This document shows positions 1-64,000 of a stretch of DNA of 64,000 nucleotides, in pieces. This DNA is from Candidatus Poribacteria bacterium (GTDB lineage: Bacteria; Poribacteria; WGA-4E; GCA-2687025), in contig OY762492.1 in assembly GCA_963665845.2 (NCBI GenBank), forward strand, positions 544,001 through 608,000. The letters run 5' to 3'. How positions within the stretch are numbered: the first letter of the stretch is position 1; each line of letters starts with the position of its first letter. The notes beneath the pieces were generated by a model. It saw nothing but the letters and a program-made list of their open reading frames with translations. It was not told the origin of the DNA and made no database searches. Made by a program: the position numbers and the translations under genes.

Positions 1-802
1 CAAAGACGACCAGACCGATGACGAGAAAATGCGCGAATGAGAGTACCGAAACGCGCTTCATGCCGTCGCCGGGGGCGTCCACTAGAGCTTCGTATTCGGC
101 TCCGCCGAGCGCGCCGCCGAGCAAGCCCTGCAGCTGTCCGGAATCTAAAAACGGGTACATCTGCGAGACGATGACGCCTGTCACGCCGGCGGCAAGCGGA
201 ACGCCATGCGGCTCATTGCCGTACTGAATCCAGGAGTCGACGCTGTCGCCCGCCGCAAAATCGATCACCAAGTTGACGTCGGCGAAGGTGGAGACGCCCG
301 CCATCGCCGGCAGCGCGTCGAGAGCCTCGCCGCGCGTGTCCGTCTCAAAGAAGCCGGGTATGTTGCCTGCCATGCGCAAAATGACCAGATGAAATCCGAC
401 CCTGTAACCGACATCCGCATAATGTTCGCCGGGCTTCAGGCGGCTTTCTTCTCCGTCCATGAACTCGTCGCTCGTCCGCACCTTCTCCAGCGCTTGAACC
501 GCCAGCGCCGGCGAGTCCGCCGTCAGCGACATCATCATGACGCGCAGCTTTTTGCGGAAGCAGTGGCGCAGAACCGCCTCCACCTGCGGCTGCAGCTCCG
601 CCATGGAGGACGGACCGTAACCGAAGGAGAGAATCACAAAATCGTTCTCGTTGAGCGATTCGATCTTGTCGTACACGCGCTGCGTCGCGTTCGAGACCGG
701 CACAGGGAACGTGACGGAGAAGATGGTTGGAAGGATGACAAACAGAGCCATCAACAGAAACACCCAGCGCCGATCCATCTGTTTTGGCTGCTCGGCGTTC
801 AT
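1..802 (-). CDS. Conserved hypothetical membrane protein of the DUF6754 cluster (3' end beyond window)
   Basis: Hand translation from ATG at 802, which overlaps the upstream TGA: MNAEQPKQMDRRWVFLLMAL...FGYGPSSMAELQP...MYPFLDSGQLQGLLGGALGGAEYE. Frame is open to the window edge. Confidence 0.8.
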   Translation of the reverse strand, partial: MNAEQPKQMDRRWVFLLMALFVILPTIFSVTFPVPVSNATQRVYDKIESLNENDFVILSFGYGPSSMAELQPQVEAVLRHCFRKKLRVMMMSLTADSPALAVQALEKVRTSDEFMDGEESRLKPGEHYADVGYRVGFHLVILRMAGNIPGFFETDTRGEALDALPAMAGVSTFADVNLVIDFAAGDSVDSWIQYGNEPHGVPLAAGVTGVIVSQMYPFLDSGQLQGLLGGALGGAEYEALVDAPGDGMKRVSVLSFAHFLVIGLVVF

Positions 803-1755
803 TCGTCTCCTCCTAGATAGGTTTGTTCAATTCCGAGTATGATTCGGAACGACTGCGCCAGCGCGCCGAGTCCAACGCCGAGAACAATCGCCCGGCGGGC
901 GGCAAGGTTGGGAACCTCTAGCACCCAGTCCTTTGCTTCAGACGGGAACCCCTGCAGCGAGTCCGCAAAGCCGAACGCGCTGTTCCACCAGTGAATGAAC
1001 GGCGGGGTCAAGCCGAGAATGACGACGCATGCCGAGATGAGCAGCAGCGCCGCTTCAATGTTGCGCGCGCGAAAAGCGCGAAAAGCGGCGGACGCAATGA
1101 AAAACGCGAGCAGCGAAAACATGGTCGCGTCCAGCGGCACTTGGACATTCTCAAAGAGCCATAGAAACACATCCAAGCCGGGGCGGCGAATCGCGAAGGA
1201 ATCGCCTTGAACGGGAGGATCGCCGTTTCTCCATTTATCGACCTGAACGCGGACGACGGGCGGCGCGTCTTCCGCAGCCGCTTCGTCGGTCGGCTCCTCA
1301 ACAATTTTGCCTTCAAAAAAGGAACCGTCCGCCTTCGGGAGCTGGAGCCGATCCCCCTTCAAGATCGACTTGGCGGCGATGTTTTCGGCGCTGAGCATAA
1401 CGACCATGCCGTTGCGCTCATAGGACGCTTCCGCGCTGTACTCGGAGAGCTTCGATTTGACAATCTGCTTGGCGGGCTGGCGGTGTCCCTCAATGACGCC
1501 GACGGCCGTCATGCCAAACAGGGCGACCAGCGCGACAATGCTGTATTTCCAGTCGCCTTGGCGGCGGACGGCGCGCTGCCAGTGAAGCTTCACAAGGCTT
1601 GCGACGCCGAGAACCAGCGCGAACACTCCGATCAGGAGCATCCAGTCGTAGACGCGCCTGTTCAGCTCCTGAGACCACGCATGCGGCACAAAATATTGCG
1701 CCAGCATGACGGCGCCCATCACAAAGCAGACCGCGATCGGCAGCTGCATCCGCAT
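799..1755 (-). CDS. Conserved hypothetical polytopic membrane protein
   Basis: Several TM segments. Contains PLDATMFSLLAFFIASAAFRAFRAR and ends in ILGIEQTYLG, typical of DUF6754-cluster partners. Confidence 0.8.
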   Translation of the reverse strand: MRMQLPIAVCFVMGAVMLAQYFVPHAWSQELNRRVYDWMLLIGVFALVLGVASLVKLHWQRAVRRQGDWKYSIVALVALFGMTAVGVIEGHRQPAKQIVKSKLSEYSAEASYERNGMVVMLSAENIAAKSILKGDRLQLPKADGSFFEGKIVEEPTDEAAAEDAPPVVRVQVDKWRNGDPPVQGDSFAIRRPGLDVFLWLFENVQVPLDATMFSLLAFFIASAAFRAFRARNIEAALLLISACVVILGLTPPFIHWWNSAFGFADSLQGFPSEAKDWVLEVPNLAARRAIVLGVGLGALAQSFRIILGIEQTYLGGDE

Positions 1756-1756
1756 G

Positions 1757-3109
1757 CTACATCTCCACCTTAAAGATGTCGGCTAAATCCGGGGATCCGA
1801 ACAGCGCCATGACGACGCCGACAATCATCAGAATCATCAGAACCGCCTTGGCGACATCCTGGGCGCGAATGGCGCTCAAGAGCGGGGCGTCCTGGGAGAG
1901 GTAGGCGCTGGCGGCAAACAGCTCCTCGCCGATCAGCGTGTAGTCGCATGCGGCGATAAAGAACGGGAGCTGCGCGTCCCTGTCGGTGCCTGCAATCTGT
2001 ATCGCGCCGACGCTATGCCCAGTCTCCGCCAAGATGAGCGATTCGGCGTAAAAGACGCCCTGCAGGAAGATGGCGGCAGGCTCCTCGCGCACAATGATTC
2101 CGTCCACGCCGGCGGCGTACGCGAATTGACTTTCGGTCACAAAAAAGATGTTGTCGGGGTCGTATAGGTCCGGCCGCCCGATGCTTTGATAGGTTTGCTC
2201 TCCGACGGTGCGCATGACCTGCATGACGATCGGGTCGTAGCAAGGGACCATAATTCGCGTCGCATGTTCGGCTGCCGTTTTGATGACATGGCTGAAGATA
2301 TTGATGGAGGCGATGGTGGCCATCTGCTGAACGCTGCCGATGCCGGCGATGTAGAGAATGGGCTTGTCCATCTCGGCGCTGCGTCCGATCGCCTCTTCAA
2401 CCGCTTCCAGACCGTCAATGCGGCGTATGCGCGGCGGATCGCCTTCCCTGGAGCGGTAGGTCAAGACGACGAGCGTTCCGCAGAACAGCAGCGCCGCGGC
2501 GAGAAGCCATGAGCGCCCCGTGTGAAACCAGTTGGAGCGGGCGGCGGCGGGCGCGCTTTCCGCCGAGTTGACGGCGGAAGCCTCATACACTTCCTGAACG
2601 GCGTAAATATACGGAACCGCTTTTTCGCGGGTGAAGAGCGGATCTTTTCGGGCGGGCGCGGCGGAGGCGTCCCTGTAATCGCGCGCGGTCGGCGGAAGCG
2701 GCTCGGCGGTGATTTTCTCTAAACTGGAGCCTGGCGCGTCCGCGCGGCGCAGGATATGGAACCCAACGAGGCTCTCGCTCGGCTCGCCTTCATACTCCCA
2801 TACGACGTCCAAGCCCTTGCCGCTGTCGTCGTTTGGGACATCCGCCGCCCTTACATTCTTGACGGAAGAAGAGCTGTAAAGAGTGTAAAGAGTAATATCT
2901 TCCGCTGTGAATTCAGTCACGGATTCGTCAAATGTGATTGTGGACTCCAAGCCTTGTCCGCTGTCGTTCTGAGCATCGTCCTCTGTGACGGCATTATCGT
3001 CGGCGGATTCGATGGCGGTTTGCGCATGGCAAACAGATCCGCTCCAAACGCCGGCGAATAAAACCAGTAAGCCCGCCCAACGCAGCGTATGTCTCAAAAC
3101 GCTCTTCAT
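1757..3109 (-). CDS. Signal peptide + FN3-like domain + DUF6754-like membrane protein
   Basis: True start is probably ATG 3109 (GGAGG RBS). C-terminal motifs IRRIDGLEAVEEAIGR, FYAESLILAETG and QLPFFIAACDYTLIGEELFAASAYLS. Confidence 0.8.
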   Translation of the reverse strand: MKSVLRHTLRWAGLLVLFAGVWSGSVCHAQTAIESADDNAVTEDDAQNDSGQGLESTITFDESVTEFTAEDITLYTLYSSSSVKNVRAADVPNDDSGKGLDVVWEYEGEPSESLVGFHILRRADAPGSSLEKITAEPLPPTARDYRDASAAPARKDPLFTREKAVPYIYAVQEVYEASAVNSAESAPAAARSNWFHTGRSWLLAAALLFCGTLVVLTYRSREGDPPRIRRIDGLEAVEEAIGRSAEMDKPILYIAGIGSVQQMATIASINIFSHVIKTAAEHATRIMVPCYDPIVMQVMRTVGEQTYQSIGRPDLYDPDNIFFVTESQFAYAAGVDGIIVREEPAAIFLQGVFYAESLILAETGHSVGAIQIAGTDRDAQLPFFIAACDYTLIGEELFAASAYLSQDAPLLSAIRAQDVAKAVLMILMIVGVVMALFGSPDLADIFKVEM

Positions 3110-3143
3110 AACGCCTCCGACCCGTTCCGTACGGCTTGCCGCG

Positions 3144-3680
3144 TCAAAATGCGGCGTGTTCAACAAAGGTATCATACGCTTTCTCATTAAACAACGCAAA
3201 CAGAACCAGCTCAAGCGACGCATCCTCCGCCAAAAAAGCGGCGACTGCCGACGACGCCTCCGCCGCCGCTTTATCCGGCGGATAGCCGAAGACGCCTGTT
3301 GAGATCGCCGGAAAGGCGACCGTCTTGCATCCGAGTTCGACCGCCGTTTTGAGCGCGTTTCTATAGCAACTGCGCAGCTTTTCAGGTTCGCCGGCATCTC
3401 CGCCATGCCAGACCGGCCCGACGGTGTGAATCACATACCGGGCGGGCATGTCGCCGGCGGTTGTCGCCGCCGCCTCGCCGACCGGCAAACCGTTCCGATA
3501 TTTTGTGCGGCGCAGCGTTTTACATTCAGCCAAGATCGCAGGTCCCCCCGCGCGGTGGATGGCGCCGTCGACTCCTCCTCCGCCCATGAGAGTACCGTTC
3601 GCCGCGTTCACAACGGCGTCCACCTCCAGCTGCGTGATGTCCGCGACCTTCGCCGCGGCGCGTTCGCCGAAACGCTTCAT
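3144..3680 (-). CDS. Macro domain O-acetyl-ADP-ribose deacetylase (YmdB-like)
   Basis: VVNAAN..LMGGGGVDGAIHRAGG, VIHTVGP and FPAISTGVFGYP motifs. Confidence 0.93.
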   Translation of the reverse strand: MKRFGERAAAKVADITQLEVDAVVNAANGTLMGGGGVDGAIHRAGGPAILAECKTLRRTKYRNGLPVGEAAATTAGDMPARYVIHTVGPVWHGGDAGEPEKLRSCYRNALKTAVELGCKTVAFPAISTGVFGYPPDKAAAEASSAVAAFLAEDASLELVLFALFNEKAYDTFVEHAAF

Positions 3681-4771
3681 CCTTCGCTCCCTTCCGCCTC
3701 ATACCCGTTCATCGTGAACGCAACGCCGAGCGCTTGATCGGGCGTCTGGATCAATTTTTCGCATGCTTCGGCGGCGTTGTCAATCGGAACCATGTCGGTG
3801 ATGAGCGTCTTGACATCCAGCCGCCCCTCCGCCATGAAGCGCAAAACCGTTTCTAAATTGCGCTGCGTCGGGCGCTCCACAAACACAGGCGGATAATGCG
3901 CCCCCCGTTCATACGCTTTATCATGGTAGCCTGGTCCGGTGCGCGCCGCGCTTATGACGTCGATATTGCCCGCGCCGGCGGCGAAGCTGTGCTGTATCGA
4001 CGCGCCGCCGACAATGACGATGCGCCCCGTCTTATGTCCGTCGGGGGTCGTTTTTAAAAGGGCGCGCAGCTGTTGAAACGCGCCGGTAGCGTCCCCGCCG
4101 AACGCGATGACGCCGGCGTCAAATCCGTACCCGTTTGTGAATTCGTCTCTCACATGGCTGACATCCATTTCCGCCGCGTTTTCGACTCGGTCGGCGCCCG
4201 CCCGCCGCGCCGTTTCTAGACGCAGCGCGTTCATATCCAGTCCGAGAACATGCGCGCCGGCGATGCGCGCCGTTTGACATACCAGCTGCCCGACCATGCC
4301 GAGTCCAGCGACGGCGACATTTTCGGCGATGCCGATGCGCCCGCGCTGTATGGCGTGGAGCGCCGTCGCGGCGAGATGGCACGCGGCGCCTTCCTCATAA
4401 GAGACGCCGTCCGGCATTTTGGCGCACAGGTTTTGAGGGATGTTCGCATGCGTCGCGTGGAGCGCGTATCCGCCGCCCATCCCTGCGATTCGGTCGCCGA
4501 TTTCAAACTGCCCGCAGCCCTCCCCCTTGCCAATCAGAACGCCCGCGTTGGAATATCCGAAGGCGCGTTTGCCGGGGTTTTCTTTATGCCGGCTGCGTCG
4601 GTTTTTCACGCCGCCCAGCTCGGTGCCGGGACTGACGAGAGAGGCGCGAACTTCGATCAAAAGCTCGCCAGCGCCGAGCGGAGGGAGAGGAGCCTCCTCC
4701 GTCCAGATGCGGCCGTTGTCGTCCATGAAGACAACCTTGCGGGAAGAGGTTGAAGGCGCGGATCGGCTCAT
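3677..4771 (-). CDS. MDR-family (zinc-binding-type) dehydrogenase
   Basis: SPGTE...GYS N-terminal motif and Rossmann GLGMVG. Confidence 0.85.
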   Translation of the reverse strand: MSRSAPSTSSRKVVFMDDNGRIWTEEAPLPPLGAGELLIEVRASLVSPGTELGGVKNRRSRHKENPGKRAFGYSNAGVLIGKGEGCGQFEIGDRIAGMGGGYALHATHANIPQNLCAKMPDGVSYEEGAACHLAATALHAIQRGRIGIAENVAVAGLGMVGQLVCQTARIAGAHVLGLDMNALRLETARRAGADRVENAAEMDVSHVRDEFTNGYGFDAGVIAFGGDATGAFQQLRALLKTTPDGHKTGRIVIVGGASIQHSFAAGAGNIDVISAARTGPGYHDKAYERGAHYPPVFVERPTQRNLETVLRFMAEGRLDVKTLITDMVPIDNAAEACEKLIQTPDQALGVAFTMNGYEAEGSEG

Positions 4772-5442
4772 GGCGTTTCCTTTTCGGCAGATTCAGGGGC
4801 TTGAAGCTCCGAAGCGGCTTTGACGGCGTCCAGTATCTGCTTTGTGGTCGGGCGGTCATGCAGATTGGCGGACACATATTTCCATTGGATCGCTCCGTCG
4901 GGATCAACGACAAAAACTGCCGCTTTGGAGATGTTTGGATGAAGCGTGTCAGGGTCAAAAAACGGGTTGCTTTCAGGGTCCAGCGCCTTGTACGCCTTCG
5001 TTATTTTGCGCGATGCGTCGCTCAACAACGGGTAGTCGATCCTCAACCGCTCCGCCAGCGCGAGCGACACTTCAGGCGCGTCCACGCTGACCGCCAGGAC
5101 CGTTCCGCCGCGCTGTTGAAAACGGGCTTTCGCTTCGCGCAGCTCCACGAGCTGCTTCCTGCAGACCGGTCACCAATGCCCTCTGTAAAACACGAGCGCG
5201 AGCGTCTGTCCGCGGTAATCGGCAAGGGCGACGGGTCTTCCGTTCTGGTCGGGCAGGGAGAAGGGCGGGGCGTAGTCGCCCAGTTCCGCGCCGACCGGCT
5301 GCAGGTTCGCCTCGGCGCCGTTTTGTTGAGCGGTCGCGTCTCCGTTCTTTGCGGAGCCTCCGCAGGAGAGGCATGCCAAAAGAGCGTATGAGACGGCAAG
5401 CGCCGCGGTCAAACGGGCGGGGCGGATTCTGTTCATGGGCAA
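4768..5442 (-). CDS. Selenocysteine-containing AhpC/TSA (peroxiredoxin-like) lipoprotein
   Basis: Track ORFs 5170-5442 and 4768-5148 are in frame. Reading through TGA at 5172-5170 gives FYRGHW-U-PVC (UxxC) in an intact Prx-like fold. Lipobox LLACLSC. Confidence 0.88.
5139..5155 (-). promoter_or_regulatory. Putative bacterial SECIS hairpin
   Basis: GCAGCUC-GUG-GAGCUGC perfect 7-bp stem with a G-led loop, 14 nt after the in-frame UGA. Confidence 0.65.
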
Positions 5443-5567
5443 AGCATAGCGTACTTGGCGCGGAGATGTTAACGTCCAGCTTGGAAAATGACGAAGAGGG
5501 CGAGGCGCTTGCGCGTCAGCGCGCCGCTGTATAGACTCCTCTCAACGACTTCTGCAGGACGCCCTTT

Positions 5568-7100
5568 ATGCAGCCGCCCGCCGTTCAAACCGTATCCGTC
5601 TCCAAGCGTTTCCCCGGCGTTCTGGCGCTGGACGACGTCTCCTTTGAGACCCGTTACGGCGAGATACACGCTCTCTGCGGAGAAAACGGAGCCGGCAAAT
5701 CGACCTTGATCGGAATTCTCAGTGGACGATGGGCGGTCGGTTCCTACGAGGGGGAGCTGCGTATCGACGGAGAAACGGCGCGCTTCCGAAATGCGCGCGA
5801 CTCGCAAAACGCCGGCGCCGCCGTCATCCACCAAGAGCTTGCCCTCGCCCCGATGATGTCGATTGAAGAGAACATCGCGCTTGGAAGAGAGCCGACGCGG
5901 CGCGGGCTTCTTGACAAACGGCGCATGCGAAACGAATGCGTCCGCCTGATGGAGACGCTTCAACTGGACGCCGACCCCGCGGAGCCTGTTTCGCAGCTGG
6001 GCGTCGGACAGCGGCAGATGGTGGAGATTGCAAAGGCTCTCGCAAGGGACGCCAAGATACTCGCGCTGGATGAGCCGACCTCCGCCTTAACCCAGACCGA
6101 AAAGGAGACGCTGTTTGCCGTCCTTCAACGTCTCAAACGGAGCGGAACGGCGCTGATCTACATCTCGCACCGCTTAGAGGAGCTGTTTGAGATCGCCGAC
6201 CGCGCGACCGTTCTGCGCGACGGGCAAAGCGTCGGCACATGGAAAATGGACGAATTGACGCCGCCTTTTCTGGTGGAAAAGATGATCGGGCGCGAGCTGA
6301 AAAACCGTACGCATGTGAAAAAAGCGTCCGAGGCGCCGCCCGCCTTGACGCTTCAAAACTGGTCGGCGTACGCTGGCGCGGGTCGGGCGAAGGTCGATAA
6401 CTTGTCCCTTGAGGCGCGCCCTGGCGAGATACTGGGCTTGGCGGGGATGATGGGCTGCGGCAGCTCCGAGCTGCTGTTGAGCCTCTTCGGCGCATGGAGA
6501 GGGCGGACGGAGGGGCGGATGGAGATCGACGGCAAGCCCGCGCGCATACGCAGCCCGATAGAAGCGATGCGGGCGGGCATGGCGCTCCTCACCGAAGACC
6601 GCAAACGGGACGGACTCTGGCTGGATGAAAGCGTTGAGACGAACCTGACAGCGCCGATACTGAATGAAATCGCGCCGCATGGCGTCTTGAACCGCAAGGA
6701 GCGGCGGCGGCGCGCCGAAGAGACAGCGCGGCGGTTGGACATACGCCCGCCCGATGTTCAGGCGCAGGCGCGCAGCCTCAGCGGCGGCAATCAGCAGAAA
6801 ACGGCGATCGGAAAGGCGCTCATGACGCAGCCGCGCATACTGCTGTTGAACGAGCCGACGCGCGGCGTGGATGTCGGCGCGAAGGCGGAGATACACGGGC
6901 TGACGCGCCGTCTGGCGAAGCAGGGCGCCGCCGTTCTCATGGCGTCGTCCGACATGACCGAGATACTTCACCTTTCCGACCGCGTACTTGCGATGCGAAA
7001 CGGGCGCGCCGCGGCGCGTTTTGACGACATGGCGCAGGCGTCGGCGGAAGCGGTCTTGGCGGCGGCCGTCGGCGCCGATACGCGCGAGAATGAACCTTAA
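5568..7100 (+). CDS. Sugar ABC transporter ATP-binding protein (XylG/RbsA-like)
   Basis: GENGAGKST, two NBDs, LSGGNQQK. Confidence 0.92.
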   Translation: MQPPAVQTVSVSKRFPGVLALDDVSFETRYGEIHALCGENGAGKSTLIGILSGRWAVGSYEGELRIDGETARFRNARDSQNAGAAVIHQELALAPMMSIEENIALGREPTRRGLLDKRRMRNECVRLMETLQLDADPAEPVSQLGVGQRQMVEIAKALARDAKILALDEPTSALTQTEKETLFAVLQRLKRSGTALIYISHRLEELFEIADRATVLRDGQSVGTWKMDELTPPFLVEKMIGRELKNRTHVKKASEAPPALTLQNWSAYAGAGRAKVDNLSLEARPGEILGLAGMMGCGSSELLLSLFGAWRGRTEGRMEIDGKPARIRSPIEAMRAGMALLTEDRKRDGLWLDESVETNLTAPILNEIAPHGVLNRKERRRRAEETARRLDIRPPDVQAQARSLSGGNQQKTAIGKALMTQPRILLLNEPTRGVDVGAKAEIHGLTRRLAKQGAAVLMASSDMTEILHLSDRVLAMRNGRAAARFDDMAQASAEAVLAAAVGADTRENEP

Positions 7101-8052
7101 AATGAGAAGGATGAAAAAACCGGGCGCCTACGCCATGGCGGCGGCGCTGCTGCTCATTTGGACATACTTTGCCGTCGCGACAGGCGGGCTGTTTTTATCG
7201 CCGCGCAACCTCGCCAACCTGACCCGCCAATCCTCCGTCACAGCGGTACTCGCCGTCGGAATGACGCTTGTCATCGCGGCGGGGCATATCGATCTGTCGG
7301 TCGGTTCGCTGGCTGGATTTTTAGGCGCGGCGCTGGCGGTTGCGGTCGTTCGGCTCGGCTTGCCTTCCGGCTTGGCTGCCGCGGGCGTTCTGGTTTTAGG
7401 CGCGGGGATCGGCGCGTTTCACGGCTTTTTGACCGCGTATCAGCGCATACCCTCCTTCATCGTCACGCTGGGCGGGTTGATGGCGTATAAAGGCGGGATG
7501 CTGGCGCTCACCGGCGGATTGACGATACCGCTGCCGGCGGACGCCTGGGCGCGCTCGCTTGGGAACGCGAATGTGCCGCCGGGGTGGGGGTTGCCGGCGC
7601 CGCTTGTGGCGGTGGCGGTTCTGGCGGCGCTGTTTTGGGGAATGAGCGTCTGGACGCCGTTTGGACGGCGGATTTACGCGGCGGGCGGCAACGAAGAGGC
7701 GGCGCGCCTTGCCGGCATCAACACGCGCCGAATCGCGCTCGCCGTCTTTAGCCTGATGGGCGCGGTCGCCGGCGCGGCGGGCGTCATCTTGACGGCGCGC
7801 GTCGGCAGCGCCAGCCCAGAGGCGGGAAAGCTGCTGGAGCTGGACGCCATCGCCGCATGCGTCATCGGCGGCGCCAGCCTGATGGGCGGACGCGGCGGGG
7901 TGCCGGGGTCGCTGCTCGGCGCGCTCGTCATGACAAGCCTCGACAACGGCATGAGCCTCGCCAACTGGGGGCCGTTCTGGCAGGACATCATGAAAGGAGG
8001 CGCGCTCGTCGCCGCGGTCTGGTTCGATATGCGGGGGCAGGCTGAACGGTAA
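7090..8052 (+). CDS. Sugar ABC transporter permease (XylH-like)
   Basis: GHIDLSVGS, GGNEEAARLAGI and ELDAIAACVIGG motifs. Start could be 7090, 7102 or 7111. Confidence 0.9.
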   Translation: MNLKMRRMKKPGAYAMAAALLLIWTYFAVATGGLFLSPRNLANLTRQSSVTAVLAVGMTLVIAAGHIDLSVGSLAGFLGAALAVAVVRLGLPSGLAAAGVLVLGAGIGAFHGFLTAYQRIPSFIVTLGGLMAYKGGMLALTGGLTIPLPADAWARSLGNANVPPGWGLPAPLVAVAVLAALFWGMSVWTPFGRRIYAAGGNEEAARLAGINTRRIALAVFSLMGAVAGAAGVILTARVGSASPEAGKLLELDAIAACVIGGASLMGGRGGVPGSLLGALVMTSLDNGMSLANWGPFWQDIMKGGALVAAVWFDMRGQAER

Positions 8053-8077
8053 AGGCATCGCAGCCGCCGCGCCCGCT

Positions 8078-8269
8078 AAACCCCCTAGCCCCCTTTTCAA
8101 GGGGGAGTCTTGTTGCGCCCCTTTTCAAGGGGGAACGATCTGACCTCATGCTTAAAGTTGGGACATTTGAACCAACGATCGCTCTATTCATGGGAAAAAG
8201 GCTTCGCCAACCAGACCGTCATTCCCGCGGAAGCGGGGACGACCATCGGCGCCAACGCTTTAAGGTCAA
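8078..8269. repeat. Mosaic repeat: CCCCTTTTCAAGGGG hairpins plus truncated IS-derived MITE (from 8140)
   Basis: ctgacctcatgcttaaagttgggacat at 8140 matches the IS TIR. The element degenerates at the ATTCCC palindrome near 8220-8240. Confidence 0.8.
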
Positions 8270-8396
8270 ATGAAGTTCATCGCATAAGCGTACTGCCTCG
8301 TCGTGTAAAAGTTGAAACGGGGCGCGTTTGCGGCTATCGTATACGTTCCCGCGCCTTCATCAATGAAACAAACGGGCGGGTTAGACCGGAGGGTAT

Positions 8397-9419
8397 GTGG
8401 AACTGACATGGCTATGGGTTCAGCTGGCGTCTGCCGCTGCGCTGATATTGGTTGCGGCGCACTTTATGGCGAAGTCGGTTGATCATATCTCCGACGCGAC
8501 AGGTCTCGGAAAATCGTTTGCGGGGGTCGTCATGCTGGCGACCGCCACCTCCCTCCCGGAGCTTGGAACGGGCGTCAGCTCCATCGTCATTGTTGAAGAC
8601 ATAAATGAGGGGGTCAACCTTGCCGCAGGCTCCGCCTTCGGGAGCAACCTGTTCAACCTGCTCATCATCGCCCTTCTCGATATCGCGTGGCGAAAAAAAC
8701 CTTTTCTTGCGTCGGTGAGCCGCTCCTCGCTGCTGATCGGCGTTCTCGGCATGCTGATCATCAGCCTCTCCGCCGGCGCGACTCTGCTTTACCGCCTTGA
8801 CACGCCGACGGCGTCATGGCGCGTCAGTCCGATGTCGATCGGCATTTTCTGCGTCTTTATCGCTTCCATGTATCTCATTTACATGTCGGATCGACGCGGT
8901 CAAGCGGACGGCGCAGGCGCGCCTAAAGAGGCGAACAAACCCAGCGTTGGCCTCTCCAGATCGGTCGTCGTCTATTTCATCACCGCGGCGATAGTGGTCG
9001 GCGCGGCGGTCTGGCTCGCCAAAACAGGCGAGCATATCGTCGAAATGACCGAATTGAGCAGCAGTTTTGTCGGGACGCTGTTTCTGGCGCTCAGCACGTC
9101 GCTGCCGGAGTTGGCGGCGTCGTTTGCGGCGCTGCGCCTCGGTTCGTCGGAGCTGGCGATCACCAACGTTCTCGGCAGCAACCTTTTCAACATGGGATTT
9201 GTCCTGTTTCTAAACGACGCGGCGTTGTCGGGCGGGACTCTCTGGGCGAAGATCTCCAACACGCATGCGGTCACTGGCGCCGCCGGGGTCGCCATGACAG
9301 CGGTCGTCATCGCCGGCATCTACGCGCGGAAAGAGAAACAGCAGCGGCTTCCCGTCACGCCTGAAAGCGCGCTGCTTATTCTTCTTTACATCGCCGCGAT
9401 GGTTTTCATCGTCCGTTGA
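8397..9419 (+). CDS. Sodium:calcium antiporter (CaCA family)
   Basis: Two alpha repeats, ATSLPEL...GSNLFN and STSLPEL...GSNLFN. Confidence 0.92.
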   Translation: MELTWLWVQLASAAALILVAAHFMAKSVDHISDATGLGKSFAGVVMLATATSLPELGTGVSSIVIVEDINEGVNLAAGSAFGSNLFNLLIIALLDIAWRKKPFLASVSRSSLLIGVLGMLIISLSAGATLLYRLDTPTASWRVSPMSIGIFCVFIASMYLIYMSDRRGQADGAGAPKEANKPSVGLSRSVVVYFITAAIVVGAAVWLAKTGEHIVEMTELSSSFVGTLFLALSTSLPELAASFAALRLGSSELAITNVLGSNLFNMGFVLFLNDAALSGGTLWAKISNTHAVTGAAGVAMTAVVIAGIYARKEKQQRLPVTPESALLILLYIAAMVFIVR

Positions 9420-9420
9420 G

Positions 9421-9449
9421 TTGACGCGCGCGCCGTTTTCAAGTACGCT
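9421..9449 (+). promoter_or_regulatory. Sigma70-type promoter of sodC
   Basis: TTGACG-17 nt-TACGCT. Confidence 0.55.
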
Positions 9450-9475
9450 GCTCAAAATAAATTGAGAGGACAATC

Positions 9476-10063
9476 ATGAAACGTCAATTCGGTCTAGCGG
9501 CGTTCGGATGTTTTACCGCGGCGGCGCTTCTAGTTTCACTTCACGGCTGCGGAGATGACACGCACGACCATGAACCGCACACCACCCCCTTCGAAGAGAT
9601 CGCAAACGCGATCGCCGTCATTCATCCGACTGAAGGCAATACGGCGTCAGGCGTTGTGAAATTCATGGCGATGGAAGGCGGCGTCCATGTTACCGCGCAG
9701 GTCACAGGTCTCACGCCGAACGCGTCGCACGGGTTCCATATTCACCAGTACGGCGACTGCTCCGCCGCGGACGGGACGAGCGCCGGCGGGCATTACGACC
9801 CTGAAATGACCGGCCGCCATGGCTTGCCGGACAGCGAGGAGCCGATACACGCCGGCGACCTCGGCAACCTGGACGCCGACGAAAACGGCGAAGCGACCTA
9901 CGACAAAATGATCATGGGCATCAGCATCGGCGGAACCGACAGCCCGATTTTGGGGCGGGGAGTCATTGTACATGCGCTGCCGGACGACGGCGGTCAGCCG
10001 ACAGGCAACGCCGGCGCGCGCATCGGGTGCGGCGTCATCGGGGTCGCCAACCCTGGCAACTGA
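9476..10063 (+). CDS. sodC: Cu/Zn superoxide dismutase lipoprotein
   Basis: HGFHIH, SAGGHYDP, HAGDLGNL and GNAGARIGCGVI. Lipobox LHGC followed by a His-rich stretch. Confidence 0.95.
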   Translation: MKRQFGLAAFGCFTAAALLVSLHGCGDDTHDHEPHTTPFEEIANAIAVIHPTEGNTASGVVKFMAMEGGVHVTAQVTGLTPNASHGFHIHQYGDCSAADGTSAGGHYDPEMTGRHGLPDSEEPIHAGDLGNLDADENGEATYDKMIMGISIGGTDSPILGRGVIVHALPDDGGQPTGNAGARIGCGVIGVANPGN

Positions 10064-10100
10064 GGCGGCGTCTCAACGAAACGCGAACGTCGGCGCCAAC

Positions 10101-10269
10101 CTGACCTCATGCAGAAAGTTGGGACATCATGACGAAAGAACCGCGATGATCTGCGGGAAAGCTGTCGCGCCAACTCGCCGTCATTCCCGCGTAAGCGGGA
10201 ATCTAGAGGCGCCGAAGAAGACATCCGCGTTCACTAGGCAGAATGTCCCAACTAAAGACTCAAGGTCAG
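10101..10269 (+). mobile_element. 169-bp MITE with IS-derived TIRs and 7-bp TSD
   Basis: CTGACC...GGTCAG 27-bp TIRs, cgccaac duplicated at 10094-10100 and 10270-10276, internal ATTCCC-N8-GGGAAT. Confidence 0.9.
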
Positions 10270-10279
10270 CGCCAACCGC

Positions 10280-10308
10280 TTGACATATGTTTCTTAAAAG
10301 CGTACAAT
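10280..10308 (+). promoter_or_regulatory. Near-consensus sigma70 promoter
   Basis: TTGACA-17 nt-TACAAT, with AGGAG RBS before ATG 10346. Confidence 0.75.
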
Positions 10309-10345
10309 GCCGCTCAACATCAACTCAATGTAACGAGGAGACACG

Positions 10346-11137
10346 ATGAAAGCGACAATGTCAACATGGACGGCGGCAGGCGCGTTCGCCCTCGCCGCGC
10401 TTTTCCTTTTCCAAACAACGCTCCACGCGGGGCGGGAAGACTGCGGCGAATTGCCGAAAAACTTCCCCGTGCCTGCCGTTGAAGCGGCGAATGAAGACCT
10501 GAACACGCCGAACGACTACTCCTCGGTGGTCGAAGAAGATGAACGCGCCGGCGTCGTCTATCTGGCGCTCTCCAACGGTTCCTCCCCGAACGCGAACGAC
10601 TGCGGCTTAAGCCCGTCCAACGACCAAGGCGCATGGACAGGCTGGGGCGGTCCCATCGACCTTGAGAACGTGACAATCGGCGAAGGCGGCGGAACGCGCA
10701 ACGAAATCGTCATCGGCGGCGTCTATTACAAACGCGGCCTCGGCGCGCATGCGGTCAGCACGCTCGAATACGACTTGTCCGGCGCCAACTATGTCCAGTT
10801 TGAAGCGTGGGTCGGAATGTCGGACGAAAAAGATCCCGGCGGCTGCGGACACGGAGGAACGAGCGACTTCACCTTCTCCATTGACGGAACCGAAATCGTC
10901 AAAACGCCGACGCTCCCCGGAGCGGACGGCGGAGAAAATGTCGCGCCCTTCGAGGTGAAATTCGACATACCGGCGAACGCAGAAAAGCTGACGATCGTCA
11001 TGGGCGACGGCGGAGACGGCATCGGCTGCGACCACTCCAGCATCGGAGACGCGAAGCTGCTGACTTCCGAGGCTCTCTCGGTCGACCCGAACGGCAAAGC
11101 CTCCGCGCTGTGGGGAACGCTCAAGTCAACCCGATAA
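10346..11137 (+). CDS. Secreted NPCBM/NEW2-domain protein with conserved C-terminal tail
   Basis: Signal peptide, IGGVYYKRGLGAHAVSTLEYDL...DGIGCDH NPCBM signature, tail LSVDPNGKASALWGTLKS. Confidence 0.82.
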   Translation: MKATMSTWTAAGAFALAALFLFQTTLHAGREDCGELPKNFPVPAVEAANEDLNTPNDYSSVVEEDERAGVVYLALSNGSSPNANDCGLSPSNDQGAWTGWGGPIDLENVTIGEGGGTRNEIVIGGVYYKRGLGAHAVSTLEYDLSGANYVQFEAWVGMSDEKDPGGCGHGGTSDFTFSIDGTEIVKTPTLPGADGGENVAPFEVKFDIPANAEKLTIVMGDGGDGIGCDHSSIGDAKLLTSEALSVDPNGKASALWGTLKSTR

Positions 11138-11148
11138 GACGCCTCCGA

Positions 11149-11516
11149 TTTAACTCCATGCGGCGGATCTGCTCAATCTGGGCGTCCGCCGCTTCTCTTT
11201 TCCGCCTTTCCGTCATGCGGGGATATTCGCGGCGCCGAGTCCGATTCCCCCCTTGAAAGGGGGCTAGGGGGGTTTAAAGGGCGGGCGCAGCGGCTGCGGC
11301 GCCTTAAGATTCCCGCTTACGCGGGAATGACAGCTTTAACTCCATGCGGCGGATCTGCTCAATCTGGGCGTCCGCCGCTTCTCCTTTCCGCCTTTCCGTC
11401 ATGCGGGCAATTCGAGGCGCTGAGTCCGATTCCCCCTTGAAAAGGGGCTAGGGGTTTAAAGCGCGGGCGCAGCGGCTGCGATGCCTTAAGATTCCCGCTT
11501 ACGCGGGAATGACAGC
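11149..11516. repeat. Tandem duplication of ~186/182-bp units
   Basis: Units start tttaactccatgcggcgg at 11149 and 11335 and both end gcgggaatgacagc. Confidence 0.9.
11160..11201 (+). terminator. Intrinsic terminator
   Basis: GCGGCGGA...TCCGCCGC stem followed by TTCTCTTTT. Confidence 0.7.
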
Positions 11517-11648
11517 ATAGATCAGCCGCCGCGCAAAACTGAATGTCATCGCCTATAGAGACTGCCGCTCAAGGCGAAGGCTTGACAACGCCTGCAGATT
11601 CGATGTAAAAAAGGATGTCTAAAGAAGCGAATGAAAGGCGGGCGTAGC

Positions 11649-11894
11649 ATGAAGATCGCCGTACGGTTCTTTGCCGGCTGCAGAGAAGCGGTTCAACAAA
11701 ACGAGACGGAGCTGGAGCTGCCGGAAGGCTCCCGCGTCGCCGACCTTCAACGCGAACTGGCGCGCCGTTTTCCGCCGCTTGCCGGGCGCGTGGAACGGGT
11801 CCGATACGCCGTCAACGGAACCTACGCGCAGCCCGGCGACCCGCTCAACGACGGGGACGAAGCGGCGGTGATACCTCCTGTGGCGGGCGGCTGA
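11649..11894 (+). CDS. moaD: Molybdopterin synthase sulfur carrier subunit
   Basis: Ubiquitin-like, ends in IPPVAGG, adjacent to moaE. Confidence 0.92.
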   Translation: MKIAVRFFAGCREAVQQNETELELPEGSRVADLQRELARRFPPLAGRVERVRYAVNGTYAQPGDPLNDGDEAAVIPPVAGG

Positions 11895-11897
11895 AAC

Positions 11898-12344
11898 ATG
11901 GCGGAATGCTGGATAACGGATCAGCCGCTGCGCGAATCGGAGATACTTGACCTTGTGAAAACGCCGAGGGCGGGCGCCGCCGTTCTCTTTATCGGAACGG
12001 CGCGCAACCATGCCGAAGGGCGCCCCGTCGCCGCGCTGGAGTATGAAGCGTACGCCGCCATGGCTGAAGCCGAAATGCGCGCCCTCGCCGAGGAGGCGCT
12101 GCGGCGGTGGCCGGCGGAGAAGATCGCCGTCGTTCACCGCACAGGGCGGCTCGACATCGGCGAAGCGGCGGTGATGGCGGCTGTCTCCTCCGCCCACCGA
12201 AAAGAGGCGTTTGAAGCCTGCGCCTTCCTGATGGACGCGCTCAAGGAACGAGTCCCGATCTGGAAAAAAGAACACTGGGCGGACGGCGGCGCCCGATGGG
12301 TCAACGACGATCAACAGGACGATCAACCGAACAAGGAGGCATGA
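11898..12344 (+). CDS. moaE: Molybdopterin synthase catalytic subunit
   Basis: LEYEAY, HRTG.L, SAHRKEAF and PIWKKE. Confidence 0.95.
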   Translation: MAECWITDQPLRESEILDLVKTPRAGAAVLFIGTARNHAEGRPVAALEYEAYAAMAEAEMRALAEEALRRWPAEKIAVVHRTGRLDIGEAAVMAAVSSAHRKEAFEACAFLMDALKERVPIWKKEHWADGGARWVNDDQQDDQPNKEA

Positions 12345-12345
12345 G

Positions 12346-12696
12346 ATGCCGATCATCGCCTGGGAGGACGCGCCGTCTCGTCCGCGCGCGAACGACCCCG
12401 ACGGATTTTTCAAGCCGTTTGTGAACAAGGAAACGGGAGCCGCGCGCCTACAGATGCATGTCTCATGCGTCGGCGCCGGCAAGCGGGCGCATCCGCCCCA
12501 TCAGCATGCCGAGGAGGAGATCATCTATGTCCTGGACGGGCGCGGAATCGTCCAGCTGGACGATGAGCGGACGGAGGTGGAGCCGAACGCCGCCGTTTTC
12601 ATACCGTCCTGGGTCTTTCACGGCATTGAAAGCGCGGGGGACGGACCGCTGCGGTATATGGTGATCTTGGAGCCGAACCGGGAGGAGAGCGGCTAA
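12346..12696 (+). CDS. Cupin-domain protein
   Basis: HPPHQHAEEEIIYVLDG...FHG. Confidence 0.85.
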   Translation: MPIIAWEDAPSRPRANDPDGFFKPFVNKETGAARLQMHVSCVGAGKRAHPPHQHAEEEIIYVLDGRGIVQLDDERTEVEPNAAVFIPSWVFHGIESAGDGPLRYMVILEPNREESG

Positions 12697-13292
12697 AACT
12701 CCGGCATGACGCCTGTCCGTTCGCCGTCCGCGCCGTAGACGCGCACGGAGCCTGCTTCGTCGGGCGAGACGCTGACGGAGGCTCTGCGTTCGCCGTCGGA
12801 TCCGAGCAGCGACAATTCCGCCCCGACCGGCAGCGCGAGCCATGCGCCCCGAAGCGTTTCGTCCGCGGAGTAGAGCGAGACGCCGCCGCCGTCCGCGGTC
12901 GCTTCCACTGCCGCCTGCTTGGAGCCGTCCGCGCCGAGGAGCCAGAGAGCGCCGCCGTCTTCAATGCGGAGCGCGCCTCGGCTGCCGTCTTTCGGCGAGC
13001 GCACGATGACGGTTCCGCCCCGTTCGTCCGCCCCGACGACCGCGGCCAGCGCGCCGCTTTTGTCCCAAATCGCCGCGAACCCGCCATGGTCGGTCGAGAA
13101 GAGGCTCAACTGGCGCCGCCCTTCAGCGTCCAGAACCTCCAGAGAGTTGCATGTGAGTTGGTTAAAATGGGTCGCTTTCTCCTCCGCCGCCTCCTCTTGC
13201 CCGACAGCGTTTGTCCAAAGCAGCGGAGCCAGCAGCTGTCCTAAAAGTATCAGCCCAGCGCCGACGATCATATACAGAACGCGCGTTTTCAT
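12693..13292 (-). CDS. Hypothetical membrane-anchored beta-repeat protein
   Basis: N-terminal TM segment, then repeated GG.L.L...DG..R units. ATG 13292 has GGAGG upstream. Confidence 0.7.
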   Translation of the reverse strand: MKTRVLYMIVGAGLILLGQLLAPLLWTNAVGQEEAAEEKATHFNQLTCNSLEVLDAEGRRQLSLFSTDHGGFAAIWDKSGALAAVVGADERGGTVIVRSPKDGSRGALRIEDGGALWLLGADGSKQAAVEATADGGGVSLYSADETLRGAWLALPVGAELSLLGSDGERRASVSVSPDEAGSVRVYGADGERTGVMPEF

Positions 13293-13405
13293 CCCGATCC
13301 CTCCAGCAGTCAAGTTTCATCTTCTTGCCATGATCGTTTAAAAGGCGCATTTTCGCATGTCGAAGCGTTTCAAGCGGATATGTCCGATATGAACAGGTTT
13401 TTCTA

Positions 13406-13580
13406 TGACCTTACGTCTTTAGTTGGGACATGCCGGCGGGCGAACGTGGACGGTTTCTGTGGCGCCTCTGGATTCCCGCACGTTTTACCGCAAGGGCAGG
13501 AATGACGAGTAGCCCAATGAAGCCGGGTAGGGCGGGAGGTTTCTAGACTCCCCCTTGAAAAGGGCCTGGGGGTTTGAGCG
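13406..13580. repeat. Half-MITE (reverse) plus CCCCTTGAAAAGGG repeat
   Basis: tgaccttacgtctttagttgggacat TIR at 13406. The element breaks in the GATTCCCGC palindrome near 13480. Confidence 0.8.
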
Positions 13581-13581
13581 C

Positions 13582-14260
13582 GCGGGCTGCGCTTGGTTTT
13601 GAACTAGGATTGAAGGATTAGTAAGATTTTCAGGACAGCGTTTTCGGGAATTCTCTTGGCAATCTTTTCAATCCTGGAAATCCTAGTTCAGACAGCATCT
13701 AAGATTCCTGATTGCGCGGGGAATAACTGGGAGGCGGACGCGGGCGGTTTCGGGTCTGCCTCTGGATTCCCGCTTGCGCGGGAATGACGATCTGGTTGGC
13801 GGGGCTTTTTCCATAAATAGAGCGATCGTCGGTTCATGTTCTGACATTGTGTCTTTAGTAGGGATATGTCGGCATGACGTCTTACCGCAAGGCGGACGTC
13901 GTTTGCGGCGCCCTTAGGTCTGCGGGCTGCGCTTGGTTTTGAACTAGGATTGAAGGATTAGTAAGATTTTCAGGACAGCGTTTTCGGGAATTCTCTTGGC
14001 AATCTTTTCAATCCTGGAAATCCTAGTTCAGACAGCATCTAAGATTCCTGATTGCGCGGGAATGACTGGGAGGCGGACGCGGGCGGTTTCGGGTCTGCCT
14101 CTGGATTCCCGCTTGCGCGGGAATGGCGACCTGGTTGGCGGGGCTTTTTCCATAAATAGAGCGATCGTCGGTTCATGTTCTGACATTGTGTCTTTAGTAG
14201 GGACATGTCAGCATGACGTCTTACCGCAAGGCGGACGTCGTCTGCGGCGCCTTTAGATCT
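13582..14260. repeat. Tandem duplication of a ~340-bp composite repeat
   Basis: Near-identical units at 13582-13921 and 13922-14260. Each has the GAACTAGGATT/AATCCTAGTTC inverted repeat and ATTCCC palindromes. Confidence 0.92.
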
Positions 14261-14294
14261 GTTGAAATGGCGCGGAAGCGTCTAGCCGACCGCC

Positions 14295-15320
14295 CTAAAC
14301 GCTAAACCGAAACAGCATCGCGTCCCCGTCCTGAACGACGTACTCTTTCCCTTCCAGCCGAAGCTTCCCGCTGGAGCGCAGTTTGGAGAAGGACCCCGTC
14401 TCGGCGAGTTCGTCCCAGCGGCATGTCTCCGCGCGGATGAACCCTTTCGCCATGTCCGTATGCACCGACTCCGCCGCCTCTAGCGCCGTCGCGCCGCGCG
14501 GCAGGAGGCGCATGCGCGTCTCGTCTTCATTCGCCGTGAAAAAGGCGCACACCCCCAGCGCTTCATACGCCGCTGCCGTCAACCGCTTCATCGCCGACTC
14601 TTCAGGCAGACCCAGATCGGCTCGAAATGCAAGCGCCTCCTCCTCTGGCAGCTGCGCCAGCTCCGCCTCCAGCTCCGCGCACACCTCAACGCAAACCCCC
14701 TCAACCGCCGCGTCCGATTGGGGTTCCGCCTCCTCCGCCGTATTTAAAACGGCGATGAGCGGCTTCATCGACAAAAACTGAAACCCGCGCGTGAGCCGCT
14801 CCTCCTCGGCAGACGCCTTGATGTCTCGCAGCGGACGCCCCGCCTCCAGCGCCTCCTGAAAACGCAGCAGAACATCCCGCTCTTTCAAATGCTCAGGGTC
14901 TTTCTTGACCTGTATCTCCCGTTTCAGGCTCGTCAAGCGGTTCTCGATGATCTGCAGATCCGCCAGCGCAAACTCATCCTCCAACGTCTGCGCGTCACGC
15001 TTCGGATCGACCGACCCGGCGATATGCGGCGCGGCGTCGTTTTCAAACGCGCGCAGCGTATGCGCGAGCGCGTCCGCCGTCCGCGCGTCTGGATTCACAT
15101 ACCCCTTCGCCGCCGGCGCCAGATCGACAAACGTGAACGCGGCGCGGCGAACCTTCGATACGCCGACCCCCTCCGCAATCGCCGACAGCCGCGGATCATC
15201 GATGGGAACGGTCGCGGCGCGGTTTTGACGCTGCCCGTCCGGCGGTACAGACGTTCCGGTGAGCGCATGAAAGAGCGTCGTTTTGCCTGAAAACGGCAGT
15301 CCAACCAGAGCGATTTCCAT
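14295..15320 (-). CDS. Divergent YchF-like P-loop NTPase with C-terminal TGS/DUF933 domain
   Basis: GLPFSGKTT, HTDMAKGFIRAE and LRLEGKEYVVQDGD. G2 and G3 motifs are atypical. Confidence 0.85.
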   Translation of the reverse strand: MEIALVGLPFSGKTTLFHALTGTSVPPDGQRQNRAATVPIDDPRLSAIAEGVGVSKVRRAAFTFVDLAPAAKGYVNPDARTADALAHTLRAFENDAAPHIAGSVDPKRDAQTLEDEFALADLQIIENRLTSLKREIQVKKDPEHLKERDVLLRFQEALEAGRPLRDIKASAEEERLTRGFQFLSMKPLIAVLNTAEEAEPQSDAAVEGVCVEVCAELEAELAQLPEEEALAFRADLGLPEESAMKRLTAAAYEALGVCAFFTANEDETRMRLLPRGATALEAAESVHTDMAKGFIRAETCRWDELAETGSFSKLRSSGKLRLEGKEYVVQDGDAMLFRFSV

Positions 15321-15332
15321 CAGCGGCTCAAC

Positions 15333-16436
15333 TCATTCATGCCATTCCGCCTTGGGCGGATGGACGAAATTATGAAACGCGCCCTCAATGTCCGCTTCCA
15401 GATGTCCGCCCGCATGCGCCGCCGCCTGATACCGAAACGTCATTGTCTCTCCCGCTTTGAGCGTGAAGCTCCCGTCCCCGTCGATCAGCTGCCCGCCGCG
15501 CTGGAAGCTTCCGCGCCCAAAGATGTTCGTCCCCATCAAGCCGTAATTTCGCACATGCCAGTGGCACGGGTAGCGCGGGTTGGAGATATGGTCAAGCGTT
15601 GCAATGCCGATGCGGACGCCGTCGGCGAGTCCGGAATAGTCGCACCAGTTGGCGCGTTTGCCCCAGGTTTCCGCCTCGTTGACGCCGCCGAACGAATTCA
15701 CGATCCGCCCCGTGTTCGACACCTTCAAGTTCGGCGCGACGCGGACGCACAGGATGCCCGCTTCTTTCGTGTCGCCGAAGACGACGTCCCCCTCGCTCGC
15801 CTTGAAGATGATCTTCGCCTCAATGATGCGGCGCGTGGAGGGCAGGTTGTAGATGCGCCAGACGATCTCGTCGGTCATGAGCGCCTTGCCATCCTTGTCC
15901 TGCCAGACGCTTTCGGCGTGGATCTGGGCGAAGACGGCGCCGCCCGTTCCGCTTGCCGATGCAACCTTTACGCTGCCGGAATGTTTGCCTTCGCCCCAGC
16001 AGTCGGCGCCGTTCACTTCGCCGTAGGCGACATAGAACGAGCGGTGATGGATATGATCGGACGGGTCCTCTTCGGTCAGCTCTTTTCCGCCCGGTCCGAG
16101 GACGGGGTAGAAGTACGGCCGCTTCTGTTCGGCGGAGTACTTGTAGGTTGTGAACGGCTCCCCGCCGACGCTGACGCGCATGCTCTCGCCGTCCTCCTCC
16201 AGTTGTACGAGTTCAGGCGAGGGGTACGGCTGCGTTTCATAGGTACGAGTTTCCCCCGCCGAGAGACTGTCCGCGATGAAGGCGAGATGCCCGTCCGAGG
16301 TGGTCTGCGCAGGCAGTGACGCGCCTGTAGATTTGTCCAAGACGCGGACGGGTCCTTCAACAGGACGGGGCGTTTTCACAAAAACGGGGCATTGGCGGCG
16401 GTCATGCTCCCCAGCGTTCACAGTGATATGCGGCAT
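15333..16436 (-). CDS. PmoA-like (DUF6807) beta-sandwich protein
   Basis: RPYFYPV, DHIHHRS, FGDTKE, WCDYSG and WHVRNYG. Confidence 0.82.
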   Translation of the reverse strand: MPHITVNAGEHDRRQCPVFVKTPRPVEGPVRVLDKSTGASLPAQTTSDGHLAFIADSLSAGETRTYETQPYPSPELVQLEEDGESMRVSVGGEPFTTYKYSAEQKRPYFYPVLGPGGKELTEEDPSDHIHHRSFYVAYGEVNGADCWGEGKHSGSVKVASASGTGGAVFAQIHAESVWQDKDGKALMTDEIVWRIYNLPSTRRIIEAKIIFKASEGDVVFGDTKEAGILCVRVAPNLKVSNTGRIVNSFGGVNEAETWGKRANWCDYSGLADGVRIGIATLDHISNPRYPCHWHVRNYGLMGTNIFGRGSFQRGGQLIDGDGSFTLKAGETMTFRYQAAAHAGGHLEADIEGAFHNFVHPPKAEWHE

Positions 16437-16525
16437 CAAAAGCTCCATCTCATAAGCGGCGCGGTTATGTCGTCACGCGCTTATCATAAACCGACGCCGC
16501 CTCTAACGCAAGGGGCGGCGATGCC

Positions 16526-16647
16526 GGGCAGTCTTTATCCGGCGGATCGTCATTCCCGCGCAAGCGGGAATCCAGAGTTTTCCCAGCCGCCTCCGCATTC
16601 CAAACCGGAACCTTCAAAATCAAAGCTTCGCCTATAGAGACTACCCA
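16526..16647. mobile_element. Second-family MITE-like element
   Basis: Imperfect TIRs gggcagtcttta / tagagactaccc enclosing the ATTCCC-N8-GGGAAT palindrome. Confidence 0.55.
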
Positions 16648-16667
16648 AGCGATCAGCTTTGTGGAAT

Positions 16668-17216
16668 TTATTCCTCATCAGCCGCGCCGCCGAGCGTCGC
16701 AGCGGCAGAAAGGTCTGGGGGCATCTTGATAGTCGGAGCGGCGATCAGGGGCGGTTCCCATGACAGCAGCCCCGCTAAATCGGGCGATTCTATTCTCCCT
16801 GCCCAGTACGCTCTCGAAGGCGTATAGGACACGAGTTGCCATTTTCCGCCGCGCCAACGTCGATTCGATGCGGAAACCGCCTGCACATAGATGTCCTGTC
16901 CGATCGGAACATTCTTGAAGCGGTAAAATCCGTTTTGATCGGTGTTTGCTGTCCTTGTTTTACCGCCGGCGGAGTATTGCACAATGCATGCGTTATTCCA
17001 ACGCCCCCGCAATGACCGGCGCTCTCCTGTGTCTAGCGGAGTCTCGTCGGATGCGCATATCACCGACCCGACCAGCTCGCCGGTGAGAACGACATCGCGC
17101 AAACCTGCAGCCGCAGCCGCCAAAGCCAGAACCGCCAAACCGGCAGCAACCGCCGCTAAAAACCATTTTTCAGCGGAAGACAGCTTTTGAAACCAAACGC
17201 GAATTTCAATGCGCAT
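16668..17216 (-). CDS. Hypothetical membrane-anchored protein with carboxypeptidase-regulatory-like domain
   Basis: TM segment and TDQNGFYRFKNVP motif. Confidence 0.6.
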   Translation of the reverse strand: MRIEIRVWFQKLSSAEKWFLAAVAAGLAVLALAAAAAGLRDVVLTGELVGSVICASDETPLDTGERRSLRGRWNNACIVQYSAGGKTRTANTDQNGFYRFKNVPIGQDIYVQAVSASNRRWRGGKWQLVSYTPSRAYWAGRIESPDLAGLLSWEPPLIAAPTIKMPPDLSAAATLGGAADEE

Positions 17217-17308
17217 CGGCTAAATCCCTTCGCAGCGCTATGGCGATGGAAGCGTCATGACGTCTAGAGCCGCGGCTTTAGCAATTTTAACGAAGACATA
17301 TCTCTGTG

Positions 17309-18424
17309 TCAAGCGCGTGTACTGACCTCACGTCTTAAGTTGGGACATCCCGGCATATGAGAAATTTCCACCTGATGAAAGCCCTCCTCTTTATTCAGCG
17401 CCACAGCGTTCGTCCCAATCGCAAGTTGTGTTTGAGCAGCACAAAAAGCGGAGAATAGCTCAACCGTTTTTTTACTGCAGACCTCCTCCCGCGCCGCCTC
17501 GCCAATGATATACGCCAGCGAATACGCAATCAGCGTCAGCGCGATCATCGTTTCCGCCCGATCCCGGCGCCTGTTCATCAGTTTGGAAAGGCGAAGAAGC
17601 GATTTCAGATCCTTGAAACTCTCCTCAATCGTCATCCGGCCCCTGTAAATCTCCAGCCCCTTCTGCGGATCCTCCAAAGAGGTCATCACCCAGAGCGGCT
17701 GCGAGCAACCCGCCTCCCAAACACCAGCCAAATGAACCGGTATCCGCCCCTTGTAATACACATTCTTCAAGACGCACACTTTCCCCCTCGAAATGTTCAA
17801 CTGCGCGGGATTGCCGGACTTGTCCGTGAACTTCACGCCGCTGCCCGTATTGAGACGAATCACAAATGGCTGCTTCTTCGCGCGCAACTGCTCGAGAAAC
17901 CCTTCGTAACTGAACTCGCGGTCGAAGACAAGAGGGACATCCTCAATCAGTTTCCAGACCTTCTCCAGCGCCCGGATATGCTCAGTATTCCGAGACACGC
18001 ATTCAGAATGGATCGTTTTCGAGGAATAAACAGTGGCGTAGAACGGGATCACGCGCCCGCCGCGCGGTGTCCCTAGCATCAGCATCCAATAGCCGCGCCG
18101 GTTGTCTTTCAATCTGCCGACATATTCTGTCCGCTTCGCATGCGGGCGTTCGATTTCGGTCACATCGCCCACAACAAAGGGCGCGTCTTCATCGAATAAT
18201 CGCATCAGCGGCATGCAGGGATCCACGGTATTCAAGAAGCGGTTGAGAGCTTTGTTGTTTGCATTGGGGCTGGTTCCTTCCATCGCATGGCTGATGTCGG
18301 ACAGCCGGGGCGAGCCTGCTTTGAGGATCCCATGGAGAACGCGCGAGACGAGATTCGCGCCTTCGGCGAATATCTGTTGAACGAACGGAACGAGATCGGC
18401 GGGTCGTACCCTATTTTTCAGCAT
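17309..18424 (-). CDS. DDE transposase (YREK motif); C-terminus possibly frameshifted
   Basis: D (VGDVT), D (VFDREF) and YRGRMTIEESFKDLK. Confidence 0.88.
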   Translation of the reverse strand: MLKNRVRPADLVPFVQQIFAEGANLVSRVLHGILKAGSPRLSDISHAMEGTSPNANNKALNRFLNTVDPCMPLMRLFDEDAPFVVGDVTEIERPHAKRTEYVGRLKDNRRGYWMLMLGTPRGGRVIPFYATVYSSKTIHSECVSRNTEHIRALEKVWKLIEDVPLVFDREFSYEGFLEQLRAKKQPFVIRLNTGSGVKFTDKSGNPAQLNISRGKVCVLKNVYYKGRIPVHLAGVWEAGCSQPLWVMTSLEDPQKGLEIYRGRMTIEESFKDLKSLLRLSKLMNRRRDRAETMIALTLIAYSLAYIIGEAAREEVCSKKTVELFSAFCAAQTQLAIGTNAVALNKEEGFHQVEISHMPGCPNLRREVSTRA

Positions 18425-18588
18425 CTGGATGATTCCTGTTGGAGAGCCTGTAAAGTAGAGTTCCGAAGCAGACGGTTGATCTGCCTCTCCATATCGTAAT
18501 TGTCCACAGCCGGGACTTCAAGATGCGCGAAGCGCGGTCGTTAGCCGAATCCTAAAGCGGAATGTCCCAACTTTAGGCATGAGGTCAG
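17322..18588 (-). mobile_element. IS4-superfamily insertion sequence (1267 bp)
   Basis: 27-bp TIRs, 24/27 matching, at 17322-17348 and 18562-18588, flanking the transposase. No TSD visible. Confidence 0.9.
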
Positions 18589-18665
18589 AGACAAACCGCT
18601 TGAACGGCGCGGCGGTTTGCCGTATCATGCTCCGAACATCAACATAAACGAAGGAGCGCAACCCT

Positions 18666-19430
18666 ATGAAGTTCGGAATCCGCGACGGAATGCTGCGAGT
18701 TCCGTTTGAAGAACGGTTTCAAAAAGCGGGCGAGCTGGGATTTGACGGCGTGGAGCTGTGCCTCGGCGGCGACTACCGGCAGCACCCGCTTTTCTCGGAT
18801 GAAGGCGTTGAGAAGCTGCTGAAGCTGTCTGAAGAGGCGGGCGTCGCCGTCTCATCCTTCTCGCCGGGCGCGTTTACCGGCGTTTCATACCTGAACCCTG
18901 ACGACGACAAGCGGCGGGAAGGCATTGAAAAGCTGAATCATCTGTCGAACGTCGCGCCGCAATTCGGCGTGGAAGCGATACTGGTGCCGTTCTTCGGCGG
19001 AGGCGCCATACCCGCCGACCGCGTGACCGATCAGCGGCTCATCGACGGCGTCAGGGAAACTGCGGAGACCGCCGCAGAAAACGGCGTCACGCTCGCGCTG
19101 GAAACGACCCTGAACGCGGAGCAGCATATCGCGCTCATCGACGCCGCCGACTGCGGATCGGTCGCCGTCTATTACGACATGGGCAACGCGACCAGCGCCG
19201 GCTACGACTCGCCCAGCGAAATACGCCGACTCGGCTCCAAGTATATCGGCAGGATTCACATGAAAGACACGGGCGGCAACCACCTCGGCGAAGGCGGCGT
19301 CGACTTTGACGCGGTCGGGCAAGCGATCAAGGCGATTGGTTACGACTCATGGCTGGTGCTGGAGACGCCGGCTCCGGGGGACGCATCGAACCGCAAAAAT
19401 CTTGATTTCACGCGCAATCTTGCGGCGTGA
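18666..19430 (+). CDS. Sugar phosphate isomerase/epimerase (AP endonuclease 2 TIM barrel)
   Basis: GFDGVEL, LALET, YYDMGN, IHMKD and LVLET. TTGAAC-17 nt-TATCAT promoter at 18600-18628. Confidence 0.88.
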   Translation: MKFGIRDGMLRVPFEERFQKAGELGFDGVELCLGGDYRQHPLFSDEGVEKLLKLSEEAGVAVSSFSPGAFTGVSYLNPDDDKRREGIEKLNHLSNVAPQFGVEAILVPFFGGGAIPADRVTDQRLIDGVRETAETAAENGVTLALETTLNAEQHIALIDAADCGSVAVYYDMGNATSAGYDSPSEIRRLGSKYIGRIHMKDTGGNHLGEGGVDFDAVGQAIKAIGYDSWLVLETPAPGDASNRKNLDFTRNLAA

Positions 19431-19442
19431 CTGGACGCGCGC

Positions 19443-21047
19443 ATGACCCTGGAGGCTGTGTGGCCCGCGCTTCTGCTTGGGGCGTTGACATTGTCGCTCG
19501 GCTGGGGCGTTCGCGGCAATTTTGGACATGAATCGGGGGCGGCTCTGCCCGGCGCGCTGGCGGCAATGGCGCTGGTCCTGGCGTCCGGCCGCCCCGACTG
19601 GATGGAGCGGATTCATCTGATCGCGCTCGCCGCCGCCCTCGGATGGTCAATCGGCGGCAGCATGTCCTACATGCAGGTTGTCGGATACACCCATTCTGGA
19701 CATGCGCCAACCGTTCTCTACGGATTTGCGAACCTGTTTGCGATCGGTTTTCTGTGGGCATTTCCCGGCGGAATCGGCTTCGGCATGGCGGCGTCGCTTC
19801 CCGCTGAACAGATAACGCTCTTCCTAACGCCGATCGGAGCGGCTGTCGGCGGCTGGATTTTACAGGAGGCGCTGGTCGACAGGTTCGTCAAAACGCCCTC
19901 CAACCGGCGCCATGAAAGCCCGCTTTACTGGCGCGACTCCGACTGGCTAGAGGCGTTGACCGCCGCGGCGGCTTTCGGACTTGTCGCGCTGTTTCGCGGC
20001 GGCTTTGACATCGCCACCTCATTTCTGACGCATCTGGCGGTCGGCTGGTACGGCGGCTTTCTTGTTCTGGCGATGGCGCTCAACTGGCGCATGACGCCCC
20101 CGCGCGGAGACAACTGGGCGGGCTGCGTCGGCGTATGCGCCGGCGCGGCGGTCTTCTGCCTGCGCGAATCGATGACCGGCATACTCGCCGCCGCGCTCAT
20201 CGCGGCGCTGATTGGCGGCGTCGGTTTCGCCTTCGCCCAGATACTGAAACTGATCTGGATACGAACAGGCTTGCAGGCGAACTGGCACAGCGGCATGGAG
20301 CAGAAACAGGGCGCGTTCTTCGGTTTAGGCTTCGCCGCCGCGATGCTGTTTTTGGCGGGGCGCGCGCCGATCCGTCTGGGAGAGAGGCTGCCGCTCGGCG
20401 CGCATCTGTTCGCGCTCGCGTTTCTACTGGTTGCGCTGCTATACGTGAACCACCGCAAAGCGGCCGGCGCATGGGTTCAACAGATCGACTCGCTGCCTGA
20501 ACGCATGTACGGGCTGCCGGTTGTGGGATGGCTGCGCGGCTCGCGCGGCTGGTTGGGCTGGTTTGAACTGCTGTATCTATGCGTCGGGGCGGTCGTTTTA
20601 GGGCTGACATGGGCGCATGACAAGATCGGTCTGCCGTTCGTTCCGTCGTCCGCGTTCGGACGCGGTCAGGCGCTTTGCTTGCTGTTTATGTTCTGGATCG
20701 TTCTCTTTAATTTCGAACGCGCCCTTCCCAGTTTCGCTCCCGGCCGTTTGATGACGGAGGGAACCATCGCGCTGAACGCCCTTGTCTGCGCGGCGCTGAT
20801 CGGTCTTCTGCCGCTGTGGACAGCGGAGCGGACGGTTTCGTCGGCTCACGAGCTGACAGGCGCCTTTTTTGGTTCTGTTTTAGGTTACGGCTTCCTCGCC
20901 GCGGCCGGCGTCACGGCGCTGGGATGGACGGTCTCCCGCGCCTTGTTCGGCAAGAAACATGCGCCCGGCGCCGGGCTGCATATCCGCTTTGGACCTGACC
21001 GAAACGCCATCGCAGAGAAACCGAAACGCGGCTCCCGTCATCCTTAG
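19443..21047 (+). CDS. Conserved hypothetical polytopic membrane protein
   Basis: Many TM segments, GWGVRGNFGHE and GGSMSYMQV motifs. Confidence 0.8.
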   Translation: MTLEAVWPALLLGALTLSLGWGVRGNFGHESGAALPGALAAMALVLASGRPDWMERIHLIALAAALGWSIGGSMSYMQVVGYTHSGHAPTVLYGFANLFAIGFLWAFPGGIGFGMAASLPAEQITLFLTPIGAAVGGWILQEALVDRFVKTPSNRRHESPLYWRDSDWLEALTAAAAFGLVALFRGGFDIATSFLTHLAVGWYGGFLVLAMALNWRMTPPRGDNWAGCVGVCAGAAVFCLRESMTGILAAALIAALIGGVGFAFAQILKLIWIRTGLQANWHSGMEQKQGAFFGLGFAAAMLFLAGRAPIRLGERLPLGAHLFALAFLLVALLYVNHRKAAGAWVQQIDSLPERMYGLPVVGWLRGSRGWLGWFELLYLCVGAVVLGLTWAHDKIGLPFVPSSAFGRGQALCLLFMFWIVLFNFERALPSFAPGRLMTEGTIALNALVCAALIGLLPLWTAERTVSSAHELTGAFFGSVLGYGFLAAAGVTALGWTVSRALFGKKHAPGAGLHIRFGPDRNAIAEKPKRGSRHP

Positions 21048-21108
21048 CTTGACGAAACGCGCTCATGTCCCATTTCGTTATGAGAGGCAAAGATGAGCGT
21101 TCAAAACG

Positions 21109-22824
21109 ATGGACAAGAAAAAGTACCGCGTACTGCGCAGCCTGTCCGAACTGGAGCCGTATCCTGTACTGGCGGTCGACACGGAGTGCGATTCGCTCAA
21201 TAAGATGCAAGCGCGCCTGTCGGGCGTCTCCTTCTGCGGAGAGCCTGGGCGCGCCTTCTGGCTCCCAGCCGAACATCTGCGCCCCCGACCCTTAGAGCGG
21301 CTGCTGCGCTCCAAACGGCTCATCTTCCACCATGCCAAATTCGACCTGACGCTCCTGCAGCGCCACGGCGTGGACTTAACCGACGCGGACCTCTTCGACA
21401 CGCTCATCGCGGCTCATCTGCTGGACGAAAACCGTTCAAAGTCGCTCAAACGGCTCGCGCATGACCTCCTCGGCGACGCCTCGGCGTTAGAAAACGAAGG
21501 CTATTTTGACGACCTGTATCAACGCCGCCTCTTCGGCGACAAGCCGACGCTGGAGCAATACGCCTGCGCGGACGCCGACTACACCTTTCAGCTTTATCTG
21601 CGGTTGAAGCCGCATATTGACCTGGAGCCGACGCTCGCGCACCTGTACTACACATGCGAACTGCCGACGATGCGCGTCCTGCGCAAGATGGAAATGACCG
21701 GCTTTCTGATCGATACGGAGCATCTAAAGCGGATCGGAAACGCTTACCGCCGGCGCATGCAGACGCTAGACCTGGAAATATGGGGGGCGGCGGGCAGGCA
21801 TTTCCGCGTCAACTCGCCCGTAGAAATCGCCCGCATCCTCTACACAGAACTAGACCTCCCATCAACGCGGCAAACCCGCCGGGGGCGTCCGTCGGTCAAC
21901 CAATGGGCTTTAGAAGCGCTTCGCCACCGCCATCCTGTCGTCCCCCTGCTGTTAGAGCGTCGGGAACTGAAAACGCTGCTGGACAATTATATCGACAAAC
22001 TGCCCCAGCTTACCCACCCCAAAACGGGGCGCATCCACTGCAGCTTCAACCAAACAGGTACAGTGACCGGCAGGCTCTCCTCCAACGACCCGAATCTGCA
22101 GGCGATACCGAGGGGCGACGCGGTGCGCTCCGCGTTTGTGGCAGGCGAAGGGCGCGTTCTGATCGATGTCGACTTTTCCCAAGTAGAGCTCCGCTGCGCC
22201 GCCCATTATGCGCAGGACCCGAAGATGATGGCGGCGTTTCAGCAGGAGGTGGACCTTCACAAGAAAACGATCGCCGATATGCTCCATAAGCCCATCGAAG
22301 ACGTGACCCCCGAAGAGCGCGCCCTCGCCAAAGCGATCAACTTTGGACTCATCTACGGCATGGGGGCAAAGTCGCTCTCGGCGACGACGGGGCTGTCGTT
22401 GACCGAAGCGGAAGCGTTTATCGACGCCTATTTCACCGCCTACAAAAAACTGCGCAGCATACGCAAGGAGGTCTTGGCATACACGCGCAAGCGGCGTTAT
22501 ATCGTCAGCATGTTTGGACGGCGGCGCCGTTTCCCGACAGGCGACGCGCGAACCGCCTTCAACTCCATGTTACAGGGAACGGCGGCGGACATCTGCCGCG
22601 CAAAGATGATCCGCCTAGACAGCGAGCTGCCGCCCGACACGCAGATGCTGGCGCAAATCCATGACGAGATCGTCTTTGAAGCGCCAGCCGAATGCGCCGA
22701 AGAGCGCGTCCAGCAGATCGTGGACATCATGCAGGCCCCGGTGCGCGGCTACAACAACCGCCCCTTCCGCGTCCCGATCCGCGTTGAAGCGGGCTACGGA
22801 CCCAACTGGGGCGCCGCCAAATAA
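21109..22824 (+). CDS. Family A DNA polymerase, Klenow-like (no 5'-3' nuclease)
   Basis: Exo I VDTE, Exo II HAKFD, Exo III YACAD. Polymerase motifs DFSQVELR, RALAKAINFGLIYG and QIHDEI. Confidence 0.93.
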   Translation: MDKKKYRVLRSLSELEPYPVLAVDTECDSLNKMQARLSGVSFCGEPGRAFWLPAEHLRPRPLERLLRSKRLIFHHAKFDLTLLQRHGVDLTDADLFDTLIAAHLLDENRSKSLKRLAHDLLGDASALENEGYFDDLYQRRLFGDKPTLEQYACADADYTFQLYLRLKPHIDLEPTLAHLYYTCELPTMRVLRKMEMTGFLIDTEHLKRIGNAYRRRMQTLDLEIWGAAGRHFRVNSPVEIARILYTELDLPSTRQTRRGRPSVNQWALEALRHRHPVVPLLLERRELKTLLDNYIDKLPQLTHPKTGRIHCSFNQTGTVTGRLSSNDPNLQAIPRGDAVRSAFVAGEGRVLIDVDFSQVELRCAAHYAQDPKMMAAFQQEVDLHKKTIADMLHKPIEDVTPEERALAKAINFGLIYGMGAKSLSATTGLSLTEAEAFIDAYFTAYKKLRSIRKEVLAYTRKRRYIVSMFGRRRRFPTGDARTAFNSMLQGTAADICRAKMIRLDSELPPDTQMLAQIHDEIVFEAPAECAEERVQQIVDIMQAPVRGYNNRPFRVPIRVEAGYGPNWGAAK

Positions 22825-22827
22825 GGT

Positions 22828-24015
22828 TTACGCCAGCGCCTTGGCGATCCGCTTTACGCCTTCCTCAATCGTCTCCGCCGACGCCGCAAACGACAGGCGA
22901 ATGCATCGGTCGTCCCCGAACGCGCCGCCCGGAACGACCGCCGTCTGAACCGCCTCCAAAAGATAATCGGCGAGATCGAAGGAGCTTTCGATCCGCTTGC
23001 CGCCCAGCTCCCGCCCGTAATGCGCCGAGACGTTCGGGAACACATAAAACGCCCCCTGCGGACGCGCATAGGTGACGCCCTCGATGCCGTCCAGCAGCCC
23101 GCAGATCAGATCGCGCCGCTCTTGAAACGCTTCGCGCATGACGGCGACCGCGTCCTGCGGTCCGGTCAACGCTTCCAGCGCCGCTTTCTGCGCGATGGAG
23201 GTCGGGTTGGAGGTGCTGTGGCTCTGAATGCCCGCCATCGCCTTGACAAGAGACGCCGGACCGACCGTCCAGCCGACGCGCCAGCCCGTCATGGAGTAGG
23301 TCTTGGAGACGGCGTTGAAAATGACCGTCAGCGACTCCATCCCAGGACGCAGCGCCGCAAGGCTGTAAAACGGCAGATTGTCAAAAACCAGCTCATCGTA
23401 AATCTCGTCCGCGACAACATACAGATCATGTTCCAGCGCCAGCTCCGCCAGCGCTTCCAGCCGTTCCAGCGAATACATGGTGCCGGTCGGGTTGCTGGGG
23501 CTGTTGACGATGAACGCCTTCGTTCGGTCGGTTACGGCGGCGCGGGCGGCGTCCGGCGAGAGGGTGTAATTGTCCGCCTCCTCCGTCTCCACGACGACCG
23601 GGACGCCCCCCGCCAGTTTCACCATCTCGGTGTAGCTGACCCAGTAAGGCGCGGCGATGATCACCTCGTCGCCAGGGTCGCAGACGGCTTGAAAAAAGTT
23701 GTAAAGGGCATGCTTGCCGCCGCATGAGATCAGCACGTTTTCGGCGGCGTAATCGATGCCGTGCGTTTTTTGGAACCGCGCGGCGACCGCGTTTTTCAGC
23801 TCAACGGTTCCGGAAGCGGGGGTGTATTTGGTGAAGCCCGCGTCCAGCGCGTCTTTGGCGGCGTCTTTGATGTTGTCGGGCGTGTCAAAATCAGGCTCGC
23901 CCGCTCCAAAACCGATCACATCCAGCCCCTCGGCTTGCATCGCTTTCGCTTTGGCGCTGATGGCGAGCGTCGCCGAGGGGGTGACTCCCTGCGCCCGTTT
24001 CGATAATGCTTTGAT
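22828..24015 (-). CDS. aspC: Class I PLP-dependent (aspartate) aminotransferase
   Basis: GEPDFDTP, NSPSNPTG, DEIY and SKTYSMTGWRVG. Conserved N-terminus extends to an ATC codon at 24015. Confidence 0.9.
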   Translation of the reverse strand: MKALSKRAQGVTPSATLAISAKAKAMQAEGLDVIGFGAGEPDFDTPDNIKDAAKDALDAGFTKYTPASGTVELKNAVAARFQKTHGIDYAAENVLISCGGKHALYNFFQAVCDPGDEVIIAAPYWVSYTEMVKLAGGVPVVVETEEADNYTLSPDAARAAVTDRTKAFIVNSPSNPTGTMYSLERLEALAELALEHDLYVVADEIYDELVFDNLPFYSLAALRPGMESLTVIFNAVSKTYSMTGWRVGWTVGPASLVKAMAGIQSHSTSNPTSIAQKAALEALTGPQDAVAVMREAFQERRDLICGLLDGIEGVTYARPQGAFYVFPNVSAHYGRELGGKRIESSFDLADYLLEAVQTAVVPGGAFGDDRCIRLSFAASAETIEEGVKRIAKALA

Positions 24016-24062
24016 GGTTCCGCCCTTTCTTCTCTCTTCAAGTACGGCGTCAACTCAATAAA

Positions 24063-24230
24063 CTGACCGCATGTCTAAAATTGGGACAGCTGAACGACCA
24101 AAGCCTTTATTCATGGGAAAAAGGCGTTGCCGACCAGTTCGTCATTCCCGCGTAAGCGGGAATCTAGGGGCGCCTTAGAGGCAGTCCGCGTTCGCCTTCC
24201 GACATGTCCCAACTAAAGACGTAAGGTCAG
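24063..24230 (+). mobile_element. 168-bp MITE inserted in the aspC 5' region
   Basis: CTGACC...GGTCAG TIRs, with ataaa on both flanks. Confidence 0.88.
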
Positions 24231-24235
24231 ATAAA

Positions 24236-24264
24236 ACGCTAACGCGCGCGGCGGCGAAGGTCAA
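24236..24264 (-). promoter_or_regulatory. Putative aspC promoter
   Basis: Minus strand TTGACC-17 nt-TAGCGT. Confidence 0.5.
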
Positions 24265-24265
24265 T

Positions 24266-24300
24266 AAAAAATCCCCTGCCCGTAGCGGAGGGGAGGGGAT
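24266..24300 (-). terminator. Intrinsic terminator
   Basis: AUCCCCUCCCC-loop-GGGCAGGGGAU followed by UUUUU. Confidence 0.8.
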
Positions 24301-24349
24301 CAAACAAACCAAGGTTTCCACGAAGGAAACCAACTAGAAAGGAGATTAC
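24266..24349 (-). ncRNA. Candidate ~85-nt sRNA with anti-SD seed
   Basis: Own promoter, 5' UCUCCUUUCU, GGUUUCC/GGAAACC hairpin, terminator hairpin plus U run, no meaningful ORF. Confidence 0.6.
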
Positions 24350-24354
24350 GGTTG

Positions 24355-24383
24355 AGCATACATGGGCTTGGGGCGGGAGTCAA
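24355..24383 (-). promoter_or_regulatory. Sigma70 promoter of the candidate sRNA
   Basis: TTGACT-17 nt-TATGCT. Confidence 0.7.
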
Positions 24384-24556
24384 GAAAAAGATTCTGACAG
24401 CAGTACCTATAGGCGATGATCTTTATTTGCGCGGCGGCCCGCCGATCCAGGCCGTCATTCCCGCGCAAGCGGGAATCCAGAGTTTCCCAAACAGCCGCTT
24501 GCCCCGCCGCTATAAGCATAGGCAAACCGCGCAAACATGCAACGGCAGAAAGTAAC

Positions 24557-24585
24557 TTGACGTCTATTGCGGTAAGCGGTATACA
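24557..24585 (+). promoter_or_regulatory. Sigma70 promoter of the R-M operon
   Basis: TTGACG-17 nt-TATACA. Confidence 0.65.
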
Positions 24586-24606
24586 AACAGAGCGGGGAAG
24601 GAGACG

Positions 24607-25560
24607 ATGATGGAATCTAGCGAAACGGTCAAGGACAGAGCAGTCAACTGTATTTTGACGGGCGACGCCAGGGATCATATTCCCGGTCTGCCTCCTGTTG
24701 ACTTGAGTTTCTGGTCGCCTCCTTACTATGTCGGCAAATCCTATGAGCATGATTGGACATTTAACGACTGGCAAACTTTATTGCGGGATGTGATCGCTCT
24801 GCATGCGGACGCGGTCAAGCCTGGCGGATTTATGGTAGTGAACATTGGAGACATCCTCTGCTTTGCCGATCCCGCGATGCCGCGATTCCAGGCTGATAAT
24901 GTTCGCCGAAAGAGATGCCCCGTAACGAGGGAAGACGTTCTTGCGGCGATGGCTGAAAATCCAGACTGGAACCGATACCAGATCGCGGCGTTTCTTGGCT
25001 GCTCCGAGCAGACTGTCCAAAGGCGGCTTGAAGGCAACAATGTTCGGGGAGGCAAAAACGGAGTCCAGACGCGAGTCCTGTTGACAGGCCATATGGTATG
25101 CGAGTGGGCAACCAATACAGGCTTCTACCTGTATGATCGGCGCATCTGGCACAAGGATCCCTGTTGGGCGAACAGCCGCTGGCACTCGAATTCCTACCGG
25201 GCGGTAGACGAGTTTGAGTACATCTATGTTTTTTGGCGTCCTGGGGTTGTGAAGTACGACCGCGAACGCCTGGACGCCGAAGAATGGGCGCAATGGGGGT
25301 CGCGCGGAGTATGGTCCATTCCCTCGGTGCCGCGCAATGATCGGCACGAAGCCGAATTCCCCGAAGAATTGGCAAGGCGCGTGATCCTTTTATTTTCGCC
25401 TCATGCCGGAACCGTGTTGGACCCGTTTGTTGGAAGCGGAACGACCACCTCGGTTGCCCGCCGTCTAGGGCGCGAGTGGATCGGAATAGATAGGGACCCC
25501 AAGAGCGCCTGCATCGCAGAACGGCGAACGATGCAAGAACGGAATAATTGTGCATCCTGA
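24607..25560 (+). CDS. Beta-class N4-cytosine/N6-adenine DNA methyltransferase
   Basis: SPPY precedes HEAEFP and DPFVGSGTT. Confidence 0.92.
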   Translation: MMESSETVKDRAVNCILTGDARDHIPGLPPVDLSFWSPPYYVGKSYEHDWTFNDWQTLLRDVIALHADAVKPGGFMVVNIGDILCFADPAMPRFQADNVRRKRCPVTREDVLAAMAENPDWNRYQIAAFLGCSEQTVQRRLEGNNVRGGKNGVQTRVLLTGHMVCEWATNTGFYLYDRRIWHKDPCWANSRWHSNSYRAVDEFEYIYVFWRPGVVKYDRERLDAEEWAQWGSRGVWSIPSVPRNDRHEAEFPEELARRVILLFSPHAGTVLDPFVGSGTTTSVARRLGREWIGIDRDPKSACIAERRTMQERNNCAS

Positions 25561-26194
25561 CCGCATAGAACTTCTGGAGCGCGCAGCGCTGTCTCTCGTA
25601 GTTCAGGCGTTAAAAGATTATCGCACCACAGCCGCGACGATTTTTCGTGAAGAAACAGATGAGCCGCAAGACATTGCGGAGGATGTGACCCGAGAGGCGC
25701 TGGAGGAAATGGGAGTCTCAGGAATTAAGGAGCGGCTATACGGCAAGGTGGACGTGAAGAAGGCCATCTACCTCTTCCTCCCTGAAGTTCAACCCGTCGC
25801 GCTCATGCTTGACGCCAAGGCCGAAAAAGGCGACGAGCGTTCTGCCACGATACAGATGTCCCAAACATCCATGCGGGTTCGAATGTACCGCAAGGGTCAG
25901 GCGATAGACGAGGCAGGCAAACTGGATACGGTTATCAGACGGGGAAATCGCGATCTTGTTGTTGTGACGATCGTGGCAAAGTACCTCTACCAAGAACCTG
26001 GCGCTCTGAAAAAGATCATCGTTGCCTGCATTCCGAACGGCCTCCTCCAGAATCGATATAATCCCACCGCGGACGACACAATCTGGCGGATTGGTCGAGA
26101 CGCGCCCACGCTAGGCGAGGATTTTCGGGTTCGGCTCAGCTATCCGAAGCTCCGCCATAAGGCTGAGTGGCGGGTAGTTGAGGTGATCGTATGA
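25550..26194 (+). CDS. SfiI/BglI-like type II restriction endonuclease
   Basis: EDVTREAL, RLYGKVDVK, LDAKAEK, IQMSQTSM and GEDFRVR resemble the SfiI family. Overlaps the MTase gene. Confidence 0.75.
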   Translation: MHPDRIELLERAALSLVVQALKDYRTTAATIFREETDEPQDIAEDVTREALEEMGVSGIKERLYGKVDVKKAIYLFLPEVQPVALMLDAKAEKGDERSATIQMSQTSMRVRMYRKGQAIDEAGKLDTVIRRGNRDLVVVTIVAKYLYQEPGALKKIIVACIPNGLLQNRYNPTADDTIWRIGRDAPTLGEDFRVRLSYPKLRHKAEWRVVEVIV

Positions 26195-26246
26195 CGACAG
26201 CTGGGACCGCGGAGTCGGCATGTTCCGGACCTTGTTGATGACGATC

Positions 26247-28367
26247 TTATGAAGCGGAATTGTGAGAATCAACAAAAGCGCTCCAGTCGAAATTGCGAAA
26301 GCTGGCGCGGTATTCGCCCGGCTCAAGCCGCTTCGACTCGCCTTCCCAATGGACCGCCGCGGCGGTTTCAACATGAAGCGTTCCGTCGCCGCTCGCCCAT
26401 TCAACCTGAAAGTCGATCGGCTCTTCGGCTCGCAGCTCCGTTTTTCCGTTGATGCGCAGTTCGCGGAACCCGACGCATTGCATGCCGTTTTCAGAAACGC
26501 AGTAGGCGTCCGCGTCCATGAAGGCGCCGCGCTCGTTGAAGACGCCGAAGGCGCATCGTTCATCTCCTGCGCGAAAGCGGTTGGGACCGCCGCGCTCTAG
26601 TTGAAGGTTCGGCTCTATCGTGAAGAGGAGCGCGTGAACGGCGTCTTCACTGCGCCATTCGTCTGGAGTTTGGCCGTCTAAAGCGCAGACGCGCAATCGG
26701 TTCTGTCCGCTTTGGACAGCCCATTCATGCCCGGTTTTTTCAAAGGCGGCGTCCGGGTCGGTCGGTTCAAAGAGGCGCGCGAGGGAGGCGGGGCGTTGTT
26801 CGCCCGTCCGTTCGTCCGCAATCAAAATGTAGCGGTTGAAGCGCCAGAAGACGCGGCGCGTCCATGTATCAAACGCGAGGCGCATATACGCAAAATCGGA
26901 CATGTCCGCTGTGCGGAGGAGGCGTCCGCCGCCCGGCTCCTCTGTCCATGCCCCCGCTTTGAGCCATGCGCGTCCGCGCCAGGAGAGGCGGTTCATCTCT
27001 GCCCCGACGGAGAGATATTCGCCGTTTGGGCTAAGGTCCTGACGCAGCGCGGCGCGCGCCGTTTTTCCGCCAGGAGCGGGGACGGCGGATATGCGCGGGA
27101 TATTGCGCGGCTCTTCGGGAAGGCGGTCGGGCATGTAGGGGCTTGTCGTCCAGCTGGCGGCGATGTTCGCGTCCTCCGTTTCAAACCACCGCCGCAGCCA
27201 GAGCGGTTTGCCGTCGTTTGTAAAGGCTGCAATCTTGGAGAGCAGATTATGGGCATGCGGAGCCGCGTCTTCGCCGACGATACGGCGTTTTTCGTTGTCC
27301 GCGTCTGCCAGTATCGACTGCGCCATTTCGTTCAGCGGCGCCTCGTCCAGCCGCTCGTAATTCTCCGTCCTGAGCAGATAGGTCATCCATATGTCTAGGA
27401 TGGCGGGGTCTCTTGTGTCAGGGTCGTTCACATTGAACATGCGCTCAACCGCCTTTTCATGCTGCCGAAACGGGTTTTGTCCGTAGAGGCGGTTCAGACA
27501 GCTCCCGATATGGACGAGCGCCATCGCCTGCGCGCATGCGCCCCGCGTCAAGGGGCGGACAGGTTCAAAGGCGTTTGCGGCGTCTCTGCCGGCGCTCAGG
27601 AGCGTTCTGTCCATCTGGAGGCGAAACGGGTCATCGAAGTAGGGGCTGTCGTGTACGAGCGTCCATGCGAGCGCCAGTTTCCATGCATTTTCGGCGGGGA
27701 GAGGGCTGTTAAAGGCGCCGTTTAGCAGGCGGCGCGCCAGTTCCGCCCAGGCGGCTTGGTCCGTTTGATAATGGTAAAAGAGCGCGTCAACGGCGCGTTG
27801 TATCCGCGAATCGGGTTCGTTTTTGGCGGTTTGGAGAATGCGTTCCAGTTCAGCCTCGTTTGGAAGGGCGCGCTGGTTTTTTTCAGAGACGCAGAAGTTG
27901 AGACGGCGCAGATAAAGCGTTCCATCGCGTTCGGCGGTTACCTGTGAAAAGGAGCGGTGGAGGCCGATGACCGCTTCATGCGTCTGTTGATAGTCGGATC
28001 CGCCAATCAGGAGTATGTTTTTGCCGAGTCCGAGAGGGTTTGAAAGAGACCGTATCTCCACGCCGCGCGGGCCGGGATACGCCGCGTCGGTGAAACATAA
28101 GCTGCGTTGGTATAACTTTAGGATCGCTGGGTTGTCTAGAATGCTGCCGAAAAGGACGAGATGAAAATCGGCGAAGTCGTCGTCGGTAAGTTCGTCGGGC
28201 GCGACCTGGGCAGGTTCGGTTCGCGTGTATTCTCGGACGCGGACGCAGAAACGATGCGCAAGCTGGCTCCAGTTCGGCTTGTCCGGAGCCGCGACCTTGC
28301 AGTACGGGCGGGATTCGTCCGCGAGCGGGATCTCGGTCAAGCGGGGCGCTGGCGCGTCTATGTTCAT
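26247..28367 (-). CDS. Large hypothetical protein
   Basis: ~706-aa ORF with ATG 28367 overlapping the tsaB stop. N-terminal YPGPRG..IRSLSNP.G.GKNILLIGGSD. Confidence 0.75.
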   Translation of the reverse strand: MNIDAPAPRLTEIPLADESRPYCKVAAPDKPNWSQLAHRFCVRVREYTRTEPAQVAPDELTDDDFADFHLVLFGSILDNPAILKLYQRSLCFTDAAYPGPRGVEIRSLSNPLGLGKNILLIGGSDYQQTHEAVIGLHRSFSQVTAERDGTLYLRRLNFCVSEKNQRALPNEAELERILQTAKNEPDSRIQRAVDALFYHYQTDQAAWAELARRLLNGAFNSPLPAENAWKLALAWTLVHDSPYFDDPFRLQMDRTLLSAGRDAANAFEPVRPLTRGACAQAMALVHIGSCLNRLYGQNPFRQHEKAVERMFNVNDPDTRDPAILDIWMTYLLRTENYERLDEAPLNEMAQSILADADNEKRRIVGEDAAPHAHNLLSKIAAFTNDGKPLWLRRWFETEDANIAASWTTSPYMPDRLPEEPRNIPRISAVPAPGGKTARAALRQDLSPNGEYLSVGAEMNRLSWRGRAWLKAGAWTEEPGGGRLLRTADMSDFAYMRLAFDTWTRRVFWRFNRYILIADERTGEQRPASLARLFEPTDPDAAFEKTGHEWAVQSGQNRLRVCALDGQTPDEWRSEDAVHALLFTIEPNLQLERGGPNRFRAGDERCAFGVFNERGAFMDADAYCVSENGMQCVGFRELRINGKTELRAEEPIDFQVEWASGDGTLHVETAAAVHWEGESKRLEPGEYRASFRNFDWSAFVDSHNSAS

Positions 28368-29071
28368 GAGGCGTCCTTCTGTTGAGCGGCCAATTCCGCT
28401 TCGGGCTTGCGGATGTAGATCGGCGCGGCGGCATGAATATCCCGATACGCTTTCGGGTTTTCGCTGTAGGCGAAAGATCCGATGTCGGCGACATCCGCGG
28501 GGCTGATCCAGTCGGTCGGTCCGCTGTTGAAATGGGCGAGCTTTTTGAGCTTCGACCAAATCTGCATGCGGTATGTTTCGGCTCCGCTTCCGACAAACAG
28601 CGTCTCCTCCTCAATGCTCTCCACAACCTCTTCGACGGATCGGCAGCGCGCCGGTCCGACCCGTTCCAGCTCATCGCCGGAGGCGGAAGGGCGGTAATGC
28701 CCCTCGTACACCTCATTTTTGCGCGCGTCGAACAGAACGCAGATGGGGCGGCGCGCATGCCGATACCGATGCGCCGCCGCATCCAGCGACGGGACGCAGA
28801 CGAGCGGCAAACCGCATGCATACGCCAGAGCCTTCGCGCAGGACATGCCGATGCGAACGGCGGTGAACGATCCCGGACCCGCCGACACGCAGACCAGATC
28901 CAGCGACTTGGGCGTCCATCCGACAAGCCGCATGAGATTGTCAAGGGCGGGCGTCAACCTTTCGGCATGACGCCGCTCCATATCGGCGACCGTTTGACCC
29001 GCGATCCGCCCGTTTTCTACGAGAGCGGCGCCGCCCGTTTGCGCAGATGTATCGATTCCAAGGACGCGCAT
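28364..29071 (-). CDS. tsaB: tRNA t6A modification protein TsaB
   Basis: LGIDTS, GPGSFTAVRIG, DARKNEVY and PIYIR. Confidence 0.93.
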   Translation of the reverse strand: MRVLGIDTSAQTGGAALVENGRIAGQTVADMERRHAERLTPALDNLMRLVGWTPKSLDLVCVSAGPGSFTAVRIGMSCAKALAYACGLPLVCVPSLDAAAHRYRHARRPICVLFDARKNEVYEGHYRPSASGDELERVGPARCRSVEEVVESIEEETLFVGSGAETYRMQIWSKLKKLAHFNSGPTDWISPADVADIGSFAYSENPKAYRDIHAAAPIYIRKPEAELAAQQKDAS

Positions 29072-29073
29072 CG

Positions 29074-30279
29074 TTACGCCCGCGCCCCGTCCAAGATCGA
29101 CCGGTAAACCGAGTAGGTTTCCAGCTCTTGAGGGAGGAGAACCGCTTTTTTCAGGTAAAGCCCCTTGTTCCGTTTTCCGCGTTCGCGGGCGATCTGTCCG
29201 CGCGATTTCATTTGGTCTAGGCTTGCGCCTGCATGCGCCACTTCGCCGTCGTAGAGACCGATGAACTGATTTGGAAATCGGCGCACGTAGTCGTCCCTGT
29301 TTTCTTCAAACAGCTCCGCTTGATCAGCGATGGATCGGCGTATCTCGTCCAGCAGGCTTGGCTCGTTGTTGCGGTCGGCGAAGTAGCCTTCAGCCGCGCG
29401 GAGCGGATCGCCGCGCAGGTCAATCTCTTCCAGCTCGGCCGGTCCGAGACCGCGTTCCGCCGCCAACTTGACAGGGTTGCGGTCGAAGTGGAAGGGAGAG
29501 TCGGGGTAGTCGCCAAGCGGATCGAAACCCATGATGTGCATGGCGGCGGCGTCCGCGGCGATCGTGTTGTTGCCGGCGATGAGCCATCCTGGTTCAACCG
29601 CTTCGGCATGCCATTCGGCGCGCGTCTGCCCGACGATTCCGTCGATGACGCACAGGGAAGGGCGCAAAATCAGCCCAAGATCCGCGATGACGCGCGGCAG
29701 GCGGATCGGCGCATGAAGATAACGGCGCGGGCAGCCGTAAGCGCTGGTGGGCGGTATCCCGAACAGATTTTTGAGCGTCAAGGTCGCCCCGGTGGAGAGG
29801 TGCGCCTTCATCTTGGCGATGGAGACGACCGCGTCTGCCGCCGCCATCTCTTCGCTCATCACATATTCACTGAACATGAGTCCGCCGCCAGGAACCTCAA
29901 AGTTGGCGTACGGCTCGTCGTTGTAGTCGACGATCTCGACATTCAGCCGTTTGAGCGGTTCGGTGATGCCGACCGCCTCCGCCACCTCTTCGCATCGTAT
30001 GCCGGTGGAAGCGTCCCCTAGAACGATGCGCGCGTCGGTACAGCCGCGCAGCCATGCGGCCGTCGCTGCGACGACGGAGGCGTCCGCCAGCGCGATCTGC
30101 CGCCCCCGTTTCAACCGCACATCCTTGATGCCCAAATTCGATTTAATGGCGATCCGCTCCATAGAGCCGAACGACTCCGCCATGCCGTCCATGTTGTCGA
30201 GCATGTCGAACAGCGCGGCGCGTATTTTCTCGTCGCTTGCGTCGGAGCCGCAGTATCGGGCGTTCACAATCGGTTTCAT
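29074..30279 (-). CDS. DUF362-domain protein
   Basis: KMKAH..TGATLTLKNLFG, VIDGIVG and AADA. Confidence 0.85.
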   Translation of the reverse strand: MKPIVNARYCGSDASDEKIRAALFDMLDNMDGMAESFGSMERIAIKSNLGIKDVRLKRGRQIALADASVVAATAAWLRGCTDARIVLGDASTGIRCEEVAEAVGITEPLKRLNVEIVDYNDEPYANFEVPGGGLMFSEYVMSEEMAAADAVVSIAKMKAHLSTGATLTLKNLFGIPPTSAYGCPRRYLHAPIRLPRVIADLGLILRPSLCVIDGIVGQTRAEWHAEAVEPGWLIAGNNTIAADAAAMHIMGFDPLGDYPDSPFHFDRNPVKLAAERGLGPAELEEIDLRGDPLRAAEGYFADRNNEPSLLDEIRRSIADQAELFEENRDDYVRRFPNQFIGLYDGEVAHAGASLDQMKSRGQIARERGKRNKGLYLKKAVLLPQELETYSVYRSILDGARA

Positions 30280-30310
30280 CGTCTCCTCCTATTCATCTCC
30301 TGTCCGCGCG

Positions 30311-32512
30311 TCAGGCGTCCAGCTGCATTCCGCCGGCGCTTCTGACAAACGCGACCGTTTTCAATCCTCTCGTCAATCCGTTCATCTGATCTACGTCCTG
30401 CTCGTCGGCGTCGTCAATGCGCGGGAATCCGACGAAGGTGAGCGCCGCGTCTTTCGACTCGCGCCGCAGAGCCGCCCCGGCGTCGCTTGAAACGGCGACG
30501 ACCGGCTCCGCCTCAATGCGCGCCAATTCGGACAGCTCCCTTAGGTTCTGGAGCGTCTCTTCGCGCTCCGATTCGTTTGCTGCGACTCGAATAAGCCGAA
30601 TGGGGCGCGCCCTCCATTCCGAGCTTTGCGTCAAGAGATGCGCCAAAAGCAGCATGAGCGACCCGTTCGCGCCGCCGCTCCACCACACATCGACCGGCCC
30701 GTCGGGCGTCTGCCATGGATCGCCGTTGTCCTCTTCATAACGCATGGCGACGACGCTGCAGTCCAGCTGCGTCACCGTATGCAGCGTCCGGCAGAGCGTC
30801 TGCGCCGCCTCTGAAGTGATTTCGTTCGGCCACTGAATGAGCGTCGTATTCGGACGAATGCCGCCGATGCCGTGGCACTGCGCCAGGGAACGAATGCCTT
30901 CATCAACGTCAGGCGACACCACCGCGACGGTGAAGGCGGAAACGCCCTGCTCTTGAATGAATTCGCGCAGCTCCCGCTCCTGAATGTCTCGGCTCCGCAT
31001 CCAGTGGTTCGGGTCGCCGACGATGATCTGCGCCAACGACAGAATGCCGCGATTGCTTGCAAACCAGTGTCCGTAAGCCGCCAGCTTCCGCTGATCCCAC
31101 TCGCCGCTCATCGGCGCAAGGATGGTCGGGCGCCAATTTTTGGGATGGTATTTGACCTCTTCCAGCCTGAGCAGATTTCGGCGGGCGCGTTCATACATCC
31201 CGCCGCTCTGAACGTCCCCCCAGTGCCATTCGATCTCATGCCGGCGGATCAGATAGTAGATGACGCCCATGACAGCGATGGAGACGATTGCCCAGACAGG
31301 CTCCACAAGAAACATGGCGGCTGCGCAGCCCGCCGCGCCCAGAAGCGCCGTTGACCAGTGAGAGAAGCGGAAGCGGGGGCGGTAACTCGGGTTGCGGGCA
31401 AACGCTTCGCTGAAGGTGGCAAAGTTCAAAACCCCGTAGGTGATCAGAAAAAACATGGTGATGACAGGCGCGATGGCGTCCAGATCGCCGACCATGATCC
31501 CGATCTGCGCGATGCCAAAGGTGAGAACAATGGCGCGGCGCGGCTCGTTCGCTTTTCCGCTGCCATGTCCAAAGAAACGGAGAACGCGGAACACGTCGTC
31601 CACGCCGAACTGCTGGAGTATTCTGGGCGCGCCCATCATGCTGCCGAGGGCGGAGGAGGCTGTCGCCGCCAACGCCCCCGCGGTGATGAGCGGCGTCCAT
31701 TTCGCCAGATCTGCCATAGCGCGTTTGCCTTCCGCCAGCGCGGGAAGCGAACGCGCCGCGCTCATGCAAACAACAATGCCCGCATACACGACTGTTGTCA
31801 CGCCGATGGCAAGCAGCGTCCCGCGTGGAATCGACCGCCCAGGGTCTTTCAAGTCGCCCGACATGTTTGCGCCCGCCATGATGCCGGTCACCGCTGGGAA
31901 GAAGATGGCGAACACATCAAAAAAACCGTCCCCTTGAGCATAGTTCGTTCCGACATTCTCCCGCAGCTGTCCAAGGTCAATCTGCGGCGCAACCCCGACA
32001 AAGAAGGAGACAAGCGACAAACCCAGCGTCGCTAAAATAAAATACTGAACGCGGATTGTCCAGCCTGCGCCGATGAAGACGCAGATGAAGACGACCAGAT
32101 TGACGACGGTGGCGATTTGCCGCTCCGTATATCTTGCGTCCAGCGTCTCAAAGGAGCTGCGCAGCTCCTCCGAGAATCCGATCACATACATGGCGACCAC
32201 CACCGCCTGCGCCAGAAAGAAGACGATGCCGATGGCGGAGCCGAATTCAACGCCGAGGCTTCTAGAGATAAGGTAGTAGGCGCCTCCTCCGCCGACGCGG
32301 ATATTGGTGGCGATTGCCGAGAGCGACAGCGCTGTCAGCAGCGTGATCGCCGAACTCAACAGGACGATGAGAACGCCTTGAAGCATCCCCGCCCGCCCGA
32401 CGCAGACGCCGAGGCGCAGAAACATGATGACGCCCAGGATCGTCAAAACGCATGGGGTGAAGACTCCTCCGAAGGTTCCAAACCGCCCTGGCGTCGTTCG
32501 GTCGGCGGGCAT
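30311..32512 (-). CDS. Cation-chloride cotransporter (SLC12/CCC-like APC permease)
   Basis: FGTFGGVF, GGGAYYLISRSLG, FFPAVTGIMAG, SGDLKDP..SIP.GT, HPKNWRP, and a C-terminal domain with DVWW. Confidence 0.9.
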   Translation of the reverse strand: MPADRTTPGRFGTFGGVFTPCVLTILGVIMFLRLGVCVGRAGMLQGVLIVLLSSAITLLTALSLSAIATNIRVGGGGAYYLISRSLGVEFGSAIGIVFFLAQAVVVAMYVIGFSEELRSSFETLDARYTERQIATVVNLVVFICVFIGAGWTIRVQYFILATLGLSLVSFFVGVAPQIDLGQLRENVGTNYAQGDGFFDVFAIFFPAVTGIMAGANMSGDLKDPGRSIPRGTLLAIGVTTVVYAGIVVCMSAARSLPALAEGKRAMADLAKWTPLITAGALAATASSALGSMMGAPRILQQFGVDDVFRVLRFFGHGSGKANEPRRAIVLTFGIAQIGIMVGDLDAIAPVITMFFLITYGVLNFATFSEAFARNPSYRPRFRFSHWSTALLGAAGCAAAMFLVEPVWAIVSIAVMGVIYYLIRRHEIEWHWGDVQSGGMYERARRNLLRLEEVKYHPKNWRPTILAPMSGEWDQRKLAAYGHWFASNRGILSLAQIIVGDPNHWMRSRDIQERELREFIQEQGVSAFTVAVVSPDVDEGIRSLAQCHGIGGIRPNTTLIQWPNEITSEAAQTLCRTLHTVTQLDCSVVAMRYEEDNGDPWQTPDGPVDVWWSGGANGSLMLLLAHLLTQSSEWRARPIRLIRVAANESEREETLQNLRELSELARIEAEPVVAVSSDAGAALRRESKDAALTFVGFPRIDDADEQDVDQMNGLTRGLKTVAFVRSAGGMQLDA

Positions 32513-32622
32513 GCGGTCGTCCTTTCTAGAAACGCCGTTTTATCGTATGCTTTTTCTGAACGCAGGGCAATCGGCAGCCCTGCCATGAAGTTTAACTCAA
32601 AAAACGCTGGAAAGGCGGATCA

Positions 32623-33459
32623 ATGATTAAAGTCGGCTGCATGTCGCTCAGCTATAAGGATGTGTGGAACGAGGCGGGGATGACGATAGAAGGCTTTTTG
32701 GAACGCGCCTATGAGCTGCGCCTGGACGGCGTCGACCTGCATACAAGCGCGTTTGACGACACGGGCGATGCCGCGCTCCGCAAGATACGGCTTGCGTGTC
32801 AAGAACGGGGGCTGGCTGTTTCGTATATCGGCGTCAGCAACAACTTCGGCAAGACGGGCGCCGCTCTGCGGGCGGACATCGATCTGGTGAAAACGTGGGT
32901 CGACACGGCGGCGCGCATGGGCGTTCCGATGGTACGCATCTTTGCCGCCTGGCTGCCGAAGGATGAGCCTGAGGAGCGGGTGTGGGAACGCATGCTCGGC
33001 GCTTTGCGGGAGACGACCGACCATGCCGCGGAAAAAGGGGTCTCGCTTGGGCTGCATAACCATAACCATGGATGCGTGACGCGGACGGGCGCGGACGTTC
33101 TGCGCATTTTGGACGCGGTCGACAACCCGTACTTCACGCATATTCTGGACACAGGACAGTATGTCGGGTCGCCGGGGGCGTCTGGGGCGGATCGAGAGGC
33201 GCCGGGGACGGAGCGGCTGTACCGCAGTTTGGCGGAAAGCGCGCCGCGGGCTGTTCATGTGCGGGCGAAGTTTTACCGCGTCGCCGACGGGGAAGAAAAG
33301 TGGCTCGACTATCCGCGCATCCTGGACATTTTGAAGCGGGTCGGATTCAACGGATGGATGTCGGTTGTGTATGAAGGCTTTGACGCGGAGCCGTCCGCAA
33401 CGGCGGTACCGAAGGCGGTTCGCTGCCTGCGCCGCCTCCTGCGCGAGAGAGGCATGTAG
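32623..33459 (+). CDS. Sugar phosphate isomerase/epimerase family TIM barrel
   Basis: LGLHNHNHG, ILDTGQ and SVVYEG. Confidence 0.85.
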   Translation: MIKVGCMSLSYKDVWNEAGMTIEGFLERAYELRLDGVDLHTSAFDDTGDAALRKIRLACQERGLAVSYIGVSNNFGKTGAALRADIDLVKTWVDTAARMGVPMVRIFAAWLPKDEPEERVWERMLGALRETTDHAAEKGVSLGLHNHNHGCVTRTGADVLRILDAVDNPYFTHILDTGQYVGSPGASGADREAPGTERLYRSLAESAPRAVHVRAKFYRVADGEEKWLDYPRILDILKRVGFNGWMSVVYEGFDAEPSATAVPKAVRCLRRLLRERGM

Positions 33460-33465
33460 GCTTGT

Positions 33466-34395
33466 TCACTCCGTCTCTGTAGGCGTCGGCGGGGCGGGCG
33501 GTCTGTAAGGTCCGTCCGACCAGCCGATGATTCTCCATGCGTCCGATCCGTCCCGCGCGCGCGTCACATATATCTGCGCGGAGCCGACGCTCTGCCGGGC
33601 GCCTGTCTGTCCGCGAAACGCCATGCCGTAGTCGTATGAGATGACGGCCACATTGTCAGCCATCTGAAAGTCGCGCGGGCGGGACATTTCAACAATCGCT
33701 TCGTTGTCGTCTGGACGGAAGAGGCGGTTCATGACAATCTCTTGATAGACGTCGTCGCCCTGAATGAGAAAGTCGTCGTCCGGGTTTTGAGGCGTTCCGC
33801 GGTCGTGCGAATATTGAAAGCCCTCGTCCAGAGCGGAGAGAAACGCCTGCACATCGCGCCGCATGACCGCTTCGCGCAGGGCGCCTTCGACGGTGGCGAT
33901 GACCGCAAGCGCTTCAGGCGTCATGAGGGAGGGGTCTTCCGCCTCGCGCGCCAGGTCTTCCTCGCTGAGCAGCCCGGAGCCTTGCGCCGTTTCAAACAGA
34001 TCGGGCGCGGGCTGTTCCACCATGCTCGGCAGCGGCTCGGAGAGGGTCTCTTGCCCCTGTTCATCATTACTATTTGGAACGCCGGCGATTGGCGGAGAGA
34101 CCGTCGCGGGCGTCAACACGGGGTCTAACAGCGTTTGTACCACCTCCTCGTCGGTGAGATAGTCAAAGGTGTTGACGTCGGTCAACTGGAGCGGCTCCGA
34201 TCCAAACAGACCGGTATTGACGGTCTCTCCTTCTTCGGCGGCGGTTTCCGTTCCCGCTTCCGTTGAGAGTACGGGAGATGGCGCTATTTCTTCTTCAGCG
34301 GTTTTGTGCGGGTCGTAAAAGAAACCAAAATAGACCGTAGCGCCGACGGCGGCAAGCCCTGCGGCTGCGAGCAACCATGTGGACGATTTCATCAT
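33466..34395 (-). CDS. Hypothetical membrane-anchored protein, acidic linker + NTF2-like C-terminus
   Basis: N-terminal TM, E/P/T-rich linker, DVQAFLSALDE...WRIIGW. Confidence 0.7.
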   Translation of the reverse strand: MMKSSTWLLAAAGLAAVGATVYFGFFYDPHKTAEEEIAPSPVLSTEAGTETAAEEGETVNTGLFGSEPLQLTDVNTFDYLTDEEVVQTLLDPVLTPATVSPPIAGVPNSNDEQGQETLSEPLPSMVEQPAPDLFETAQGSGLLSEEDLAREAEDPSLMTPEALAVIATVEGALREAVMRRDVQAFLSALDEGFQYSHDRGTPQNPDDDFLIQGDDVYQEIVMNRLFRPDDNEAIVEMSRPRDFQMADNVAVISYDYGMAFRGQTGARQSVGSAQIYVTRARDGSDAWRIIGWSDGPYRPPAPPTPTETE

Positions 34396-34407
34396 TCTCT
34401 CCTTATT

Positions 34408-37077
34408 CTACTCCTTCAGCATGCGAATGTTCTTTGCGAGCTTGTCCTGCGCGGCTTCCAGTTCCTCTCGGCGCGCTCTCGCTTTTTCGACGACCGCGGC
34501 GGGCGCCCGGTTGAGAAAGTTTTCATTCGACAAGTTCTTCTCGGCGCGCTCCAGCTCCTTGTTGACCCGCGCCTTCTCTTTTTCAAGGCGGGCTGTCTCG
34601 GCGCCGATGTCGATGACGCCTTCCAGCGGGATGTACATCTCCACGCTTCCGACCACCGCGGCGGCGGAGGCGGGCGGCTTCGCGTGAAACTCCGCCACAT
34701 CCAGCGTGGACGCCTTCGCCAGCGCCGACATGTAACCCGCATGGGCGGACAGAGCCTCCCGCGCCGAGGCGTCGCGCGAATGCGCCAGAACAGCGATCTC
34801 CCGCGACGGCGGAACGTTCAGCTCGCCGCGAATGTTCCGCGCCGCGTTCACCGCCCCCATGACGACGCTCATCTGCCGCTCCGCTTCGGCGTCGATGTCG
34901 GACGGGTTGAAGGTTGGAAACTCGGCGCGGCATAAGCTGCCCTCTTCGACGCCGAGACGCTGCCACAGCTCCTCGGTCAAAAACGGCATGAACGGATGCA
35001 GCAGACGCAGGATCGCGTCAAAAACGGAGCGGAGCGTCTGCTGGGCGTCTCGGCGCGCCTGCGGATTCTCTTTCTGATAAAGGCGCGTCTTGGCAAGCTC
35101 CAGGTGCCAGTCGCAGAATTCATGCCAGATGAATTCATGGAGCGCGTTTGCCGCGTCGGCGAAACGGAACCGCTCTAGGCTGGTTTGGACCTCCTGAACG
35201 GTACGGGCGGTTCGGCTGACGATCCATCGGTCAACCGTTTCGTCGGAGCGGGCGGCGTTTGGATCAGGCTCAAAATCGCTGAGATGCGTCAAGACGAACC
35301 GCCCTGCGTTCCATATCTTGTTGGCGAAGTTGCGCGCCCCGGCGACCCGCCCCTCCTGAAGCTGCATCCAGTCCGCTTCGATCATGGCGGAAGCGATGGC
35401 GAAGCGGAGCGGGTCGGTTCCGTATTTGTCCATCATCTCCAGCGGATCGATCGTGTTGCCGCGCGACTTGCTCATCTTTTTCCCGTCGTCGCCCGCAAGC
35501 AGCGGATGCAGATAGACCGTTTTGAACGGGGGCGCGTTCTCCAGCTCCAGCGACAGGTTCGCCATGCGCGAAACCCAGAAGAAGAGAATGTCCCAGGCGG
35601 TCACCAGCGTATCGGTCGGGAAGAAGGTTTTGTAGGCGGGCGCCTCTCGGTTCGGCCATCCGAGCGTTGCGAGGGGCCAGATGCCGCTGCTGAACCATGT
35701 GTCTAAAACATCGCTGTCTTGCTCTAAGGGAATGCTGGAGCCGTAGTCGGCGCCGTATTTTTCCTGCGCTTGGGCGCGCGCGTCCGCCTCGTTTTCCGCC
35801 ACAAAATAGATGTCGTCCGGCGTCTTCCATGCGGGTATGCGGTGTCCCCACCAGCGTTTGCGCGCGAGCGGCCAGTCGCGTATGTTTTCCATCCACTGAA
35901 CGAATCGGCGCCCCTGATTTTCGGGAATGAAACGTATCTGCCCATTTTTAACCGCCTCGATGCCGGCGTCGGCAAGCGGGCGCATGCGCATAAACCACCC
36001 TGGAGCGACCAGCGGCTCAACAGGTACCCCTGTCCGTTCTGACAAGCCGATCGACACAAGATAGTCTTCCGTCTTGACCAAATGCCCGCTGGATGTTAGG
36101 TCTTTTAAAAGGCGCTCTCGGCAGTCGAATCGGTCAAGCCCTTCGTAGGGTCCGCCGTTTTTGTTGATCTGCGCCTTCGAGTTGAAAATGTCGATCCGCT
36201 TCAGCCCATGCCGCTTTCCGATCTCATAGTCGTTCGGGTCATGTCCAGGGGTCACTTTGAGCGCCCCTGTGCCGAATTCGGCGTCGACATACTCGTCCGC
36301 GATGACGGGCAGCTCCCGTCCAACCAGAGGCAGAATCGCTTTTTTGCCAATCTGTTTTTTGTAACGTTCGTCTTCAGGGTTGACCGCCACCGCCGTGTCG
36401 CCCAGCATCGTTTCGGGGCGCGTCGTGGCGACGATGAGCGCGTCGTCCGAATCTTTCAGCGGGTAGCGGATGTGGTACAGCTTGCCTTGCCGTTCCTCAT
36501 GCTCAACCTCAAGATCGCTGACGCTCGTTTCGAGGCTTGGGTCCCAGTTCACCATCTCTTCGCCGCGGTAGATATGCCCCGCTTTGTAGAGCCGTTTGAA
36601 AGCGATGGGAACCGCTTTGAGATAGTCTTCGTCTAGGGTGAACCGTTCGCGTTCCCAGTCGCAGGAGGCGCCGAGGCGCATGAGTTGTCCGACGATGGTT
36701 CCGCGGGAGGCGTCTTTTTCCTGATACATGCGTTCGATGAATTTTTCGCGTCCGAGGTCGTAGCGCGTTTGCCCTTTTTCTTTCAGTTTCCGCTCTAGGA
36801 CGACTTCGGCGGCGATGCCTGCATGGTCGGTGCCGGGCATCCAGAGCGCGTTGCAGCCGCTCATCCGCTTCCAGCGTATGAGTATGTCCTGGAGCGTGTT
36901 GTCCAGCGCATGCCCCACATGCAGGCTTCCGGTCACATTCGGCGGCGGAATGACGATGCAGTAGGGCGGCTTCTCCGATTCGTCTTCCGCGCGGAAGCAG
37001 CCGTTTTGCAGCCAGTAATCCAGTATGCGCTTTTCTAAATCGCTCGGTTCATACGCCTTCGACAGCTTAGAATCCAT
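34408..37077 (-). CDS. valS: Valine--tRNA ligase
   Basis: PPPNVTGSLHVGH, ATTRPETMLGD, KMSKS and C-terminal coiled coil. ATG 37077 has a GGAGG RBS. Confidence 0.97.
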   Translation of the reverse strand: MDSKLSKAYEPSDLEKRILDYWLQNGCFRAEDESEKPPYCIVIPPPNVTGSLHVGHALDNTLQDILIRWKRMSGCNALWMPGTDHAGIAAEVVLERKLKEKGQTRYDLGREKFIERMYQEKDASRGTIVGQLMRLGASCDWERERFTLDEDYLKAVPIAFKRLYKAGHIYRGEEMVNWDPSLETSVSDLEVEHEERQGKLYHIRYPLKDSDDALIVATTRPETMLGDTAVAVNPEDERYKKQIGKKAILPLVGRELPVIADEYVDAEFGTGALKVTPGHDPNDYEIGKRHGLKRIDIFNSKAQINKNGGPYEGLDRFDCRERLLKDLTSSGHLVKTEDYLVSIGLSERTGVPVEPLVAPGWFMRMRPLADAGIEAVKNGQIRFIPENQGRRFVQWMENIRDWPLARKRWWGHRIPAWKTPDDIYFVAENEADARAQAQEKYGADYGSSIPLEQDSDVLDTWFSSGIWPLATLGWPNREAPAYKTFFPTDTLVTAWDILFFWVSRMANLSLELENAPPFKTVYLHPLLAGDDGKKMSKSRGNTIDPLEMMDKYGTDPLRFAIASAMIEADWMQLQEGRVAGARNFANKIWNAGRFVLTHLSDFEPDPNAARSDETVDRWIVSRTARTVQEVQTSLERFRFADAANALHEFIWHEFCDWHLELAKTRLYQKENPQARRDAQQTLRSVFDAILRLLHPFMPFLTEELWQRLGVEEGSLCRAEFPTFNPSDIDAEAERQMSVVMGAVNAARNIRGELNVPPSREIAVLAHSRDASAREALSAHAGYMSALAKASTLDVAEFHAKPPASAAAVVGSVEMYIPLEGVIDIGAETARLEKEKARVNKELERAEKNLSNENFLNRAPAAVVEKARARREELEAAQDKLAKNIRMLKE

Positions 37078-37136
37078 CAACGCCTCCATCCTAACGCCCA
37101 TATCTTACCATGTTTTCAGCATGAACGTAACCAGAC

Positions 37137-37240
37137 GGCAGTCTCTATAGGCGATGATGTACGAAAATCCTGTTTGAGTCGGGCTGCCTGTCATTCCGGG
37201 CGCGGCTAAAACCCCCTAGCCCCTTTCAAGGGGAATCGGA
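37137..37240. repeat. Mosaic repeat (second-family MITE end plus CCCC..CAAGGGG unit)
   Basis: ggcagtctctataggcgatga matches copies near 11546 (reverse), 16630 and 24400. Confidence 0.65.
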
Positions 37241-37368
37241 CGCGCCGCGAATATCTCCGTATGGGCGTACTACCGTTTCTGATCTGCCGGGCGGGGCGCT
37301 TCTTGACGCGCGCGTCTTCAGCGCTGTATGATGGACAATGAACGCGGCGAACGCGAAAGGGCGAAACC

Positions 37369-38307
37369 ATGAAACAACTGAACAGACGCGCATTCTGGCT
37401 CATACTTGCCGGCGTCGGCATGGCGGCGGTTGCCGTAGTCATGTTTTTGGCGGCGGAACGTCTTAAAAAAAGCGGCATGGACAAGAAACCGACGGGTACG
37501 CCTTCAACAGAAGTCGCGCAGATCCTCGCCCCTTTCCCCGCTCCTGTTGAGGCAAAGCCGATTGTTCAAGCGGCGCCCTCCACTCCTGAAAAGACGAAGC
37601 CCCCTGCGGTAAAACGCGCCGAGGAGCCTCCCGTTGAGCTGCAGACAGCGCCTTCCCCGCGGTATGTTTATGTGGAAAACTCTCTCGAAAAAGGGGCGCG
37701 GGACTACGACGCAAACGGACAGATCGGCGACCCGCCGGCGGGCTGGAAAGAGGATTACTCCCACTGGGATTCTGAAAACTGGGGCATGCCGCTTGAAAAG
37801 CTGGGAACGCTCTATCCAAACGGGAAGGTCGACTACAGCGTCCAGCCTTTCAAATTGAGCGCAGAAGGCAACAGATTATTGATGGAGGAGCTGGAATCGA
37901 TCCGTCAAGAAAAGGGGGAAGAAGCCGCCAAAGAGTTCATCTCCGACACCCCGAAAACAGGCCTCATTCGCCTTGGCGACGAGTATATTGACCGCGGATA
38001 CATGCGCGTTGAGGTAGAAAGCGGAAAAACGGTTTATGCGGCTTTGAGTCTGTTCGATGTTTACGGGTATCGAATCCTCGGCAACAGATTCCGCCAATTC
38101 AGCTCTCCCAACAACTTCTCCGTTGCGTATTACAGGCGGCACACTGACGGCGCGCTCATGCGCGATATTTACATGTCTGATAAAGGCGCTAAAGAGTTCA
38201 TCGCCGCGCCGCCTCCCGACATGTCCCAATATACAGACGCTCAAATCGAGGCGCTCAAACGCGCATGGCGGGGAAACTTAGAAGCGCTCAGCCCATGCTA
38301 TTTTTAA
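37369..38307 (+). CDS. Hypothetical membrane-anchored protein
   Basis: N-terminal TM and Pro-rich linker. TTGACG...TATGAT promoter near 37303-37332. Confidence 0.75.
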   Translation: MKQLNRRAFWLILAGVGMAAVAVVMFLAAERLKKSGMDKKPTGTPSTEVAQILAPFPAPVEAKPIVQAAPSTPEKTKPPAVKRAEEPPVELQTAPSPRYVYVENSLEKGARDYDANGQIGDPPAGWKEDYSHWDSENWGMPLEKLGTLYPNGKVDYSVQPFKLSAEGNRLLMEELESIRQEKGEEAAKEFISDTPKTGLIRLGDEYIDRGYMRVEVESGKTVYAALSLFDVYGYRILGNRFRQFSSPNNFSVAYYRRHTDGALMRDIYMSDKGAKEFIAAPPPDMSQYTDAQIEALKRAWRGNLEALSPCYF

Positions 38308-38381
38308 AAAGCGTCCGCGGCGCTTATGATTCCGCCCGCCTGCGCAGGAAGGGCGAGTAGCCCGCGGGGTTTCTAAACTCC

Positions 38382-38549
38382 CTGACCTCATGCTAAAAGT
38401 TGGGACATTTGAACTGACGATCGCTCTATTCATGGGAAAAAGGCTTCGTCAACCAGACCGTCATTCCCGCGTAAGCGGGAATCTAGAGGCGCCGAAGAAG
38501 ACGTCCGCGTTCGCATGCCGACATGTCCCAACTTAAGACGTGAGGTCAG
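38382..38549 (+). mobile_element. 168-bp MITE with 8-bp TSD, nested in another repeat
   Basis: taaactcc duplicated at 38374-38381 and 38550-38557. Right TIR is identical to the IS end at 17322. Confidence 0.92.
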
Positions 38550-38842
38550 TAAACTCCCCCTTGAAAAGGGCTGGGGGTTTTTAGCCGCGCGCTGATCACG
38601 CTTCGTTTTGAACTAGGATTTTCAGGATTTGAGATGCGGGCATGTCGTGGGCGGCGTGTCGATTTTCGGCAATTCTCCTGGCAATCTTTTCAATCATGCA
38701 AATCTTAGTTCAGAAAGCAGACAGTTTCGGGTACGCCTCTGGATTCCCGCTTGCGCGGGAATGACGACCTGGTTGATGACGCTTCTTTTCCATGAATAGA
38801 GCGGTCATTCGTTCAAATGTCTCTAACTTTCGGCGCGAGGTA
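38550..38842. repeat. Composite intergenic mosaic repeat
   Basis: CCCCTTGAAAAGGG unit, GAACTAGGATT...AATCTTAGTTC element, palindrome and decayed reverse half-MITE. Confidence 0.8.
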
Positions 38843-38953
38843 TTGTATCGACGGGCGGGGCGCGCTAAATTAATGGACGCCGCGCGCTCATCGATTCAAC
38901 CGAAAAGCCGCGCGCTCATTCAAAGACCGAAAAGAACCGAAAAGGACACGCAT

Positions 38954-39970
38954 ATGGCAGACGACATTAGAGGAGCCGTCATCGGATACGGCGCCGCGTT
39001 CAATATGGGCAGGCACCACGCCAACGCCATGAACCACCATGACGGCATGAAAACCGTCGCGATCCTGGACATCGACAAGGCGCGCACCGACGCCGCCCAA
39101 AAAGATTTTCCCGACATCGAAACCTTCAACACGCTGGACGACCTGCTCGCCTGGGGCGAGTTTGATGTCGCCGTCAACGTTCTCCCGCACAGCCTCCACC
39201 ATTCCGAGACGCTCCCATGCCTGCAGGCAGGCAAGCATGCGATCGTCGAAAAGCCGTTCACGATCACCATCGCCGAGGCGACCGAGCTGATCGAAACGGC
39301 AAAGAAGAAAGAGGTTGTCCTGACCGTCCACCACAACCGGCGCTGGGACGCCGACTTCTGGACGCTCAAAAACCTGGTCGCCAGCGGCATCATCGGGCAG
39401 GTGTACAATGTGGAAATGTGGGGCGGCGGATACGGTCGCCCGAACCCGAACTGGTGGCGCAGCGTCAAGGCGGTCTCCGGCGGCGCGTTTTACGACTGGG
39501 GCGCGCATTTCATCGACTGGCTGCTGAATGTGATCCCTGAAAAAATGGTCAACATCACCGGCTTTTTTCATGACCTTGTCTGGCATGACATCAGCAACGA
39601 AGACCATGTCCACGGCATCATCCGTTTTGCGAACGGCTGCAGCGCCGACATTCAGATGTCGAACATCGCCAAGGTCGGCAAACCGCGCTGGCGCCTGCTC
39701 GGCTCGCACGGCTCCATCGTCTCCAACGGCGGCAAGTATAAGATCCTGTCCGAGGTGGAAGGGTTCGACAAGGAGAGCGAAGTCGGCTTTTCAGGACGCC
39801 CCGGCCCCTCTTTTTACACGAACTTTGTCGCGCATGTGAACGATCCAGAAAACAACCCGCTCATCGTGACGCCGGAGTCGGCGCGGCGCGTCATCGCGGT
39901 TCTGGAGCTGTCGGAGAAGTCGGCGCGTTCGCATCAGTCCGAGACGGTTCCGTACGAATTTGAGGAGTGA
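38954..39970 (+). CDS. Gfo/Idh/MocA oxidoreductase
   Basis: VIGYG, VEKP, HNRRWD and GGAFYDWGAH. Confidence 0.92.
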   Translation: MADDIRGAVIGYGAAFNMGRHHANAMNHHDGMKTVAILDIDKARTDAAQKDFPDIETFNTLDDLLAWGEFDVAVNVLPHSLHHSETLPCLQAGKHAIVEKPFTITIAEATELIETAKKKEVVLTVHHNRRWDADFWTLKNLVASGIIGQVYNVEMWGGGYGRPNPNWWRSVKAVSGGAFYDWGAHFIDWLLNVIPEKMVNITGFFHDLVWHDISNEDHVHGIIRFANGCSADIQMSNIAKVGKPRWRLLGSHGSIVSNGGKYKILSEVEGFDKESEVGFSGRPGPSFYTNFVAHVNDPENNPLIVTPESARRVIAVLELSEKSARSHQSETVPYEFEE

Positions 39971-40971
39971 ACGCGCTGCTGAAGCCGCCCTGGGACGCCG
40001 CTCTTCCGCGCCTTTCGTCGCTGCGCGCGCTTGTTCTGGGCGATGCGATCCTGGATTCGTATCTGCTCGGCGAGGCGCGCCGCATCTCTCCGGAGGCGCC
40101 CGTGCCGATTGTGGAGATACGGTCGGAGGAGCGGCGCCTCGGCGGGGCGGCGAATGTCGCGGCGAACGCGGCCTCCTTGGGCGCGTTGTGCCGACTTATC
40201 TGCGTCGTCGGAAAAGATGAGGCGGGCGCGGAGCTGAAAAAGCTGCTCGCCGAAGCGCGCATCGACGGCGAAGGCGTTGTTGTGGACCCGTCCCGCCCGA
40301 CGAGCCACAAAACGCGCGTCATCGCGCGCAACCAGCAGGTGGTCCGCCTCGACCGCGAATCGCGCCTGCCCATCTCGGCGGAGGCGCGCCATGCGGTTCT
40401 TGAAAACGCGCGGCGGTTCATCCCGCTCTCCGACGCGCTCATCATCGAAGATTACGACAAGGGCGTTTTGGACGCGGAGATGATCGCGGAGGCGGGAGAG
40501 CTGGCGCGGCGCGCGGGAATTCCGCTCATCGTGGACCCGAAGGCGGAGAATTTCTGGTCATACCGCGGCGCGGCGTGCGTTGTGCCGAACGTTCAAGAAG
40601 CGGGCGAGGCGGTCGGACGCCGGCTGACCACGGAGCGGGAGCTGCGCCATGCCGCCCGCGAAATCATGGAGCGGCTGGAGCTGCAGTTTCTGCTCATCAC
40701 GCGGGGACCGGACGGCATGAGCCTGTATGAACGCGGCGCCGAGACGCGCATCCCCGCCGCGGCGCGCGAGGTGTATGATGTCACCGGCGCGGGCGACACG
40801 GTCGCCGCGGCGTTTGCGCTCGGCTTGGCGGCGGGCTTGTCCCCCGTCGACGCGGCGCGCATGGCGAATTGCGCCGCCGGACTGGCGGTCGGACAGATGG
40901 GCTGCGCCGTCGCGACGCAGGAACAGCTGCGGGAGGAGCTTGTCAAAATGGAACAGGAGAAAGCGGTATGA
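39967..40971 (+). CDS. rfaE1: D-glycero-beta-D-manno-heptose-7-phosphate kinase
   Basis: RISPEAPVP, GGAANVA, DYDKG, VDPK and DVTGAGDT. Confidence 0.92.
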   Translation: MNALLKPPWDAALPRLSSLRALVLGDAILDSYLLGEARRISPEAPVPIVEIRSEERRLGGAANVAANAASLGALCRLICVVGKDEAGAELKKLLAEARIDGEGVVVDPSRPTSHKTRVIARNQQVVRLDRESRLPISAEARHAVLENARRFIPLSDALIIEDYDKGVLDAEMIAEAGELARRAGIPLIVDPKAENFWSYRGAACVVPNVQEAGEAVGRRLTTERELRHAAREIMERLELQFLLITRGPDGMSLYERGAETRIPAAAREVYDVTGAGDTVAAAFALGLAAGLSPVDAARMANCAAGLAVGQMGCAVATQEQLREELVKMEQEKAV

Positions 40972-41762
40972 GTCTCACGGTTGCGTCGCTGCATGTGTAC
41001 CCGGTGAAGTCGCTCGGCGGCATACAGGTGGAAACGGCGGTCGTCGGACGGCGCGGCTTTCAAAACGACCGGCTATGGATGGTGGTTGACCCAGACGGTC
41101 AATTTCGAACCCAGCGCGAAACGCCACGCATGTGCCTCATTAAAACGCATATGGAGTCGGGCGGGCTGCGTTTGAGCGCGGACGGAATGCCCGACCTGCG
41201 CCTGCCGATGAAAGGGGAGGACGGGGCGCGCCGTTCCGTCGTTGTCTGGGGGGACGAGTGCGAAGCCGTTGACCAAGGAAACGAACCGGCGGAATGGTTG
41301 AGCGATTTTCTCAAAGAGCCTTCCCGCCTTGTGCGCATGGCGAACGACCACCGGCGCGAAGCGGGATGGGGCGATTCGCTTGTCGGGTTCGCCGATCGGT
41401 ACGCGTTTCTGTTCATATCGGAAGCGTCGCTGGAGGACTTAAACAGCCGACTGGAAACGCCCCTGCCGATGAACCGTTTTCGCCCCAACATCGTCGTTCG
41501 CGGCGCCAAGCCGTACGAGGAGGACACATGGAGCCGCGTCAACATCGGAGAGACGCGCTTTAGAGGACGAACGCGCTGCACCCGCTGCGCGACCACGGCG
41601 ACCGATCAAGAAACGGCGGCGCGCGGCGTGGAACCTCTCCGCACGCTCGCCACCTACCGCCGAACGCCGAAGGGCGACGTCGCCTTCGGGCGCAATTTTA
41701 ACCACCTGGACATCGGCGGGCAAATCTCCGTCGGGGACGCGATCCACACCACTCAATTCTAA
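40968..41762 (+). CDS. MOSC-domain protein (YcbX/mARC-like)
   Basis: YPVKS, DRLWMVV, RFRPNIV, EEDTW and CTRC. Confidence 0.92.
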   Translation: MSLTVASLHVYPVKSLGGIQVETAVVGRRGFQNDRLWMVVDPDGQFRTQRETPRMCLIKTHMESGGLRLSADGMPDLRLPMKGEDGARRSVVVWGDECEAVDQGNEPAEWLSDFLKEPSRLVRMANDHRREAGWGDSLVGFADRYAFLFISEASLEDLNSRLETPLPMNRFRPNIVVRGAKPYEEDTWSRVNIGETRFRGRTRCTRCATTATDQETAARGVEPLRTLATYRRTPKGDVAFGRNFNHLDIGGQISVGDAIHTTQF

Positions 41763-41785
41763 ACCAAACCATAAAGGAGCAAACG

Positions 41786-42517
41786 ATGAGCGAATGGCTG
41801 CGAATTGCGCATCGGGGCGCGTCTGGGCATGCGCCTGAAAACACCCTTGCATCGTTTCAAAAGGCGCTGGAGATCGGCGTGGACGGCGTCGAAATGGACG
41901 CGCGAATGACGGCGGACGGGCATGCGGTCGTCGTCCATGACGCGACGCTGGACCGAACGACCGACATGACAGGGCGCGTCGACAAGTTGACGCTGTCCGA
42001 GATCAAACGCGCAAACGCGGGCGGCGGCGAACGCGTCCCGACGCTCAAGGAGGCGCTGTCGATACTGCCGAGCGGCGTTCTGGCGGTGGTGGAGATCAAG
42101 GCGGCGGAGGCGGCGGGTCCGTCGGCGCGCATACTGTCCGATTTAGGCAAAAGCGCCGAGGCGCTCGTCATCTCTTTTTTGCCGGACGCGCTCCCTCCCG
42201 TCCGCGCCGTCGATGCGGACATTCAGATAGGTTTGATTGTCGCGCAGCGGCTGGCTGAAGGCGAGGCGGAAAACGGCTTGGCGATGCTTGAAGCGGCGCG
42301 CGCCCTTGGAACCTCCGCTGTCAGCTGCCACTGGCAAACCGCAGCGCCTGAAACGGTCGAGGCGATTCATAAAGCGGGCGGAACCATCGGCGTCTGGACG
42401 CCGAACGAACCTGCCCATATCCGCCAAGCGATCCAATCGGGCGTGGACGCTGTCACCTCCGACTATCCCGACCGGTTGAACGACGCCCGCGCCGTCGATG
42501 AAGGGCAAGGAAAATGA
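41786..42517 (+). CDS. Glycerophosphodiester phosphodiesterase
   Basis: HRGASGHAPENT, EMD, HDATLDRTT and TSDYP. Confidence 0.93.
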   Translation: MSEWLRIAHRGASGHAPENTLASFQKALEIGVDGVEMDARMTADGHAVVVHDATLDRTTDMTGRVDKLTLSEIKRANAGGGERVPTLKEALSILPSGVLAVVEIKAAEAAGPSARILSDLGKSAEALVISFLPDALPPVRAVDADIQIGLIVAQRLAEGEAENGLAMLEAARALGTSAVSCHWQTAAPETVEAIHKAGGTIGVWTPNEPAHIRQAIQSGVDAVTSDYPDRLNDARAVDEGQGK

Positions 42518-44562
42518 GACGGGGAATCGCTGCGGCGTTGATGGCTGTCCCGCTGCTTTTCTTTATCGGCTGCGACAATGGATTCAGGGGCAGTACCAAC
42601 TACGATAAAGGTCCGGCTTCCGTCGTCTATTCGCCGGACGGCAAAACGCTTGCCGCGGTGGGAAAATCGTTTGACGGCGACACGATCCTGCTCTTGGACG
42701 CCGAAACGGGAGATGTAAAGGCATCGCTGGAAGGACATGAAGGACATGGACGGCCTGTCCGTTCCGCGGCGTTCTCGCCGGACGGCAAAACGCTTGTCAG
42801 CGGCGGGGGATGGACAGACTACACGATTCGAGTATGGAATGTCGAAACAGGCGCGCCGATCAACACCCTAAACAATAGCAACGGCGGCTGTGTCGTAACC
42901 TTTTCGCCGGACAGCAAAACGCTCGTCATCGCCGATTCTATGGGCGAGATACAGTTCTGGGATGTCGAGACATGGACTCAAATTGCAAACCATTCGTTAA
43001 GAGGAGACGCGAACTGCTTGGCGTACTCGCCGGATGGAGAACGGCTTGCCGCCGGCGCAGCGTTAAGCCGGGATGTTCATATTTTTGACGGAAGAACCTT
43101 CGAACCTGTCCAAACTCTCCGCGGGCATCGGGATATGGTCACATCCGCCGCCTATTCGCCGGACGGGAAGATACTTGCTATCGGCGGAAACAAAGGGCAA
43201 CTAACGCTTTGGGACGCTTACACCGGCAAGCGGCTCAAAAAGTGGAACGGGCATGAAAGCGGCGTGTTGTCGCTCTCGTTTTCGCCTGACAGCAAAACGC
43301 TTGTGAGCGGCAGCGACGGCGACAGCGACAGCGGCGGCGACAAAACGATACGGCTTTGGGATGTCCAAACGCGCGAGCTGATCAAAACGATCCAGGACCC
43401 TGAAGGATCTAGATCGGTGGCGTATTCGCCGGACGGAACGACAATTGCCAGCGGCAGTTTAAACGCAGGCGTACGTTTATGGAGCGCCGAAACGGGCGAT
43501 CCGACGAAAACGCTGTACGACGATAGCTATGCTGTCCGCTTTCTGGCTTTTTCGCCTGACGGCGAGTCGGTCACTGTGGACGGCTCCGGCACAGATCCGG
43601 CGCTTCCGAATGTGATCACATTTATTCGCTTTTTAGACCCCAAAACGCTAAAAGAAACGTTCAGAATGACGGATAACACGGATTTGATCGGCGCCCGAGC
43701 TAGATCCCTCTCGGCTGCGTATTCGCCGGACGGCAGGACGCTTGCGGTCGGGGGCCGCATCGCTACGGCTCTTTGGCGGCCGGACGCGTACCACTGGGAC
43801 GCTGAAAAAAGAGAACAGGTCAAAAAAGAGTTTCTAGCGCTGGCAGAGCAGGCAAAGACAGACCCTCAAATACCCGACGAGTCTTCGAGGGAGTACATCA
43901 TCGGCGAGCTGCTAGGCTCTGTCCGCCGCAATCTGTATTATCAAGTTATGAGGCACGATTTCAGCCGCGCGCTGTGTATGGACTTTTCGCCCGACGGAAA
44001 AACGCTTGCCATCGGTCGCGGTTCTATTGGAAGTATCGGACTCATCCATGCGGATACTGGAACGGTGAAATGGAAAACGTCAGATCACGAAAAGAAAGTC
44101 CGATTTGTCGATTTTTCACCCGACGGAAAAACGCTCGTCAGCGGCAGCCTCGACCAAACAGTGCGCTTCTGGGACGCCGAAACGGGCGCCATAATACGCG
44201 ACTTAAAAGGGCATCAAGGCATGGCGTACGCCGGCGCCTACTCTCCCGATGGCAAGACGCTCGCCGTCGCCAGCTCCAAAACCTTAACCGTCTGGGACGC
44301 CGCGACCGACGCTCTGGTTCATACGCTAGAGGGACATGACGGCGCCGTATTCTGCCTCGCGTTCTCTCCAGACGGCGCCGAAATCGCCACGGGAGGGCGG
44401 GATAAGACCGTACGACGATGGAGCGCCAAGACTGGCGAACTGATCAAAACGATGGAGAAGCATGCGGCGCCCGTGACCGCGGTCGCCTATTCGCCGGACG
44501 GCGCTCATCTGTTGAGCGGCGACGCGGTAGGTAAAATATACCGATGGAGTTTGAACGAATAA
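42514..44562 (+). CDS. WD40-repeat lipoprotein (long type, copy 1)
   Basis: Lipobox FIGC and many SPDGKTL...WD repeats. Confidence 0.9.
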   Translation: MRRGIAAALMAVPLLFFIGCDNGFRGSTNYDKGPASVVYSPDGKTLAAVGKSFDGDTILLLDAETGDVKASLEGHEGHGRPVRSAAFSPDGKTLVSGGGWTDYTIRVWNVETGAPINTLNNSNGGCVVTFSPDSKTLVIADSMGEIQFWDVETWTQIANHSLRGDANCLAYSPDGERLAAGAALSRDVHIFDGRTFEPVQTLRGHRDMVTSAAYSPDGKILAIGGNKGQLTLWDAYTGKRLKKWNGHESGVLSLSFSPDSKTLVSGSDGDSDSGGDKTIRLWDVQTRELIKTIQDPEGSRSVAYSPDGTTIASGSLNAGVRLWSAETGDPTKTLYDDSYAVRFLAFSPDGESVTVDGSGTDPALPNVITFIRFLDPKTLKETFRMTDNTDLIGARARSLSAAYSPDGRTLAVGGRIATALWRPDAYHWDAEKREQVKKEFLALAEQAKTDPQIPDESSREYIIGELLGSVRRNLYYQVMRHDFSRALCMDFSPDGKTLAIGRGSIGSIGLIHADTGTVKWKTSDHEKKVRFVDFSPDGKTLVSGSLDQTVRFWDAETGAIIRDLKGHQGMAYAGAYSPDGKTLAVASSKTLTVWDAATDALVHTLEGHDGAVFCLAFSPDGAEIATGGRDKTVRRWSAKTGELIKTMEKHAAPVTAVAYSPDGAHLLSGDAVGKIYRWSLNE

Positions 44563-44590
44563 CTCGCATAAAGGTATCAAGAACAGAGGG

Positions 44591-45646
44591 ATGCGTATGA
44601 AGAGACGGCGTCTAGCCTCGTCTGCGCTAGCGATGGCAGCTGTGCTAGCGGCTGCTGCGTCATGCAATAAACGCAGCGAACATATTCCAGCGATCATGAA
44701 CATGCCGCAGCCGGGCAGAGCGGTTTGCATGGCGTTTTCGCCGGACGGTAGAACGCTCGCCAGCGGTGGAAACGAAGGAATCTGGATATGGGACGCCGAA
44801 ACAGGGGTGGAACTCAAAGCGCTGAAGGGGTACAACTGCAGTTCGCTTGCCTACTCGCCCGACAGCAGGACGCTTGCCGCTGTCGCAGGAACCGACGAGA
44901 ACAACCGAACGGTCATGCTGATCGATACGGCGACAGGCAAGGTCAAGCCGGTTGAAACAATCGATCCGCCCGTTCATCTTGTAGCGTATTCGCCGGACGG
45001 CAAGATGATCGCGAGCGACAGCGGAAAAAACGCGGGCGGTATGTTCACGATTCGGCTCTGGGACGCCGAAACAGGCGCTCCCCTGCGAGATATAGGAGAG
45101 ATCAATTCCATCGGCGAGAAACTGATCTTTTCGCCGGACAGCGAACGGCTCGTCAGCCTTCACCGCTTTCCAACTCCCGCGACAAACGAAACGACGGAAC
45201 GGGCGTACTATCTGATTACATGGGATGTCGAAACAGGCGGCAAGAGATTTGAGCCGCCCCCGTTTCGGTATATGGGGTGGTGGCGCGGCGACAGCGCCGT
45301 CTACTCGCCAAACGGACAGCGGTTGGCGCTCGCCGGCGGTTCCGAGATCGGTCTATTCGACGCCTATAATGCCGAACTGGTTCAAAAAATGCATCGGCAC
45401 GAATATCCCGCCGATGTGGTGACGATGGCGTATTCGCCCAACAACAGCTTCTTGGCAAGCGGGGATAACGACGGGAATATTCATCTTTGGGACGCGTACA
45501 CGGGCAAACATTTGAAAGAATTAAAGGCGTACAACGGGACGGTCAGCGAGATGGCGTTCTCGCCGGACGGGACGAAGCTTGGCTGCGTGAATCACTTCGG
45601 GCATGTCTGGGTGTGGGATTTGAAAACGATGGAGATGAAGCAGTAG
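44591..45646 (+). CDS. WD40-repeat lipoprotein (short type)
   Basis: AAASC lipobox and about 7 WD repeats. Confidence 0.9.
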   Translation: MRMKRRRLASSALAMAAVLAAAASCNKRSEHIPAIMNMPQPGRAVCMAFSPDGRTLASGGNEGIWIWDAETGVELKALKGYNCSSLAYSPDSRTLAAVAGTDENNRTVMLIDTATGKVKPVETIDPPVHLVAYSPDGKMIASDSGKNAGGMFTIRLWDAETGAPLRDIGEINSIGEKLIFSPDSERLVSLHRFPTPATNETTERAYYLITWDVETGGKRFEPPPFRYMGWWRGDSAVYSPNGQRLALAGGSEIGLFDAYNAELVQKMHRHEYPADVVTMAYSPNNSFLASGDNDGNIHLWDAYTGKHLKELKAYNGTVSEMAFSPDGTKLGCVNHFGHVWVWDLKTMEMKQ

Positions 45647-45693
45647 GGGTACATACAGGTTCATATGTGCCGGCAAAGCGAGGCGCGGATCTT

Positions 45694-45776
45694 ATGAAGA
45701 AACGGCGGATGACAGAGGCAGCGGCGGCGCGCTCCTCTGCGGTAGGCAAATATACCGATGGAGTTTGAACGAATGA
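45694..45776 (+). pseudogene. Deletion remnant of WD40 paralog(s)
   Basis: Start resembles that of the short-type gene (atgaagaaacggcg) and is fused to a copy of the long-type 3' end (gcggtagg...taccgatggagtttgaacgaa). Confidence 0.55.
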
Positions 45777-47767
45777 TACGGCGAACCGCTGCGGCGCTGA
45801 TGGCTGTCCCGCTGCTTTTCTGTATCGGCTGCGGCGACGATGAAGTCGTCTTCCACGGCAACGCTGCCATCGCCTATTCCCCGGACGGCAAAACGCTTGC
45901 GGCGGTTGCAACATATACCTCTTTTGAGGGCGACACCATCTTGCTTTTGGACGCCAAAACAGGAGATGTGAAAGCCGCGCTGGAAGGTCATGAGCCGGTC
46001 GCCCGTTCCGCGGCCTTCTCGCCGGACGGCAAAACGCTTGTCAGCGGAGGGGCGCATGGGGACGCCTCCATACGGGTATGGGACGTCGAAACAGGCGCGC
46101 CGCTCAAAACCTTGGACGCGAAACGCGGCGGGGGCGTCGGCGTTGTTGTAGCATACTCCCCCGACGGCAGAACGCTCGTCAGCGGCTCTGGGGGCGCCGT
46201 TATCTTATGGGACGCCGAGAACTGGACCGAAAGAGCGATCGTCCCAGCCTCCACGACGAACGCCTTGGCGTATTCGCCGGACGGACAGAGAATAGCCTAC
46301 AGCGCCGCTTTCAGCCAAGAAATATATCTTCTGGACGGCTTGACAGGCGAACCTGTCGGGTCTCTAAAAGGGCATCGTCAAAATGTCGCGACGGTCGCGT
46401 ATTCGCCGGACGGCAAGACGCTCGCCAGCGGCGGAGCGAAGGGGGAGCTGCTGCTTTGGGACTCCTACACCGGCAAGCGCATTAAAAAGTTAAAAAGAAG
46501 CGCCTTCGCGGTCAAATCGCTCGCCTTTTCGCCGGACAGCAAAACGCTCCTAAGCGGAGGCTACGGCGACGCCATGCGGCTGTGGGATGTCCAAACAGGC
46601 AAACTAATCAGGGAGATCCAAGACTCTGAAGGAGCATGGTCGGTCGTCTATTCGCCGGACGGAACAACGATTGCCAGCGGCAGTTTAAACGCAGGCGTAC
46701 GTTTATGGAATCCCGAAACAGGCGAGCAAGTGAACACGCTGTACAGCAATCAAAATGCAGTCCGTTTTCTGGCTTTTTCGCTGGACGGCGACATCATCGT
46801 CTACAGCGACCGACAGGGGAAGATCGAAATGCTAAACGCCAAAACATTAGCAAAAACAACGTCGCTGCAAGACCGCCCCTACGGTTCGACCGGTTCAGCG
46901 GCGCTGTCTCCAGACGGCAAGACGCTGGCCGCAGGCAGTTCCGGCATTTCCGATCTTCTGTTTTGGCCGATTGCCGCGCATCACTGGGACGATGACAAAA
47001 GAAGGGCGGGCAGAGAAGCCGCCAAAAAAGAGTTCCTGGAGCGGGCAAAAACGATTGAATTGAACGGCGGCGGATCGATGACATCGCGCATCGCCGTTTC
47101 CGACTTGGAAAACGCCGTTCAATCGAATCGATATGTTTATGGCTTTGACATCCATTTTATCGGAAATGTCAATTGCATTGCGTACTCCCCCGATGGAAAT
47201 ACGCTCGCCAGCGGCGGAGGCAGAACAGATCGCGGAACCCTCGTATTGAGCGGCGCTGAAACGCCGTCTATCAAGGCGATCATAAAAGGCCACAAGCGGG
47301 CTGTTCGATTCGTCGCCTTTTCCCCCGACGGAAAAACGCTCGCCAGCGGCGGTCTCGACCGCACCGCGCGTTTCTGGGACGCCGAAACAGGCGCCGCCAT
47401 ACGCGACTTAAAAGGGCATCAAGGCATGGCGTACGCCGGCGCTTATTCTCCAGACGGAAAGACGCTCGCTGTCGCCAGCTCCGAAACTTTAGCCGTCTGG
47501 GACGCCGCGACCGACGCCTTGATTCATACGCTGACAGGTCATGAAGGCCCCGCGTACTGCCTCGCGTTCTCTCCAGACGGCGCCGAAATCGCGACAGGCG
47601 GGCGGGATAAGACGGTGCGGCGATGGAGCGCCGAGACAGGCGAACTGATCAAAACGCTGGAGAAACATGCGGCGCCCGTAACCGCTGTCGCCTATTCGCC
47701 GGACGGCGCTTATCTGTTGAACGGCGGCGCAGACGGTAAAATACATAGATGGAGTTTGAACGAATGA
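45773..47767 (+). CDS. WD40-repeat lipoprotein (long type, copy 2)
   Basis: CIGC lipobox. Paralog of 42514. Confidence 0.9.
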   Translation: MIRRTAAALMAVPLLFCIGCGDDEVVFHGNAAIAYSPDGKTLAAVATYTSFEGDTILLLDAKTGDVKAALEGHEPVARSAAFSPDGKTLVSGGAHGDASIRVWDVETGAPLKTLDAKRGGGVGVVVAYSPDGRTLVSGSGGAVILWDAENWTERAIVPASTTNALAYSPDGQRIAYSAAFSQEIYLLDGLTGEPVGSLKGHRQNVATVAYSPDGKTLASGGAKGELLLWDSYTGKRIKKLKRSAFAVKSLAFSPDSKTLLSGGYGDAMRLWDVQTGKLIREIQDSEGAWSVVYSPDGTTIASGSLNAGVRLWNPETGEQVNTLYSNQNAVRFLAFSLDGDIIVYSDRQGKIEMLNAKTLAKTTSLQDRPYGSTGSAALSPDGKTLAAGSSGISDLLFWPIAAHHWDDDKRRAGREAAKKEFLERAKTIELNGGGSMTSRIAVSDLENAVQSNRYVYGFDIHFIGNVNCIAYSPDGNTLASGGGRTDRGTLVLSGAETPSIKAIIKGHKRAVRFVAFSPDGKTLASGGLDRTARFWDAETGAAIRDLKGHQGMAYAGAYSPDGKTLAVASSETLAVWDAATDALIHTLTGHEGPAYCLAFSPDGAEIATGGRDKTVRRWSAETGELIKTLEKHAAPVTAVAYSPDGAYLLNGGADGKIHRWSLNE

Positions 47768-49749
47768 AACGGCGAACCTTTGCGGCGTTAATGGCTGTCC
47801 CGCTGCTTTTTTCTATCGGCTGCAGAGAGAGATCCACGGTCCGTGTCAAAGGCGACGTTTCGGTCGTCTATTCGCCGGACGGCAAAACGCTTGCGGCGGT
47901 GGGAGAATCTTTTCACGGCGACACGCTCCTGCTCCTGGAGGCCGAAACGGGAGATGTAAAAGCATCGCTGGAAGGACATGAACGGCCGATCCGTTCCGCG
48001 GCGTTCTCGCCGGACGGCAAAACGCTTGTCAGCGGCGGCGGATGGATGGACGACACGATTCGAGTATGGGATGTCGAAACAGGCGAGCCGCTCAAGATCC
48101 TGAACATTCGGATGAACAGCGACTATGCCGTTACCTTTTCGCCGGACGGCAAAACGCTTGTCAGCGGCGATCATAATGGCAAGATACGGTTCTGGGATGT
48201 CGAGACATGGTCTCAAATAGCAATCCAATCGTTAGGAAAAGACATTAGCAGCTTGGCGTATTCGCCGGACGGTGAAAGGCTTGCCGCCGGCGCAGATTTA
48301 AGCCGAGATGTTCATATTTTCGACGGAAAAACCTTCGAACCCGTCCAAACTCTCCGCGGGCATCGGGATATCATCTCATCCGCTGCCTATTCGCCGGACG
48401 GAAAGATTCTTGCCAGCGGCGGAAATGAGGGAGAGCTGCTGCTTTGGGACGCTTACACGGGCAAACGGCTCAAAAAGTTAGAACGGCATAAAAGCGCGGT
48501 GTTGTCGCTCTCGTTTTCTTCTGACAGCAATACGCTTCTAAGCCGAGACTACAGCAGCACAATGCGGCTGTGGGATGTCCAAACAGGCGAACTGATCAAA
48601 AGGATTCAAGACCCTGAAGGATCAAGATATGCCGCGTATTCGCCGGACGGAACGACGATTGCCGGCGGCAACTTAAACAAGGGAATAAGCCTGTGGGACG
48701 CCGAAACGGGCAAGCTGACGAAGACGCTGTACAGCGTTCGAGACGCCGTCCGTTTTCTGGCGTATTCGCCGGACGGCGGCATCGTCTTCGCCGGCAGCGC
48801 GCGGGGGTATGTCGGAATGTTGAACGGGAAAACATTGAAAACAGTCAAGCGGCTGCAAGACCGCCTCTATCGGTCGGCCGCCCCGGCGGCGCTGTCGCCT
48901 GACGGCAAGACGCTGGTCGCTACCGATTACGACGATCTGATATTTTGGCCGATTGCCGCGCATCACTGGGACGATGACAAAAGAAGAGCGGCTAGAAGAG
49001 CGATGAAACAAGAGTTGCTGGCGCGGGCGAAATCTATTGAATTGGACGGCGGCGGATCGTACATGTCGCGCATCGCCGCTGTCAATTTGGAGAACGCCGC
49101 ACGATCCAATCGATATGTCTACGGCTTCGACATCTATTTTCCCGGAGAGATCAATTGCATTGCGTACTCCCCCGACAGCAAAACGCTCGCTGTCGGCGGA
49201 AGCAGAACGCTCGTATTGAGCAGCGCTGAAACGCCGTCTACCAAAGCGGTCATAGAAGACCACAAGCGGGCTGTTCGATTCGTCGCCTTTTCACCCGACG
49301 GAAAAACGCTCGTCAGCGGCAGCCTAGACCGAACCGTGCGCTTCTGGGACGCCGAAACAGGCGCCGCGATACGCAACTTAAAAGGGCATACAGGCATGGC
49401 GTACGCCGGCGCTTATTCTCCAGACGGCAAAACGCTCGCCGTCGCCAGCTCCAAAACGCTCACGGTCTGGGACGCCGCGACCGACGCTCTGGTTCATACG
49501 CTAGAGGGACATGACGGCGCCGTGTTCTGCCTCGCGTTCTCTCCGGACGGCGCCGAAATCGCGACGGGCGGGCGGGACAAAACGGTACGGCGATGGAATG
49601 CCAAGACAGGCGAACAGATCAAAACGATGGAGAAGCATGCGGCGCCCGTAACCGCCGTCGCCTATTCGCCGGACGGCGCCCATTTGTTGAGCGGCGGCGT
49701 GGACGGTAAAATACGCCGATGGAGTTTGAATGAAGGAGGAAGTAAATGA
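47764..49749 (+). CDS. WD40-repeat lipoprotein (long type, copy 3)
   Basis: SIGC lipobox and ATGA overlap. Confidence 0.9.
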   Translation: MKRRTFAALMAVPLLFSIGCRERSTVRVKGDVSVVYSPDGKTLAAVGESFHGDTLLLLEAETGDVKASLEGHERPIRSAAFSPDGKTLVSGGGWMDDTIRVWDVETGEPLKILNIRMNSDYAVTFSPDGKTLVSGDHNGKIRFWDVETWSQIAIQSLGKDISSLAYSPDGERLAAGADLSRDVHIFDGKTFEPVQTLRGHRDIISSAAYSPDGKILASGGNEGELLLWDAYTGKRLKKLERHKSAVLSLSFSSDSNTLLSRDYSSTMRLWDVQTGELIKRIQDPEGSRYAAYSPDGTTIAGGNLNKGISLWDAETGKLTKTLYSVRDAVRFLAYSPDGGIVFAGSARGYVGMLNGKTLKTVKRLQDRLYRSAAPAALSPDGKTLVATDYDDLIFWPIAAHHWDDDKRRAARRAMKQELLARAKSIELDGGGSYMSRIAAVNLENAARSNRYVYGFDIYFPGEINCIAYSPDSKTLAVGGSRTLVLSSAETPSTKAVIEDHKRAVRFVAFSPDGKTLVSGSLDRTVRFWDAETGAAIRNLKGHTGMAYAGAYSPDGKTLAVASSKTLTVWDAATDALVHTLEGHDGAVFCLAFSPDGAEIATGGRDKTVRRWNAKTGEQIKTMEKHAAPVTAVAYSPDGAHLLSGGVDGKIRRWSLNEGGSK

Positions 49750-51818
49750 GACAGGGAATCGCTGCGGCGTTGGCGGCTGCCGCGCTGCTTTTCAGTATCG
49801 GCTGCGGCGATAGACCCGCCGACAGCCGCAGCGGCGTTTTCACCTCTCGCGGCAACCCCTTTGTCGCCTATTCGCCGGACGGCAAAACGCTTGCCGCTGT
49901 CGGATGGGACGACTACGGCAACGAGGTCTTGCTCTTCGATGCTGAAACAGGCGATGTCAAAAAAGCGCTGGAAGGGGATAACCAAGGCGTCCGTTCCGCG
50001 GCGTTCTCTCCCGACGGCAAGACGCTTGTCAGCGGCGGATGGGACAACTCCATACGGGTTTGGGATGTCCAAACAGGCGAGCTTCTGAAAACGCTGACCG
50101 CTTTAGGCGAAGACGTTGCAGTCGTCTACTCTCCCGACGGCAAGACGCTTGTCAGCGGCAGTAAGTACGGCAGAATCCAATTCTGGGACGCCGAAACATG
50201 GACGCTCATAGCAAGCGACCGTTACAACGGGACTATTGCCAGCTTGGCGTACTCGCCGAACGGGCAGCGGCTGGCTGTCGGTCTCGCCCAATCCTCCGAG
50301 GTCCATTTGAGGGACGGCTTCACATATGAGCGCGTTGAATCTCTCCGCGGGCATCGGGACAATGTCGTTTCCGTTGCCTATTCGCCGGACGGAAAGCTTC
50401 TTGCCAGCGGAGGATCCGAGGGCGAGATACTGCTTTGGGACGCCAACACCGGCAAACGCCTCAAAATATTAACAAAAGCCGAGGGATCGCCGGTGTCGGT
50501 TGTCTTTTCGCCGGACAGCAAAACGCTCCTTGGCGAAAACGAGCGTTACATGGCAAGACAGACAACAACCTCGGGATCGCGGGTGTCCGTTTCCTATTAT
50601 TCACATGACGGTAAAACCCGCCTTGGCGAAAACGAGCGCAACAATATACGGCTCTGGGATGTCCAAACAGGCGAACTGATCAAGACGATCCAAAACCCCG
50701 ACGCGAGTCGATCGGTCGTTTATTCGCCGGACGGAACGACGATTGCCAGCGGCAACTTAGCAGGCGTACATTTATGGAGCGCCGAAACGGGCGAGCGGAT
50801 AAAGACGCTGGGAGACTATAGCCATGCGGTCCGCTTTCTGGCGTATTCGCCGGACGGCGGCATCGTCTTCGCCAGCAACGCGAAGGGGCGTATCGGAATG
50901 TTAGACGCCAAACCATTAAAAATAAGAAAGCCGCTGCATCCCCTCTTCACCTGGAGCCTGAAAGGTTCGGCGGCGCTGTCTCCAGACGGCGAGACGCTGG
51001 TCGCAGGCACAATGAGTTCCGACCTTGTGTTTTGGCATGTTGCGGCGCACCACTGGGACGATGACAAAAGAAGGGCTGGCAAAGAAGCTGCTCAAAAAGA
51101 GCTTCTGGCGCGGGCGAAACATCTTGCATTGAACGCCAAATCGGACATATCGCGCCGCTTCGCTGTTACCTTGGAGGATGCCGCGAATCGATCTGTTTAC
51201 AATTTTCCCCTCGACAGAACTTTCGGGAGCGTCCATTGCATTGCGTACTCCCCCGATGGAAAAACGATTGCTGCCGGCGGAAGCAGAACGCTCGTATTGA
51301 GCGAATCTGAAACAGCGCATGTCAAAGCGATCATAAAAGGCCACAAGGGGCGGGTCCGCTTCGCCGCCTTCTCGCCCGACGGCAAAACGCTCGTCAGCGG
51401 CAGCCTCGACCAAACCGTGCGCTTCTGGGACGCCGAAACGGGCGCCGCCATACGCGACTTAAAAGGTCATGAAGGCATGGCGTACGCCGGCGCCTATTCT
51501 CCAGACGGAAAGACGCTCGCGGTCGCCAGCTCCGAAACCTTAGCCGTATGGGACGCCGCGACCGACGCCCTGCTTCATATGCTGGAGGGTCATAACGGCC
51601 CCGCATACTGCCTAGCGTTCTCTCCAGACGGCGCTGAAATCGCAACAGGCGGGCGGGATAGAACGGTGCGGCGATGGAGCGCCGAGACAGGCGAACTGAT
51701 CAAAACGATGGAGAAGCATGCGGCGCCCGTGACCGCCGTCGTCTATTCGCCGGACGGCGCTCATCTGTTGAGCGGCGGCGCGGACGGTAAAATACACCGA
51801 TGGAGTTTGAACGATTAA
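49746..51818 (+). CDS. WD40-repeat lipoprotein (long type, copy 4)
   Basis: SIGC lipobox and ATGA overlap. Confidence 0.9.
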   Translation: MRQGIAAALAAAALLFSIGCGDRPADSRSGVFTSRGNPFVAYSPDGKTLAAVGWDDYGNEVLLFDAETGDVKKALEGDNQGVRSAAFSPDGKTLVSGGWDNSIRVWDVQTGELLKTLTALGEDVAVVYSPDGKTLVSGSKYGRIQFWDAETWTLIASDRYNGTIASLAYSPNGQRLAVGLAQSSEVHLRDGFTYERVESLRGHRDNVVSVAYSPDGKLLASGGSEGEILLWDANTGKRLKILTKAEGSPVSVVFSPDSKTLLGENERYMARQTTTSGSRVSVSYYSHDGKTRLGENERNNIRLWDVQTGELIKTIQNPDASRSVVYSPDGTTIASGNLAGVHLWSAETGERIKTLGDYSHAVRFLAYSPDGGIVFASNAKGRIGMLDAKPLKIRKPLHPLFTWSLKGSAALSPDGETLVAGTMSSDLVFWHVAAHHWDDDKRRAGKEAAQKELLARAKHLALNAKSDISRRFAVTLEDAANRSVYNFPLDRTFGSVHCIAYSPDGKTIAAGGSRTLVLSESETAHVKAIIKGHKGRVRFAAFSPDGKTLVSGSLDQTVRFWDAETGAAIRDLKGHEGMAYAGAYSPDGKTLAVASSETLAVWDAATDALLHMLEGHNGPAYCLAFSPDGAEIATGGRDRTVRRWSAETGELIKTMEKHAAPVTAVVYSPDGAHLLSGGADGKIHRWSLND

Positions 51819-51840
51819 GCGAAAGCGGAGGAGTACGCGG

Positions 51841-52983
51841 ATGAGTAAACAAACCGCCTTATGGACATGCATCGTCCCGCTCTTGATCTTGACAGGCTGC
51901 GGCGACAACGCGCGCAAAGACGCCTACTACCCTTTAATTGACGCCGACGCTGTCCTTGCCCTCGCATTCTCTCCGGACGGAAAAACGCTCGCCAGCGGAC
52001 ACGGCAGTTCATCCAACGCTCCGGCAAAAATACGGTTGTGGGACGTGAAAACGGGAGAAAAGAAAACGACTCTGGAGGGGCATCGCGGTAAAATCGGAAC
52101 GCTGACATTCTCTCCTGACGGAAAGACGCTCGCCAGCGGCGCCTCGGACAAAACGGCGCGGCTATGGAACGTCGAAACGGGCGAACCAATCCAAACCTTT
52201 ACCACAACGACGACAATGAACGGGCTTCCGGGCGGGCGTCCAGCATGGCGCATCGAGTCGGTCGCGTTCGCCGACGGCGGAAAAAACCTGACAACCATTG
52301 ACCACTTCGGAGGCGTCGTTGTTTGGAACCCCGACACGGGCGCTCCAGCGCGAACTCCGATACAGATGTCGAGGAGGCAGCTTCCCGATTTTATCGCCGC
52401 AGCCTTTTCGCCCAACGGACAACTGATTGCTGTCAACGAAGCGATGGGGAAAGTTCTCCTCATGGACGCGGTTACAGGCGAACAGCTCCGCGTCATGAGG
52501 GGCCATTCGCATCTCATTCATGCGCTCGCCTTTTCGCCCGACAGCTCAACGCTCGCCAGCGGCAGTTTTGACTGGTCGATACTGCTTTGGAACCCTTACA
52601 AAGGCAAGAGGCTCAAACGGCTCGAAGGGCATGAAAGCAGAGTGTTGTGCTTGGCGTTTTCGCCGGACGGAAAAACGCTCGCCAGCGGCAGCATTTCTCC
52701 GCGAAAAGACACGTTGGACTGGTTCAAAGAGCAGGGGAAGATGATGGAATATATGGAGCGTAAACGCCGAGACGATTTAAGCGAGGAGATGCTGCGCGAG
52801 GAGACGCTGCGCCTATGGGATGTTGAAACAGGCGCCCATCTGAAATCGCTGGACGGACATAAAATGGCGGTCTGGTCGGTCGCATTCTCTCCCGACGGAA
52901 AGACGCTCGCCAGCGGCGGGGAGGATCGAACCGTTCGGATATGGGATGTGAAAACGAGCGAACTGGTCAAGACGCTCAAATGA
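51841..52983 (+). CDS. WD40-repeat lipoprotein
   Basis: LTGC lipobox, canonical GH...WD repeats, charged helical insert. Confidence 0.9.
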   Translation: MSKQTALWTCIVPLLILTGCGDNARKDAYYPLIDADAVLALAFSPDGKTLASGHGSSSNAPAKIRLWDVKTGEKKTTLEGHRGKIGTLTFSPDGKTLASGASDKTARLWNVETGEPIQTFTTTTTMNGLPGGRPAWRIESVAFADGGKNLTTIDHFGGVVVWNPDTGAPARTPIQMSRRQLPDFIAAAFSPNGQLIAVNEAMGKVLLMDAVTGEQLRVMRGHSHLIHALAFSPDSSTLASGSFDWSILLWNPYKGKRLKRLEGHESRVLCLAFSPDGKTLASGSISPRKDTLDWFKEQGKMMEYMERKRRDDLSEEMLREETLRLWDVETGAHLKSLDGHKMAVWSVAFSPDGKTLASGGEDRTVRIWDVKTSELVKTLK

Positions 52984-54059
52984 AGCAGAACAATGCGCGA
53001 AATGAAAACGCCATGATCAAACGGCGGCTGGCGGCTCTCGCGTTGATCGTTATCGTCGTTCTGGCGGCTGCGTCGCTTTTGAGGAGGTCTCGACCGAAAC
53101 TGGAAGCGGTCCGCGTCCCATTATCGGGCAGCGGCAGTAAAACGATAGCGGTCGCATTCTCCCCGGACAGCAAGACGCTTGCCGGCGGCGGAGAAGAAGG
53201 CGTCATGTTCTGGGACGCCGAAACGGGCGGCTTGCTCAAAACGCTGGAGGGGTTTAACTGCAGTTCGCTTGCGTATTCGCCGGACGGAAAAACGCTCGCC
53301 GCGGCAGCCGGCGCCAACAGGGACGAACGCGCGCTGATTCTGATCGATGTTCAAACGGACGCGGTGAAAACGTTGGAAAAGCTGGACGATACGGTTTTAA
53401 CCGCCGCCTACTCACCGAACGGAAAAACGGTCGCGAGCGTCGGCAAAAATCTAACGACCAAAAAACACACGATACGAATATGGGACGCCAAAACAGGCGA
53501 TCCTCTCCACGCGCTGCCGGCATTCGACTCAGATAAGACAACCTTGACCTATACCCCTGACGGAGAGACGCTGATCAGTTTCTATTGCGCTCCAAAGATT
53601 CCTACGGTTAGGAGCCGCGAGTACAAGCTTGCATTCTGGGATGTGGACGGGGGCTACAAAAGAATTGAGCCGCCTGCGTTCCAATATAGAGGGTCTAGGT
53701 ATGACAAAGCCGCGGCGTATTCCCCGAACGGTCAACGGATGGCGGTTGCCGCCGGGAGCTTTGTACTGCTTTTCGACGCCTATACGGCGGAGTTTGTCCA
53801 ATCGCTGGAGCATTGCGAATGGGGTCCCTCTGTTTCTAGTCTGGCGTATTCGCCCGACAGCAAACTTTTGGCGAGCGGGGGCGACGCTGAAACGGACATC
53901 AATCTATGGAACGCCTACACAGGCGAGCATTTGAAAGGGCTGAGCGTTTACCACACGTCTATCTGGGATTTGACCTTCTCGCCGGACGGAACGAAGCTCG
54001 CCTGCATCGGCTTTCTCGGCTGGACGGGAATGTGGAAAATCGACCCTGTCAACCCATGA
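52980..54059 (+). CDS. WD40-repeat membrane-anchored protein (short type)
   Basis: Paralog of 44591 with the lipobox Cys absent (AAASLL). Start 52980 or 53013. Confidence 0.88.
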   Translation: MKQNNARNENAMIKRRLAALALIVIVVLAAASLLRRSRPKLEAVRVPLSGSGSKTIAVAFSPDSKTLAGGGEEGVMFWDAETGGLLKTLEGFNCSSLAYSPDGKTLAAAAGANRDERALILIDVQTDAVKTLEKLDDTVLTAAYSPNGKTVASVGKNLTTKKHTIRIWDAKTGDPLHALPAFDSDKTTLTYTPDGETLISFYCAPKIPTVRSREYKLAFWDVDGGYKRIEPPAFQYRGSRYDKAAAYSPNGQRMAVAAGSFVLLFDAYTAEFVQSLEHCEWGPSVSSLAYSPDSKLLASGGDAETDINLWNAYTGEHLKGLSVYHTSIWDLTFSPDGTKLACIGFLGWTGMWKIDPVNP

Positions 54060-54069
54060 TGCGCATACC

Positions 54070-54297
54070 GCCCGCCTCATTCCGCCATTCCCGCGCCCGT
54101 TCATATCGTCATTCCCGCTCCTCTTCCCGTCATTCCCGCGCAAGCGGGAATCTTAAGGCATTGCAGCCGCCGCGCCCGTTCATATCGTCATTCCCGCTCC
54201 TCTTCCCGTCATTCCCGCGTAAGCGGGAATCTAGAGGCGCCTCAGAAGACGTCCGTGTTCGCATGCCGACATGTCCCAACTTAAGACGTGAGGTCAG
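54070..54297. repeat. ATTCCC-repeat cluster with ~60-bp duplication and right half-MITE
   Basis: Duplicated cgcccgttcatatcgtcattcccg...gggaatct. TIR at 54271-54297. Confidence 0.85.
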
Positions 54298-54382
54298 GGA
54301 GTCTAGAAACGCTTTGGCATCGGCGCCGTATGCGGTATAATCGTAACGCATAGGCGCGTAGGCACATTGGAAAGGCGATGCG

Positions 54383-55069
54383 ATGTTTTTCTTTGAATTC
54401 GATTATTTCTTGATCGTAGGTCCGGCGTTTATAATGGCGATCTGGGCGCAATTCAAGGTGAAAAGCGCGTTCAAAAAGTATTCGCAGACAGGCACGCGCT
54501 CTGGGATGACGGGGGCGCAGGTTGCGCGGGAGATTTTACGCGCCAACGGCATCCACGATGTAAAGGTGGAAGGCGTCCATGGCTTTTTGTCCGACCATTA
54601 CGATCCGCGAACCAAGACGCTGCGCCTGTCGCCGGATGTGTTCCAGGGGCGTTCGCAGGCGGCGGTCGGCGTCGCCGCGCATGAGGTCGGACATGCGATT
54701 CAGCACGCGCAAGGTTATGCGCCGCTGAAGTTGCGGAGCGCGTTCGTCCCGGCAGTTCAGTTTGGCTCATGGATCGCGACTCCCGTCTTTTTCCTCGGTA
54801 TGATACTAACCCCGCTGCTGATCTTGGGCGTCGCCGCGTTCGGGTTGATCGCGCTGTTTCAGCTGATCACGCTGCCGGTGGAGTATAACGCTTCCAGCCG
54901 CGCCCTGTCGGAAATTGATCGTCTCGGCATCGTCGGCGGCGCGGAGATGGAAGGCGCGCGGAAAACGCTGAACGCCGCCGCGTTGACCTATGTCGCCGCC
55001 GTGGCGCAGACGCTCCTGACGATACTGTACTTTTTGCTGCGCTTGGGCTTGCTCGGCGGAGATGAGTAG
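54383..55069 (+). CDS. Putative neutral zinc metallopeptidase (YugP-like)
   Basis: LSDHYDP, AAHEVGHAIQH, TLPVEYNAS and AAALTYVA. Confidence 0.92.
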   Translation: MFFFEFDYFLIVGPAFIMAIWAQFKVKSAFKKYSQTGTRSGMTGAQVAREILRANGIHDVKVEGVHGFLSDHYDPRTKTLRLSPDVFQGRSQAAVGVAAHEVGHAIQHAQGYAPLKLRSAFVPAVQFGSWIATPVFFLGMILTPLLILGVAAFGLIALFQLITLPVEYNASSRALSEIDRLGIVGGAEMEGARKTLNAAALTYVAAVAQTLLTILYFLLRLGLLGGDE

Positions 55070-56873
55070 AGAACGCCCGCGTCCGTCCAGCAGCTGTTTT
55101 GGGTCGGCATTCTTCATCGCCGCGTTTTTTCTGGCGTCCGCTGTCGGATGCTTCACGCAGCCGCTCCCCGCAGCTGACAGCGCCTTAACGGACAAAGACG
55201 ACGACCTCGCGCGCAAACTTGCGCCAGAGGAACTTGACATAATACGCGCGCAGATTGACTACACCTTCTACCATGAAAACGCTGTCACCGATCTAGGCGT
55301 CGTTGCGGATGTCGGGGTCATCGCCGACCTAGACGGCTATCTCTACGAGTTTTACGCGAAGGATAAGAGCGTTCTTCCCCCAGGAACCGCCCCCGAAGAC
55401 GAATTTGGCGAAATTCTTGCGGCTAAAGGTTCAAGATATTTGCATATCGAAGCCTCGAAGGCGCGCGCGGAGCGGAACCGACTGATCATACATTATCTGC
55501 GTCAGCAGACGGCGGCGGATGCGGACAGGCGCGGCTTCCATTATCCGCCCGTCGCGAATATCGAGACTTCGCTGGCGCTGTATGAAACGATTTTGGAGAT
55601 CGAAGAGGCATGGCTGACCGCGCTCCAAAACGGCGAACCCTTAGCGAAGGCGAAGCGGGCTAGGACGAAATCCCATGCGGCGTTGATTAAGACCATCGCT
55701 GATTCGAGAACGGGGCTGCCGCCGCCTGATCAGGACGCGCCGCCTCAACTTTCAGAGGCGGAGGACGCGGCGGCAAGGGCGGGTCGAACGCTGAAACGCG
55801 CGGCGCGGATTGCCCAAAAGTTGTCCCGAAAAACGGACGTTTTGAAATGGACAGCGGCGCGGAGAGCCAAACATGAAACGATGCGCGCCGCCGTTCAAAC
55901 ATGGCGCGCGTCCGCTGAAAACAGGTATGAGGCGGAAAGCGCTTATCTGGACGCGCTCAAGCGCGGCGCCGACCATGACGCTCTTCTCCAGCCGCTTTGG
56001 GAGGCGCGTTATGTTTCTTACGCCGCGTTTGCGTGGACGTGCGCTGCGGCGCTGGACGCGGAATGGCTGCCCCCTCCGCCTGTCTTCGCCGCCCAAAGCG
56101 AATCGAAACCTGGGCAAGACTGGCGGTTAGACGCTTCCACAGCGAATTTAGAAGCGGCGAGAGCGGCAGTCGCTGTATGGCAAGCCGCATGGTACGGTCA
56201 CTGGCATTTCTACCTCTACTTCAGGATAGAAGACGCCACTCTTGACAACATGTTCGGCGCCGCCAAGAGACGGCGGGCGGCCGCCGACGCCTGGCAAGCC
56301 GCGGTCAAGGCATGGCAGAGGATTTTAGCGGATGAACGCGTCGGCGTTGAGGAAAAGCGCGACGCGGCCGACGCGGCGCTGCATGCCAAAAACGCTTTCC
56401 GCGCCGCCGATCAGCCTCCGTATCCTGAACCTGTCTATCCTGAAGGCAACCTTCTGGCGTTTATTCAAGACGGAGACGAGGATCGGATCGATGTTGAGAC
56501 GGTCGTCTATGAGATCGCTGTTTTCAAGATAACGGACAGCTGGCTCATCGCAATGGACATCGAAAACCTGTATCCGCCGAAGACGCGCCTCGCCAGAGAG
56601 GAACGAGCGGCGGCGGCTCTAGAGCAGCTGGTCGCCGCGAAAGAATGGCTGGCGGTCTCTTTAGACGAAAAGGCGGACGAAGAGGATATGCGGCTTGCGC
56701 AGGCGATCGCCCTGTCCTTCGGAATTGAGCTGTGGGATTGCTATCACGATTCCCGTATCCCCGATCGCGAGTTTCACCCGCTTGAATACTATATCGTGAG
56801 AGGATATCCTTGGGGCGGCAACGGCGGTTATACTCATCAGAAACGGCGTAAAGGCTCCGACGCCGCTCCATAA
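55062..56873 (+). CDS. Hypothetical exported alpha-helical protein
   Basis: 603-aa ORF overlapping the upstream stop, possible AVGC lipobox, Ala/Trp-rich helices. Confidence 0.7.
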   Translation: MSRERPRPSSSCFGSAFFIAAFFLASAVGCFTQPLPAADSALTDKDDDLARKLAPEELDIIRAQIDYTFYHENAVTDLGVVADVGVIADLDGYLYEFYAKDKSVLPPGTAPEDEFGEILAAKGSRYLHIEASKARAERNRLIIHYLRQQTAADADRRGFHYPPVANIETSLALYETILEIEEAWLTALQNGEPLAKAKRARTKSHAALIKTIADSRTGLPPPDQDAPPQLSEAEDAAARAGRTLKRAARIAQKLSRKTDVLKWTAARRAKHETMRAAVQTWRASAENRYEAESAYLDALKRGADHDALLQPLWEARYVSYAAFAWTCAAALDAEWLPPPPVFAAQSESKPGQDWRLDASTANLEAARAAVAVWQAAWYGHWHFYLYFRIEDATLDNMFGAAKRRRAAADAWQAAVKAWQRILADERVGVEEKRDAADAALHAKNAFRAADQPPYPEPVYPEGNLLAFIQDGDEDRIDVETVVYEIAVFKITDSWLIAMDIENLYPPKTRLAREERAAAALEQLVAAKEWLAVSLDEKADEEDMRLAQAIALSFGIELWDCYHDSRIPDREFHPLEYYIVRGYPWGGNGGYTHQKRRKGSDAAP

Positions 56874-56879
56874 AGAAAC

Positions 56880-59468
<2,589 letters not shown>

Positions 59469-59519
59469 TTATGCCGCAAGACGCCGCTTTTGACAAGCGC
59501 CAATCTTCCGATCTCACTC

Positions 59520-59780
59520 CGATTCCCCTTGAAAAGGGGGTTAGGAGGGTTTCGGCGCGGCGCTGGTCGTTCCCCCTTGAAAAGGGGGGCTAGGAGGGTT
59601 TCGGCGCGGCGCGCGGTTGCGCTTGGTTTTGAACTAGGATTTTCAGGATTTATAGGATTTTGAGATGCGGCATGCCGCGGGCGGCGTGTCGGTTTTCGGC
59701 AATTCTCTTGGCAATCTTTTCAATCATGCAAATCTTAGTTCAGACAGCAGACGGTTTCGGGTTCGCCTCTGGATTCCCGG
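59520..59780. repeat. Composite intergenic mosaic repeat
   Basis: Two CCCCTTGAAAAGGGG units, GAACTAGGATT element and half palindrome. Nearly collinear with 38550-38750. Confidence 0.85.
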
Positions 59781-59825
59781 CGGCGTCTTTTTCCCTTGTC
59801 ATTACGCATAAAACGACGCATAACA

Positions 59826-59848
59826 TTTTACAAAAATAATTTGTAAAA
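59826..59848. promoter_or_regulatory. AT-rich perfect inverted repeat (candidate operator)
   Basis: TTTTACAAA-AATAA-TTTGTAAAA directly before the RBS of the ECF sigma gene. Confidence 0.6.
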
Positions 59849-59861
59849 TGAGGAGCATGCC

Positions 59862-60416
59862 ATGCTGTCCGCGAAAACGCGCATCGAGGCGCCGTCTCTT
59901 GAGGAAGCGCAGCGCGACTTTGAACGCAAAATACGCGAACGGGGCGAGCTGCTGCGGCATTACTTCGCCCGCCGAGTTCCAGATGCGCATCGCGTCGAAG
60001 ACCTGTACCAGGAGACGCTCATGCGCGCTTGGGCGTCCCGACCCGATCATCTGGAGGATGACGACCGATGGGCGCGCCGATGCATGACCATCGCGCGCAA
60101 TCTGCTCATCGACGACTGGCGGCGCATCCGCGCGGAACAGAATCGAAGAGAACGGCTCAGCCTGCGAAGCAAGGGAGACGCGCAGGCGGAGAACACGGCG
60201 CTAGACGACATGCTGGAGAGGGAGCTGGCGAAGGAGGCGGAGCTGGTTGTGAAGGAGCTGCCGCGCATCTACGAGGAGGCGCTGCGGCTGCGGGCGGAGG
60301 GCTTGTCGACCAAGGCGATGGCGCGCGCGATGAATGTAAAGCCGCAGACGGCGCAGGCGCGTTTACGGCGGGCGCGGGAACTGGCGCAGGAGCGTTTGAA
60401 AAAGAGAGGCTACTAG
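59862..60416 (+). CDS. ECF sigma-70 factor
   Basis: EDLYQETLMRAW, IARNLLIDDWR and region 4 HTH ending ARLRRAR. Confidence 0.88.
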   Translation: MLSAKTRIEAPSLEEAQRDFERKIRERGELLRHYFARRVPDAHRVEDLYQETLMRAWASRPDHLEDDDRWARRCMTIARNLLIDDWRRIRAEQNRRERLSLRSKGDAQAENTALDDMLERELAKEAELVVKELPRIYEEALRLRAEGLSTKAMARAMNVKPQTAQARLRRARELAQERLKKRGY

Positions 60417-60484
60417 GTTGCGGATTCGGCGCGCGGCGGTGTATATTGAGAACGGAACATCGCTGACGAAAATGGAGCGGCAGC

Positions 60485-62299
60485 ATGAACAAAACGCCCG
60501 CTTACACGCGCTGGAACCTGCCTGAAGACGCCTCCGCGCGTCTTGGAAAAAGCATGGTTGGCGACATTGACTACTCGCCGGACGGGTCGGTCATCGCGGT
60601 ATGCGGCAAGGCGGGGCTTTGGATATACGACGCAAAGACCTGCGCTGAAATCGCGCTGCTCGGCGAGAACGGAGAAGAGGCGCATGCGGCGGCGTTTTCG
60701 CCGGACGGGAGCCGAATCGCGGTTGCCTCGCCCGGCGTCTCCCCGACAAAACTATGGAACGCGCGGACATGGACGCTTGAAGGCGCGTTTGAAAACAGCA
60801 GAAACGGTTGGGGCATCGCCTATTCGCCGGACGGCGAAACGATCGCCGTGGCAGACAACGGCAAGAATGTGCGGCTGTATGATGTCAAGAGCTTCGAGCG
60901 CATTGCAACGCTTAAAGGGCATACAGAAGATGTGTACATCCTTGCGTTTTCACCCGACAGCAAAACGCTCGCCAGCGGCGCCTACGACAATACGGCGATC
61001 CTGTGGGATTTGGACAAACAGAAGCTGGGGCGGCGTTTGGAGGGACACCAGCTTGTGATAACCGGCGCCGCCTTTTCGCCGGACGGAAAAACTCTGGCGA
61101 CATGCAGCGACGACAAAACGGCGCGGCTCTGGGATGTCCAAACAGGGCGGTGCGACGCCATCTTGAAGGGACACCGCGGCGATGTACGATCGGTCGCCTT
61201 TTCGCCGGACGGGCAGAACCTTGTAACCGCAAGCGAGGACAAGACAGCCCGCGTCTGGGACGCTCAAACAGGCCGTTACCGGCAACAGCTGATTGGCAAT
61301 GTCGGAGGCCTTAACTGCGCCGTCTATTCGCCGGACGGCAAAACGATTGCCACAGGCGGAGACCTCAAAGACGGCATGCTCAAGTTGTGGGATTCAGCGG
61401 CATGCTCCGTTCGCCAAACGATTGAGGGGCATACCTCCTGTCTCGGCGGAATGGCGTATTCGCCCGACGGACGGACGCTCGCCGCCGGTTACTGGGACGA
61501 TTCGATACGGATATGGGATGTCCAAACGGGAGCCATGTTGAAGCGGCTTTTGGGGCATACTGCCGCTGTCCAATGCGCCGCGTATTCGCCCGACGGACGG
61601 ACGCTTGCCAGCGGGTCGTATGATCGTACGGCGCGGTTATGGGACGCTCGGACAGGGGAGCCGCTGAAAATATTGAAAGGACATGAGAAAGCGGTTTACG
61701 CCGCGGCGTTTTCACCGGACGGACATACGCTGGCAAGCGGAAGTTTTGACGAGACCGTGCGCATTTGGAATATCCAGAGCGGGAAGCCGGAGATGGTTTT
61801 TCGAGCGCATGAGCGGGGCGTTCTATGCGCCGCCTATTCCCCGAATGGACGCTTCATTGTCAGCGGCGGATGGGACGCCGCGATACGGATATGGGATGTC
61901 CAAACATATGCGATCCACAGGATGCTGGAAGGACATGAAAACAGAATCCTAGCCGTGACGTTTTCACCCGACGGAAAGATGGTTTTGAGCGGCGGCAGGG
62001 ACGATACAGCGCGGCTCTGGGATGTCCTAAGCGGGCGGCTGATCAAGACGCTCTACAGCGGCAACAGCGGCATTCGAGGTTCTGTCAGTTGCCTTGCGTT
62101 TTCACCCGACGGAAAGACGTTTGCTATTAACGACGGCATGCATGGCGCGCTCTTTTACGACCCGCGAACAGGCGCCTTCAAAGCGGATCATGAATGGTTA
62201 GGCGGACTGGTTGAAGAAATCGCCTTTTCGCCGGATGGGCAGACGCTCGCCGCCGGCAACACCGGAGGATCCGTCATTCTATCGCCGGCTCCGCAATAG
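60485..62299 (+). CDS. WD40-repeat protein (WNLPE..ARLGK family)
   Basis: About 14 WD repeats, no signal peptide. Confidence 0.92.
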   Translation: MNKTPAYTRWNLPEDASARLGKSMVGDIDYSPDGSVIAVCGKAGLWIYDAKTCAEIALLGENGEEAHAAAFSPDGSRIAVASPGVSPTKLWNARTWTLEGAFENSRNGWGIAYSPDGETIAVADNGKNVRLYDVKSFERIATLKGHTEDVYILAFSPDSKTLASGAYDNTAILWDLDKQKLGRRLEGHQLVITGAAFSPDGKTLATCSDDKTARLWDVQTGRCDAILKGHRGDVRSVAFSPDGQNLVTASEDKTARVWDAQTGRYRQQLIGNVGGLNCAVYSPDGKTIATGGDLKDGMLKLWDSAACSVRQTIEGHTSCLGGMAYSPDGRTLAAGYWDDSIRIWDVQTGAMLKRLLGHTAAVQCAAYSPDGRTLASGSYDRTARLWDARTGEPLKILKGHEKAVYAAAFSPDGHTLASGSFDETVRIWNIQSGKPEMVFRAHERGVLCAAYSPNGRFIVSGGWDAAIRIWDVQTYAIHRMLEGHENRILAVTFSPDGKMVLSGGRDDTARLWDVLSGRLIKTLYSGNSGIRGSVSCLAFSPDGKTFAINDGMHGALFYDPRTGAFKADHEWLGGLVEEIAFSPDGQTLAAGNTGGSVILSPAPQ

Positions 62300-62300
62300 A

Positions 62301-64000
62301 ATGAAGCGGCTGCATGAACAAACGCCCGCCTACGCGCATTGGAATTTGCCTGAAGGCGCCATCGCCCGTCTCGGCAAAGGGTGGATTTCTGACATCGCCT
62401 ACTCTCCAGACGGGAATATCTTGGCGGTCTGCGCCGGCCCAGGCATCTGGCTCTACGACGCGAAGACATGCGCCGAATTGTCGCTGTTGAGCGTCCCCGG
62501 CGAGGGCGCGCGCGCCGCCGTCTTTTCTCCCGCCGGCAGCGCGCTCGCCGCGGCGCATACGGGCGGAACGGCGCGAATATGGAACGCCCGGACGGGGGAG
62601 ATTCAGGCTGAAGCGGAAGAGATCTTCGACGCCCGATGCGCCGCATACTCGCAGGACGGCAAGACGATCGCCTTCGGCGCCGGCAGGACGATTCACCTGT
62701 TGGACGCCCGGCACGGCGAGACATTCACAACGCTGGACGGGCATCGGGGCGACGTCAACGCGGTCGCCTTTTCGCCGGACAGCGGGACGCTCGCCAGCGG
62801 CGGAAATGACAAAACAGTACGGATCTGGGACGCTGAAACAGGGGAGCGGCGCAAGAAAATCGCCCATAAGAACGATGATGTGAGATGTCTTGCCTTTTTC
62901 TCTGACGACAATATGATTGTCAGCGGCGGCGAAAAGTTGCGGCTTTGGGATGTCCATTCCGGGCATCTCCAAGCGGAGTTAAAGGGCAATACAGGGGCAA
63001 TCTCTTCAGTCGACCGTTCGCCGGACGGAACGGGGCTGCTCGCCGCCTGCGGCGACAGGACGGCGCGCATATGGGACGCCCAGTACGGCCGTCTCAGCCG
63101 ACAGCTGATTGGACATCTCGGCGGCATCGATTGCGCCGTCTATTCGCCGGACGGCAAAACGATCGTCACAGGAGGAAAAGGGGACGACGGAACGCTGCGG
63201 TTCTGGGATGTCCAGACAGGAGCCGTCCGCCAAACCGCCGCAGGACACACCGCTGTTGTGGACGGCCTCGCCTTCTCTCCCGACGGCAAAACGCTCGCTA
63301 CTGGACATCGGGACGACGCGATTCGGCTTTGGGATGTCCAAACATGCGCTCATTTGAAAACGATGCGCGGACACAGAGAAGATGTGAATTGCCTCGCCTA
63401 TTCGCCGGATGGACAGACCGTCGCCAGCGCATCCGACGACGACACCGCCAGGCTCTGGGATGTCCAAACAGGGAGGCAAAAAAAGGTTCTTAAAGGACAT
63501 GAAGATGTCGTTTTCGGAGTCGCATTCAACCCAAGCGGAAAAACGATCGCAACCGCCGGCTTCGACAAAACAATCCGAATATGGGATGTCCAAACAGGAC
63601 GGCAGAAAACAAAGCTGGTTGGACATGCCGAAGAGGTCAGTTATGTCGCATACGCCCCGAATGGACAGACGCTCGCCAGCGCATGCGACGATGGAACCAT
63701 ACGGCTGTGGGACGTTCCAACCGGCGCCCCCGCCGCAGAGTTGAAAAGCGACCAACTAAAGATGATGTATCAGATCGTCTTTTCGCCAAATGGACGTCTG
63801 CTTGCCGGCGTCGGGTACGGAAACGTCGTCTGCCTATGGGATGTTCGCAAGCGCCAGCTTCACAAGACCTTTGAAGGGCATACCGGCGAGTACATCTTTA
63901 GCGCCGCCTACTCTCCAGATGGACATACGATTGCCAGCGGAGGCATATACAAAACCGTTCGCTTATGGGATGTCCAAACAGGCGAGTCTACAGCGGTTCT
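62301..64000 (+). CDS. WD40-repeat protein, paralog of the previous gene (runs off window)
   Basis: Hand translation of both ends is in one frame: MKRLHEQTPAYAHWNLPEGAIARLGKG...RLWDVQTGESTAV. Absent from the track, consistent with no stop in the window. Confidence 0.88.
   Translation, partial: MKRLHEQTPAYAHWNLPEGAIARLGKGWISDIAYSPDGNILAVCAGPGIWLYDAKTCAELSLLSVPGEGARAAVFSPAGSALAAAHTGGTARIWNARTGEIQAEAEEIFDARCAAYSQDGKTIAFGAGRTIHLLDARHGETFTTLDGHRGDVNAVAFSPDSGTLASGGNDKTVRIWDAETGERRKKIAHKNDDVRCLAFFSDDNMIVSGGEKLRLWDVHSGHLQAELKGNTGAISSVDRSPDGTGLLAACGDRTARIWDAQYGRLSRQLIGHLGGIDCAVYSPDGKTIVTGGKGDDGTLRFWDVQTGAVRQTAAGHTAVVDGLAFSPDGKTLATGHRDDAIRLWDVQTCAHLKTMRGHREDVNCLAYSPDGQTVASASDDDTARLWDVQTGRQKKVLKGHEDVVFGVAFNPSGKTIATAGFDKTIRIWDVQTGRQKTKLVGHAEEVSYVAYAPNGQTLASACDDGTIRLWDVPTGAPAAELKSDQLKMMYQIVFSPNGRLLAGVGYGNVVCLWDVRKRQLHKTFEGHTGEYIFSAAYSPDGHTIASGGIYKTVRLWDVQTGESTAV

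Follow-up and report, generated by a model that had tools for sequence, protein, structure and literature searches.

An in-frame UGA predicted to encode selenocysteine in a putative Prx-like lipoprotein of a Poribacteria bacterium, and its counterparts across the phylum

A gene in the genome of a Candidatus Poribacteria bacterium carries an in-frame UGA that, judged from the sequence, is almost certainly decoded as selenocysteine (Sec). The gene lies on the minus strand of the window, the 64,000-nucleotide stretch of contig OY762492.1 that we analyzed, and its predicted product is a further member of the known Prx-like 1 UxxC selenoprotein family (PF00578). The initial annotation had proposed a hidden selenoprotein at this locus, and the Sec machinery of the genome, the homologues at the UGA column, and contigs from other runs all agreed with it.

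In the minus-strand frame 5442..4768, the only internal stop is the TGA at 5172-5170 (context LVFYRGHW*PVCRKQLVEL), and thus the two ORFs that had been joined across one TGA do form a continuous frame. Naive ORF calling splits the gene into 5170-5442 (90 aa) and 4768-5148 (126 aa), and neither fragment contains the complete UxxC motif. Such a split had been anticipated for standard annotation and was found in the protein collection, where the gene and three close relatives are stored solely as the 126-aa downstream piece (P0002-P0005), without the active site. The gene extent first proposed, 4768..5442, held for the frame but not for the start: an orthologue (L045) that is 82% identical and has the same downstream genes begins with MDITRPAR at the same place, which makes ATG 5436 a likelier start than TTG 5442. 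With this ATG, the product has 222 aa, with Sec as residue 89 and Cys as residue 92. The features of the locus are as follows.

4768..5436, minus strand: full coding sequence, 222 aa with the TGA read as Sec, from ATG 5436 to the final TGA stop at 4770-4768
5362..5436, minus strand: predicted lipoprotein signal peptide MNRIRPARLTAALAVSYALLACLS-C25 (Cys22 is the alternative), from a lipobox-like motif and orthologues, heuristic
5281..5361, minus strand: low-complexity linker from the putative lipid anchor to the catalytic domain, from sequence, varying among orthologues
4882..5280, minus strand: AhpC/TSA (thioredoxin-fold) domain, PF00578, residues 55-187 of P0001, with an AlphaFold model
5170..5172, minus strand: predicted Sec U89, the in-frame UGA at the first UxxC position, from frame, homologue column, and phylum-wide pattern
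5161..5163, minus strand: Cys92, second UxxC position and putative resolving Cys, aligned with the BCP/PrxQ peroxidatic Cys
5139..5155, minus strand: candidate SECIS hairpin GCAGCUC-GUG-GAGCUGC in the codons for (K)QLVEL(R), from fold, paralogue identity, conservation, covariation, and controls
4933..4980, minus strand: loop DPESNPFFDPDTLHPN, a longer insertion common to the L016, L017, and L119 orthologues, from alignment
4921..4923, minus strand: Ala172, at the Prx catalytic Arg column, which is Pro in 63/71 Poribacteria Sec homologues
3677..4771, minus strand: Zn-binding dehydrogenase-like gene that follows, its ATG overlapping the stop of the selenoprotein gene (ATGA)

We compared the stretch with contigs from 4 of 12 listed runs (X2, X5, X6, and RNA run X12). 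Contigs of X2, which may be the source, span the stretch with 0 differences; a 190-nt contig of X5 crosses the TGA site, also with 0 differences; an X6 contig crosses it with two differences somewhere along its length; and X12 covers just 5579-5700, outside the gene. The suspicion that the TGA might be a read or assembly error was thus answered by contigs from other runs that carry the same TGA.

A match to the protein was present in 59 of 61 related genomes. Among the 30 best loci of these relatives, the column of the UGA held TGA in 38 of 39 matches and TGT in the remaining one. Cys occupied the column at 68 of 69 loci in the genome collection; because the seed pattern of that search contained Cys, no more follows from this count than that Cys forms are common. 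The proposal that the TGA sits at the first Cys position of a CxxC was therefore borne out, as homologues carry either TGA or Cys there. The second position, that of Cys92, is Cys in 69 of 71 Sec homologues.

The perfect GCAGCUC/GAGCUGC hairpin that had been described 14 nt past the TGA was located at 5155-5139, with a 7-bp stem and a GUG loop. In the accessible text of the 2005 catalogue, a SECIS is expected to be a stem-loop just downstream of the UGA with a G in a small apical loop (PMC1088965), and this is the arrangement found. Judged on folding energy, the hairpin does not stand out: z is +0.65 for a 63-nt segment and -2.0 for a 26-nt one, for which 10 of 200 shuffled sequences folded equally well. 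Hairpin stability by itself is therefore weak evidence. A strict form of the hairpin (7-bp stem, 3-nt G loop, same spacing) follows 56 of the 118,051 TGA triplets in the genome (0.047%), a rate equal to that after TAA, TAG, TGC, and TGT. When sites were chosen by protein similarity, the 6-bp core was intact at 44 of 48 TGA sites versus 3 of 73 Cys homologues; similar tables that include pattern-selected loci are partly circular. The four exceptions were two divergent UxxS genes and two genes of genome G010. Across the protein-selected TGA sites, the Gln and Leu codons of the stem paired as CAA-TTG (34), CAG-CTG (7), and CAG-TTG (4), with CAA-CTG at 0; these sequences indicate that the stem shows compensatory synonymous changes. 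A search of Rfam over 4500-5700 gave nothing relevant, its single match (E 0.32) being to a human lncRNA model.

The Sec machinery that had been named as a check was found in the genome: selA (563.8 bits), selB (321.2 bits), selD (349.5 bits), and a tRNA-SeC gene 20 kb from the window. The selA and selB genes adjoin each other, and selD carries its own in-frame TGA followed by an 8-bp hairpin. TGA is also the commonest stop in the genome, ending 1102 of 2363 long coding ORFs, and so it is not globally reassigned. A screen of the genome's TGA sites for coding potential plus a short G-loop hairpin, blind to selenoproteins whose SECIS is shaped differently or whose flanks are very short, returned 39 candidates, of which five stood clearly apart: the gene described here, two paralogues, a W-x-x-UGC redoxin, and selD, all with 7-8 bp stems and the loop G at nt 21-22. 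The paralogues (C1:2982679 and 2983206) have a 17-nt hairpin identical to that of our gene at an identical distance from the TGA. They lie in tandem as Prx-like UxxC genes at C1:2982335-2983326 (L191); one is lipoprotein-like, and the other ends in a C-terminal 'AASVWAELKSR' tail. The redoxin at C1:856375 (L192) is a likely selenoprotein with the motif LYTWASW-U-GC, followed at an equal distance by a perfect hairpin of 7 bp, CTTGCCA-GGT-TGGCAAG; it resembles the WAxxUGC motif family and is named from the motif alone. Contigs C2 and C3 contain copies of C1 regions at about 97% identity and are likely strain-variant contigs; C3 holds a second selA/selB pair, 96-97% identical to the C1 copies and probably likewise of a strain variant.

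Over the phylum, the TGA-plus-hairpin pattern was matched 350 times, at 1-5 per genome, and 155 of 176 Poribacteria genomes had it, whereas the controls over the same 176 genomes gave 0 for the reversed pattern, 0 for a Cys version, and 1 for a mispaired CAA..CTG version. These genomes are kin, and the pattern counts are therefore not independent. We found selA in 163 of the 176; eight of the 155 pattern-bearing genomes had no selA match, and these are fragmented assemblies that are 73-95% complete. A larger expansion, to 5-21 copies per genome, was considered and rejected, as those counts took in Cys-only ResA/TlpA-like genes; in the full listings, TGA was present in 7 of 12 matches for G025 and 7 of 21 for G037.

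Other protein architectures were also seen. In two loci (L027:1173 and 1647; L124:1500 and 1974), a secreted protein has two tandem Prx-like domains with a TGA and a hairpin in each, and its sequence suggests that one chain probably carries two Sec residues. Many Poribacteria loci (L025, L026, L029, L032, L135, L130, and others) encode a Sec Prx-like domain fused to N- or C-terminal extensions of 150-400 aa, with a signal peptide ahead. A leaderless subfamily (L147:1617, L150:1617), probably cytoplasmic, has FFRGTW-U-PNS (UxxS) without the standard hairpin; its SECIS, if any, differs from that hairpin. In family f3 (G009, G013, and G016), there was neither a selA match nor a close Prx-like homologue, and with G009 95% and G013 92% complete, it is possible that this family lost both the Sec trait and the Prx-like genes.

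The read-through protein scored 115.7 bits against Pfam PF00578 (AhpC-TSA; cut-off, 26) across the TGA. An AlphaFold model built from a 75-row alignment had a pLDDT of 95.5 and alternating strands and helices, with the 4933..4980 loop as its least confident part (block pLDDT 75); a single-sequence model was poor (pLDDT 52). The closest solved structures by sequence were those of BCP/PrxQ (PDB 2cx3 and 2ywn), which matched the protein at E 1e-21 and the family profile at E 3e-34, with ResA behind them at E 6e-20. In the alignment to 2cx3, FYRGHW-U-PVC lies over FFPAAF-S-PVC, and AKRA is paired with the ARPA of the family (ISKAA in our protein). BCP/PrxQ proteins have PxxxT/SxxC and a catalytic Arg, whereas in our protein both are replaced and Sec stands at the Thr/Ser place, not at the peroxidatic position; in the PxxxTxxC comparison, the Prx triad is changed from Pro to Arg, from Thr/Ser to Sec, and from Arg to Pro or Ala. 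A true peroxiredoxin was rejected on these grounds and because the protein scored below every NCBIfam Prx cut-off. The label "Prx-like" is thus apt as a family name but not as a description of a peroxiredoxin active site. Ala at the Arg column is found in our protein, L016, and L017. A Pro in that loop marks thioredoxin-type enzymes, and with Ala instead of Pro facing the active site, the chemistry of our protein may differ from that of classic thioredoxin-like enzymes.

The family itself is known. The accessible text of the 2005 catalogue sets the Prx-like selenoproteins apart by a thioredoxin-like UXXC, versus TXXU (PMC1088965), and our protein has PF00578 and UxxC, not TxxU, as do Prx-like 1 proteins, or Prx-like thiol:disulfide oxidoreductases. 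Dataset S1 of a 2008 study lists 225 "Prx-like 1" sequences, including entries with FYRGHWUPYC and U-x-x-C-x-x-QL(G/V)EL that match ours by eye and one, JCVI_READ_852987, whose N-terminal ILSC lipobox-like leader is comparable to ours (PMC2398784); because the family, lipoprotein-like members included, is already in that dataset, we do not treat it as new. What differs from the published Prx-like 1 proteins is the host lineage, a longer DPxSNPF loop, and Ala where most have Pro. ResA/TlpA proteins are membrane-anchored thioredoxin-fold CxxC enzymes that probably share the type of chemistry and the location of our protein; however, it scored 56.7 (PRK03147) and 30.2 bits against their models (cut-offs, 170 and 230), has Ala at the facing-loop column where these WCxxC enzymes carry Pro, and is not a member. 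Separate ResA-like genes, with Cys only and the motif FWAxWCxxC, are present in the genome. The best NCBIfam match was NF040769, a SelL-related redox protein with a Sec-capable Prx-like fold, again without membership (68.5 versus a cut-off of 120).

Export and lipidation at Cys25 are predicted from the N-terminal motif. The lipobox and the extracytoplasmic location proposed in the initial annotation were sustained in part: a lipobox-like motif is common to the three orthologues examined (ALLTCLSC in L016, VVVGC in L017, and VSVGGC in L119), all of which also keep the basic N-region and the hydrophobic stretch, but the hydrophobicity of our protein is 2.1 against a threshold of 2.2 in a crude heuristic. 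The same heuristic, applied to 69 Sec homologues after three rows cut at the 5' end had been left out, detected a hydrophobic leader in 62 and a lipobox-like motif in 32. Sec in an exported protein has reportedly a precedent in a multiheme selenoenzyme, of unrelated fold and pathway. The accessible text on SaoB and the Sec variants of the SaoX lipoprotein describes Sec in exported or lipoprotein-type proteins, as predicted here, although their folds and pathways are unrelated to those of our protein (bioRxiv 10.1101/2022.07.06.499078).

The overlapping Zn-dehydrogenase-like gene is likely in the same operon as the selenoprotein gene, given their arrangement. A macro-domain gene comes after it, and this order is kept in L045; in G004, the Zn-dehydrogenase-like gene is not beside the orthologue. 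At window 1757-3680 (minus strand), a long ORF called for a DUF6754 gene shares its 5' part, in a different frame, with a macro-domain gene; the true start of the DUF6754 gene probably lies downstream of the called one. Upstream of the selenoprotein gene, a sigma-70-like promoter, TTAACA-18-TATGCT (5472-5443, minus strand), ends 6 nt ahead of the ATG with no Shine-Dalgarno-like sequence; 1 site of this type was found versus 0.1 expected. A leaderless transcript was considered and is unsupported, as just 19 of 2346 predicted starts have TANNNT at that distance upstream, versus 7-24 at other spacings. A Cu/Zn superoxide dismutase gene lies at window 9476-10063 (plus strand); its N-terminal leader ends in LHGC, and the protein is likely a lipoprotein.

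Taken as a whole, the mechanism that we consider rather probable is that of an exported, lipid-anchored thioredoxin-fold thiol/selenol-disulfide oxidoreductase with a U-x-x-C pair. SelB loaded with Sec-tRNA would recognize the G-loop hairpin, 21 nt beyond the UGA, and insert Sec, as in the known bacterial pathway, and the protein would then be exported and lipid-anchored at Cys25. Going by the alignment, the U89 selenolate would attack an oxidized partner thiol, and Cys92 would resolve the mixed bond to give a Se-S bridge, which a DsbD/CcdA-type membrane protein may re-reduce. The predicted outcome is that disulfides would be reduced or rearranged outside the cytoplasm. The genome encodes, at C1:890683, a transmembrane domain of the DsbD family that could supply electrons to the predicted enzyme; no redox partner was found among the gene's neighbors.

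The position of Sec at the Thr/Ser place and the replacement of the Prx Pro and Arg favor this thiol/selenol-disulfide exchange, with Sec as the nucleophile, over a peroxide-reducing role for the same selenoprotein, which we regard as possible but less likely. In such a role, the selenolate would attack H2O2 or a lipid peroxide with no need for the Prx triad, and Cys92 would resolve the selenenic acid. The scaffold is closest to the BCP/PrxQ and AhpE peroxidases, the Arg of FYRG, conserved in 65 of 71 Sec homologues, could stabilize an anion, and extracytoplasmic peroxide is plausible given the leader-bearing superoxide dismutase 4 kb away; against this, Sec is off the peroxidatic position, all three triad residues are replaced, and known Sec peroxiredoxins use TxxU, the family having been split off by its UXXC in the accessible text (PMC1088965). 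Against the exchange reaction, one paper infers, not from an assay, that protein disulfide oxidoreduction is not a role of the Prx-like proteins (PMC3514251).

We give low probability to a form of the enzyme without a lipid anchor, either released to the periplasm or, if translated from a later start, cytoplasmic. The borderline hydrophobicity, the two candidate Cys residues, and family members whose cleavable signal lacks a lipobox, or that have no signal, would fit it, but the small-residue-Cys motif, with its basic N-region and hydrophobic stretch, is kept in L016, L017, and L119. Least probable by far is that the TGA really ends translation, the gene being split or a pseudogene, that it arose as an error in the assembly, or that the codon has been reassigned, for example, to Trp. 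Databases do store the 126-aa piece as a protein, yet genomes throughout the phylum keep the TGA at the catalytic column, the hairpin covaries, and neither fragment holds the whole UxxC; independent contigs agree on the TGA, and a commonest stop codon is hard to reconcile with reassignment. The reading of a Sec-containing, lipid-anchored oxidoreductase is the one that we retain.

A possible reversal from Sec to Cys was seen in G004, a 61% complete genome of the same family as ours. Four Prx-like copies there (L017, L175, L177, and L181) have Cys and broken hairpins, and no selA, selB, selD, or tRNA-Sec was found over cut-off in that assembly; absence in such assemblies is weak evidence, since G010 (79% complete) has TGA copies without a selA match. 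We built trees of 35 and 108 sequences, leaving out the fourth G004 copy (a fragment), ResA-type genes, and half of the outgroup. L017 was sister to our protein plus L016 with support of 100/100, and two other G004 copies fell among different Sec groups with weaker support. L119, a Sec protein, has the DPxSNPF loop yet groups apart from our protein in both trees. A constraint of all-Sec monophyly was rejected at p(AU) = 0.026, with only 5000 replicates; the constrained search was a fast one, and deep nodes were weak. From these sequences, a Sec-to-Cys reversal in G004 is likely but unproven; the accessible part of a 2006 survey records none for the Prx-like family (PMC1794560). Only tentatively, and with more doubt than confidence, we suggest a wider picture in which Poribacteria are an overlooked selenium-using phylum with several mostly exported Prx-like selenoenzymes per genome and one standard codon-embedded SECIS, and in which the G004 lineage lost Sec decoding, with all copies back to Cys.

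We found no paper on Poribacteria selenoproteins in the open literature, and "Poribacter" is absent from the accessible portions of the text and supplement of BSepDB, which excludes unnamed species. Neither the UGA-plus-hairpin in 155/176 Poribacteria genomes nor the G004 Cys copies without detectable Sec machinery was found in print. Most Poribacteria live aerobically, in sponges or the sea. Selenoproteins are seldom retained in aerobic bacteria according to the accessible sections of a 2026 review, which still classes the Prx-like family as predicted with high confidence, without experimental verification (PMC13188914, section 10 for the former statement). The finding corrects annotation: in our gene, and in hundreds of its relatives among the Poribacteria, standard gene calling would cut at the UGA. 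With selA in 163/176 genomes, the phylum also joins the lineages charted as selenium users. Assays of this still predicted family would have a tidy system here, in the high regularity of the SECIS and in a natural pair of Sec and Cys orthologues (our protein and L017).

What the first reader, a model, noticed from the sequence alone, without database searches (positions are those of the whole stretch)
24266..24383. Unannotated small RNA gene with an anti-Shine-Dalgarno seed
Seen on the minus strand: TTGACT-17-TATGCT promoter, then about 85 nt reading GUAAUCUCCUUUCUAGUU-GGUUUCC(UUCGU)GGAAACC-UUGGUUUGUUUG-terminator-UUUUU. It is non-coding, pyrimidine-rich and not part of the repeat families. 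The 5' UCUCCUUUCU is complementary to AGAAAGGAGA-type RBSs, and the neighbouring aspC RBS (AGAAAGG) matches 7 nt. Known: CU-rich seeds of trans-acting sRNAs block RBSs. Inference: a novel riboregulator, or an antitoxin or attenuator-like RNA, beside an ATC-start gene and the R-M locus.
Basis: partly seen in the sequence, partly recalled or inferred. Interest (0 to 1): 0.7.

Follow-up and report, generated by a model that had tools for sequence, protein, structure and literature searches.

The report
Genus-specific anti-Shine-Dalgarno RNA of Poribacteria
An 82-base non-coding stretch with promoter and terminator motifs is almost unchanged between two species of one Poribacteria genus; it is likely a small RNA gene whose open 5' end, a copy of the ribosome's mRNA-docking tail, would block translation starts, but no transcript or specific target has been shown.

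Summary
On the minus strand lie TTGACT-17-TATGCT, a pyrimidine 5' tail, a 7-bp hairpin, a U/G linker and a terminator with six U (fold z -3.4). No Rfam family reaches threshold.

The host is a Ca. Poribacteria genome. One homologue exists, in the only other same-genus genome searched, again just upstream of aspC. It shows 1 substitution and 1 indel in 82 nt, against 17-30% change at nearby 4-fold sites. Both promoter hexamers are kept while 6 of 17 spacer bases change, so it is very likely a selected small RNA gene.

The tail shares 11 nt with the 16S 3' end and complements the genome's commonest Shine-Dalgarno. The aspC match is therefore ordinary (rank 1287 of 3109), and aspC has its own promoter motif. 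Hfq, ProQ and CsrA were not found; KhpA/B were.

No conserved target emerged. The two best in this genome, a coiled-coil gene leader (19 bp, p about 0.01-0.05) and the adjacent methyltransferase, were not found in the relative. Expression is unshown.

The parts
24378..24383 (-). -35 hexamer TTGACT
   Evidence: identical in G001, where it overlaps the stop codon of the upstream gene
24355..24360 (-). -10 hexamer TATGCT, 17-nt spacer
   Evidence: identical in G001 while 6 of 17 spacer bases differ
24266..24349 (-). predicted small RNA, about 82-84 nt (start inferred at the purine 24349 or 24347; end in the U tract)
   Evidence: 1 substitution and 1 indel over 82 columns against G001
24334..24349 (-). 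5' tail; nt 24345-24336 (UCUCCUUUCU) complement the AGAAAGGAGA Shine-Dalgarno; 24344-24334 is identical to 11 nt at the 16S rRNA gene's 3' end
   Evidence: first 12 nt predicted mostly unpaired
24313..24331 (-). hairpin 1, 7 bp, 5-nt loop UUCGU (UUCAU in G001; YUNR in both)
   Evidence: YUNR definition
24301..24312 (-). U/G-rich single-stranded linker, invariant in G001
24266..24300 (-). intrinsic-terminator-like hairpin and U tract; hairpin invariant in G001
   Evidence: only 1 of 17 comparable long terminator-like hairpins is invariant
24236..24264 (-). separate promoter motif for aspC, TTGACC-17-TAGCGT (context, not part of the RNA)
   Evidence: same position class as TTGACT-17-TACCGT before aspC in two family members; listed by the anatomy scan
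24063..24231 (.). about 170-bp high-copy repeat inserted in the aspC leader, absent in G001 (context)
22828..24015 (-). aspC-type class I/II aminotransferase with inferred ATC start (context)
24607..26194 (+). divergent N4/N6 methyltransferase plus SfiI-like nuclease (context; not at this place in G001)

Best explanation
This is likely a stand-alone small RNA gene of one Poribacteria genus, and its RNA is predicted to act in trans, without Hfq, by pairing its open 5' tail with strong Shine-Dalgarno sequences so that it would block ribosome loading on a set of mRNAs. Shown: the anatomy, the conservation, and the tail's identity to the 16S 3' end. Inferred: transcription from the sigma-70-type promoter, termination at the U tract, pairing with mRNAs, extra specificity from the linker or the hairpin loop, and help from KhpA/B. 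The target set is probably several mRNAs rather than one.
For: Selection: 1 substitution and 1 indel in 82 nt, against 21.5% at 4-fold sites and 13.5% at non-coding sites over 2.08 Mb aligned. Locally the 4-fold rates are 16.7% in aspC and 29.5% in the polymerase gene, so P(<=1 of 81) is 7e-6 or less. The flanks have diverged, which argues against a recent shared tract. The promoter pattern, hexamers 0 of 12 changed and spacer 6 of 17, is that of 103 other promoter-like sites (5.5% against 17.4%). The tail is open and complements the commonest upstream 8-mers (GAAAGGAG in 93 of 3110 called genes). The 10-mer AGAAAGGAGA occurs 17 times, 12 of them 3-12 nt before a called start. Precedent for Hfq-independent anti-SD seeds: NfeR1 (PMC10746234, passages) and RsaE/RoxS (PMC6158497, passages). 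KhpA/B-family genes are present in 2 of 2 genomes.
Against: No expression data. Only two sequences, so no covariation. 42 of 437 non-coding regions have an 82-nt window this well kept, though these include tRNA, rRNA, SRP and RNase P-like stretches. No shared target stands out among 1597 orthologous start regions. A seed equal to the 16S tail has little specificity. The terminator hairpin is invariant too, which 5'-tail pairing alone does not explain. Gene starts came from my own caller, which used SD strength, so the SD counts are biased upward.
Confidence: 0.55

Rival explanations
1. Decoy of the 16S 3' tail. The RNA is made but binds a protein (a ribosomal protein, an assembly factor or a nuclease that recognises the anti-SD) instead of pairing with mRNAs.
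For: 11 nt are identical to the 16S gene's 3' end, running into the AG after it. The whole RNA, terminator included, is near-invariant. No conserved mRNA target was found.
Against: The identity stops at CTCCTTTCTAG and the bases 5' of it differ from 16S. Any anti-SD seed resembles 16S by construction. No candidate protein was identified.
Confidence: 0.13
2. Hairpin-loop antisense RNA, antitoxin-like, against a small coiled-coil membrane-protein family. The YUNR loop kisses the SD-containing leader and the stem unzips into a 19-bp duplex.
For: RNA nt 20-38 form an unbroken 19-bp helix (2 G-U) with the leader of a 134-aa gene at G000:C1:977988. It is the best helix among the called start regions; shuffles reach it in 2 of 300, 3 of 300 and 9 of 200 trials. 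Two paralogues share the 13-nt core. The one loop change (G/A) keeps YUNR and keeps pairing to U.
Against: The family was not found in G001 (91% complete), which keeps the RNA. The two paralogues break the helix. Counting structure, the three rank 185, 27 and 261 of 3110. G001 has its own unrelated 20-bp match, so such matches can arise by chance. Toxicity is untested, and the Pfam CCDC90-like scores are below cut-off.
Confidence: 0.12
3. Not a functional RNA: a relic plus-strand 5' leader, a DNA operator (palindrome GGTTTCC-N5-GGAAACC), or a short coding frame.
For: The plus strand reads like a strong leader with AGAAAGGAGA. A minus-strand frame is open in both genomes, and the loop change is also GTG/ATG.
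Against: The plus-strand start is not conserved: ATG lies 3 nt after AAAGGAG in G001 (usual 5-8) and is ACG here, and the TTG here is TAA there. The palindrome has 1 perfect site and no enrichment at spacing 5. The minus frame has no SD, crosses the terminator, and shows no silent change before it. Relics are not kept this well.
Confidence: 0.08
4. Cis attenuator or leader for aspC: read-through RNA lets the 5' tail fold back on the aspC SD.
For: It lies directly upstream of aspC, on the same strand, in 2 of 2 genomes. In G001 the read-through MFE pairs the tail with the aspC SD.
Against: aspC has its own promoter motif after the terminator. No structure within 2.5 kcal/mol among the 12 shown opens the terminator, and the nascent RNA does not trap its 5' arm. 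A 170-bp insert separates them here. Three family members have aspC without the element. No riboswitch match.
Confidence: 0.07
5. Dedicated repressor of the neighbouring methyltransferase of the R-M pair.
For: That gene's start region ranks 1, 1, 1 and 2 of about 3110 by net cofold energy in four window settings.
Against: It is a generically sticky start region (rank 6 of 3109 for strong SD and little structure), and linker shuffles still rank it first in 8 of 45 trials. Part of the pairing lies in or upstream of its likely -10 box. The gene was not found in G001, whose neighbouring mod gene does not pair (-3.7). There is no model match beside 25 other SfiI-like loci.
Confidence: 0.05

Closest known systems
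NfeR1 / alpha-r14 sRNAs of Alphaproteobacteria (PMC10746234, passages read)
   Same: Hfq-independent, short, anti-SD seed in unpaired regions, blocks ribosome-binding sites in trans.
   Different: NfeR1 is 123 nt with three hairpins, each carrying CCUCCUCCC. This RNA has one UCUCCUUUCU in a 5' tail, and no Rfam match.
RsaE / RoxS of Firmicutes (PMC6158497, passages read)
   Same: Pyrimidine-rich seed that pairs with SD sequences, without need for Hfq.
   Different: RsaE has two repeated C-rich motifs and duplexes cut by RNase III. Here there is a single tail, and no RNase III family match in 2 of 2 genomes.
YUNR-loop antisense RNAs of plasmids and type I toxin-antitoxin loci (PMC4485353, passages read)
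   Same: 5' single-stranded tail plus a hairpin with a YUNR loop plus a terminator.
   Different: No overlapping or adjacent gene is fully complementary; the best long match is in trans and not conserved.
Rfam anti-hemB (RF02837) and NsiR1 (RF02399)
   Same: Similar outline: pyrimidine 5' end, hairpin, U/G linker, C-rich terminator.
   Different: 16.9 bits against a 49.5 cut-off and 20.7 against 39 (E 0.69 and 0.35); the NsiR1 alignment rests mostly on the terminator.

Membership tests
trans-acting base-pairing sRNA (general class) | own promoter and terminator, non-coding | tested here: met
   motifs present and conserved; no conserved, SD-led frame
trans-acting base-pairing sRNA (general class) | discrete transcript | not testable with these tools
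   only contig-level RNA runs of related strains were served
trans-acting base-pairing sRNA (general class) | conserved, accessible seed with conserved targets | tested here: inconclusive
   seed accessible and invariant; no outstanding target among 1597 orthologous start regions
alpha-r14 / NfeR1 | three hairpins each with CCUCCUCCC unpaired | tested here: not met
RsaE / RoxS | Rfam match and duplicated C-rich motifs | tested here: not met
Hfq-dependent class I sRNA | Hfq encoded by the host | tested here: not met
   PF17209 found in 0 of 8 family genomes (61-95% complete)
type I antitoxin | long complementarity to an overlapping or adjacent small toxin gene | tested here: not met
   neighbours are aspC and R-M genes; the best helix is in trans and not conserved
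riboswitch / transcription attenuator | terminator-antiterminator switch ahead of a promoterless gene | tested here: not met
any Rfam 15 family | score at the gathering threshold | tested here: not met
   6 matches up to E 10 in 1.7 kb, best E 0.35, none at threshold

The most novel reading that the evidence does not exclude
The RNA is not aimed at one regulon. It is an antisense image of this lineage's generic strong translation start (the AGAAAGGAGA SD plus the A/C-rich stretch before it) and acts as a chaperone-light brake on newly acquired genes with strong, open SDs. Its best matches here are such genes: the adjacent R-M methyltransferase, coiled-coil genes beside methylase-HNH genes, two IS110-like transposases and an expanded secreted-protein family. 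That would be an RNA-level silencer of foreign or over-expressed genes. The support is thin: the real linker binds 200 strong-SD start regions better than 37 of 40 shuffled linkers, only about 1 sd above the mean.
Probability: 0.12. Interest if true: 0.75.

Novelty: new member of a known kind. Interest (0 to 1): 0.4.

Why it matters
Poribacteria are uncultured, and I found no paper on their small RNAs (listings only). A tRNA-level-conserved, anti-SD RNA in a genus where Hfq, ProQ, CsrA and RNase III were not found, but KhpA/B were, is a compact test case for how sRNA regulation works without the usual helpers. Because its seed equals the 16S tail, it also bears on how such RNAs get specificity. 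The kind of RNA is well known, the family is narrow (2 genomes), and no target is established, which limits the interest.

Tried and rejected
Homologue searches. BLAST over 61 genomes found only G001. The covariance model found only G000 and G001 in 61 genomes; four hits at E 0.05-0.36 lacked the anatomy. The model over 8 family genomes gave 2 of 8. A pattern over 176 phylum genomes gave 10 matches: 2 are the element and 8 are ordinary SDs read backwards. Metagenome patterns gave 0 and 1 match, the latter in an unrelated AT-rich contig and scoring only 11.5 bits. Viral patterns gave 0, and 97 matches to a 15-mer that I took as chance and did not examine. Plasmid and phage BLAST gave none.

Expression. 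The RNA-run contigs X1 and X2 come from related strains and do not cover the element. This says nothing either way for an 82-nt RNA. DNA runs X3-X5 hold it with no differences and may be the source material.

Other readings. No CRISPR-like array turned up in my repeat scan, so a CRISPR-derived RNA was dropped. It is not a stand-in for SRP, which lies elsewhere. No 6S match exists in the genome, and this RNA does not have a 6S-like fold. Methyltransferase genes as a class are not enriched among top targets (32 genes with spread ranks). Leaders of 24 related coiled-coil genes in other Poribacteria do not share the motif. The protein atlas could not be used for the coiled-coil protein, so its family rests on weak Pfam scores only. 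Supplements of the papers were not consulted.

Full report
Observation. The minus strand at 24383-24266 reads as reported: TTGACT, 17 nt, TATGCT, then after 5 nt a pyrimidine tail, a 7-bp hairpin, a U/G linker, a bulged C/G-rich hairpin and six T. The promoter is one of 3 found in 2.6 kb against 0.8 in shuffles. The RNA folds at -28.7 kcal/mol, z -3.37. Rfam gives nothing at threshold; the best E is 0.35. A scan for the same anatomy found it at 10 of 210 non-coding promoter-like sites, a set that also holds a tRNA pair.

Host and context. The nearest aspC relative (97% identical) is a Ca. Poribacteria record. The element lies between aspC, downstream on the same strand, and a divergent methyltransferase with an SfiI-like nuclease. 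High-copy repeats flank it on both sides.

Conservation. Among 61 genomes, BLAST and a two-sequence covariance model found one homologue, in G001, the only other same-genus genome held. It sits again just upstream of aspC. Upstream of its -35 box lies a different, type III-like mod/res pair (named from the translations, not from a family scan), whose stop codon overlaps the box. Over the 82 core columns there is 1 substitution and 1 indel. The hexamers are unchanged while 6 of 17 spacer bases differ. I aligned 2.35 Mb of G001 (of about 3.6 Mb) to this genome; 2.08 Mb aligned, with 21.5% change at 4-fold sites and 13.5% at non-coding sites. Locally the rates are 16.7% (aspC) and 29.5% (polymerase gene), giving P of 7e-6 or less for so few substitutions. 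For balance, 42 of 437 non-coding regions have some window this well kept, many of them known structural RNAs or probably uncalled genes. Terminator-like hairpins normally drift (13% in stems, 19% in loops; 1 of 17 long ones invariant), so the invariant terminator here suggests more than termination. With two sequences there is no covariation.

The seed. The 16S gene ends in CCTCCTTTCTAG, so 11 nt of the tail are identical to it. The commonest 8-mers before called genes are GAAAGGAG, GAAAGGAA and AGAAAGGA. The tail is therefore the complement of the lineage's standard SD. That makes the aspC match unremarkable: rank 1287 of 3109. The full 10-mer occurs 17 times, 12 of them at SD position, ahead of mixed genes that include two IS110-like transposases and three secreted-protein paralogues (names from my reading of the sequences). 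My gene starts were chosen partly by SD strength, so these counts lean high.

Not a leader of aspC. A second promoter motif, TTGACC-17-TAGCGT, begins right after the U tract. Family members that lack the element have a similar motif at a similar distance from aspC. No antiterminator fold appears. The tail can fold back on the aspC SD in a G001 read-through transcript, so a minor cis effect is not excluded.

Target search. First lead: the whole first hairpin forms a 19-bp helix with the SD-containing leader of a 134-aa coiled-coil protein with a hydrophobic C-terminus. Shuffle controls reach that value in 2 of 300, 3 of 300 and 9 of 200 trials. The loop is YUNR in both species, a motif of antisense recognition loops (PMC4485353, passages). 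Against it: the family was not found in G001, two paralogues break the helix, net energy ranks it 185 of 3110, and G001 has an unrelated 20-bp match of its own. Second lead: the adjacent methyltransferase ranks first or second by net energy. It is a generically open, strong SD, shuffled linkers rank it first in 8 of 45 trials, and it was not found in G001. Comparing 1597 orthologous start regions gave a smooth list of strong-SD genes with no outlier.

Helpers. Hfq was found in 0 of 8 family genomes, and CsrA and ProQ in 0 of 5 genomes each. KhpA/B-family genes are present in 2 of 2. No RNase III family match was found in 2 of 2 genomes, both about 90% complete.

Expression. The two RNA runs served are contigs of related strains, so they give no verdict.

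Comparison. It most likely works like NfeR1 or RsaE/RoxS, Hfq-independent RNAs that cover SD sequences (PMC10746234 and PMC6158497, passages), but it fails membership of both. Two literature searches listed no paper on Poribacteria small RNAs; I saw listings only. The scan's index holds no look-alike sequence. It holds an unchecked note of a sigma-54-driven anti-SD RNA in another Poribacteria genome, which I could not compare by sequence.

Verdict. A real, selected, uncatalogued small-RNA-like gene confined so far to one genus. It is probably an anti-SD trans regulator (0.55). Targets and expression are open. New member of a known kind; interest 0.4.

Noticed in passing
window 24013-24015 (minus); G000:C1:2089083 (minus) and 2953339 (plus): aspC appears to start at ATC here and ATA in G001, where three family members have ATG at the aligned codon. 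A scan found 6 candidate ATC/ATA starts behind good SDs; two others keep ATC in G001, one a cysE-like gene by my reading.
   Followed up: partly
G000:C1:366468-367000 (L158): About 500 nt of non-coding, strongly conserved sequence with apparent hairpins and no Rfam match; possibly a large uncatalogued RNA. The genome also has no 6S match.
   Followed up: partly
window upstream of 24383 and L031:5598-9816: Both species carry a restriction-modification locus directly upstream of this RNA's promoter, but of different types, which suggests an R-M exchange hotspot.
   Followed up: partly
G000:C1:977988, 1981002, 2281761: Three paralogous small coiled-coil genes with a hydrophobic C-terminus share a conserved promoter and leader, and each lies within about 1 kb of a methylase-HNH fusion gene. 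They were not found in the 7 other family genomes; distant relatives occur in 16 other Poribacteria genomes.
   Followed up: partly
G000 and G001, whole genomes: No RNase III family match (PF14622) in either genome, while 8 of 14 controls have one.
   Followed up: no
G000:C1, 46 loci: An expanded family of about 365-aa secreted proteins (46 BLAST hits), often in tandem and most with strong GAAAGGAG-type SDs.
   Followed up: no
G000:C1:1570175 (plus) and 1049738 (minus): Two further promoter-to-terminator non-coding leaders: one T-box-like before an ileS-like gene, one riboswitch-like. Both labels are recalled, not from a family scan.
   Followed up: no
window 24063-24231: A MITE-like repeat of about 170 bp is inserted between the aspC promoter motif and its RBS, flanked by ATAAA on both sides, and is absent in G001.
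   Followed up: partly
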